Origin: Balanoglossus misakiensis
Lineage: Eukaryota; Animalia; Hemichordata
Direction: 5' to 3'
NCBI GenBank assembly: GCA_040954595.2
Contig: CM082584.2
Coordinates: forward strand, 9,877,061-9,941,060
DNA length: 64,000 bases
Part shown: positions 1 through 64,000 of the stretch, one piece after another
How the letters are laid out: each line of letters opens with the position of its first letter
Numbering within the stretch: the first letter of the stretch is position 1
The notes under the pieces: generated by a model
What the model was told of the DNA's origin: nothing
Databases searched by the model: none
What the model saw: only the letters and a program-made list of their open reading frames with translations
Made by a program: the position numbers and the translations under genes

Positions 1-1546
1 CGCAGCGTTGAATGTTACTCGGGGAGTACTGTAACCCCAAACGAGGGTCTCGGGAACCCAACCCAACCCATCAAGCATCGCCGATGATTGGACAGACCTC
101 GACGCGCTGAGAAGTAACCTTGATTGGTTTGCTGCTCGCTCGCTTGACATTGCCTGGAAACAAGACGGATGTGGTAAATGCGCACGCGCTGACTATAGTG
201 CAGCGCTCGGCGAGAGTATTGCCCGGTTCTGGTTCCCAGCAAGAGGACAGGTGTTTAAAAGGTAAATCGGACAATATTGCGCAGTTTCATTTAGTCGAAT
301 GGGATTTATGAGGTTGTCAAGGCAATGTTTTGTGAGGTACACAAACACGCGTTTTAGTTTCAAGGGTTCTCCTGATCAGTATCTATCTCCGTTTGATGAT
401 GTCAGATTTTAAGGTTGTAGTTCCTCATTTGATGCCTAGAAGAGTACCTACGCCCAACCGCAGTGTGTTGTAGAGTCTACCATGACAATTGTACTGGTCA
501 AAAAACATTACATGTGAAAGTACTTTAAAACTTCTCACGTAAAGTGGCGACAGCGAACAGTCGTGGAACTTCATGCAGCAGTATCGAGGCAGGAGCCCGT
601 CCAGATTTACAGCGCGATCAGGGAAACACCGTGACCATTATGGTCGATAGTGTTTTTTTTTATCAAACCTTTGACTGCAGAAGGTCTTGAAAACTAAGGG
701 CAACCTTCAATATGCTAATAAGGCTCGTAGACCAGTTTCAACTTTTGCCTTGACTTCGGGTCGCAGTCGTCTCAAATGGGTGCCAGCCACAGTAGCAAGT
801 TTACTGGGGGCTCGCTTTTCTTCACCTCATGTGACCAATTTAGTTTTATTTTCGGATTGACGAGGATTAGACGAACGGCATGCGTGTTAAACGGTTTGGC
901 TGTGGCCGGTGGACAATTAGTAGCGCTCTCAAAGGTCGGGGCCCCGCCTAGTTGGTTTTACTGCTGGTTCTCGAATGAGGCGCGTATAGGTTATTGCCAC
1001 AAGGAACAATGTTTCGAATCATTTGTTTCATGATGTATAATGGTTGATCCCATTTACCGGAAAAAAAACGCACGAAGACCGTTGTTATCTGCAGTAATAA
1101 GTAAACTAGCTAACGTTTTGGCAGAATATATCTTCCATTCGGGACAGGTCGTGCATCACTTGTGGCAGATTGACACCTTCTGGTATAAAAGCCCTTAATA
1201 AACTGGATACATAGAAATATAATTATGCCCTACTCTTCACGTCGCTCGGAAACGTATCATGCATAGGCATGTACTAGCTTCAAACTAATCCTATCGGCTA
1301 TTATGTTGAGGCGTATTAATGTTGGTGTACTAAAGTTAAGATGGTCTAACCGCTCTGTATATATATACACTTTGTGAGTTGAATGTATTTTCCATCATTT
1401 TTCGTGTACGCCTGATATCGGCTTTATTCACATTTACTGTCTGTCTCTCCATCTCTCTCGCCCTCTGTTTCTGTCTCTCTCCTCCCTCCCTCTCACCCCC
1501 CTCCCTCTTCTCTCGCATAAACAAGTAGCATAGCTGCACCTTCAAA

Positions 1547-3376
1547 ATGGCCGATCCAAACTCGGGAAGATCACTGGAACAAGTCATTGATGAGAAAATC
1601 CTTCTTTGCCCAATCTGTAAGGAGCGGATGACGAAACCTAAAATTCTCCCGTGTGTTCACACCTTTTGTGAGAAATGTCTTGACACGTGGGTCAGAGAGA
1701 AAGGAGGAAGGCTTCACTGTCCGACGTGCCGGAGTTTGAGTCTAGTGCCACTGACAGGGGTGAGGGGTCTCAACAATAATCATTACATCAATGATCTCAT
1801 CGAAGTCTTTCAAAATCTGCAGCCAAAGTCCGACGAACAAGCGTGTGATATCTGCGGCAGTAAAGCTGTTTGCTGGTGTACAGAATGTGCCCAATTCTTC
1901 TGCAGTATTTGCCGACTCTCTCACAGAAAGACACGAGCGACAAAGATTCATCGATTGATGTCCACTGAAGACTATAACAACATGGCGAATTCTGGCCTGT
2001 ATCACGTGATTCGTCCCCGATTCTGCGCAGACCACGAGGCCAGCCAGTTGAAACTTTTCTGCGAACACTGCCAGGTCACGATTTGCATGGAGTGCGCAGT
2101 GACCGCCCACAAGGGCACGGCGCACAGCCTGCTGTCCTTGGAGAACGCGTCGAAGAAGTACGGTCCCGAGCTGCGGGGAAAGGTGGATGAGTTGTCGAAC
2201 AAAATGACTTCCCTCCGGGAGAAGAAACGAAGGTCAGAGGGAATCATCGAGTGCTTCGAGAAAAACCAACGCAAGGTGAAGCAGCACATAAGGGAGAAGG
2301 TCGCAAAAGTTATCAGACGAGTGAAAGACGACGAGCGAACATTGTTGGAGACGGTGTCTGCGATTGGCGGACGGAGAATAAAGGAACTGCGAGCAGAGAT
2401 CGAAAAGATCGAATGTGACATAGCATGCGCAGAAAACATGAACGACTACGCGCAGTGTCTGTTGCAACACGGCAACGCAGCGGATATACTTTCCCAGAAG
2501 AAAGAAATGGAGGCGAGATTGAACGAAGTTGTGAATTCATCAGCGTCTGGTCGACACGAATCTCATCCAATCAGCTGTTGTCTTGTCTTTCAAGAGAGCC
2601 AACCACAGTTCCCCATCGGAGAAGTTATTGACCAATCAGGAACGCCAGAAGCCGACGCACACGTGAACGCAATGCTGCAAGAACTTGAAAGATCTGAGTC
2701 GACAAGTCCCGGAGTTAGGATTGGCAATATGCCAAAGGGCACCATGGACGTTGACGAAACCTGGAAGATTCGCATAACGTATAAATTTACAGATGGAATA
2801 CAAGGGGTAAGGGTGACGAAACTTTATCCGAATCTTTGAATTTTAGACCTCAGGCCGCGACTCGGACGCGATGCGAAGGCCCCGTCAAACAATAAATGAC
2901 GATTTGTAGTCTTCTACTTTATGTAAATACTTACATATCGTTATCCCCGATTCAGCTTAATTAATAATTTTTCCAAATCATATCATCATGGTTGCAGCCC
3001 GAACATCCCAACCCCGGGCAACCGTACAAAGGCCGTGTGTTCGAGGGATTGTTACCGAAGACAGAAGAGGGTCGCGACATTGTCCGACGGTTGGGGATTG
3101 CGTTTGATCGCCGAATGACTTTCACCATCGACGAGAAGACAAACACGGTAGACTGGAATGGCATAACACACGCTGACCTGTAAGTTTTTTTCCACATCGC
3201 TAAATGAATGCCTAAATTCCAATCACGTTTTTTTTTTATGTTCAAAACTTGGACAGTGTTTCTTACCGAAGTTGATTAAAAGACCCCATTTCCTATACTT
3301 TCTCAGGTCTGATTGCTACCAGATTTCTTACATGACAAAGGTGAAGGAGGAGTTAGCCGAAAAGGGTGTGTGGTAA
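1547..3376 (+). CDS. TRIM-family E3 ubiquitin ligase (RING-Bbox1-Bbox2-coiled coil) with C-terminal Deltex C-terminal (DTC)-like domain; 3 coding exons, about 503 aa
   Basis: Exons 1547-2806, 2998-3179, 3307-3376 (GT-AG introns, phases 0 and 2, frame continuous, TAA at 3374-3376). C3HC4 RING CPICKERMTKPKILPCVHTFCEKC...CPTCR; B-box1 CDIC...CTECAQFFCSICRLSH...H; B-box2 CADH...FCEHCQVTICMECAVTAH...H; charged helical region. C-terminus GNMPKGTM...ITYKFTDGIQG|PEHPNPGQPY...LPKTEEG...AFDRRMTFTI...WNGITH...YMTKVKEELAEKGVW follows Deltex C-terminal motifs. Confidence 0.9.
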
Positions 3377-4196
3377 ATGCTAGTTATGAACAGAAAACAT
3401 ATGATCGTTTGGTTCATTCAACAACTATTCTGAATTTTAGAAAGATTATTTTTCGTTTCTCTGCTTGCACTCAAGACAACGGTTCAAACCCGCTTCGTTA
3501 ACGACCAGTGTTCGAGTTCTTCGGCATGGAATCTTTAAACCACCTCCCTTTTCAGGGCTGTCGTAATGTTAAAATGATGATCTTTTGTAATTTTTCATAC
3601 TTAGATAAAGAATAGCTTTACATGTAATTTTTATCTCCACTGTCATACGGGCCAATAAGCCCATTAATAAGCCCCCAATACGTGTACGCATGCGCTAGCA
3701 GTGGTCCATTTGTTATCGTACGGATCAGTGGTCGGTAATAGCCGCCGATATACAAGGTAATGTTCAACACTGTCAAAACATTTAACTTCCTTAGCAAGGA
3801 CTCGCACTGATCAGCTATGTGCGACACGAACTGATTCAGCAACTAGTAACATAACATGTCCGCGGGATTTTTGTGGCAAAAAATCGTTTTGGACTCCTTG
3901 TGGTAGGCCAGATGTTAGTGGACTCATCTGCACTCTGCTGCCAAGCTAACCTTTGCCAACACTTGCTAATCTATTGCACGTAATCGACAGGCATCTAGGC
4001 GGCACGTTCGGAAAGCACTGGTCACCAATAATTCATAATCCAAAGTGACAAGCTTTATTACCTCATGAAATTTATGTAGTCACAATGACTTGTATACTTG
4101 TGCCACTCAGTGCATACACAAAAACATACCCCCTTATACATTCTGAATATATGATATGAAACTCCTCACAGAAGAGGTGTCCGATCTACTATTTAA

Positions 4197-4901
4197 ATGG
4201 CAAAGTCGACAGAGACCCAACAGAACCAAACAGGCAACTATCACACGCCTTCTGCAAAGCCATCATCAATCGAGAACGTTGAATTCGGGAACATGCCAGA
4301 AGGTGTCATGGGTGCCAAGGCGTCTGGTCTCCAGATTTTCGTGACTTACATCTTTGGAGACGGGACACAAGGGGTAAGATGCTGCTGTATGTCTTGAACA
4401 CTTTGTTCCTTGAAGTCGGGTGGAATCGAAGTGGAAATATTGCGGTTTTACGGCAGTTATACATTCTTCTCTCGCGCGTGTGAACACAAAAACACAGTCA
4501 CACTTTCTCGTTCGTCTTGTTATTCGTGTTGTTCCAGGCCGAACATCCGAACCCCGGGCAGCCGTACCAAGGCGGTCGGTTCAAGGGATGGCTGCCGAAC
4601 AACGACGAAGGCAACGAAATCGCCCGACGGTTGAGGATTGCATTCGATCGACGGCTGACTTTCACCATCGATGGGAAGACAAACAAAGTAGCCTGGAATG
4701 GCATAACACACGCCGAAGAGTTGTAAGCCTGACCTTTATTTTTGTAAACACGGTAATACAACTATACTCTGCTAATGTTGTGTACTTGATAGTTAAATTA
4801 AAACTTTTCATTTTTGCAGGTTTCAGCTCTTTGAAGGTGATTTTATCCAACTTTACATGAAACAAGTCAAAGAAGAACTGTCAGCAAAAGGAGTGGTGTA
4901 G
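4197..4901 (+). CDS. Stand-alone Deltex C-terminal (DTC)-like domain protein, 3 exons, about 147 aa; paralog of the TRIM C-terminus
   Basis: Exons 4197-4373, 4538-4722, 4820-4901 (phases 0 and 2, same as the TRIM gene); in-frame TAA at 4194-4196 just before the ATG. Translation ...GNMPEGVM...VTYIFGDGTQG|AEHPNPGQPYQG...WLPNNDEG...AFDRRLTFTIDGKTNKVAWNGITHAEEL|FQLFEGDFIQLYMKQVKEELSAKGVV*. Confidence 0.8.
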
Positions 4902-5141
4902 ACATCCAAAATTGGTCTTGCGTGTTAGTGTCAGAAGCACTGTACAGAAAAAATATCTAGTATGCGACCTTTAATTCGGTTATATCATTAATGCAACTGA
5001 AATTACAGTTTTGATCAACTTCTTTCATGTTAGTTTTTCTTTATATGTTTAAAAATCTTAGAAAATCGCGACTACGTCACCTCCATAACTATAACTATAG
5101 TCTATCTATATTTTATGTATAGTTTCAAAGTGCTGATGAGG

Positions 5142-8100
5142 TCAGACACTGATGATAAAAACAATGGCTGTGATTACTGAATACCACAATGCGTAGTTGG
5201 AATGGGTTCTTTGCGCTGCGCCTGTTTAGGGAGAGAAAATAGCGAATGAAGATTTAAAACCGAAGCGATTCCAGTTGTCGTTACCGAAAGAAAAAAAAGA
5301 ATACGCTATAAGCTTAGTGGTAGAGTAGATGCAGTTGGTAGAATGGTGTCGATTAAAAATCCGAGTCGTTATTTGGTGGAACACCAATTTTCGTAATGTT
5401 GGGAAATACGCCATCACACTAATTACAATTACTTGGCGAAAATAAGTGGGCACTTACCCACGGGACAGTTTGTTCCAGTGTCATTTCCCAGCTCAATTAA
5501 CATGTTAGTTGCCGCCGTCGTCGTCCTTGCCAGAAATAACAGATTATCTTCAGTTATCATCACTTCGCGGCTGTCGCAGGCCTCGTGGTAACACGTTGTC
5601 ATTGGATGGCGAAAATTGGCTTAGAAGTGAAAGAAAAAATGGATGCCGAAGAATGAGAGCTACTCAAACCCTGTATCATATATGTGCTTGACAATGATCG
5701 ATAAATGTAATTCACGCTCTATGTACTATCCAACAACTCACCGGTGTCTGTTATGAACAGGGCAGGCAGATATGGAGGCCCGCTCTTCCAAAACCGGGCG
5801 TGGTCACTTCTGAAGAAATTTCCCAACATGGCTTCGTGTTCAGGTGCTGGAACACCTATGGAAATGAGAGGTATTTTCGTTGATATTTCCTTGATTCTCT
5901 GTCTGTCTGTCTGTCCATGTCTGTTTGTCCGTCCGCCCGTCCATCTGACGTCTGTTTGCCAGTCTATTTCTCTGTACATCGCCGTGGATATGCACAAGAA
6001 CTCTCGCTTGGTACGAGGCCAGCTTTTGATCAAAATATCATATCTCGTTACTTACTCCATGAGATTTGCATACAGTCCGACTCTTCAATAACTTTAAGCA
6101 ACTCACCTTCGAAAGGCAGTTCGAAGACTTCGGTGTACATGCCCGGCACTTCCACCTCCGACAGGTGTGACGTAAATTTCGCCGAAAAGTCCGCATCGGT
6201 CTCTCTACCTATGACGGTGATAAAGTCACCCGGAAAGCCACGTGACTCCATGTGCTGATAAACATCTTGAGGAAGCTATGCAAAAGATAGATACCGACTA
6301 TTTGTAACCTTGTCTGATGGTCAATGCAGTCCACAATCCACATTCTGTCGTACATTTCCGCCATTTCAAATGAACGATTGAAAAACACGAGTACATTGTC
6401 CGGTTCACAACACGTAACATTATGACTACATCTGTGCTCTTGGTATGCTAAACAACTCAGTCACATCAACCAATTATACAAGCTTCATAGAATGCACCTG
6501 GTGAATGACACAGTTCGATTGGATAGTTGTCAATCAGCGCATCTGTCAGATGGTCAGTGAGGTGCCACGTTTACATCATCATTCACCGAGAACTCAAATT
6601 TTGACAAACAAAAATCGTGTCCGAAAGTAGTGACGAGAACGACCTATTCATTATCCAGAGCAATTTCCGACAAGCAAGTGAACGCGAAGGGCGTAGCTTT
6701 CACGATATGGACTGGATTTTCCAAGATTTTGGTAGCCTCATTGAAGAGAATGTACATAAACCATCGGTCATGGAAAGTGTCCTGCCGAAAATCAAGGGTG
6801 CCTTTCTCCTGGCCTGCAGCCGCCATTGCGCACATCCTCTACTGTAAGTACCATTTTTTCTGTCATTTTGTCTCGGAACTTGTACATTTATAGTCGTGTT
6901 ATTATATTGATTAGGATTTTTTTCGAATTTTGTAACTCGGCAAGTTACCCCAAGAAAATTCTGCTACGTCGAAAAAATTACCGAAACTTTCGGGTGAAAC
7001 CGCGTGCGAGGTGAAATGAAACCCTAGTATAGCGTCGAGCTAAGGGCAGTCACCTGGAAGCATTTTTCTTGCCGGAAAACGGCGGCATTTCTTCGTATTA
7101 CTCGGGTACATTGCAATATCTGGATATGGCACACTGCACCAGTGCAATATCTCAGCGGACGAAATAATGCAATAGCACATCAGATAATATCCCATGAGAA
7201 CAAATAGAGTCAGTGATGTAACTGTGCATAATTATCTCCAGTGCAATATTCAACTCACCAGAAACACCTCCTGGGGAAACTCCTGCGAGCTGTTTGTGTT
7301 GTTATAGTTTAGAATGGTCTCCATGATTAGAGCTCCTTGAAACTGACTTCTGGCAGTTTGACTGATGTTCAGAAACGGTTCTAGCCACTCATTCACAAAG
7401 TGCTTGCTGCCGACGCTGATGTCATCGGGGACTATAAGTGATTAAAAATTGAATTGGTCAGAGAGCTGAAGGATCTTCAAATGATGGTGTTGGTTGTGAT
7501 GATGATGGAATTTCACACAGCAACTTCAAATTAAAGTCAGCTAACATGATAACGAATTAACGAGTAAAAACAAAACTTTTACCAGTTTGATACTCTTCCA
7601 AGTCAAACGCAACAAACATTACGGTGTTCACAGGTTCGCAGAGCCCTTTTGTTACCATGACAGCGGCTTCCAAGAGAAGCGCTACGCCTGATCCGTTGTC
7701 ATCAACGCCAGGAGTCGTTGCCGTTGTGTCGTAGTGCGCCCCCAAGAGTACAACATTGTCCTGGGGGGTTCCGACGAATTTTCCCTCCAGAACACCGACG
7801 ATATTGACCCCCTCATACTGTTGGATAAATCATGCAAATAACATGAAACATTTGGTCCTTGGTGTTCTCGTCTGCTGCGAGATAAGCGGTGATAGCAAAA
7901 CGAGACTTCAATAGGGGAAACTTCCTCTCTCATTCTCACAATGGAAAAGAGAAGTAGACAAGTAAAAAACAAACTTGAGTCTGTATTCGACAAATCGTTA
8001 CCTCGTCGTTTGTACCCGAGAATTCCTGGAGCTCGACCTTTAGGTGGCAGCCTTCCAGGGATTCCTTGATATAATTCCTGACGTTGTCTTTGTTGAATTC

Positions 8101-8816
8101 GTTGACATCATGGTGTCTGTTTTTATCCAAATGTTCTTCAAGGCGCTGACGTAACTTTGAGCCAAGCTCCTGTAGGTCGCCCTCTTCGGCAGCAACCCAT
8201 GAGATACAAGTCAGAACGATACCTGAGAAATGAAAAAATGTTTCTGCTTTTAGACATGCGCAGCATTTGTCTACTTCTCTTGTTGGTGATTCGCGTTCTC
8301 TGTAAAGAGTCAAAGGATTGACCCAAATTCCCGTCATCATGGGGTCACTGGAGGCGTTCAGTAAATGAATTTGAAACATCGTTCGTGACCTTTGTCCTTG
8401 ACATAAAATAATGTCCAGTGCCGTTTCAAAGCAACCTACTGGCCTTTCACAAGGCAGACAACATTCAGAATCACAGTGTCGAGTATGTATGGCAGAATAT
8501 TATTGCAATCACGTGTGACGGAATCCCGCGCTTACGCACGTATCTTTAATGTGATATTAGACCAACGTAGTGCACAACTATACGCACAAAAATACCACTT
8601 TAAGAAAATTCAGGACTAATTGCCCAAGAAATTATACACAGAGCTTGGAATTTTGCGAATCAATCAATGCCGGGGTTTCACCATTTTTCTTTAAGTCTGA
8701 CCAGCAACGGAAATCTAAATATATTCAACCAAGTACATGATAGACAGGGATGGTCAGTCATGAGACGCAGACTTACCCGTAACCAAGAACAAACGCAGAT
8801 ACATTGAGGTCGCCAT
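5142..8816 (-). CDS. M28-family zinc metallopeptidase (YfbL-like), signal peptide plus hydrophobic C-terminal tail; 8 exons, about 397 aa
   Basis: Minus-strand exons 8777-8816, 8002-8222, 7583-7817, 7259-7431, 6107-6275, 5742-5855, 5458-5619, 5142-5221; phases join into one 1194-nt ORF. Motifs GAHYDT, PGVDDNGSG, FVAFDLEE, GALIMET, FFRSDH, ITDTANFR, CYHEACD. N-terminus MATSMYLRLFLVTGIVLTCISWVAA; C-terminus YALWYSVITAIVFIISV*. Confidence 0.88.
6374..7175. mobile_element. Dispersed repeat, probable non-autonomous transposon remnant, copy 1 (in M28 intron 4)
   Basis: Homologous to about 18958-19745 and, with more divergence, 31439-32070. It makes intron 4 much longer than the other M28 introns. 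Boundaries approximate. Confidence 0.5.
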
Positions 8817-8922
8817 GGTGACGGTGAAAGCATCCACTGTCTATTGCGTAGCTGGAACGCACAGTAGGCAGATTTTGGTATCAGTTGAAATTTGAAGACA
8901 CGAACAGTATGGGTTGTCGGCC

Positions 8923-8964
8923 CTATATAAGTTGCACTTCAGTTCTTGAAGCGTGCGCATGCGC
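8923..8964 (-). promoter_or_regulatory. Putative M28 gene promoter: TATA-like box and NRF1-like palindrome
   Basis: Minus-strand TTATATAG at 8923-8930, about 110 nt upstream of the ATG at 8816; TGCGCATGCGC at 8954-8964. Both are kept in the duplicate (about 21705-21746). Confidence 0.4.
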
Positions 8965-11230
8965 TTAGTACTAGACCATGAAAATGACCTCGGCATTAGC
9001 AAGTGCATTTAAATTTCAAACAGAGCGTGAAATGTTTGCCGAAAGATGTACAGGGACCACCTCATTCTAATTTTGTCAAGGCCTTTAAATGAAATTTTTA
9101 AAAAAAACACGTCTCCCCCCTTTTTTTATAGAAATAACTCCCTATTCTCTCCTACAATTCAAACACGCCGGGCATGTACATTGTTGACGTTTGTCATATC
9201 TAAGTGACAGAATTTCTAGAAATGTCGTGGCATCGTTCAGTTTCGTGTTCGCCATTGCATTACTGCCACTGTGATTGTGGCAAGGAACACAGTGAGGGTG
9301 GTTGATTGACGTTCGAGCCTATGTTGAGTACCGCGTCCCCAGCAGAGAGTCTGTGACACCGAGATTATCGCTGACTCGGAATTTCTTCTTTGGATTCATC
9401 TCTGCAGACTGCAACGAAATAGGCGTGTACGGAGGGATTTTATTTCAAAAAGTAGATTTTGTAAAACGAGGCTAAAGTGGCTTTCTTAAAGCTGATCGGA
9501 TGAGTGGGCGCTTTCATGATTTTTCTCAGAAAAGCCTACTGTGGCCGTTTCGTAACCGACCATAATGCAAATGTTATCGCTGTTTGTGATTTACAAATGA
9601 AAGTAATTAGGCCTAAGGTATGTTCAATTCATCGTGTCGTCAGTTTTTCGTCATTGTGGTTATGTTCGATTAACGATACAGAAACAGACTAAATTTATTA
9701 TTGCTATATACAAATTCTTGCCCTGCAATAAAAGTCGATATTTCCTATTTTTATCACAAATTATCAGTGGTCTCGGGTGGAACATGAAACGGTCTATTGT
9801 TTTACCCATGAATAAATCCAAAGCTCAAAGTAGACACTTTTCCTGCAATAAATTTGCTATTGTACAAGAATCAGGACTCTAAACACCAACCACATGGGAA
9901 GGTTCTGTTATATTGCACCACAGCGCACGTCCACTGTTACCAAGGTCACGCGTGTTTTGTTTTTGGTTGATTATTGTTCACATGAGGTTTAGTTGGGCGG
10001 AGCAAAAGTCGCCATTGCATTGGCAGTAGTGATAATTGTTGTCTTGCACGATAAGATAGTGACAGATGTATAATTCACTGAAACATATATCGCCACCCTG
10101 CTTGCATGTTTACAAGGTGTGAAATACCTGAATGACACATACTATATGGTTCACACTAGAAAATGGAATGTGATGTTTTTCCATGCATTGCTGCAGATCG
10201 ATCTAATCTGAGTTTGAGTGACAGGTGATGACTCAGCATTTGTCTTGGTACCAGCAGACTATAAATACAAAAGACTCGCTGAAATCACATCATGCACGAC
10301 CAGACGTTTGCGCCGTCTTTGTTCAGATTTCAATGCATTAGAGTAAGCACCTTCACATAACGTTGTCTAGGCATTTTCTTCCTGAAAAGAGATTAGCTAG
10401 GTACCTAGAATCATGACAGATCAATCGTAAAACCGACTAACGAGAAGCTTTTATTCAGCGCCACTGAATTAAAATATGCACATGTATCTATGTTGAATAA
10501 CAAAGATGTTTACTATCGTTTCCCACGCAAACTATCCAAATTCTCATTTTCCCACAGAGAAGTAACACGGACCTTGGGGGCCATAATGAAACTCAATTAT
10601 CATAAAAGTCCCCCCGTTATTGGTTCTATAAACCAAAATCTTCCAAGATTATCCCTCCCGAATTCCTTTCCGTTTTCCCAACAGGGAGGACGTAAAGTGC
10701 ACGTAACTAGTCGATTGTAACTATTTTGGAATAATTGCCTGGTAGCCTGCCTCGGTGACAAACACCTATCTTCGTGACGCGTCTTGCTTAGTCACGTGAG
10801 ACGCAGTGTTCAGCGAATTGGAAAAACTGCATTCTGATAAAATATATGAAAAGCCCCATGCATTCGTCGGCATAATTGCGAGTTTCTTCGCAAATTCTCC
10901 GTTCGATTGACAGGACTTTGATAGTTTGCCAGCTTTATCAAATGCTAATTGTAGATTTGACTAACAACTTGCGCTTCAAGGTCGTTTCAATTCCTGAAAC
11001 AGAGTTCCAAAGAACTCGTTACGTCACTAAATGAATTCGTCACGGTCTGAGGATCCGAGACGGTCACTACGGATTGTTCATCTTCACAATGTCCCTTTCT
11101 TTTCACTTGACTTGCAAATAAGACGCAATGAAATCCTCGTCCCAGTCCCTTTGTAACATTAATCCTAATTGTAAATGAGATTTAATGAACGAGTTGTCAA
11201 AATCTTAATGAGACACTAATGACTATCTAG

Positions 11231-11262
11231 TGACGTCACGGTAGACCCCCATCCTATATAAA
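11231..11262 (+). promoter_or_regulatory. Putative promoter of LDLa-CAP gene copy 1 (CRE + TATA)
   Basis: TGACGTCA at 11231-11238 and TATATAAA at 11255-11262, about 90 nt upstream of the signal-peptide ATG at 11345. Confidence 0.55.
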
Positions 11263-11344
11263 TGGGTGCCTCATGCGTACCTGGGCATTCCTCGGGCGGT
11301 GTTCGGTCAATAGCACTGGAAGACAGGTTCCGAAGTTCTGAAAG

Positions 11345-18059
<6,715 letters not shown>

Positions 18060-18123
18060 AGAAGGTACCCGGCTGACGTCACTATCAGTATTCGAAAGCA
18101 CATATTAATGAAATAACCAACGC

Positions 18124-18188
18124 GTCCGGTCCCCTGCCCCGTTGCCGCCGCTGGCTGCGCTTCGGTAGAAAGGGGCAGGGAACCAGAC
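18124..18188. repeat. Short inverted repeat (hairpin) in the CAP 3' UTR
   Basis: GTCCGGTCCCCTGCCCC ... GGGGCAGGGAACCAGAC, 17-bp arms with 2 mismatches, between the stop (18059) and AATAAA (18212); also at about 30611-30675. Confidence 0.6.
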
Positions 18189-18876
18189 TGCTGTGTATTT
18201 GGAAATTACTTAATAAAAAAAACTGTCATTTTTGGACCAATAGTTTTTTGTGTGTTTTAGCGAAGGGAATGTGAAAGGGACATATCAAATTCAATTCTAC
18301 TGTTGATATTATATATAATATGATGGTCATGACCATCGTGAGAAAAACCTCTGTCATATCTGCATACGCCGTATAACCTGAAAATCTAACAATAAAGTCC
18401 CACGATTTGTGTAATTAGATTACTAAAATTGTCAGAAAGATATTATTTTTTTAACTCATTGTGAAAATAAAATGTGGAAAGGGACAATGGTCGAGTCTAG
18501 TTTTTATTGCTACCCTTCCCCACATTTAGATGGAAATGGATTTCCCCGAGCTACTCCTTCCTCCAGGGCATGGGCAAAAATCTTCCCCGTGAGGGGGGAG
18601 GGGGGCATTGCTGTGACTTACGCCGTGAGTGCAGTCTCGGTCGACTCTTGGCTGCCTCAAGGAGCGTGCGCAATTGACGGCGCCCTCTGGAGAGGCAACG
18701 CACCCATGGGAAATGATCCAGCTATGCACCGTGCAAGTACGTTCATAAACCAATTCATTGACGCTAGGGGGCGGGTTACTCCCCGATTACAATGCTGGCT
18801 CTTTTAGTTTAATCCGTAGTACATGTCAAATAAACCTTCAAGATGAATGAAATGCCGATTTACTTTCTTGTGTAAA

Positions 18877-19745
18877 GGATAATGTGAGAGTGGATTGCAA
18901 TCGTTCAGATATTGAACGACATGAGAGCTGTAGGCTCGAGTGAAGTTCGATATCTGTACGATTGAAAACACGAGTACATTGTCCGGTTCACAACACGTAA
19001 CATTATGACTACATCTGTGATCTTGGTATGCTAAACAACTCAGTCACATCAACCAATTATACAAGCTTCAAAGAATGCACCTGGTGAATGACACACTTCG
19101 ATTGGATAGTTGTCAATCAGCGCATCTGTCGGATGGTCAGTGAGGTGCCACGTTTCCGTCATCGTTCGGAACTCAAATCTTTGACTTGCAAAATTCGTGG
19201 CTGGAAGTAGTGACGAGAACGACCTATTCGTTATCCAGAACAATTTCCGACAAGCAAGTGAACGCGAAGGGCGTAGCTTTCACGATATGGACTGGATTTT
19301 CCAAGATTTTGGTAGCCTCATTGAAGAGAATGTACATAAACCATCGGTCATGGAAAGTGTCCTGCCGAAAATCAAGGGTGCCTTTCTCCTGGCCTGCAGC
19401 CCCCATCCTCTACTGTAAGTACTATTTTTCTGTCATTTTGTCTCGGAACTTGTACATTTATAGTCGTGTTATTATATTGATTAGGATTTTTTTCGAATTT
19501 TGTAACTCGGCGTTAACCCAAGAAAATTCTGCTACGTCGAGAAAATTACCGAAACTTTCGGGCGAAACCGCGTGCGAGGTGAAATGAAACCCTAGTATAG
19601 CGTCGAGCCAAGGGCAGTCACCTGGAAGCATTTTTCTTGCCGGAAAACGGCGGCATTTCTTCGTATTACTCGGTTACATTGCAATATCTGGATATGGCAC
19701 ACTGCAGCAGTGCAATATCTCAGCGGACGAAATAATGCAATAATA
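18877..19745. mobile_element. Dispersed repeat copy 2 (chimeric junction copy) with ~40-bp-arm imperfect hairpin at its left end
   Basis: Hairpin 18877-18984 (GGATAATGTG...CAATCGTTCAGATATTGAAC / GTTCGATATCTGTACGATTG...CATTGTCC). The left part matches copy 3 and the right part matches copy 1. Confidence 0.55.
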
Positions 19746-19823
19746 TCCCATGAGAACAAGGAGTCAGGGCGCGTGTAGTGATGTAACTGTGTATAATTAT
19801 CTCCTGTGCAATATTCAACTCAC

Positions 19824-21607
19824 CAGAAACACCTCTTGGGGAAACTCCTGCGAGCTGTTTGTGTTGTTATAGTTTAGAATGGTCTCCATGATTAGAGCTC
19901 CTTGAAACTGACTTCTGGCAGTTTGGCTGATGTTCAGAAACGGTTCTAGCCACTCATTCACAAAGTGCTTGCTGCCGACGCTGATGTCATCGGGGACTAT
20001 AAGTGATTAAAAATTGAATTGGTCAGAGAGCTGAAGGATCTTCAAATGATGGTGTTGGTTGTGATGATGATGATGAAATTTCGCACAGCGACTTCAAATT
20101 AAAGTCGCGTTTGTCAGCTAAGATGATAATGAATTAACGAGTAAAAACAAAACTTTACCAGTTTGATACTCTTCCAAGTCAAATGCAACAAACATTACGG
20201 TGTTCACGGGTTCGCAGAGCCCCTTTGTTACCATGACAGCGGCTTCCAAGAGAAGCGCTACGCCTGATCCGTTGTCATCAACGCCAGGAGTCGTTGCCGT
20301 TGTGTCGTAGTGCGCCCCCAAGAGTACAACATTGTCCTGGGGGGTTCCGATGGATTTTCCCTCCAGAACACCGACGATATTGACCCCCTCATACTGTTGG
20401 ATAAATCATGCAAATAACATGAAACATTTGGTCCTTGGTGTTCTCGTCTGCTGCGAGATAAGCGGTGATACCAAAACGAGACTTGAATAGGGGAAACTTC
20501 TTCTCTCATTCTCACAATGGAAAAGAGAAGTAGACAAGTAAAAAACAAACTTTAGTCTGTATTCGACAAATCGTTACCTCGTCGTTTGTACCCGAGAATT
20601 CCTGGAGCTCGACCTTTAGGTGGCAGCCTTCCAGGGATTCCTTGATATAATTCCTGACGTTGTCTTTGTTGAATTCGTTGACATCATGGTGTCTGTTTTT
20701 ATCCAAATGTTCTTCAAGGCGCTGACGTAACTTTGAGCCAAGCTCCTGTAGGTCGCCCTCTCCGGCAGCAACCCATGAGATACAAGTCAGAACGATACCT
20801 GAGAAATGAAAAAATGTTTCTGTTTTTAGACATGTCTACTTCTCTTTCCTATTGTGATAATGAGAGAGGAAGTGAAACGGTATTGCCAGGCAACACAGTA
20901 TTGCCAGGCAACACGGTATTGCCAGCACAAACAACATCAACGACAACATCTACACTTATTTCAAGTTTGAATGCCGAAAGCAACCGTGTATGTTGGCGAT
21001 TCGCGTTCTCTGTAAAGAGTCAAAGGATTGACCCAAATTCCCGTCATCATGGGGTCACTGGAGGCGTTCAGTAAATGAATTTGAAACATCGTTCGTGACC
21101 TTTGTCCTTGACATAAAATAATGTCCAGTGCCGTTTCAAAGCAACCTACTGGCATTTCACAAGGCAGACAACATTCAGAATCATAGTGTCGAGTATGTAT
21201 GGCAGAATATTATTGCAATCACGTGTGACGGAATCCCGCGCTTTTGCACGTATCTTTAATGTGATATGATAAACGACAAGCCCGCACTGTCAGGGCGCCA
21301 CCAGGAAATACAGTTTTCCAATTCCCGCAGAAAGTACAGGAAAGGAAATAAACTCGCACGTATTGATATTTGACCAACGTAGTGCACAACTATACGCACA
21401 AAAATACCACTTTAAGAAAATTCAGGACTAATTGCCCAAGAAATTATACACAGAGCTTGGAATTTTGCGAATCAATCAAGAAGGGGTTTCACCAGCAACG
21501 GAAATTTAAATATATTCAACCAAATACACTTTAGGCAGGGATGGTCAGTCATGAGACGCAGACTTACCCGTAACCAAGAACAAACGCAGATACATTGAAG
21601 TCGCCAT
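19824..21607 (-). pseudogene. Partial duplicate of the M28 peptidase gene (exons 1-4 only); truncated copy or alternative 5' half
   Basis: Exons 21568-21607, 20578-20798, 20159-20393, 19824-19996 have the same lengths and intact splice sites as copy 1, with no stops. Exons 5-8 are absent because the duplication junction falls in intron 4. Confidence 0.8.
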
Positions 21608-24003
21608 GGTGACGTAGAAAGCATCCACTGTCTATTGCGTAGCTGGAACGCACAGTAGGCGGATTTTGGTATCAGTTGAAATTTGAAGACATGGATTGTC
21701 GGCCCTATATAAGTTGCACTTCAGTTCTAGAAGCGTGCGCATGCGCTTAGTACTAGCTCATGAAAATGACCTCGGCATTCGCAAGTGAATTTAAATTTCA
21801 AACAGAGCGTGGAATGTTTGCCGAAAGATGTACAGGGACCACCTCATTCTAATTTTATCAAGGCCTTTAAATGAAATAAAAAAAAAAAACACGTCTCCCC
21901 CCTTTTTTATAGAAATAACTCCCTATTCTCTCCTGCAATTCAGACACGCCGTGCATGTACATTGTTGATGTTTGTCATATCTAAGTGACAGCATTTCTAG
22001 AAATGTCGTGGCATCGTTCAGTTTCGTGTTCGCCATTGCATTACTGTCACTGTGATTGTGGCAAGGAACACAGTGAGGGTGGTTGATTGACGTTCGAGCC
22101 TACGTTGAGTACAGCGTCCCCAGCAGAGAGTCTGTGACACCGAGATTATCGCTGACTCGAAAATTTCTTCTTTGGATTCATCTCTGCAGACTGCAACGAA
22201 ATAGGCGTGTACGGAGGGATTTTATTTCAAAAAAGTAGATTTTGTAAAACGAGGCTAAAGTGGCTTTCTAAAAGCCGATCGGATGAGTGGGCGCTTTCAT
22301 GATTTTTCTCAGAAAAGCCGACTGTGGCCGTTTCGTAACCGACCATAATGCAAATGTTATTGCTGTTTGTGATTTACAAATGTAAGTAATTAGGCCTAAG
22401 GTATGTTCAATTCATCGTGTCGTCAGTTTTTCGTCAGTTTGGTTATGTTCGATTGACGATACAGAAACAGACTAAATGTATTATTGCTATATACAAATTC
22501 TTGCCCTGCAATAAAAGTCGATATTTCCTATTTTTATCACAAATTAACAGTGGTCTCGGGTGGAACATGAAACGGTCTATTGTTTTACCCATGAATAAAT
22601 CCAAAGCTCAAAGTAGACACTTTTCCTGCAATAAATTTGCTATTGTACAAGAATCAGGACTCTAAACACCAACCACATGGGAAGGTTATGTTATATTGCA
22701 CGTCCACTGTTACCAAGGTCACGCGTGTTTTGTTTTTGGTTGATTATTGTTCACATGAGGTTTACTTGGGCGGAGCAAAAGTCGCCATTGCATTGGCAGT
22801 AGTGATAATTTTTGTCTTGCACGATAAGATAGTTACAGATGCCTAATTCACTGAAACATATATCGCCACCCTGCTTGCATGTTTACAAGGTGTGAAATAC
22901 CTGAATGACACATACTATATGGTTCACACCAGAAAATGGCATGTGATGTTTTTCCATGCATTGCTGCATATCGATCTAAGCTGAGTTTGAGTGACAGGTG
23001 ATGACTCAGCATTTGTCTTGGTACCAGCAGACTATAAATACAAAAGACTCGCTGAAATCACATCATGCACGACCAGACGTTTGCGCCGTCTTTGTTCAGA
23101 TTTCAATGCATTAGAGTAAGCACCTTCACATAACGTTGTCTAGGCATTTTCTTCCTGAAAAGAGATTAGCTAGGTACCTAGAATCATGACAGATCAATCG
23201 TAAAACCGACTAACGAGAAGCTTTTATTCAGCGCCACTGAATTAAAATATGCACATGTATCTATGTTGAATAACAAAGATGTTTACTGTCGTTTCCCACG
23301 CAAACTATCCAAATTCTCATTTTCCCACAGAGAAGTAACACGGACCTTGGGGGCCATAATGAAACTCAATTATCATAAAAGTCCCCCCGTTATTGGTTCT
23401 ATAAACCAAAATCTTCCAAGATTATCCCTCCCGAATTCCTTTCCGATTTCCCAACAGGGAGGACGTAAAGTGCACGTAACTAGTCGATTGTAACTATTTT
23501 GGAATAATTGCCTGGTAGCCTGCCTCGGTGACAAACACCTATCTTCGTGACGCGTCTTGCTTAGTCACGTGAGACGCAGTGTTCAGCGAATTGGAATAAC
23601 TGCATTCTGATAAAATATGTGAAAAGCCCCATGCATTCGTCGGCATAATTGCGAGTTTCTTCGCAAATTCTCCGTTCGATTGACAGGACTTCGATAGTTC
23701 GCCAGCTTTATCAAATGATACTTGTAGATTTGACTAACAAGTTGCGCTTCAAGTTCGTTTCAATTCCTGAAACAGTGTTCCAAAGAACTCGTTACGTCAC
23801 TAAATGAATTCGTCACGGTCTGGGGATCCGAGACGGTCACTACGGATTGTTCATCTTCACAATGCCCCTTTCTTTTCACTTGACTTGCAAATAAGACGCA
23901 ATGAAATCCTCGTCCCAGTCCCTTTGTAACATTAATCCTAATTGTAAATGAGATTTAATGAACGAGTTGTCAAAATCTTAATGAGACACTAATGACTATC
24001 TAG

Positions 24004-24035
24004 TGACGTCACGGTAGACCCCCATCCTATATAAA
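24004..24035 (+). promoter_or_regulatory. Putative promoter of LDLa-CAP gene copy 2 (CRE + TATA)
   Basis: TGACGTCA at 24004-24011 and TATATAAA at 24028-24035, upstream of the ATG at 24118. Confidence 0.55.
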
Positions 24036-24117
24036 TGGGTGCCTCATGCGTACCTGGGCATTCCTCGGGCGGTGTTCGGTCAATAGCACTGGAAGACAGG
24101 TTCCGAAGTTCTGAAAG

Positions 24118-27100
24118 ATGAAGTCGTGGGTCGTTTTCCTTGCGGCAGCGGTGGTATGCTCTCAGCTGGTCGACGTTAAGTCGGCAAGTGTGGAAAAAAG
24201 TCTCGTGGTAAGACTGACGTTTCTGAGTGTTTCGTGCTATAACTTGTGCATGTGCCATGTCGTTTAGTAGATTGGAAGACGCTCGTTTTCTTCTTTCTGA
24301 AACTTTTTCGAGGAACATCATGAACGTAACTCCATGTTATCTGTGTCTATTCCTGTTATGTTTTTTCTCTTTCATAAAATGTATCGAAAAAAGAATTTTA
24401 TCCAATGATAACGCCGTCGGAACTACTGTGATCATAAAATCTTATAGCCTGAAATAATGTTCATATCAATGTTCTACCCCGCAATTCTGATATTTTTTTT
24501 ACTGAATATCGAAAGTATCAATGCCCTTTCATGGAATTTTGTTGGTTAAGAATACTTTTTGTCACAATGTTTGACCATTCACATAACCAGTCTCAGTTTA
24601 GAAAATATAATACCATTTGGGAGCGCAAGAAAAGTGCTGACTTGGGACCCTCTTTTTGTGTTTTTAATTCATCAACGTACGACATATTTTGAGAAAAAAA
24701 AACAGGACAATGATATTTTTTTTGTAAAATCTTGAGTGTGAGAAATGTATACATGTACCAGTTCGTCCTACGCGCCTTTAGTACTTTTCTCCTGTGGTAT
24801 GTCAATACAAATAAGTGCATAGCTTGTCAATTAAGTCTGTTTATCCGTTGCTATTAATAGTTGACAAGTGAATATTTACCCGGCTGTCACTTCAGTTGTC
24901 AACAGAAGAGTATTGCCAAATTTCACATATTTTTCCACTTAAACATACTTCAAATCTTCTTCCTATCCTTTAAAATCCTCACCATTGAGCGATATTACTT
25001 GCATTTGCATCAGTTTCCCGTCCCTAGCCGACGCATACCACGATAGCTGGGTACTGCTTTGTACGGAGGCTGATTAAATGGGTGCGGCACCCGGTTAAGA
25101 TATAGCGGGTTTAAATTGCAACAAATACAGTCAAAATCGGGGCGTCGATCAGATGTCCATGTATGCTTATCAGAAAGCTTATTTAGATGGACCGATTTAA
25201 GTTGGAAATAAAATAATGAAAATACTGCAAAAAGGTATACTATTGGGATTTTAAAGAAAGGAAGTTAAAGAAAGTTTTTCTTCCGTTTACTAAAGACACG
25301 TCCCGCGCTGTAATTCAAAGTAAGTGTATTGTGTGAATACCCCATACCTTAGGAATACAACTTCTGAGCATTAAAAGCCATAGGCCCCGATTGGATGGAA
25401 ATCTGTCCGCCCTGTTGGCTATAGGAGACGTTCAATGGCCAAATAACCATGATGAAATCGGGTAAACGATCACGTGGTTTCGCTTTATTGGATGGGGTGA
25501 GTTTAATTTCAGAAAAAAAAACCCACACGATCGCTGTGGGAATATACAAAATGTATGCAAATTCAGATCGGTCTCTATCATCAAGCCTGTGAGTTTTGTG
25601 TGTTTTGTTTCGTAATTTGCATGCCCTTGCAGCTTTTGACTCATTGTTTATAGGTCCTGACTTCTGAATTGTCTGTCTGAGTTTTTATAAGATGCGGCTT
25701 TGGAATTGCACAAGAGGTTTAATCATGGACCCTTTAGGAGAAGTCGTCTGTCCCCGTTCATCCAGGGTCTATGGTTGAACTCTGCGTGGATCGTTGATGT
25801 AGTCTCGCGAGAATTCGAATTACGTAAGGGGATTTAAAGCCGTCGTTATTTAGCCATGGCGTGGGAAAGGGCAATCCCACATGAACATGGACATCAATCA
25901 TAAACCCATGATGATTCTGCATAGGATAACACAACTGTTTCTGTAATTCCTTAAAGGGCGAGGCCCGATCGGCTAAAGTGTCCAGAAAATACATCGATGG
26001 CGGTGTGAAAAAAAGTCTCGAGGTAAGGCTGACGTTTCTGAATGTTTCGTGCTATAACTTGTGCATATGCCATGTCGTTTAGTAAATTGGACTTGCGCTT
26101 CCGGACAACGTTCGTTTTCTTCTTTCTGAAACTTTCTTCGAGGAACATCATGAAAGTAACTCCATGTTATCTGTGTCTATTCCTGTTATGTTTTTTCTCT
26201 CTCATAAAATGTATCGAAAAAAAAAGAATTTTATCCAATGATAACGCCGTCGGAACTACTGTGATAATAAAATCTTATAGCCTGAAATAATGTTCATATC
26301 AATGTTCTACCCCGCAATTCTGATATTTGTTTACTGAATATCGAAAGTATTAATGCCCTTTCATGGAATTTTGTTGGTTAAGAATACACTTTGTTACAAT
26401 GTTTGACCATTCACATAACCAGACTCAGTTTAAAAAAATATTATAACATTTGGGAGCGCAAGAAAAGTGCTGACTTGGGAATCCCTCAGACCCTCTTTTT
26501 GTGTTTTTAATTTACGACATATTTTGAGAGAGAGAAAAACAGGACAATGATACTTTTTTGTAAAATCTTGAGTGTGAGAAATGTATACATATACCAGTTC
26601 GTCCTACGCGCCTTTAGTACTTTTCTCCTGAGTTATGTCAATACAAATAAGTGCATGGGGTGAAAGTGTTAAGGGAAAGGGCAATCCCACATGAACATGG
26701 ACATCAATCATAAACCCATGATGATTCTGCATAGGATAACACAACTGTTTCTGTAATTCCTTAAAGGGCGACACCCGTCCGGCTAAGTTGACTAGAAAAG
26801 ACGCCGAAATCACGAAGCTCGAACGGGCGCTGAAATTACGAGGTTGGTAAAAAGTCAATAAGGGACTGGTCAGTTTCTTTGGCCTGGGGAGGGGGTGGTG
26901 GATTCATTGGGGAAGTCATCCTGTTTCGGAATCGAGTGACAGGGGGGGGGAAGGGTCACCAACTTTTCCATGTTCAATGGGGGGTGGGGTCAGTCACTTT
27001 TGGATATCCACAAAATAGAATCCATCCCCAAGTGAAGAAACTTAACAGTCAATATGCAAGTGCACTAGCACGCGCACATATTTTATTATCAGGTCACTCT

Positions 27101-27133
27101 CAGCAAGTACCGCGACTCAGAACACTGAAGACG

Positions 27134-27228
<95 letters not shown>

Positions 27229-28402
27229 TATCATCATCATCATCATCATCATTTTACAAAAACACCGGTGTTGAAGGGGTCTAGGGATGTGATTTTACTG
27301 ATAAAAACAATGTTTCATTTTCAGGCAATGCTGCCTATTACGACTCCAACGGATGTGCGCGATGGTTTCCTGATTATCCATATAAGTGCGCGGACGGCAG
27401 CACGTGTATCCCAGAGCGCAACCTCTGCGATGGCCACACTTTGTGTGGTGATGGCAGTGATGAAGTAGACTGTCCCAGTGGTGGTGATGGTGGTGGAGGA
27501 GACGCTGGTGGTTAGTATTTGGTTCCTCTTTACAAGAATGAGACGTTTCGTATGCACACGCTCGTCTAGTACATACATACATACATACATACATACATAC
27601 ATACATACATACATACATACATACATACATACATACATACATACATACATACATACATACATACATACATACATACATACATACATACATACATACATAC
27701 ATACATACATACATACATACATACATACATACATACATACATACATACATACATACATACATACATACATACATACATACATACATACATACATACATAC
27801 ATACATACATACATACATACATACATACATACATACATACATACATACATACATACATACATACATACATACATACATACATACATACACACACATACAC
27901 ACATACATACTAGTAGATGCTACATGCATATACAAACAAACAAACAAACAAACAAACAAAACAAACAAACAAACAAACAAAACGTGTTGGCAAGTGGAGC
28001 TTTACTTATGAATTTTTAAATTCTGTTTCTCGTAGATCCCGCTTACTATGACGCCAATGGATGTGCTTCTTGGTTTCCTGATTTTCCCTACAGATGTAAG
28101 GACGGTTCTTCCTGCATATCGGATTCGAATATATGCGACGGTCACACTCTCTGTGGCGACGGTAGTGACGAAGTTGGCTGTTCAGATAACGGAGGCGGAA
28201 ACGGAGGTGATAATGGTGGCGATAATGGTGGCGATAATGGTGGTGATAATGGTGGTGATAATGGTGGAAGTTCTGGTAAGTAAAACCACAGTCCCTACAA
28301 CTTAAAACCTGTTTTACGGCAAGAAAAACAACAGCAAATAGCTGTTTCCAGAACACTTCAATATATTTGGTGTTTATTTAATTTCCACCAAATTACGAGA
28401 GA

Positions 28403-28453
<51 letters not shown>

Positions 28454-30546
28454 GTTTTCTGAGATTTGATGACATTCGTGTACATGAATATCAAAATGTA
28501 AATTCAAAATCTTGTCATCTTGGTCGAAAAATATCGTCAGCGTGATTTCCTTGCAATAGATCGATGTCAAGTCACATATACAACAAGCCACTACTTCCAC
28601 TATCATAACGCTTGAAGAGGGCGCACTAACCACATGAATGTCTGTTTGTACTCTTCAGACAAGGCTTATTACGACCAAAGCGGCTGTGCCAGCTGGTTTC
28701 CAGACAGTCCCTATAAATGCATTGACGGATCGATGTGTCTACAAGAAAAACAACTCTGCGATGGTCTGGGCCAGTGTGGGGACTTCACTGATGAAGTCGA
28801 TTGTGGTGCGTATGCCATTACGATCTTCCGAATTTACCTGGTACTATTTTCTGATTACACCGTAGCTTTTTAAAATATCTTTTATGGATAATATCCCTGA
28901 TGAATTTACAGTATAAAAAATCATAAACCACATTCTAAATGCGCAACAACACTGTCCATTTGAATACAGACACTTGAATTTAATCTGTAAAAGTCTAGTA
29001 ATTTCGTTTTCTCGAGTAAAGGTTAACGTTGTGGATGATATTCGTCAGGTGTCATTCAAGAATCTTTCAAATGTCGGAATCTGAGCAAATTAAAGAAATC
29101 TCTGAGGTCAGAAAATTACAAATATGAACACGCGAAAAAGGTCAGAAAAGAGAAAAGATGACGACAGTCAAGCAAACCAGACTTTCTATTTGCCATGCGT
29201 GAAGTTCACAGAGTTGTTTGTTTGTTTGTTGCAGGGTATGGGGAAACTGACGCCAATGGTTGCACGAAGCCCAACCAAAGAGGAAGCAACGGCATGTCCA
29301 ATCTACACGACCAGCTACTGGAGGCCCACAACTACTTCCGCTGTCTGCACGGCGTGTCTGCCATGACATGGGACAGCAGTTTGGCCAGCACGGGTCAGAC
29401 AGTCTCCGATGGCAACGCAGCATTGGGCAAGTTGGAACACAGCAGCTACGGCTATGGTGAAAATCTTGCCATGGCTGGATTGTCTTCAGTCGACAATGCC
29501 TCAGGTTTGTTCTTTCCCATGTTGTTTCCTTTTTAGTCTAACGCAGTTGATATACAGAGGCAGAAACAAGGGCAAATAAAAATAGCCACCATAAGTTGGA
29601 GTTAATGGAGCTCTTAACTTATCACTATGTGCATTTCTTTGTGTAGGATATGGTTTCGTGAAAATGTGGTATGACGAAATTGAGCTGTACAACTACAATA
29701 ACCCTGGCTTCTCTATGGGCACTGGTAAGATATTTGCATGATTAGTACAGCCAAGTGTTTTTTTTTCAACTTTACAAACGGTACTTTTAACTTAGCATGA
29801 TTCCAGCATTCGTGAGTGAAACGTATTGCAAAGTCAATGTTGTGTTCTGAACCCATTTACTGATTAAATTTACGCGACTGAATTTATTTTCGCGAAAGCC
29901 GCGTAATTTAATCCACGCTAATAATTTGATGCGGTTTCCAGTACATGCAATGTTCCAAATGGTCGAGTTTGCTTTGTGTTTGGTCAGTTAATTAGTTCTC
30001 CCTGTGTGTAAATTAAATTTATGTAATTTTGAGAAATGAATGAATGAGTGAGTGAGTGAGTGAGTGAGTGAGTGAGTGAGTGAGTGGGTGAGTGAGTGAG
30101 TGAGTGAATGAGTGAGTGAATGAGTGAATGAATGAATGAATGAATGAATGAATGAATGAATGAAAGAATGTATGAATGAATGAATGAATGAATGAATGAA
30201 TGAATGAATGAATGAATGAATGAATGAATGTAGCTATAAATCTAATTTTTTTTAACCATGCACATTTTATTTCAAAATATGATTATTTATTTGAAATAAT
30301 TATTTAACTATTCAAATTTATATTTATCCATTTGTTCATTTAAAATGGCTTTCAAGTTGTAATTACAATCTTTGTTTGCTTGCTTGCTTGCTTACAGGAC
30401 ATTTCACCCAGGTGGTTTGGAAGAACAGTCAGAGACTCGGTTGTGGCATTACAGAGAGTGGTGGCTCCGTATACGTGGCTTGTGAATATAGCCCATCCGG
30501 TAATTACGCAGGCCAGTTCCCGGCCAACGTACTGCAACCTTTGTAA
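24118..30546 (+). CDS. Secreted LDLa x3 + CAP-domain protein, copy 2 (near-identical tandem duplicate)
   Basis: Exons 24118-24207, 27325-27510, 28036-28275, 28659-28805, 29235-29504, 29647-29724, 30398-30546. By eye it differs from copy 1 by H>R in LDLa1, one extra GGDN linker unit (+12 nt) and two synonymous changes. Confidence 0.85.
27134..27252 (+). repeat. (ATC)n microsatellite, unit 2
   Basis: Trinucleotide run with one interruption. Confidence 0.95.
27570..27982 (+). repeat. Expanded (TACA)n (~80 units) + (CAAA)n microsatellite, unit 2
   Basis: The TACA tract is about three times longer than in unit 1; the CAAA tract is shorter. Confidence 0.95.
30036..30230 (+). repeat. (GAAT)n/(GAGT)n microsatellite, unit 2
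   Basis: Directly visible. Confidence 0.95.
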
Positions 30547-31357
30547 AGAAGGTACCCGGCTGACGTCACTATCAGTATTCGGAAGCACATATTAATGAAA
30601 TAACCAACGCGTCCGGTCCCCTGCCCCGTTGCCGCCGCTGGCTGCGCTTCGGTAGAAAGGGGCAGGGAACCAGACTGCTGTGTATTTGGAAATTACTTAA
30701 TAAAAAAAAACTGTCATTTTTGGACCAATAGTTTTTTGTGTGTTTTAGCGAAGGGAATGTGAAAGGGACATATCAAATTCAATTCTACTGTTGATATTAT
30801 ATATAATATGATGGTCATGACCATCGTGAGAAAAACCTCTGTCATATCTGCATACGCCGTATAACCTGAAAATCTAACAATAAAGTCCCACGATTTGTGT
30901 AATTAGATTACTAAAATTGTCAGAAAGATATTATTTTTTTAACTCATTGTGAAAATAAAATGTGGAAAGGGACAATGGTCGAGTCTAGTTTTTATTGCTA
31001 CCCTTCCCCACATTTAGATGGAAATGGATTTCCCCGAGCTACTCCTTCCTCCAGGGCATGGGCAAAAATCTTCCCCGTGAGGGGGGGGGGGGGGGTCATT
31101 GCTGTGACGTACGCCGTGAGTGCAGTCTCGGTCGACTCTTGGCTGCCTCAAGGAGCGTGCGCAATTGACGGCGCCCTCTGGAGAAGCAACGCACCCATGG
31201 GAAATGATCAAGCTATGCACCGTGCATGTACGTTCATTTTGACGCTAGGGGGCGGGTTACTCCCCGATTACAATGCTGGCTCTTTTAGTTTAATCCGTAG
31301 TACATGTCAAATAAACCTTCAAGATGAATGAAATGCCGATTTACTTTCTTGTGTAAA

Positions 31358-32070
31358 GGATAATGTGCAAGTGGATTGCAATCGTTCAGATATTGAACGA
31401 CATGAGAGCTGTAGGCTCGAGTGAAGTTCGATATCTGTACGATTGAAAACACGAGTACATTGTCCGGTTCACAACACGTAACATTATGACTACATCTGTG
31501 ATCTTGGTATGCTAAACAACTCAGTCACATCAACCAATTATACAAGCTTCAAAGAATGCACCTGGTGAATGACACACTTCGATTGGATAGTTGTCAATCA
31601 GCGCATCTGTCAGATGGTCAGTGAGGTGCCACGTTTCCATCATCATTCGGAACTCAAATCTTTGACTTGCAAAATTCGTGGCTGGAACGACCTATTCATT
31701 ATCCAGAGCAATTTCCGACACGCAAGTGAACGCGAAGGGCGTAGCTTTCACGATATGGACTGGATTTTCCAAGATTTTGGTAGCCTCATTGAAGAGAATA
31801 TACATAAACCATCGGTCATGGAAAGTGTCCTGCCGAAAATCAAGGGTGCCTTTCTCCTGGCCTGCAGCCGCCATTGCGCACATCCTCTACTGTAAGTACC
31901 ATTTTTTCTGTCATTTTGTCTCGGAAATTGTAAATTTGTAGTTTTATACTGATTAAGAATTTTCGATTGTACGTCAGCGTAGCCGTAGGCACTTCAGGGA
32001 AATTCTGGTACGTCGGAAAACAAACCCCAAAATTTCGCTTGAAAATTTCAAGCGAACCGTGTGCGAGGTT
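31358..32070. mobile_element. Dispersed repeat copy 3, downstream of CAP copy 2
   Basis: Same hairpin (31358-31465) and body. Similarity to copy 1 drops after about 31940, but patches persist (AATTCTG.TACGTCG.AAA; AACCG.GTGCGAGGT) to about 32070. Confidence 0.5.
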
Positions 32071-35000
32071 CTGCCTTGTGCAGATATTATGTATACTTGA
32101 AGCGATACTTCCCGTCCGCGGAGTGGGCGGCACCTCTGTTGTAATGAACAAAGACTTGCATAACGTGGGGGGGGGGGGGTTAACAAGACTCCCCACATTT
32201 AATATTGGTTGTACGGTGCATAATGCGACTGTGTGGCCATGGAAGTTCACGGACGATTACCTAAACGGTGTGACAGCACACTTGCAGACGTCCCTGTTTA
32301 AGAGCGCCCGCACTCAGCCATAACGACAAGCGAGGCCAATGGCGCCATTTTGTTTCCAATGTGACCTTTGAAACTTCTCTCCTTCCTGTGGGTGAGACAT
32401 ACTGAACCATGAAAAGTCTATTATCTTGGCCCTGTTTGTAAATACTATATTTTCTCAGTTATGAGGAATTCCTGGAGGTCACTCTAAAATATTATCACTT
32501 TTCGCTTACACGCAGCGTGACAGCTGATTCGACGATATTTCGATAAACCGAACACGAAGAAATTAAAAAAAAAGTCACCAAAATAAAATCAGAGATTGCA
32601 TTGTGGTCCCGTCAATCCAGGTACATGTCGCAGCTTGTCGTTTCATTTTTAACGATGGTTCCTCTGCGATTTCGGTGAAGTAGACTTTGGTCAGTGAACT
32701 CTATCGTTGGTTTGTGTGCTAAGTGTCTCTTCAATGTCTAATTGTGGTCATCCACCCATCCTTTTGACAGAATGATTCTTGCCGCGTTTTACGAGTTCAT
32801 AAACCATTGCTCCTATTCAGGGGGTATACTTGGAGAGCAGACATGTGACCGGAGCGGCGAGGTACAGCGCATGTGGCATAACGTCACGTTTTACGACGGC
32901 GTACAAGTTTCAGTGCCTGTACAGGTAGCCTGTATTGTCAGAGAGTATACAAAGTCATCTGGCGGCGCCCTTTGTGGTCGCTCATGTGACACGAGAAGAC
33001 GTCACGGCACGAAGATAAACTGTAGTCTTCGTGCTGTCGGGGTCATAAAACGAACTTCCTGGGGGACATTGCTTCGTCGCCACGGTCGACCTGAAGGTGA
33101 TCGAGAGTCCCTGATGTCCCACCGTTGTTCCACCGGAAAATTTCAGTCCAAATCTTCCACGTCATGTTTCCGAATGTTGATCAACAAACGCCCAAAGAAC
33201 CACTCCGAACTAAACACTAGGACAAAAACCTTGTGACGAAATGCGCATGCCCCATATTTCCTAAAATATTGCGTTGATGTAAGAAAGGTTCAAATATATG
33301 CAGTGAACGTTCACCGCTTTCCACATTTGAATATAGTGTGCAGTCATTCACGGGGCCCGGTGACCCATCACTACGTCTTGCAATGGCGTTTACTAGTATT
33401 GTGATATTATCATTTTGCACAAAAAGTTAGAATTGTCATGAGTCGAAGTACTCGTAGTTATACCAGCAAAGTCATTGACTTACAGAAGTAATGCCGAAGG
33501 TATACGCAGGTATTTGTCAACTTAAAAGGTCTGAGGGACAACAAATCGTACAATCCGAAGACCGAAAATTTACGCGGTTTCTCCCCTCGTCATTCGATTT
33601 GACAGTGGGTAAATTTGTTGGCACGGCCTGTGTGAGCTCCTAGCCTCTTAGAAGGAGAAATTCCATTCATTTTCACACACTACAGAGCGAATACTTGTGG
33701 TTTCGTTAATATCGATCGGGGGTCTCCGAAACGGTCGTCGCCAGGCGCATAACGCCCTAACGGTATGGGAGGAATTCGGGTCTTACAATGCCTCCCTAAT
33801 TAATCATACCTGGCATGTCACATCGCCCTCAGTGTGTTGGTATTTGTATAGCCCTTTCAAGTCTTGTCGTGTGATCAAACAAAGAGGTACTGTGCCATGT
33901 CGGTAATATCAGATGAAAGGTCGTGTCCTGGTGACTTTAAAAGAAACGCATTCGATCACCTCCAAGCTTTCTTACCCCGAAGTTTGTCTTTCTACTGTTT
34001 TTTTTTGGCATATTTTCCCGTTTTGTTCAACATTCACCACGATCGTCCCCCCCCCTCCCGCCCTTTTCTACACGTAATCATTACGTGACACATAAAGAAT
34101 CAAGAAACATGAGAATTGTGCCGTTTGCTCGTTACGTAAATGTGGGGTCGTTACTGGGCTCTGGGCAATGCACCAATGCATTCCTTGTGATTGTCGACTG
34201 CATCAGCACAGACAAATGACAGCTATGTAAAGACATCATCCATGTATTATATGGAAACGCAGAAACGAACCCGTGACACAAATAGTACACATTTACAGAG
34301 CAACCTATCGGGATGAGAGATGACTTTGTCGCCAATCGTCAGCATGCTCTTCTTGACTCTGCCGTTTCAGTCGCTACACTGACACCGGGGGAGGGGGGGG
34401 GGGCTGGAATAGACAATAACGACAGAATAGGTAATTTAGATTGACCGGTCGCAATAACTACTCGCTCAGACTGAATGCTACTTTGATAATGATGAGAAAA
34501 CCAAGTGATGCAACGATATCGGATCCGATCATCACAACTCAGTTCCCGAAACAGAAACGGATTCGCCACTTTCACTGTTGGTATTCTATCCGGAAATGCC
34601 TTTTCACGTCGACCGGGTTTTGTGCGAAACTCTGGAAGGCGATAGATGTTCAAAGGGGCCGAGTGGTGTGGTGGGAGCTTTCGATATCCTGTGGTCTGAA
34701 AGGTTAAAACGAGTAGATTCCGAGAAGAAATCCCTTCTCACCCAACATCTGGGGAAGGACATGGTGATTGCTGTATCTCATAGGGGCGGCTCATGCTGAT
34801 GATTTTGTGAATAAGTTGAATGTTTTCAGTGGTTTGCAGAAGTATCATATTCATTATATGATACTTCTCCGGACAGAAACACTGCCTGCATCGTCAATGT
34901 GATTTCGGAGTTGTACGTTGACACTAAAACGAAGTAATTTAAGCCAGTGACCTACATGGCCGAGGTGCATGGTGGTTTACTCTTGTTTATAGTGAACGCA

Positions 35001-37734
35001 TTCGATTGTTTCAACGCCGCCTCCCCCTTTGAAGACATCGGACGATGCCCAAATAAAGCACATATGGGGTGACAACGGAAAGGGGTCGTTATCCGCCGGT
35101 CGCCGCGCAAACAAGCGAATCACTCTAGCCAGGCGTGCTACAGCATCGCAAGACATGATTTAGAATATCTTGATCACGCTGTCTGACAACTGTCGTGTTC
35201 TGTCACAGGCACAAGTAGTTATTGTCAATTGTTGGTTGGCGTCGGGCGAGAGGACAGATTTGTGCGGCGAGTAGGGCTTCACAAGTCGGTGTCGGAGGTA
35301 TGCGTGACCTCACGACGAACCCGAAGAACTAAACAGATCAGGGGTGGCTTCGATCCAGGGGCAATATTGCAAACGACAGTGTGGACATAAAACCGTCAGT
35401 TTTCTGGAGCATAAATCGTTGTTGTCCAATGACCATACGTGGATTTTGTCCTGGCAGAATCAGTGCTATACTTTATTTTTCTGATTTATTTTGCAGTTTT
35501 GTTCTTCCTCTCACCCGTATAAGAGGAACAACAATTTAAAAGAACATACGGCAGTCATTCAATCACCACGTTGCACAGAAACACACGCACTCTTAAAAAT
35601 CCGCCCCTCCAGAGCTCGTCAAACTTTCTGTACAATTATGATTTGATTTGGACAGGAACTGGGCCATGCCTCGGCCATAAAATACACCTGACCCCGCGCG
35701 ATTTTAACTGGACGTATATGCAAGTGCACGCCGCCGATAAAACTGAAAAATATACAATGGTGACAGGCACTTGGCCTATTTTTGGTGTTAACCTGTACAC
35801 AATCAAGGGGAATTACTTCGTTTTGTTACTGTTAGTCACCCCATGCGTCCTACATGGGAAATTCATCATTTCGTCATCAAACAGGGATCGCAAGATATTC
35901 TTAATCTTTGGTTTTGTATTTTTCCGTCCATTTGTTTGGTCTGCCAGTTTCCCCCAATCACGGCCACACATACATGTATCACGCAGACACACATTTAGCA
36001 CGACCGTCAAGCGTGCACGCTCATTTGTTCCATTACGCACCCGTAAATATGATTACCTACATTATCGCTATACACGTCAACTTTAATAACTGGGCTGGGA
36101 ATCATTGGGTTTCGGCCGATCGCACGATATTTGTGCACACAAATGACGTCACCATATAAATATTAGGTATGTGTCATGGAGATTGCAATGCCGATGGAAC
36201 CGATATGGCGATCGTCTTGTTTTGGGAGATATTGGCTTTCGGAAAGTGACTTCGTTCATGTATCCCTCTCACAGATAGGATGGTGAGAGAGGTCTTGCTG
36301 TGTACTCGGGGAAACCGCTGTCTGTGTGGGTTTCTCGCAGAGCTTTCAGCGTAACTTGAGAACAACCACGCCACAATTATGGCGTGAGAGGTGAAATGTC
36401 ATGTATGCCCCAATAAATCATTTAATAAAACGCATATTAATTCGAAATGGGTGTGCACGGCGCGACATCACACCACCTTACGTCCACTTCCCATTCACGC
36501 CATGTCGACTGGCAGTTTCAAGACTGCCGTTACCACGCGGAGTGGCCGCCGGGAAGTGTTCGTTGCTAAGCAGGTAATCGCAACAGCCAATAATATTGAC
36601 ATTTCACGCGATGGTTACGTTGATTGGCCGAGACGAGGAGAGGGTGCCGTCGTCGGCCAGAGATAGCCATCGATGAATGAATGGCCGGACTACTTTTAGT
36701 TAAAAAATGGCCAAGCTGACCCGACAGGGTACGGCGATCTGGAAACATCGTTTTCAACAGATCACTGGCAAAACCCTATCACCGCAGGCGCAGAGAGGGG
36801 GAGGGGAGAGACAGATAGAGGAGAGAAGGGAAAGAGAGAGGGGAAAAGAGCGATAGAGAGATCCCCACACCCTTAAAAGATCACGCGAACCCTTATCGGT
36901 TTTGTCCTCTTTGACATTATTTCGGTAAGAGGGAAGTGGTCAGCTTGTATCGTTTTACAATCTGTCCTTCAACCTACTTTAAGAAAATACCAATCCCAGC
37001 TTTCAAGTTTCTAAAAAAACAACCAATGTTTAATTTGTCATCTCAAATCTATCGTGACACTGTTTCACCCCCTGTACAGGGTTAACTTATAAGATATGAA
37101 CTTCCCATGCAGGGTGTGGTATATCTTGAGATCTAGAAGATGATGTCTTCACTGCTGAGCTAGTTTGCTTAGCGGGTGTGCGGTTTTGATTAAAGCCATC
37201 GGCAAATCCATACGTCACGTATTGTAGGATCACATTCCTGTGATGTCTAGGAAGCCGTAGTTTCAACGAATTCGTTGATGATTTCTCCCCAAGAATATAG
37301 CTCTGAGATTAGTGGGGTATTCGCCGTTATGTACTGGTTATTAAACGCGACCTTTTAAAGGTTGAAACGGAAGACAAATTTTCGTCAGTACATGTATAGT
37401 ACATAAAGCAGGCCTTTGCTGCCTGGACAGGTGGTGAAAGAGAGCACTAGCCCTATTATGATAAGGTATCTTTGCCGAGATCCAGATAGACCGGATATTT
37501 TTTGTCAGGACAGAATCAGTCATTTTCCATTACATATACTACACAGATTCAAAGTGAGTGGACAGTTGGGATGCTTGTTGTTGATTTTGTGATAATTGAG
37601 CGTAATTTGGTCGAACCAGGAGACATCACATGATCACGAAACCCACACTTGTTGTAATAAAGTGTATTCACTGGATTTTGTCTCGAACGGTTAAATGTTT
37701 ATGATTTTCGCCAGGTGTAGCCGGATGAAATTTA

Positions 37735-38275
37735 TATTATAAACCCCTGCCTCAGCGGGATGCGTTGCGGCCGGGATTCTTTTAACTCACACTTTTATCA
37801 CTGAGAAGTACACACCACACGCATTTATTTACTCCTGATTAGCAGTGGGAACCATCGTCGCTGACACATTTCTTTCAAAATGTTGATATTTATCGAATGA
37901 TGGTGCCCCTATATTTTAACTCTATTCATAACGACTGACGGGATAATGGGGATTTTTAAATCCCTTTCTCGGTTGCTTTTGTGGTGGAAGTTATTGAATT
38001 CACATTCTGTAAATATCAGTCTATTTTTATCCGTTTCCGTTCTAATTTAAACCTGACCTATAAATAACTGCATTCACATCCATATCTATCATTTTTTATC
38101 AAATATGATTTAGTGCTCAATGAATCATTTTGGGCGATTCGATCACAGCGCCCTCTGCCGATTTTCCGGCTCAGTCTCCGACACTTGATTCGAAAATAAC
38201 CCATCTCGCGCAAGCACGCCCATTCAACATTACCGGCCGATATCGGCAATGCATCCCGCTGAGGGGTTTATAATA
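37735..38275. mobile_element. ~540-bp MITE-like element with ~30-bp imperfect TIRs
   Basis: Left TATTATAAACCCCTGCCTCAGCGGGATGCGTTGC; right GCAATGCATCCCGCTGAGGGGTTTATAATA (reverse complement apart from a small indel and one mismatch). Confidence 0.65.
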
Positions 38276-41200
38276 GAAATAAATAAGAAAAAGCAAGAAA
38301 CTAAAACATCACAGAAAGCAGCAAATATACAAACAAAAAAACATTTAAATAAACTAATGCACAGGCAGAAAGCAAGTCAGACAAAATATTTGAGTCACAT
38401 GATATTTATATAATTGTCTTATGGTAATGACTCACCTTTACTCTGCTAAAATTAATAATACAACGCGCTGTCTAGAAACTCTGTCAATAATGTGCAGGTA
38501 TACCATCAACAAACGTGTCCTTGACATACGTCACAATCCGCCAATTATCTTATCTGTCGGTGGCGACTCATTAATGTAATGTGTGGATAAAGTTCGTCCA
38601 CAGTTTTATCTCAATTTCAGCCGAGAGCACGTGATAAAATGACACGTGTTCACGATTACCCAATTTTATAATTTCTCTGCAAAAGATAATCTGAAAATGG
38701 TAAACATTTAGACGGCATAATTGGATCATCTATTAGAGTCTGGCAAATGTTCACAGTAATGTTTGACACGTGCGCTTCAAGTGTTTATTTTTAATTGCGC
38801 GTATACAACACGTCACGTGACAAATCGACATGCCGTGTTTACAAACACGGCGAGTGCGGGAATGTGGGTCTGGTATAATCCGGACATGTGACATAAACAA
38901 AGTAAAGTTCAAACGATGGTAACCATGCCCATATTTAATAAATGTACCTCATTTATATGCGGAGACAACGTTTCTGTTTTTGAGATTTTTAATTTTTTTT
39001 CCATCTGGAAAGTTACATTCTCATAAGACATTAACGTATAACTGGCTAGGAATTCAGTAAGAACACACTAATTGATTTGTACTTCTCAAAATGCCGCACC
39101 TTTTCAGTCATTGAGTCGAGATCCCCGTTCTTCCTTATTCACAAATTCAAAGTGAACAGCACAACAGAATAACATTTGCTGTACTTGACCAGGAAATGTT
39201 TCTTCCACTAAATTTGAACACGGATCTCCGGATTCGTTTTTAAAAGCACACAGTTTTATAGGCATGTCCGGTCACGGTGCTGTGGATCTGCTGCTGTGGC
39301 TGACTCCGACACTATGTCCCCCATTCAGTGACCCGTCTTCTCCCTGGCCAAAATACTACATCTATTCATTGAGAGCCCATCTTTACCTCGTTCGACCCTG
39401 CATTGGAACGTGCTGTGGGATTTTACTTTACAAATGTGGTCTCCCTAACTTCTGACCTAAGCTTCCCCGTGGCACTAAATGAATCGATGCACCGTAGACA
39501 AGGGTGCTCTGCCAATCGACAAATTATGCCAACATCTCAGTTGAAGGCTTGGCAACTCAAACACTTCAGTCGGTGCGCGCGACAAGCGTCCGATGAACTT
39601 TATTATATCCGCATGCATCGCATAGCTCGACGTGGTGTTTGTTGCTTGACGAGGGGAATTGGGCGGGGGTTAAACAAAACAAACCAGCGCAATATATGCT
39701 TTCATTTGTGCAATATTGAAGGAGAAATCTGAGTGCATTTTAGTCCGAAGTAAATCAAGACTTTATCCCAGACACATGAAATTCGTCCTATAGCAACTGA
39801 AGTATGACAGTTCAATAAACTCTAACAAAGTCGGTCTGTGATGCTTAAAAATTGTTTACTTTATTGTTTAATAATACAGATAATGTGATTTTGAAAAAAA
39901 ATCTCCATTCTTCATATCTGGAACGGGGCCACGACCCGAGAGAGCTGACTCTGTCTACAACTGGCACGTTTGGCCACCGTGGTCTGGTTGGCCCAGTGCT
40001 TGCAGGTGGTTTTGTTTCCAAGCTCATACCACCTGTTGCCCTTGGCGACGGATGATTATGCAAATATGTGTCACTCAAAGGAGCCGTGCTCTGTTATATA
40101 ATTTACACATTTTGTATATATGTGACGAACTTTAACGGACTGAGAAAATGCTGGTTGCACATGGGTTTCACAACACACGCTGTCTTATGCGGCATGCGGG
40201 TTGGAGCATGGAGCTAGCTCCATGGTTGGAGTCAGAGTACACGTGCTTGTGTCGGTGTCTTGCATGGTTCCTCGCTGGTTGTGCAAGTGCCCCATGCAAA
40301 GTTCTGCAGAGCGGTTTGTAGATCAAAGTATTTGACGAGGAGGTTTGTTGTGACTCAGGAGTTTCACGCTGTGGCGATCACCATGACCAGACGAATCTTG
40401 TTCACCTGGTCTCGGCCCTGTACAGGGTTAATGATTCATTACCTTGTGACAACCACGTGATCTTGAATTGCACTGTGGTGATACGCAGACCGATAACACC
40501 TGGAGTGGACACATAATAGCATATAGTAGTATTCACTTGGAATATCGTGGAGTTGCTTCCCTCTGGAACATAAACGACCCGGCGTTAAATAATAAATAAA
40601 ACACTTTTAAAATTGTGCGAAATTTATATAGTTATGACATGTAGCATTTAATCGTCATATCATATAGTACGCCCTCTCGCCCTAAATTACCGAGGTTTCT
40701 CTTTTCATCTATAATATACCTGCATCTCTCTTTAGTCCCAGTAGACGTACAGGAGAAACCATTATTCTCTGTGTCTGTCTCTGTCTGTCTGTATGTCTGT
40801 CTGTCTGTACCCCTCTTTGTCTTTGGGTTGTTGCATGGGGTTTACAATCATCTGTTCAAATGTAGCATATCTTGTATGCTATGTAAAGACGTCCTGTCAC
40901 TGTCAATGTTTTGCCAACGGAACAGAGACTGGTTTGTGCGACTGGCGTGGGCGTCGTCACTCTCCGAAATGTCATTTCTCACGTGACCACCTCAAACCCT
41001 TATTACCAATATGGAACACGTGTCTTTATAAAAGTAAAATGACCTAGATTCACACGAGCTGGGAGTATCGAATGATTCAAAGTGTTTCAGTATTATTAAA
41101 AAATTAATTCAGAAGATGTTTATGAACGTTCGATTGTTGAAATTTTTGTTCCAAATTGTTCTTGGGAGTATGATTAAATGTATGTCAATTGTCTTCCAAC

Positions 41201-42953
41201 AGCCTGTGTTTCAAAATATAGTAGCATATTGAAGTACTTTTCGGGGCAAAAAGAAACAAATTATTAATTGGAACATCGGTCTTATCCCTTTCCACTGTAC
41301 GGTTACGCTGATCTTTCTTAATACCCATATATACAATTTTAATTTGTTGCCCATGTGTCTATTGTCATAAATTCTAGATGTGGATCTGGCGTGAAATGTC
41401 AAACATGGGTATGTAATGTGCGACAGGTATTGAATATGCACCGAGTGTGACATATTAATGGATACATCTCTTGGATGATTTTTTACGTTGCAATCACGAG
41501 ACAACCCACGTTGTCCTTTATTTAATCTAATGCATAGTCGGATACGACAGTCTGCAAAAGTTCGTTATTTTCTGGGTCATTATTTTAATGCCTTCTGTAT
41601 GTTCGTACAATTTATAAAATAGAAACATTACATAACAAAGAGTACTATTTTTGATCCAGCTAGTCCGTTGCTGTTATATGCTAATTTTGCTTCATTGTCT
41701 GTAAATGTCATCGTGAAATTCGGTCGCCACTGTTACGTTTCCTTCGAATAAAATTCTCCCAAAATATACTAGACAAGACAGTGATAGAGGGATTCAAAAC
41801 TATATAAAAACCCGTGGGTTGTTCCCCAGATTAACACACGCATGCGCACGGTCACGAAGAGGTTTATGAACACACCTGATTCGGGTTGCTCCGCTCGACT
41901 TTTGACTGTCAACGATACCCGCATGATTCATGGCGGTATCTAATTATAGTTTTGAAAGACACGATGGGGCGAAAAGGGCTGCACGAGGCTCTCTCTGGCG
42001 GAGTTCCATCACGACTTCAGAAGTACCAAAGCTTGGTTACGTCACCCATATACGTTCCTTAACGACACAAAAAAATGAAGGAACAAGAATTGAAAGAAAA
42101 GCAACAATGTGGTCGACAAAGCAGATATTCTCGGGTGCACTGTCGCTAACTAGACTAAAGTGATGTCGTCGCGACTTTTTCCTCCAAGAAGTAAATATTC
42201 AACAAGTACACTTTGAAATAATGCAGACAATATCAAAATCATAGCATTCAAAACGAAAAAAAAGATAATGTCAAAATCGGGACTTTCAGAACACTCGATT
42301 TGCACGTGAATCGTGCGTGCACGGTGCATGTGGGCATAATCAGAAGTCAATTGTGATTTTTTCCACTGGGTCCCGAGCGCGCATGCTACATGTACTTGAA
42401 GACTGAAAAAACTACATTAAAAAATCGTCGAAATTTCCATCGCTATCATATAGTTTCCTATATGTAGGCAATACACATAGAGATTGTTAGAGAACGTCTC
42501 ATGCAACAGGATTCGGGCGATGGCCCTATTAGCATTTCATGTAACACGGCGAGTATCAGAGGAGGGCGTGTCTCCCCACCAGTAACCAACAATGAAATTC
42601 TGCATATGTATGCCAGACTGCCGTAGGCGATAGTGGTCGTGGTTCAAATGTAATTCAGCCGGGCTATTTATACATCGCGTTGCCAACGGAACATCAATAC
42701 GCCTAGCCACGCTTATTCACCACACAATCGTCGTTACTTAAAATAAAATTCAATATCTTCCGCATTTATCGGCGGTTGACATGGGAACATATTAAAAGAG
42801 CGAGGGATTGCTAGTAGGATTTTGCAAATTTGTCAGAAATATGCAAAAAGAGGTTTGATGATTTGAACATTTTGCCTGATGTGTATTCATCGCCCATCAC
42901 TTCACCTCATCATAATAATACATATGTACTATTGGCGGGTCAAGGCCTAGTTA

Positions 42954-43062
42954 CCGGTCATACACCCACTGCATCTAACTGTCGCAAAACGGTGATAGAT
43001 GTCTGTATTTGCACATTTCAAAGCCGGTCATACAGTACACCTATCTAACTGTCGCAAAAAGG
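42954..43062 (+). repeat. Two ~40-bp direct repeats, period about 70 bp
   Basis: CCGGTCATACA...ATCTAACTGTCGCAAAA.GG at 42954 and 43024. Confidence 0.6.
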
Positions 43063-46000
43063 CGATCCGAGAGTTTGATGTGCACACACAGCACAAATTA
43101 ATTTCTCGTCACTTCTATCGTTCGATTTCTCATTTCGACAAAGACCATTTAGGCCTAGTGCCTGTGTACACGAATGCTTAATAGTTCCAAGTTTACAATC
43201 AGAAAAAAAGATAACTTTCCACCTTCACAGTTCTCAATTTCTCTACCCTTTTATTCTTTCAGAACCGAAAATTGTACAGCAACTATGTAAAACACGTCTG
43301 CGCATGCACAGGTGAGTGATTCGTGCAGCAGATATTGACATTGACCACTTAAACATTCAATTGACTCAAGGTCACAGCTGAGATCAATCACGGAGGTCAC
43401 ACACTGTGCGTGAATAGGCAGGCTTTGATTTTCCCCAATAGTACCAGTCGTCGAAAATGTACGAACATGTAAGTTTTGTTCCGTCGTTGCCTAGGTAATA
43501 TGGGAAAATATAGTATAAAGATCTGCTTTCCTCAATTGGGTAATTCTATATGACAAATTCGACTTTTCGCATTTTCATTTTGCCCTGTCGATTTTGTCCA
43601 AACTCTTGAGAGCGAAATTGCTATATTTTATGATTGGCGTTATTAAATGCAAAATGATGGATACTCGTATTTTTATCTAGACTATTTTGAAGGTGTATTT
43701 CACACTAAAGTTTATTTGCAACGTATTCCACCAGATCGGCAACAGGTGAATAGGTTAGTTTTATGTGATTCTGAGGTGATTCTTCTAAACTGGCGAACTG
43801 TAGCTTGAAGAGCGATTTCCGTTACATTCCCCCCATCCGTTCGGTTATAAAGTAATGCATGATGTAAGCCCTATAGAAGTATTATAGTATTATTTTGAAT
43901 ATACAGGACGAATTCCCGTCGTCGTTTTGGATTATGTTGTCCGTATACGTTCAGAATATGTTATAGAACGTACCACGCTATATTGAGATCACTTTAGTAA
44001 AGAGTCGTTCGCAAAAAAGTAGAACTTTCGAGCGAGTTTCAGAATGACGTCAATTCTTACATGTTTTGACTGAGAGAGAGAGAGAGCACGCGCAACGTGG
44101 CTGCTTGAACGATTTATTGGATCCTCGGGTGAAAACGGGGCGCCTCCCGCTGCTCGAGAACATCAAAAGGAGAGATGATCCTCTCAGATCGACAAAGTGT
44201 ATTCCGACTCGATTTAAACAGTCCCCGTTTATCAGTAAACGCACTTTTCTCTAATGAATTCCACTGCTTTGTGTAGTACTACTATACAATCATAGTACAG
44301 TTCATTCATTCTAACGATGAAACGCTAGCTCCTCCTAGCATGCACCCAATAGTAAAAGGAAATTCACACCAAATGTCAAGGTTGCTGTAATTTAAACAAG
44401 GTTTGGTTTGTTTCCTTGGGTATTTCAATAAAAAGTGCATATAGTCGTGTAAAAAATTTGCATATTCTACAGCCTCCACTATAGGACTAAGCGCTCCGGG
44501 GTTTATGCATAAACACGCATAAATGCGTCTAATTTAAAGAAGTTGGTCCCGTGCCAGACCCAAAACGACGGTTTCCACCTCCTAATATTTTCACAACTTG
44601 CGCCACTTACGGCTGGCGCTTTCCCGATAGAGATTTCTCATCTGGAAATTACCCAACATTCCAAACAAATCCAGGTCCATTGACGTCAACAATTCAATGT
44701 TTACAATTCTATCGCCATTACCCTGCTTTAGTCAAGAGAAATTGTCTGGGTAATTTCTCCATATAAAGAGCTCTATCTTGCGTACAGAACCTAGTCAGGC
44801 ACAATAAAAAACTATCTTGATAAGTAAGGAATGTAAACAGTGGCCCAGAAGTTGGGCGTTTCCAATGGTTTAATTTTCAGTTATAAACACATGTGAATAT
44901 CCGAGTAAATGAAACGACGCGTTTCATTTTAAAGTATATGCTTGAACTTGAGCTGCATAGTTAATAAGATGGATCTTATTCATTCCATCGACAGAAGAGG
45001 CGGTGTGCTTTGGGAAGGTCACGTGACCGCAAAATTTCTGAAGTGTGCCATCGAAATGATAACTTGAACACTCTATCCAAATTTATGAAAGATGTCGTTT
45101 GGAGGAGTTCGGTTCTCCGTGGTTCGTTGAACACCAGGGTTCTTACAAATCCGCTATTCTGCAAAGACTGCACCACGATGGCGTCAAACTCTCACTTGCA
45201 CTGGCGGCGATGTTGACTTCGCTGCCACGTGTCATTGTGTGTGCCACGTTGTGTGAGAATCTCGTCCGTCTTTTATTATAGACAAATTAATGTCTGACAC
45301 GTCAAATGATGGAGGATCTTGTGTCGCCCGGTATGCGGCGACAGACGGACTATGTATATAGGCGTTAAATTTTATTTAGTAAATATAGACGTGCCACGTT
45401 GGCTTGGCTGGCTTCTTCCCTCTCACGAATTTGCCGAAATTTCTGGGTCGTCGCAACCCTGGCGCTCAGAATATCCGTTTGAGATAATCCGTTATTATCA
45501 AAGGCTGTTGTTGACTTATAGGGCAATAATCCCCCGAGATAATCGGGATGACTAGTTTAAAAACAACTCATTCATACTTGCAATCTCGTCCAAATCACAA
45601 ATCTGCGTATGTATACATGAATACAAGATATGTCATGAAATATTCATCCCCTGTTTCTACTTAAAGCGTTAGCTTCTATTACGGCTCAGTCCTCGGATTG
45701 GTGACGCGCAAGATGAGAAGTTTCCGATCACTGTCCTGGGTAGGGGTAACGCGGATGTCATCGCCCTGTGTCTAGACAGACAATCGGATATGTCGCGTCC
45801 AACTTCTTGGAGTTGTGTTACATGCCCCTATGAATAGAAGCTATCTCGCTTTGCCCTTAAAGGCCCGTATTTGTTGACGTGTACGTGGGCATTCTATATA
45901 GGTGTCAGAGACCTTTTCTCTGTGTGCGGAACTGTTTGTTGGCAAACAAAAGGTCAGCTGTGCATAACATACGCCCCCTTAAACAGAGAAATGCTTGACT

Positions 46001-49000
46001 ACGTCACAGATGATATCTAATGAGATTCTAATAACGATAATTACGATTGCAGTACAACGAATGCACCACACTATTCCAATTTAATTTCAACCCAAATTTT
46101 ATTAATGGCCTGACCCTGATAATGTTCCTTCTCGCACGTTCCAGAAATTCTCGGCTGGTCGATTTTTTCTTTCGTCGTTTTCACGGGGAGTCGCCTGGCC
46201 TGTGACGATGGCAGAAACAGGTTGAACGTGATTTTAAAAATACGCAGACAATAGTGTACTCTGACGTCAGCTTGTGACGTAAATTTCACAACTGTCGCCT
46301 CTTTAAAAAAAGGTAAATCATTAGAATTATACGAAAATGATAACAGTGGATGTTCGTTTTTTGTACTTGAAATCTGAGCGCTAAATTTTGACCAGGTTCT
46401 GGAGGTAAAAACATGAAATTACCCGAATAAAGAGGGAGTCTTTGCATTTGCGTCAGAGATATGAACATAAAAAATTAATGCATTGTTAATGCACTAATAA
46501 TTGTACGAATTAAATAAATTTAGGTGACAAGGGATTTTCTGACGATAAGGTCAAATATGCAGGTTATGTCAAGAATGCGTTACCCTTACATGGAAGCGTG
46601 TAGTCAAGAAATCCGTAAAATTTAAATAATGGTGCCAATTAAGAGCGCCATCCAAGTCTGAGGTTTGTTAGGAATTAACTGTGGTGTCATATTAACGGTG
46701 CGAAGTCGTTCACTGACTTAAAGTTATGAGAAATTTGAGACGGCATGGACTCTTTCTGCTTTTCTTAATCCAAAGTACAAACCTGGGGACACGGCGCGTG
46801 TGTATGACGTCATTTGCGTGCTTAATCTGTGAGTACTCGGGGCAATTCTTTAGTCTGGCATAAAAAAAAAGAAGTTGGTACCTTTAAAAAAAATGTGTCC
46901 ACTGTAAATTTTATTTTAAGACGTCGAAAGATAAAAAAAATCATTTCAAAGTGGTCAAAATTATGGTCTGATGTTTTTCAAGGATGAGCGAACACCAAGC
47001 ATCCATCTTCATGGATTAACGCTATAGCTATTTAAATGTACTTTGTGTAACACGTGTAGTGGTTCGTTGGTTGATGACTCGCTGCTTGATTGTTTCATTT
47101 ATACCATGATTAAAACATATTCAGGATTACTAATTGAGTTGTGTTGATTACGTGTTTTACGTAATAGTCCGTTGATGTGAATTCTAGTTCATTTGTCTCG
47201 ATGACGTCAAACACCTTCATCGGCGCGAGCGTTTGGTCATAATTCCATGTGGCAGATTCAGCCATTCTATTTAGGTGGTCAGATCGCCCGTGCCAGTGAA
47301 TAGTGTGATTGCTCGTTCCAACAAAAAATATGTGCATATTTATATTTTCCCACTGAAACATTCTCTAGTGCAGTGACACGGAAAGGTACTTTAGTGAACA
47401 CTTCATCAAGAAAGTTTTAAGTCTCAAGATTTTGGCCAGTGGATACATTTTCTGTGGCTAAATCTGCTAATTCAGTTGAGCCTTTTAAAAAAACAATATT
47501 TTATTCAGTTCAGTATGTCTTTTGATACACTTTATTGTGTCCCATGATCCACCTTGGTAAACATTTATTAATTTTAGCAGACCGCTATAAAATTTCACCG
47601 GAAATAGACTTTGTAAGGTCGGGTATATTTTTAGCTCAACACCCGTCACACAAGCTGTGTCACCTTATGACTGTATAGTAAATTGACGTCAGGAAATAGA
47701 ATGTAAATACTTCGCCCTTTCTCGGTTTCTTGCCATAACAAGCCGGTGCTGTTCCGACGCCTTGTTTTTCATCATTCAATACCGTAAGGGTAATTTCTGA
47801 AATTTTGTTGATAAATAATGAAACGACAGAGATTTCCACGAAGCTCTCACAGTTAGCGCCACTATGCCTCGCTATCGCATCTGGGAACCTTCCAGGGGGG
47901 TGCATTCCGTTAACTGGAATTCACCACAACTCGGAGCCGTTCGCCATCATCGGATGTGGTGGCATTTGGTCGAATGCGTTATGACGTTTTCCCTTGTATT
48001 AATAGCTTAATCGGCGACTCATCAACGATTCAGACAAAGACCCACAAAAAACATTGGCAGCAGTCTCCCAACGTAAAATTTCCTGTCACGTGTCATCGTC
48101 GCCATGATTAAAACAAAACACGTGTATATATTCAAACTAATAATATTGTTTCTTTTAGAAATGGTTTTGGGGTTTTATCGAATTTTGAATAGCAAGTTGG
48201 GAAAAGTAAATAATTTTCTATGTAAAAATACCAAGTAGAACCAATAATTCAGTTAGCACATATGTTTGATAAGGATGAACGTTTGACCAAAGCTGGCGAA
48301 ATTATAAACCCAACTGATTTAATACGATATTCACTAAAGATTGAAAAACAAAATCGAATGCCAATACGCTTTTCTGAAAGTTCAAAATGTCCACATTACG
48401 TGCCACGACTAATTCGCATGTTGAGTTAACTCCAATTACATCGGGTAAAATTCCATTAGCTCTATATTGTTTCGACGCCATTGCTGAGGAAACAAGCGCC
48501 ATGTTGGATTGTGGTATAGTGGTTGTCTGATATGTTTGCTACCGCTGTCATACAATTTCCATGGACGCTACCAAAGTTTCTCACAAACTGAACAGACAAA
48601 TCTGCCGACCAATGGCACTGTGCTTGCCGTATGCTTCAGTAATAAGAAGGTGTGCTGTAATTTGCCAGGAAATGGGCCAATAAAAATACGGTTTTATTTC
48701 CATGACCTCTTTTCTACAAAGATCAAAATTTTGTACACGAAATTTCAGGTTTGTTCATGAATGTCTTCAAGTTCATAACATTTAGTTTTCAAGAAAGCAC
48801 ACGCCCCTTTTTAAGTTTCACAAGTAATTACATTGAATATTATTGTGACTATATAAATGCAAGGGGAAACATTCGTAAGTCAATTTTTGTGTGTCGCATG
48901 GCATTTTGCAAGATTGTAAATTAGAAATGCGGGAAGCCATTTTCAGTCCGCCAGCTCTTCAACGAGGTTGGTGGTGGGAACTTCATAAAGGGTACACTGC

Positions 49001-51585
49001 ATGTACTCATTTATACCCTCACACACACCCTTGTGTAATAATGGTCATTTCACCTGTCACTATGTGACAAGGTTAGATGCCTCGTCTGTATTGTGTAGGC
49101 TCCCCCATCCGTGTCATCCCCGGTAGTCTCACACAAGTAGCGACGCCAACCTTTCTCCTGTACTTGATGTCTGTACAAGACGTATTTCTCTATTTTGGAC
49201 CAGATCCCTCAAAATCATCTACCAGGATCTCCTTCATGTGGTTATTGAAGTAGAGTAATAAAACAGAAGGCCATCAACTGTTTCGATTTTGACAAAATAT
49301 GCTACTACTAGTATATGAATGGGATTATTGAAAAGAGAAGAGTTCTGCGCCTTCTCGAGATTACTACTACTTAATTTTAATTGCTGGTAACCAATTAATA
49401 CACCAGCAGTCTGCAGATAATCATTGCCAATAAGGGGCGCAGCAACGCCCCGCGGTGAAGTTGCACATAAATTTTGGGGGTTTCATCCGTTGCCATGGTG
49501 ACCAAGGATAACTACTGGACGCGTTCTAAAGATCAGTAGTGTGTGTGTGCAGATACAGTGTATCACTGACAAGGTCAGTCAGTGGTGTGATTTGTTTTAT
49601 GTCTGGCTCCCGTGGCGGTCTGGCGACCCGACATTGGTGATTGACCCATATATTTGACGTCTGTGACCGTGTACGTGTCTCAGCTATTAACATTTAACAG
49701 TTTCACTGCGCGCATTCGCATACGTGACTGCTTCGTTGTGACGAATTCGTTTTAAATTATTCCACTGATCCAGAAAACGAACAAACTCTTTTTAAATTTA
49801 GTATCCGCGAAACAAGCACCAGTGTTTAACTCAACAAAACCACGTATAATTGAGAAAGCCACTATTTTTGCAGAGTCCGACGTTTCGGTAAATTCCCGGC
49901 CGTAAAAGTGGTAGACCCGCGAGGAGTTAGGCGCTCAGGAAGGTCATTTCACGATATATAAATATATATATATCATATACACGTACTTACATATATGTGT
50001 GTATATATATATCAATCGTTATATTTATGAATTTTAGATGCAATTAAATGTTTGTAGTATGAATATATGATATATGTGGTACACTAAGAAAAAATCAACA
50101 CAACCATATTTACACCATGATTAACGAACGTGCGGTCTGGTTTGTCGGGTGATGTGAATATAAACGACATGCCGAGTAATTCTATATTTAGAGTCCACCC
50201 AGCATTGTAACTATAATGGTATCATGCCAATGTATTTTAATGACAAACGTGGAACTTTAGTAAGAGTGGGATTAAAATGGCTTAATGCTATTTTAAAACG
50301 TTAAAAATAAAAATTGAAAATAAAAGAAAAATCGGAAATTATTTTAAAATGAAAGTATAACAGGGAGGGATTAAAGGAATACAGGTGTGGCATTTTAACT
50401 GAATGATAAGAAACTGTCCCGAAAAAAGTGATGCCCGTCCCAGACGGAAGGAGGTATACACAGATGGGAGTGGATGTGTCCAAATTTTGAAATGGTAAGC
50501 CCGTCGGTGTTTGAGGATAAACCGAATCTACCAAGGGATGATTTTTTAGAGAGCATTCCCCAAGTGGTCCATTCTTACGCGACATGCATGCCTCGTTGGT
50601 ATTCATGATCCATTGTCGCGCCTTATTAATATGCCCAGACAGTGTGAGCATGCGCAGATAGGGGTTCGGTGTCACATTCGCAATCGGCAGAACTCGGTAT
50701 CACACGGCTAAGTTGGCTATTTTTGCTATCATGTAAATATTACATAAATGTATATAAAATATTTTAAGAAAATGGCACTTTCTTCATTGTAAATTTGCTA
50801 AAACTTGATCGTTCTACCGATTTTAAAGGGTATATTTTAATTTTATGGGCCGATCATCGCGGTTATTCTCCAGATACACACAAATTAACGAATAAAATTA
50901 ACGATGGGCCCAGCCAAATTTCGTGTTTGTATAAAATATAAAAATACACATTTTATAGATATTAAAAGGTGAAAATTGTACGGTGTTCCATTTTGGCGCG
51001 ACTTTCTTGTTCATTGACGGACGGAAATATCGAACAACGGTTTGGGGCACTTTGTAACCGACTGCCAAATACGTCAGAGCAGGGATAAAATAGACATAAT
51101 CACTCAAGATTCGCCAATAATTATTGGCAGGCTGCCAACGCGCCACAAAGTGTTTCATTCACTGATAGTACTATGCAATGTTGAATTTGTTGTGATGATT
51201 AACCAATAAACTCTGACGTCGTCTTTTCACACGACATTTTCTTTTATCCTTTTATATTTCCCAAAATAAAGGCATACTATATTATTTTAAAATACTTCTT
51301 TAGGCACGCGGTTACTATGCGCAGACATCGAAAAAAATAGTCCCGTCGCTAATGTTAATTTCCGCCGGCCTGTCAATCTTCCACATAATTATCATAATGA
51401 GCTACGGTCTAAGGAGCCCACGTTCATCAGAGATACAGGTATTCGATAAAATCCCCCTTTCGACTCCGTAAAAGGTAAACAGAATATGAATTTGCTTTGG
51501 TGACGTCGACGCTAATTGATAGGTCGGATGGCGCTTTGAACATTATTCAGAGCCAGCCAAGTCAGTGACGCATGCAGTCACGAGT

Positions 51586-52015
51586 TACAGCCGAAATTAT
51601 GAAAGGTCGCCGATTCAATATGTGATCTAGACGTCCTGTGTGCACTGAACACACGATGTGTTTATCTAACACAAACAACAGAACCTCTCATAAATGAGAT
51701 GCGGTATCATTAGACTAATTACAGATGGTAGTCTGGAAACACGCTCCCCCTCAGAGAGAGTTGTTTACTTGTAACACGGATGTCAAAGTTTAATCTCAAA
51801 GTGTATACGCTTTATGTTGAGAGTGTACCCAAGTAAACAACTCTCTCTGAGGGGGAGCGTGTTTCCAGACTACCATCTGTAATTAGTCTAATGATACCGC
51901 ATCTCTTTTATGAGAGGTTCTGTTGTTTGTGTTAGATAAACACATCGTGTGTTCAGTGCACACAGGACGTCTAGATCACATATTGAATCGGCGACCTTTC
52001 ATAATTTCGGCTGTA
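51586..52015. mobile_element. 430-bp foldback / MITE: 186-bp inverted arms, 58-bp spacer
   Basis: Arms 51586-51771 and 51830-52015 are reverse complements with one mismatch by eye. Termini TACAG...CTGTA resemble Tc1/mariner TA-flanked ends. Confidence 0.8.
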
Positions 52016-54050
52016 GTCATGTGACGGATACTATTAATAGACACACGGCTTGCGATTGCTATGTAATCTCCCAACTGTGTGTTTAGTGTTTTTGTTTTCA
52101 AAACAAAGCAGCCATCCGTAGGGTGAATTTATGCAGAAACTGTGATGCGAAGAATTACAAATGTAAACTGGGGAGGAGGGGGGTTCTAATGTAAATCAAG
52201 AAATTTACTAAGCTGTTGTTCGTGATAGAAAAAATATGGGTAGCACAATTAGTGTACAATGTTGCTTTTTGTCCCGTATTTCCTAATTTCATAGCAATGT
52301 TGACCCAGACGTTTCCGGTATGGTTACGCGCGCATATATATTATAGAAAAGTTGTTCGCGTGTAAATCATCACGCTCAGGTGTTACTATAGCAACGGACA
52401 TTTGAGGTCAGTCCCCTTTTGCCCCAGAGGTATACAGACCGTTAAGCTGAGCAATAAATTTGAACGCCTTGAAGCGTCTAACGGTATCATGAAGTATCAA
52501 AAATATTAGATGGGGATATTTGATGTATTTAATTTTAAGAAGACAACTGTGCTTTCACCGTGATCTTGAAGATGATTTCACTTTACCCTATCGATTTCAC
52601 GGCCTTGTAACGTTTAGTACAAAAGAGCTATTTTGATCTCGCCTCACTCTGAAACCTCACAACCGATGTTTACAAACAGACAGGTCAAATGAGGCTATAT
52701 TTTGGCGGAATAATTCATTGTATTAAAGCATTTCAAAAAAACCTCCAAATCGTCGCGATAACTTTCAAACCGCGTGTTTGGAATTTGAAGCAAGAGAGGT
52801 TTCACCGAAGTTCTGTCGTTTCAGTTTTATTTTACATGTAATTTGATTTTGTTCGTTACGGATAAAGTGCACCTTGGCTACGTGACTTAGTACAGACGGT
52901 ACAAGTTCACGGAGTTGAAGGTCATGATCAAACCGAAAATGTACAATATTATTAGTCGCTCATCGGTGCTTCTTTTAAGGCTGGGCTGGACTAGTATTAT
53001 TTCGGTCAGTCAAGCCTCAGTGAAGGCTATCGGCTGAAATTGTTTTTAAAAAAATCACGTGTAATATTGGCTAACTGGGTTGACCCAGTTTAATAGAAGA
53101 AAACAAGACTTTGCTCAGAGATTTTAAGGGCCCGAACTTCTTTTATGCAAATAAGCTGAAGGCGCACACAGACGCTTAATTAAATATTAAAAGTTGACGA
53201 GCCAGTACTTTAAATGGCTAATGGCGCTAAATAATATCACTGCATATAAATGTTTGAAAATATTAACTCTGCAGACTCCCTCAGACCGGTACCAAATCAT
53301 ATCATTTGTGTTATTCGCCATTCCATATGGTAAAGGTCATATTGGGCAAGTTGATCAACTCCCTCCCCTCCCCTTGTGAAATATTCGCCAAAATAAAACT
53401 TTCTGACGAGAAAATACTAATAAGTCGACAGGAAATCCGGACGCTCTGAGCGAACCTGACTGTGGCCACATAAAAGCAGTTTCAAGCCACCCCGAAAGAG
53501 CCAGTCATTTCGTTCATGTGCTCCTTTATCATTTCCTTTTAATAATTATACAAACAAGGTCGTCGCCGGAACAGGAACTTCTGTAGCTGTCACGCGAATT
53601 TCGTGAAGATGACGTCAAATTCCGCGCGGCGGGTGGAAACGGGTTGCGTGCCTTTGTGGTGAATGAACTGCCCCCTCCAGTAACAACCGGCCATATCGTG
53701 ACGTCACGATATGTTGACACGGCCCAGTAGTAGCATCATCGTCTTTTTGTTCTGTACTTATGTGCGTACGTGTTCTCGTGACTATAAGGGTGGGTTGGGA
53801 ATCTTGTTACAACAACATAATTAATGTTTCCGTTTGTTACCAGGAAGAATAGTTTCAGAAGAACTATATTCTAGCCATTATCAATTCTGCAAGGAAACTG
53901 ATTAACCTAGTTAGGCATTTTCCTCACAGATGCTATGTCGAACATAGTAGAGACCTTATTACCTCTCCGATTCGAATCAATTGACGCCAAAATTTTATGT
54001 TCCATGATGATAAGAAACAGCCAAACCACTTTCAAACACAGAATTTTCAG

Positions 54051-54086
<36 letters not shown>
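54051..54086 (+). repeat. (TCAA)n microsatellite
   Basis: Directly visible. Confidence 0.9.
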
Positions 54087-54087
<1 letters not shown>

Positions 54088-56183
54088 TAATGACGGCCAT
54101 GTCTGATGCGTCTTGCATCTGGTAAATTACAAATACTGTACAGTGAATTGGTTTTCTTTGTTGATAGTTTTTATTAGTCCTTTAGCATGTTGATCTGAAT
54201 GTGAATTTGATGAAATAATTATGTTGAAGGACAAGGTAACCGATTGATAGTCCGGCTGGTACTCGTCTTATTGAATATTGATGACGTCAGTCTCCTAAAA
54301 GCAAACGAGCACACGGCATTATCTGTAAACTCGGTATGCTCACGTCTTTGCGGGTGGTGGGGGACTTGTTGGAGCAGCGCCAAGTCTGGTCGATCATTAC
54401 AACCAAAACACTGTGCAACCGGCGAAAAGAATTCCGTAGTGTGGCAAAATTTAATGAGTCCGACAAACACAAAAGCTCTGTTGGAGCGGCGACGTAGGTG
54501 GCAGCTTCCGTGAATCGTAACCTTAAACTGGCTTGAACAGGTTTTGGTGATAGTCACATGGTTGTCACGAGTTACAGACGAATGACACAGATACCCGTGT
54601 TTGTAAACACTGTCTGGACATAAATATGCAGGGGAACTTTTGCTATTGGGGTCAAACTTTCTAGATTAAAAGGTTCATTCGCTTCTGACTTTTTTTTCTG
54701 TGTTCTCATTTTAGTATCTTGTTGCTACTCAACATGACAAAGCTTTGCATCACATAGCCTAGAAAGACAGTACAACCATTTTCATTAAGGACATGTTATC
54801 TCTCTGATCCGGAGTTGATTTCAATCGTCATCAATATAAAATATATACTGTGCGTTTCTGTATTGAATAAGAAACTGCGGTTGATGCACATAATCGAAAC
54901 AACAACAACAACTATACAACCAAGCATTTCTTAATGGGAAATGTCGATGCCCAAATGAACGCTGTTCGACATTTCAAAATGAGACGAATGGTTCATATTA
55001 AATGGATTTAAAAGATTTTATCCATATTATGTATTCTGTGTGGTTAACACATTTAAATCCAACGCACACAGCTGTTTAAACTTTGCTGACTCGACGTTTT
55101 AAACTGTGGGCTGCTGAATTTGTTTTAGGATCTCAAATTATACTATTGATGTTTCCTGTTTCGTATGTGAGCTATGTTCATGTTCACATAGGGAATTTCC
55201 CCTACCCTTTAAACATAAACAAAAACATTTATCAGCGTCGAGGTATGTGTTCGAGTGATCGAGCTTTGAATGATGACATCACGGTGGATCTATGGTGAAT
55301 TTACTTTCAGTTCCCTCATTGTTCATCTTCAGACCATGAGAAAAATCTGCCTTAAATTGGAAATCCATAAATTTCGCCACTTTTACGAAATAAATTTCAA
55401 CCTCAATAGCAAGCAGGAGATGCATTTGAATGTCAATACGTGCTTGGTTTCACGAACGCACCTACATTACAGTATACACCTTGGCAACTGCGCACTCATG
55501 GCATTTTGCCAGCCCGTGCAAATTACACGTCTGCGAGACAATCTGCCTGCTTATAATATGACCTAGACGTCGCGAATTTGAACTTTAAACGACCGAAGGA
55601 AGTATATACTACTATGTATGTACTATGTACTATGTATGTACTATATGTATAGGCCTATGCGTATTGCGCAGTTTTATATGTAACTCCCAATATATTCTGA
55701 GCACAAAATTGCATTAGGGCATTAATGATGTGACGTCGACAACGCCTATAATATGTAGGAATTGTTTGAAAAGTAACCAGGACCTTTTCCCCTGTGCCAA
55801 GCTCATTCATTGCAAGGAACGTCAAAGTCAAATTCGCATAATTAACGCAGCGATCTAGTAGGTTCGGACAGTCAAACATTTCCAGACAAATTTTAAATAT
55901 TTACTTATTTATCTCTTTATAAACAGCAATATCTGAACCCGCGTAATATGTATCAGCGACTTCGTAGTTAGAAAGGTCGAAAGGTCACGATATAAAGGGT
56001 TTGAGGTCAAAGCAGTCATTCAGAGGTAAGGCACACTTCCGTTGTCAGGCATGGTTGGAATGCCATCGAAGATATTGCGATGGTATGTCCAAATAGTACG
56101 AAGAACTTGACATTATTCGGCAAAAGCCAACATGTTAGACGTTCATGCCACCGCAATTATGTCTGCAAGCATGTGTGTTGGCG

Positions 56184-56184
56184 G

Positions 56185-56236
<52 letters not shown>

Positions 56237-56260
56237 GGTGGTGGTGGTGGTGGTGGTGGG
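56184..56260 (+). repeat. (GAT)n-(GGT)n compound microsatellite
   Basis: Directly visible. Confidence 0.9.
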
Positions 56261-56507
56261 GGTTGTCATAAAGATGATTGCAATGACATTTTAGTGGTCG
56301 AAGTATTTACATATTCGATATTATTAAATATAGTTCAATAAAGTCAACTTACAATTTTTGCTCCCATTACACAACAGATGACCTCTTAAAATCGACAGGG
56401 ATAAGTGTGGCTAAGATTGATATACGTGTCGTCTAGACACAGTATAATCTCAGGGTCTTATGGTCTAGACAATATCAGGTTATTCATATGGTCAGTAGTC
56501 TCTTGAT

Positions 56508-56511
<4 letters not shown>

Positions 56512-56545
<34 letters not shown>

Positions 56546-56555
56546 CGTGCGTGCG
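56512..56555 (+). repeat. (TG)n/(GCGT)n microsatellite
   Basis: Directly visible. Confidence 0.9.
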
Positions 56556-57886
56556 GATGGATGGAGAGATAAACCGTTAAGCTTACTTGCAAAAGTGTAA
56601 ATAGCTGACTTTACTAGTAACATGTTTAACTTTCGGTGAGGCAGTAATCTGCCACTTTGACATGAAGTGTACCTTTCTTCGGCAAATGGCAAATTCGATT
56701 CGACACACGATGCGTGTTCAAATAATAAAAGCTTTCCATATATACATGATCATGTTACAAAAACTGTTCAAATGTGACGAAATAACACAACGCCATCTTC
56801 TTTGCAAATTAGATCAGTCGTATCGCGCATAGTGTGAAGTAAATTGAAAATATTAATGCATTACACACAGTAGATGTGGTAAACGTGTTGAGTAATAATT
56901 AGTCTAGAAAATGCATGATATTGCGCTAATGCCGTTATGACTATAATACAAATACCATGATTTGATAGTGTTGTCCCTCTTCTATGGCCTTGGTCTGGAA
57001 CTCGATAAACGGTTTGGTCGGTACTTTGCCTGAATTTTATCGATCTGGCTGTATGCCTAAAGCAGCGACATGTACGCCCAGATTGCGTCATAGAACCGGT
57101 CAAAACTGATGCCGATCACGGGGCATGCTGTTGTTGGACAGGTCGGTGATGCGACAGAAGTATGTAATGGGGTGAAAGAACTGCAACGAGCAGGGAATGT
57201 CGAAACGGTTCCATCGGCTTGTGGGGCGTTCAGAGTAAAATGCTTAAAATAGCTCAGAATTTTTTTTCGTCTCGCTGATTTGTAAACTACCAGCGATAAC
57301 TTATTTATAGTTGTTTGCGTTGCGTGTTGATATGGGAATAATTTCTACTATGTGTAGATTTTCACTTTCAATGATCCTCTATATACGGTTCAAACACTAA
57401 TTGTAAATGGAACTGATATTGTGGTCCATACGTATTATTTCCCCAGCTATGCCTTGTTCAAGTTTTGCAACGTTCAAAATTCAATAATTTAACTTGTAAT
57501 TTTAAATATAAATGTAAAAAGAAACCCCCAACATCGGTCACTTTGGCCAAATTCATCTGTAATTTGGACGGTCGGAACTTTAAAACCAACACCTGGATTC
57601 TAAATATTGTAAAGACATTTTAATAGATGGTATGGCACACAGGATGGACAGTGTCATGTGCTATATGTGTGTTGTCTGTCTGAGCATGCAATCAAATGAC
57701 AGAGTCTACACTTTCTTTGGAACAGTGCAGGTGCTGGGACTACGTACACACCTGTGCAAGTGTAATGTAATAGACAAATGATTCTCGCTTCACGAAATAA
57801 AAGTGACCAAATAATGCATATCACTTAGAGTATTTAAAAGAGGCGACAGTAAGTCAGAAAGACGGGGTGGTGGGTTGTAGGGAGGT

Positions 57887-57962
57887 AGAGAGAGAGAGAG
57901 AGAGACAGACAGAGACACACAGAGAGTGAGAGAGACAGAGAGACACATAGAGAGACAGAGAA
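57887..57962 (+). repeat. (GA)-rich simple repeat
   Basis: Directly visible. Confidence 0.85.
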
Positions 57963-59797
57963 AGATGACATAGTGTCGAATTGACTAAGTTCTATACACC
58001 ATTTACCTTAATGAGAAACTTTTACTTGTTCCTGGTCTCGGACTCTGTATCTTTATAAATAGATTAAATTGACTTGTCTTGTGAATTTGTCGACATGTGA
58101 ATCCGACGGAGGTTGGCGAAATCCCACGGAGAAATGCCCTCCAACCTTTGAATGGGATTCCGCTGCAACATAGCATGAATTTTCAGCAGTAATTCGATAT
58201 TCGACGTTAAGGAAAGAACCCTGACCGCACCACTTTTATTAACGGTTCAATGGGTCTTGGAAAGTGGATAGAGATATTTTGAAGGTCAACTATATTATAA
58301 TAGTTTCCTTGTGGGTGCGTATAAATCAAACCTGTGCAAACTATTGCGCATACTTTGCTCGTTTCCCCTTATCATCTTCACCTGTAAAGGTAATTGTTAA
58401 GCCCGAAGACGCGTGATTCTGACGCAGAACACAAAGGGGGTAAATGAATGGAAGTTTCTCTTTAAATCCGACCATTTCACCTTTGTTTCCAAAGAACGGT
58501 TTTTCAAACTATACGTCGGGGAAACCTGCCATCAATCACAGAAAACTATTTACATTTGTTTTGGGTACGTTCTTAATATATTAAGTGTGCTTGGTATGAT
58601 ATTATGACTGTCAATACTCGCGCGCCAATATCATGAACTGCCCGTGCTTCCCAGTTATTCAATAACTGGTTATTACGTCAGTTGATGGGGGCAAAACTAG
58701 GGGCAAGGTTATGCGACGCGTGGATGAGCCGCCTGCCGTAAGGCGACACTTCCATGCATGCGCACACAAAAGGGGACCTGTACCCCCATTTCGGAGATTG
58801 TTCATAACCAAATCTGAAGGTCACGCGAGGACAGCGGCAATTCTGAAGGTCATTAGCCTACTCTATCTTGTTCACCACGGCACGTGATCGTGTCTGTGTC
58901 ACGATTGATGGAGACTGTGCCGACGTTCGTATTTGCAATAGGGAATGCTCCGTTGACTGTAAGAGTCACTCGCCTGATTTTTCAACAGTTCTTTCTTTTT
59001 CACATTTCATTTCTCAAATGACCTGAAGGCAGAACAAAGAAGTGTTGTCCTTGTACAGGTCCACTACTGGGCAGGTTTTAACTCGATATGGGAAGTAGAA
59101 ACCCGCTCGAAACTTCTGTGTAATCGATCTTCCTTTTTTTTTCTCGAGACGGGTATTTGCGTTCCCATCAGACAGCTCGAAGTAAAACATTAATGTGTCT
59201 GCCCAACCAATATCAGACAGTTGGAATCCAATCAGGGACAATCCTAGTATCGGGCCACGTGTAGAAAATCGGCGGTGGAGAGCATGCGTAAAGCAAGGAT
59301 GGAGACCACATTTGTTTGGTCATATGGCCGGGGCCGTCCGGCCGCGGAACACGTGGCATGGCAGATTTTTTTTTTCAGAAACAGCTATGTGTCAATGAGA
59401 AATTGAAGAAATCGTCAGCATTCAATTCGTATTGTAATAGTACGAGCATAGTAAGCACTTTCCGGCGATGGGATTCATAATAAAATGTTGGGGCTATATT
59501 AGCTGTCGTGTTTCTTTTTACCTTCGAACCTCAAATGACCACCACCACCACCACCACCACTAAAAAACGTCTTCGGGAAGTCCTTCATTTTCGAAAACGT
59601 GCAACGTTGTCCACGAGTGACAAGAAACTATAAAGAGTATACCGGATACATAGCTATATTAGGTCATGGCCGACTCGGAAGACAAAGACTAGAAATTGAG
59701 AAGGTGGCAGTAGGCCGATAGCCTGAGAGGCTAAACCCGTTTTGTGATGACACTGGCCCTTTTCTTTTACACTCGAATAGTTGGGGGTAGGCCTACA

Positions 59798-59800
<3 letters not shown>

Positions 59801-59885
<85 letters not shown>
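59801..59885 (+). repeat. (ATC)n microsatellite
   Basis: Directly visible. Confidence 0.95.
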
Positions 59886-59888
<3 letters not shown>

Positions 59889-62800
59889 AATATTGTCTTA
59901 CTTTACCCTATTCCTGACCGACTTCGGCTTACTCTGCGAAATGAAACACGATGAACCCAAACTTCTTTTCGGCTGTCTCTACGGGTCCAATAAATACTAC
60001 AAGCTAAAGAGCCACGGTAGTACCAGATGCTACTGAGTTGGATTGAAGAGCCAGGTGGCAAATCTCTTGGATTGGAACAAATTGTTCCTTCGTGTCATCA
60101 CACTCAGACTGCGCGTGTTCGATTCTCAACTCGGCTGACTGGGGTCAGCAAGGGGACAACGTGCAACACGTGTATCATGCAGATGAATTTGTTGAAGTAA
60201 AAGTCTGTCTTGATCCTCTTGATCGATGAATATAAAATGCTAATTACCTTTTTAAGAAATACGTTTTATTTGGAGTGTACGAGTGGGGATTCAATAAATA
60301 GGATAGGACATATAGGCCTAGGCCAATCATATTCAAGTTGCATCATGATTTTTTTTCTTGGGGTGTTGCATCATCTAAAGAATCCCTTCTACAAGTTTTG
60401 TGTTTGAAAACACAAGGGATTGCCTGACAAGCGACATATTACATTACATCCATTTACCTACCAAAAACGAGTCGCGTTTGTGACTACATATACGCAAAGA
60501 ACGGTGGCTTCTTGTTGGTGTTTTCTGCTTTAATATAAAAATGGTGCGTGTGTTTATATTGCAAATAGAAAGGAGACAGACATGCGTGCACGTGGTTTCG
60601 ATATCGGCCCTACCAAGGTCGTATATGTATACATTATTTCCCGCCGTTTTACCTGGGATTTGCTTCCTACGTCATAGTATTGAATTCGAGATGAAACCGG
60701 CCATGCTGCGCCCGGCCTCTCGCGAGTCAATGAGCCGCTTTACATCAATGTATCCTTCCATTCTTGGCACCGGTTCAAAAGCCGGCGTTGACATCGCGAA
60801 ATGTTCGCGATCTTTGAGTGATTAAATACACTTCGCTTGGTTCCTTCAAATACTGTACATAAAATATCAAGAATAAGCTTTGAAAAAACAATGACAATGT
60901 CGATAAATATAAACTAACATTGGCCGAAACGAACGATTAATATTTTCGTTCTCCACGCAAAGTGAAGACTGCGTGGGCGGAGAATTAGTCACGCGTGGTA
61001 TATTCTTCCGCGACTTTACTACAACTGTAATGATGACTGAAAATGAATGAAAATATTCGAGTAAAAATGGTGTATTTTCTTTTCTATGGTTATAAATGGT
61101 TGTATATTCGTTTGAACAAATCTATAGCATATTTCATTACGGCTGACACTTCAAGAAGGGGAAAGCACGGCTATATACCGGGATTTAACGCAACGTAAAT
61201 ACTAAAACACACCCGTGGGAGTGCATTATGAAAGGGTATGTTTACTACCGTTCTAATGATGATCACCCCTCCCTCTGATTTTCCGTACCCGCTGACTCCT
61301 ATTAAAAAACTTGGAACGACTGTAAAAATGAAGTTGAAAAGTGTTACAAGAGAATTTAGTTAATTTTCTGTCCGTATTTTTCTAATTCCGTGAAATTTGG
61401 CCGCGTTTAAACAATTTTGCGCAAATATTTAGACCAAGTACTATTTAACCATGGCTGTTCCAGCAACGGTTTCAGGACTCCCCATAGTACTGGCTTTGGC
61501 GCCAATCACATCTATTACGCATAACAACATAGGAGCTGAAAGACGCAAGAGACACGTACCAATCGAGCTGAATTTACTCTCGCTAAATCGACACTTTTGA
61601 ATTATTTCTTGGATATATTATAGATACCTGGAGGAACAAGATATATATGGCTCAAAGTCATCATATTCTAGCAATACTGTGTTTGCTAGTGACATTTTTA
61701 CGGCTAAATCACGCACAAGGTGAGTAGAACTAGTGAGAGTTCCTTTACGCCGGCCATGTCGTTTGCATAGTAATTTGTCGACCGGGACGATCACAGACAT
61801 CGAAATCTGGTGGTATATTTCAATCGTTTGCCGACAAAAACAGCTAACAAAATCTGACTCTCTGTTGTGAATGACAACAAAATGACTTGCTCGAGCAATC
61901 TTTGTACTGTTCGGTCGTTTACTTTTTCTGAAAATCTCGAATGTCTGGGTGTCTGATGACCCGGCTTTTTCGCAACCTTGCATAGTAAAGTGGTAGCACG
62001 TTTTGTGTATTCGTTGCCGGCTAGTTGCTTGGCCTCAAAACATTGTTGTCGTTGTTCAACTCTGTGTACACCCGGAATTCTGAAATCCGTTCAACCATCC
62101 TTACGGAACGGAAATAAAGACTGTTTATTTCATTATAGCGATTTCTTCTTTTCTTCCCCATTAATTTCATACAATCTGTGTTACAGAGCAATGCGACGAC
62201 GGACTTTTCACGTGCGCTAACGGCAGATGTATCCCGGAGACATGGTTATGTGACGAAGATGACGATTGTCGTGATAACTCTGATGAGGAAAACTGCCGTA
62301 AGTAAAATCAGAAAATGTAATCATTGAAATCTGCCGCGAAACTAGGTACAAAGGTAACTTCGATTGGGGAGTTGGTTTCATTGGAATCTCGAACCATATT
62401 TCCGACCACGCCACGCCGGCAGCCATTGGTTTTTTTTTATACGGGCGTGTACCCAGATTGTCTGTTTTACAACAAGCGTTTTAGCCGGCTTGTTTCATAC
62501 AATAGACTAGACAGTAAGGTCGGTGTTTTGTATTATTATATCTCGTAGTGAAAATGGACCTATCCTAAGTCATAATTCGCAAATACACTGGAAATCTTAA
62601 TTTGCCGGTCTGACTATTATTAGTCGCGTAGTTGACCTTAGATGAGAATTTGTCCATCTGAAATATGTACCATTTCGTTTCTGTGAATATGTGAGATTTT
62701 TCTGTAGATTTCAAAGTTCAAATACCGTGTGTTCATGTGGTTAAATTGGATGCTGCTTTGCCCCTCCAATATTTACCAGCTTTGTTTGGGTTGGGCCGCG

Positions 62801-64000
62801 CCGATACCGACCGGCGAAATAATTACCGGCGAAATTTGTGAAAGTATTTTTGTTCTGATCGGGAAAAGCGTGGCGAGATAATTTTTTCCCTACTATGTAT
62901 TGATGAAACTACTGGATAGTATTTTATTTACGAAACTTCTTTTACGGGTCGCTATCTGTGAATTTTTGACGATTTTTTGAAAAAAACTGTACTTTGTAGA
63001 GTATAGATTTTAGTGTCACGTTGTGACGCGGCAAGCCCAATGTTTTGGTTGTGCAGCCATAGCCAACCATGATTGACAACTGGTGTATTGACGTCAGTCC
63101 CTTTGAGTGAGTTGATTGGCTGATCGACCTCGCCAGACGTCACACACCCTCTTGCTTGTACGTCAGAAATGATTGATAACGTGCTTCCAGATTCCTCTAC
63201 TTCCATTGGCTGTTTCGAAACACACCAGCCAACACATGATTATTTTCAACGAATGACAACAACATTGTATGCATAATTAATTTATGAGGCAAAACAAATC
63301 GACACGCCCATTCATAATGAAAACAAACGTTCCTGAGTCCCGATAGCGGAGCACTGAGCGATATAACGGCTACAGAATAATTTGCAAAACGTCTGAATAA
63401 AAAAAAAATAACTTGCACGGTTGATCGGTCGGTATTATTTTAAAGAGAATTCGAGTTGGATGAAGTGATGTTTGTGTGGGGAATTTTTAAGAACACGGGA
63501 AGATGGGGTGAAAATGGTGGTGTGTCATTCTTCCTGGCACACAGCCAAGATCTTATACACATAAAGGTCGATCATAGGCCAGGCAGGGAAATATACATTT
63601 TTGCAAGGGGAGGGGGAGGGGGTTACATACTAGTGGAGAAATGGAATGTTATCCCTATTTTCTGTACAAAAAATATAATGAACAGACGAAAAAGTTGGTT
63701 ATTAATTGCTACAAAAAGGGATTATTGATACACATTGAAAATGTTGGGGTGGGGTTCAGACTTCAGGGACATTTCTGGCAATTTTTTGTGTTTGTGTGTT
63801 GGCAAATGCTGGTACATGCAATATTGAATAGAAATGCAGCATTCCAAATGTTATTGTTGTTACTTGTTTGTAAACAATTGTACAAATTCCTTTCTAAATG
63901 AGTCACCCTGTATCCACTGGGGATAGCGGAGTTGTCTTTTCAGAAAATGGAGAAGGTGCAGTTGCATATTTCTTCGGTCAAGGGCACTCAAGTTTTGGTG

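Follow-up and report, generated by a model that had tools for sequence, protein, structure and literature searches.

The C-terminal domain defines the classes of TRIM proteins, and an adjacent RING-DTC module (DTC, Deltex C-terminal domain) defines Deltex proteins; the family described here crosses both classifications, likely several times. In the TRIMCyp fusions, cyclophilin A was captured repeatedly and independently behind the RING-B-box-coiled-coil part (RBCC) of TRIM5. The described TRIM C-termini are SPRY, NHL, filamin, FN3, PHD-bromo, MATH, ARF and others, the substrate domains of human TRIMs begin 170–220 aa from B-box2, and encoding of the RBCC in one exon is common (PMC2533329); TRIM2, TRIM3, TRIM56 and TRIM45 represent the TRIM subfamily C type (PMC3503706). 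Deltex chemistry requires RING and DTC joined by a short linker (PMC7615817). In DTX2, ADP-ribose is contacted by Arg535, Ser567, Ser568, Trp578, His582 and His594 (PMC7442474), and the catalytic residues are His582 and Glu608 (PMC7615817); a triple mutant at Ser568, His582 and His594, designed to abolish ADP-ribose binding, blocks ubiquitylation of PARylated substrates (PMC7442474), and the DTX3L substitution H707A abolishes DNA ubiquitylation (PMC11460948). In two TRIM surveys (PMC3503706 and PMC2533329), the word Deltex does not occur, nor does the DTC figure in the list of TRIM C-terminal domains in the latter; the word TRIM does not occur in bioRxiv 10.64898/2026.04.23.720386. We found no description of a TRIM-DTC fusion in the open-access literature, as judged by titles and the opening lines of abstracts.

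The window analyzed here is a 64-kb stretch of the genome of the acorn worm Balanoglossus misakiensis, and contains, on the plus strand like all features given below, a gene (hereafter gene 1) that is predicted to join a TRIM module to a DTC. Coding exon 1 (1547..2806, aa 1–420) encompasses the RING, both B-boxes, the coiled coil, a linker and the initial ~30 residues of the DTC. The C3HC4 RING (aa 21–61, followed by the linchpin Arg62; 1607..1732) scores 39.7 bits against the Pfam zf-C3HC4 cut-off of 21. It is followed by B-box1 (aa 100–136; 1844..1954), where a B-box1-type match of 25.3 bits falls slightly below the cut-off of 27 and the Cys/His ligands are invariant across the 57 TRIMs compared, and by B-box2 (aa 157–198; 2015..2140), which matches zf-B_box in two stretches with 44.2 bits (cut-off 24.1). 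The predicted coiled coil (2138..2545) comes from the AlphaFold model of exon 1, with TRIM-coiled-coil-like helices at 198–308 and 311–333; the corresponding PML_CC match (18.1 bits) is below its cut-off. This arrangement of an N-terminal C3HC4 RING, B-box type 1 before type 2 and a coiled coil after B-box2 is that of TRIM/RBCC proteins, and because the zinc ligands of this RING (RING1) and the linchpin residue, as defined in PMC7615817, are present, we infer that RING1 has E3 ligase activity. By every feature examined in sequence and model, the predicted protein is a TRIM, resembling subfamily C in domain order and near-usual spacing, in the closest solved structures of the relative P0005 (TRIM2, TRIM3, TRIM28 and TRIM56) and in the automatic name of its relatives, TRIM56-like. 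It differs from that subfamily in its C-terminal domain: after the coiled coil, Pfam detects only a DTC, which is outside the set of described TRIM classes C-I to C-XI.

The N-terminal part of the DTC, from GNMP-GTM to GIQG (2720..2806), has about 10–14 residues deleted relative to canonical DTCs, and the domain as a whole has shrunk through deletions to 112 aa vs 134. Exon 2 alone matches the DTC family PF18102 with 48.5 bits (cut-off 25, E 1.2e-12), and its PDB sequence matches at E < 1e-6 are DTX2, DTX1 and DTX3L only. Of the profile matches predicted in the earlier note, those to RING, B-box2 and DTC exceed their cut-offs and B-box1 falls just short. The fold was predicted for the nearest relative, P0001, the DTC of which is 52% identical to that of gene 1 and stands proxy for it, with canonical DTCs in the alignment. 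The resulting model (pLDDT 89) matches DTX3L (3PG6) with Z 16.9, rmsd 1.5 over 113 residues and TM 0.86, the next unrelated chain reaching only Z 5.1; judged by this closest relative, the DTC fold is kept in gene 1, in agreement with the structural match that had been expected. A scan of the linker before the DTC revealed no second RING (RING2), the nearest RING being about 326 aa away. The DTC starts 198 aa beyond B-box2, within the 170–220 aa range, and so occupies the usual TRIM substrate-domain slot, which fits the earlier proposal of a DTC serving as a TRIM C-terminus some 330 aa from the RING.

Joining 1547–2806, 2998–3179 and 3307–3376 yields a predicted coding sequence of 1512 nt and 503 aa, with a single terminal stop and the domain order RING-Bbox1-Bbox2-coiled-coil-DTC, as the earlier note had read it across two canonical introns. 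Both predicted introns are of the GT-AG type, intron 1 (2807..2997; GTAAGG..TTGCAG) in phase 0 and intron 2 (3180..3306; GTAAGT..TCTCAG) in phase 2; exon 2 (2998..3179) carries the DTC core, and exon 3 (3307..3376) a shortened adenine loop without His594/GYPD, the last helix and the stop. Retention of intron 1 would end translation at 2837–2839, with a 430-aa product. Splicing of gene 1 into one open reading frame is inferred, with indirect support from a tandem copy that has the same intron sites and phases (see below) and from isoform boundaries in relatives. The intron-1 boundary is common to acorn-worm paralogues and one amphioxus model: the Ptychodera isoforms P0028 and P0284 diverge exactly after GIQG, that is, at this boundary, where the read-through end of Saccoglossus P0018 also lies, and the isoforms P0004 and P0017 part within the intron-2 loop. 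Just 5' of the ATG, a long polypyrimidine tract with AG sites (1436..1533) is likely the acceptor of a 5' UTR intron, with a possible donor GT at 262. Because the initial DTC residues are encoded in exon 1, intron 1 interrupts the DTC instead of marking the fusion seam. The suggestion that an intronless TRIM was fused onto Deltex 3' exons is thus not upheld: the seam is inside exon 1, the whole RING-DTC tail appears from the relatives to have been captured and RING2 lost later, and given that RBCCs often occupy one exon (PMC2533329), the single large exon carries no special meaning.

With DTX2 numbered as chain position + 387, which puts Trp578, His582, His594 and Glu608 on the correct letters, only Trp578 and Glu608 of the seven pocket and catalytic residues are kept in gene 1, as Trp473 (3154) and, in the last helix, Glu496 (3350). 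Arg535 is replaced by Phe435 (3040) and the catalytic His582, the first His of IHHKT, by Thr477 (3166); five residues are deleted from the loop at Ser567/568 in exon 2, and the His594/GYPD loop is reduced to ADLSDCY in exon 3. From the ADP-ribose pocket set of Arg535, Ser567, Ser568, Trp578 and His594, gene 1 retains Trp578 only. A compensated frameshift concealing YPD in exon 3 was considered and ruled out, P0001 having DCY in the identical frame. The pattern V.WN.I.H given in the earlier note masks the replacement of the catalytic His by Thr and the absence of GYPD. Among 107 non-TRIM DTCs, a background that leans toward intact pockets because most were retrieved with an intact RING-DTC as the query (the best 120 of 1013 hits), Arg535 is kept in 102, Ser567 in 105, Trp578 in 106 and His582 in 104, with an aromatic residue or His at 594 in 102 and each GYPD position kept in 102–105.

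Compared with Deltex proteins of the DTX3L/DTX3 type (PDB 3PG6, 6Y22, 6Y3J, 6Y5N), gene 1 is similar in the DTC profile, the fold of its relative, the two retained residues and the C-terminal position of the domain. It differs in the loss of His582, Arg535, the Ser567/568 loop and His594/GYPD, in the lack of a DTC-adjacent RING and hence of the short RING-DTC linker, and at the N-terminus, where it has an RBCC instead of WWE, RRM or KH-like domains. With neither the adjacent RING nor the catalytic His, the protein, as read from its predicted sequence, is not a Deltex.

The earlier note suggested a possible connection of the gene to sensing of ADP-ribose or nucleic acids, a link that for gene 1 is left unsupported by a largely dismantled pocket; a pseudo-DTC is the likelier reading of the domain, ahead of an ADP-ribose sensor. 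Because most of the ADP-ribose-binding residues are lost, a protein-binding role is likely, and the function we favor, with a confidence that we put at about even, is that of a TRIM E3 in which a fold-retaining, pocket-depleted DTC acts as the substrate module, binding proteins for lysine ubiquitylation. By TRIM biology, the coiled coil would dimerise the protein, the surface of the pseudo-DTC and its now variable loop would bind a partner, and RING1 with its linchpin Arg62 would activate E2~Ub, resulting in ordinary lysine ubiquitylation of the target. The loop in question, located after the second His, is fixed in canonical DTCs and unalignable among the six pseudo-DTC relatives compared, a variability that also fits relaxed constraint. 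Our leading guess for the partner is a protein by which pathogens attack the Deltex/PARP axis, or else a macrodomain or PARP partner. In mammalian DTX3L, a patch on the DTC surface, at a predicted PARP9 contact, is reported to be under positive selection (bioRxiv 10.64898/2026.04.23.720386); a role in binding proteins, or as bait, is plausible in this light. As in TRIMCyp (TRIM5-cyclophilin A; one case in PMC2533329), a cellular domain has been captured behind an RBCC, but the cyclophilin pocket is kept and has a known viral ligand, whereas the pocket of gene 1 is lost.

We regard as quite unlikely a reader role free of ester chemistry, in which the DTC would still recognize ADP-ribose or single-stranded nucleic acid and bring substrates of this kind to the TRIM RING. 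The DTC fold is kept, as are Trp578 and Glu608, and with the second His also retained and Tyr596 probably so, the domain may bind nucleotides weakly; furthermore, the C-termini in the same acorn-worm TRIM clade include Tpt1 (P0003), WWE-PARP (P0023) and intact RING-DTC, which ties this clade to NAD+/ADP-ribose biology. However, five of the seven pocket residues are changed or deleted, among them all three positions of the DTX2 Ser568/His582/His594 mutant (PMC7442474).

The pseudo-DTC reading extends to a tandem second copy of 148 aa (4197..4901; exons 4197–4373, 4538–4722 and 4820–4901), which scores 57.1 bits against the DTC profile, has its introns at the same sites and in the same phases as gene 1 and carries the same Phe and Thr substitutions. 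A stop codon lies immediately 5' of its ATG, and the copy could be either a stand-alone small gene or a set of alternative 3' exons; because its exon-2 acceptor, like that of gene 1, is in phase 0, either of the two DTC ends could be joined to exon 1. The signal AATAAA is absent from 3371–5600, with only ATTAAA found, at 4797 and 5352, a weak hint that gene 1 and the second copy form one transcription unit. A candidate decayed RING before the second DTC (CPIY..HAFC, 4160–4279; E 0.8) was rejected as no better than chance peptides.

Alignment of the introns between the two copies does not exceed that of shuffled sequences (z −0.5 and 0.4), as against z 23 for exon 2; with the introns thus diverged to chance level, open frames and four canonical splice pairs are nevertheless preserved in both copies. 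The dN/dS between the copies is 0.35 on exon 2 (bootstrap 0.14–0.92) and 0.25 on 87 gap-free codons, which, for a comparison of two copies with an upper bound of 0.92, indicates purifying selection on the DTC exons. That upper bound would also suit a reading that we consider doubtful, namely, that the protein is a TRIM56-like ligase acting via its RBCC, the DTC being in decay or the main transcript retaining intron 1 and stopping at 2839. The stepwise deletions in the DTC and its long branches in the DTC tree point the same way, as do the Saccoglossus proteins P0002 and P0018, which end in DTC stubs, and P0003, which has Tpt1 instead; but the open frames and splice sites preserved in both copies, and the persistence of full-length decayed DTCs across three acorn-worm genera, argue against a mere vestige.

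The neighboring DTC-only copy, decayed and apparently maintained under selection, would have a role of its own if the protein were a pseudo-enzyme regulator that, through coiled-coil pairing with active RBCC-RING2-DTC paralogues or competition for their partners, tunes ADP-ribose ubiquitylation, with the 148-aa copy as a free competitor. Indeed, a single RBCC clade contains both intact and decayed paralogues that coexist in Ptychodera and in Glandiceps. TRIM coiled coils, however, pair mostly with themselves or with close paralogues, and the RBCC of gene 1 is just 36% identical to that of the intact paralogue P0019. We rate such regulation as improbable.

Relatives with the same architecture were collected by a profile search, where 18 proteins among the best 150 of 25,610 hits have a full or partial DTC, by a search seeded with an intact RING-DTC, from which the best 120 of 1013 hits were taken, and by Pfam checks; a region search with P0004 445–600 yielded 2 proteins only. 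Unnamed gene models running from RBCC to DTC are present in the acorn worms Ptychodera (XP_070563511, XP_070563512, XP_070540329), Glandiceps (XP_077982039, XP_077992667) and Saccoglossus (partial models) and, beyond acorn worms, in Branchiostoma (XP_078684009, XP_078668871), Haliotis (XP_048249660), Saccostrea, Potamilus, Dendronephthya (XP_028398988), Montipora, Porites and two Megalops species (P0179, P0182). Every one of these models is a prediction, and read-through of neighboring genes may account for some of them; in some, macro or filamin domains are interposed. Among the matches listed, the nearest relatives of gene 1 are all acorn-worm proteins, the nearest being XP_070563511 (58% over the RBCC), which also lacks RING2 and the pocket. 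The linchpin Arg62 is common to the decayed branch and is Lys in seven intact-type acorn-worm paralogues.

These models share the fusion with gene 1, but most keep RING2 and half (13/26) keep His582. The 26 non-redundant fusions, a set that leaves out five presumed isoforms, two partial DTCs and the second window copy, comprise 13 with RING2 and His582, 7 with RING2 but not His582, 6 with neither and none with His582 alone. His582 is thus kept in 0/6 of the fusions without RING2 vs 13/20 with it (Fisher p 0.015, a value that overstates the link because the six RING2-less cases come from about three lineages), and we treat this co-loss as a pattern, not a statistical test.

The TRIM-DTC fusion is a real TRIM variant that apparently has not been described and has likely arisen more than once. 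The claim of an unrecognized TRIM class stands insofar as we found no published description, but the fusion is more widespread than was assumed, reaching corals, molluscs, amphioxus and tarpon. All its parts are known domains, and the proteins are already in databases under automatic names.

Haliotis P0076 and P0202 and Porites P0280 are RBCC-macrodomain-RING-DTC gene models, and P0076 and P0280 retain the catalytic residues, combining a TRIM, an ADP-ribose reader and a Deltex module in a single chain. The vertebrate models, Megalops P0179 and P0182, join a teleost RBCC with one B-box to the RING-DTC of DTX3L in two tarpon species and could be a read-through model of adjacent genes.

In the DTC tree (57 rows, 27 TRIM-linked and 30 of 107 others), the two window copies are sisters (99/82), beside P0001 and Saccoglossus P0035, and six decayed acorn-worm DTCs form a weak group (92/53) with a common loop deletion and Arg535 replaced by Phe or Leu; the pseudo-DTC group is unresolved in the IQ-TREE RBCC tree and has a support of 98 in FastTree. 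Fusions from outside acorn worms are placed elsewhere in both the DTC and RBCC trees, and in the DTC tree, those of tarpon group with tarpon DTX3L (87/88), those of corals with coral macro-Deltex (100/97) and amphioxus P0029 with amphioxus macro-Deltex (100/99). Monophyly of the TRIM-linked DTCs is rejected by an AU test (p 2e-7), and the simplest reading is that TRIM and Deltex likely fused repeatedly and independently; reversal or paralogue conversion could contribute to the signal in the DTC tree. For the RBCC tree, the AU result (p 8e-56) is no proof of independent origins because C-terminal swaps inside clades break the group anyway.

In the RBCC trees, gene 1 falls inside an acorn-worm clade (99) with intact RING2-DTC, decayed, Tpt1, WWE-PARP, NHL and OGFr_N forms. 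In P0017, a decayed DTC follows a weakened RING2-like motif (35 bits vs 58 for P0284), which suggests that pocket decay preceded the loss of RING2. In the origin that we propose, an acorn-worm TRIM would have acquired its tail, RING and DTC together, from a DTX3L-like gene, and the resulting RBCC-RING2-DTC form persists in sister paralogues; in the gene 1 branch, the pocket residues would have decayed first and RING2 would have been deleted afterwards, so that the DTC came to lie at the distance usual for substrate domains of TRIMs.

For TRIM-scaffolded ubiquitylation of ADP-ribose or nucleic acids, the direct candidates are the intact members with two RINGs, which also offer a better test of the sensing idea than gene 1. 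The decayed members, gene 1 among them, provide a natural series in which to study the role of a DTC that has lost its pocket and whether the chemistry depends on the adjacent RING. A far-reaching version of this scheme, which we consider speculative and rather unlikely as a whole, starts from TRIM-Deltex hybrids built repeatedly by animals. In it, the proteins with two RINGs would act as oligomeric TRIM scaffolds on which ADP-ribose or nucleic acids are ubiquitylated, a class of TRIM not known from mammals; one acorn-worm branch would be the first natural pseudo-DTC, a hypervariable-loop decoy that traps pathogen proteins antagonizing the Deltex/PARP axis and passes them to the TRIM RING, and exon 1 could be spliced to either decoy end.

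The same acorn-worm RBCC clade swaps its C-termini among RING-DTC, a Tpt1/KptA 2'-phosphotransferase (P0003), WWE-PARP (P0023), NHL and a fragment of OGFr_N, which we take to be an NAD+/ADP-ribose-linked module (P0024, P0025 and P0021 are further members of the clade). Several of these C-termini are NAD+ or ADP-ribose modules, and the TRIM-Tpt1 and TRIM-PARP forms merit separate attention.

Elsewhere in the window, the 22 other long ORFs match no Pfam family above cut-off. Positions 6371–32044 are occupied by a tandem segmental duplication (unit about 12.5–12.8 kb, 95–97% identity, matching microsatellites), the long ORFs of which likewise match no Pfam family above cut-off, and a palindrome of about 430 bp with 91% self-identity, possibly a MITE, lies at 51586–52015.
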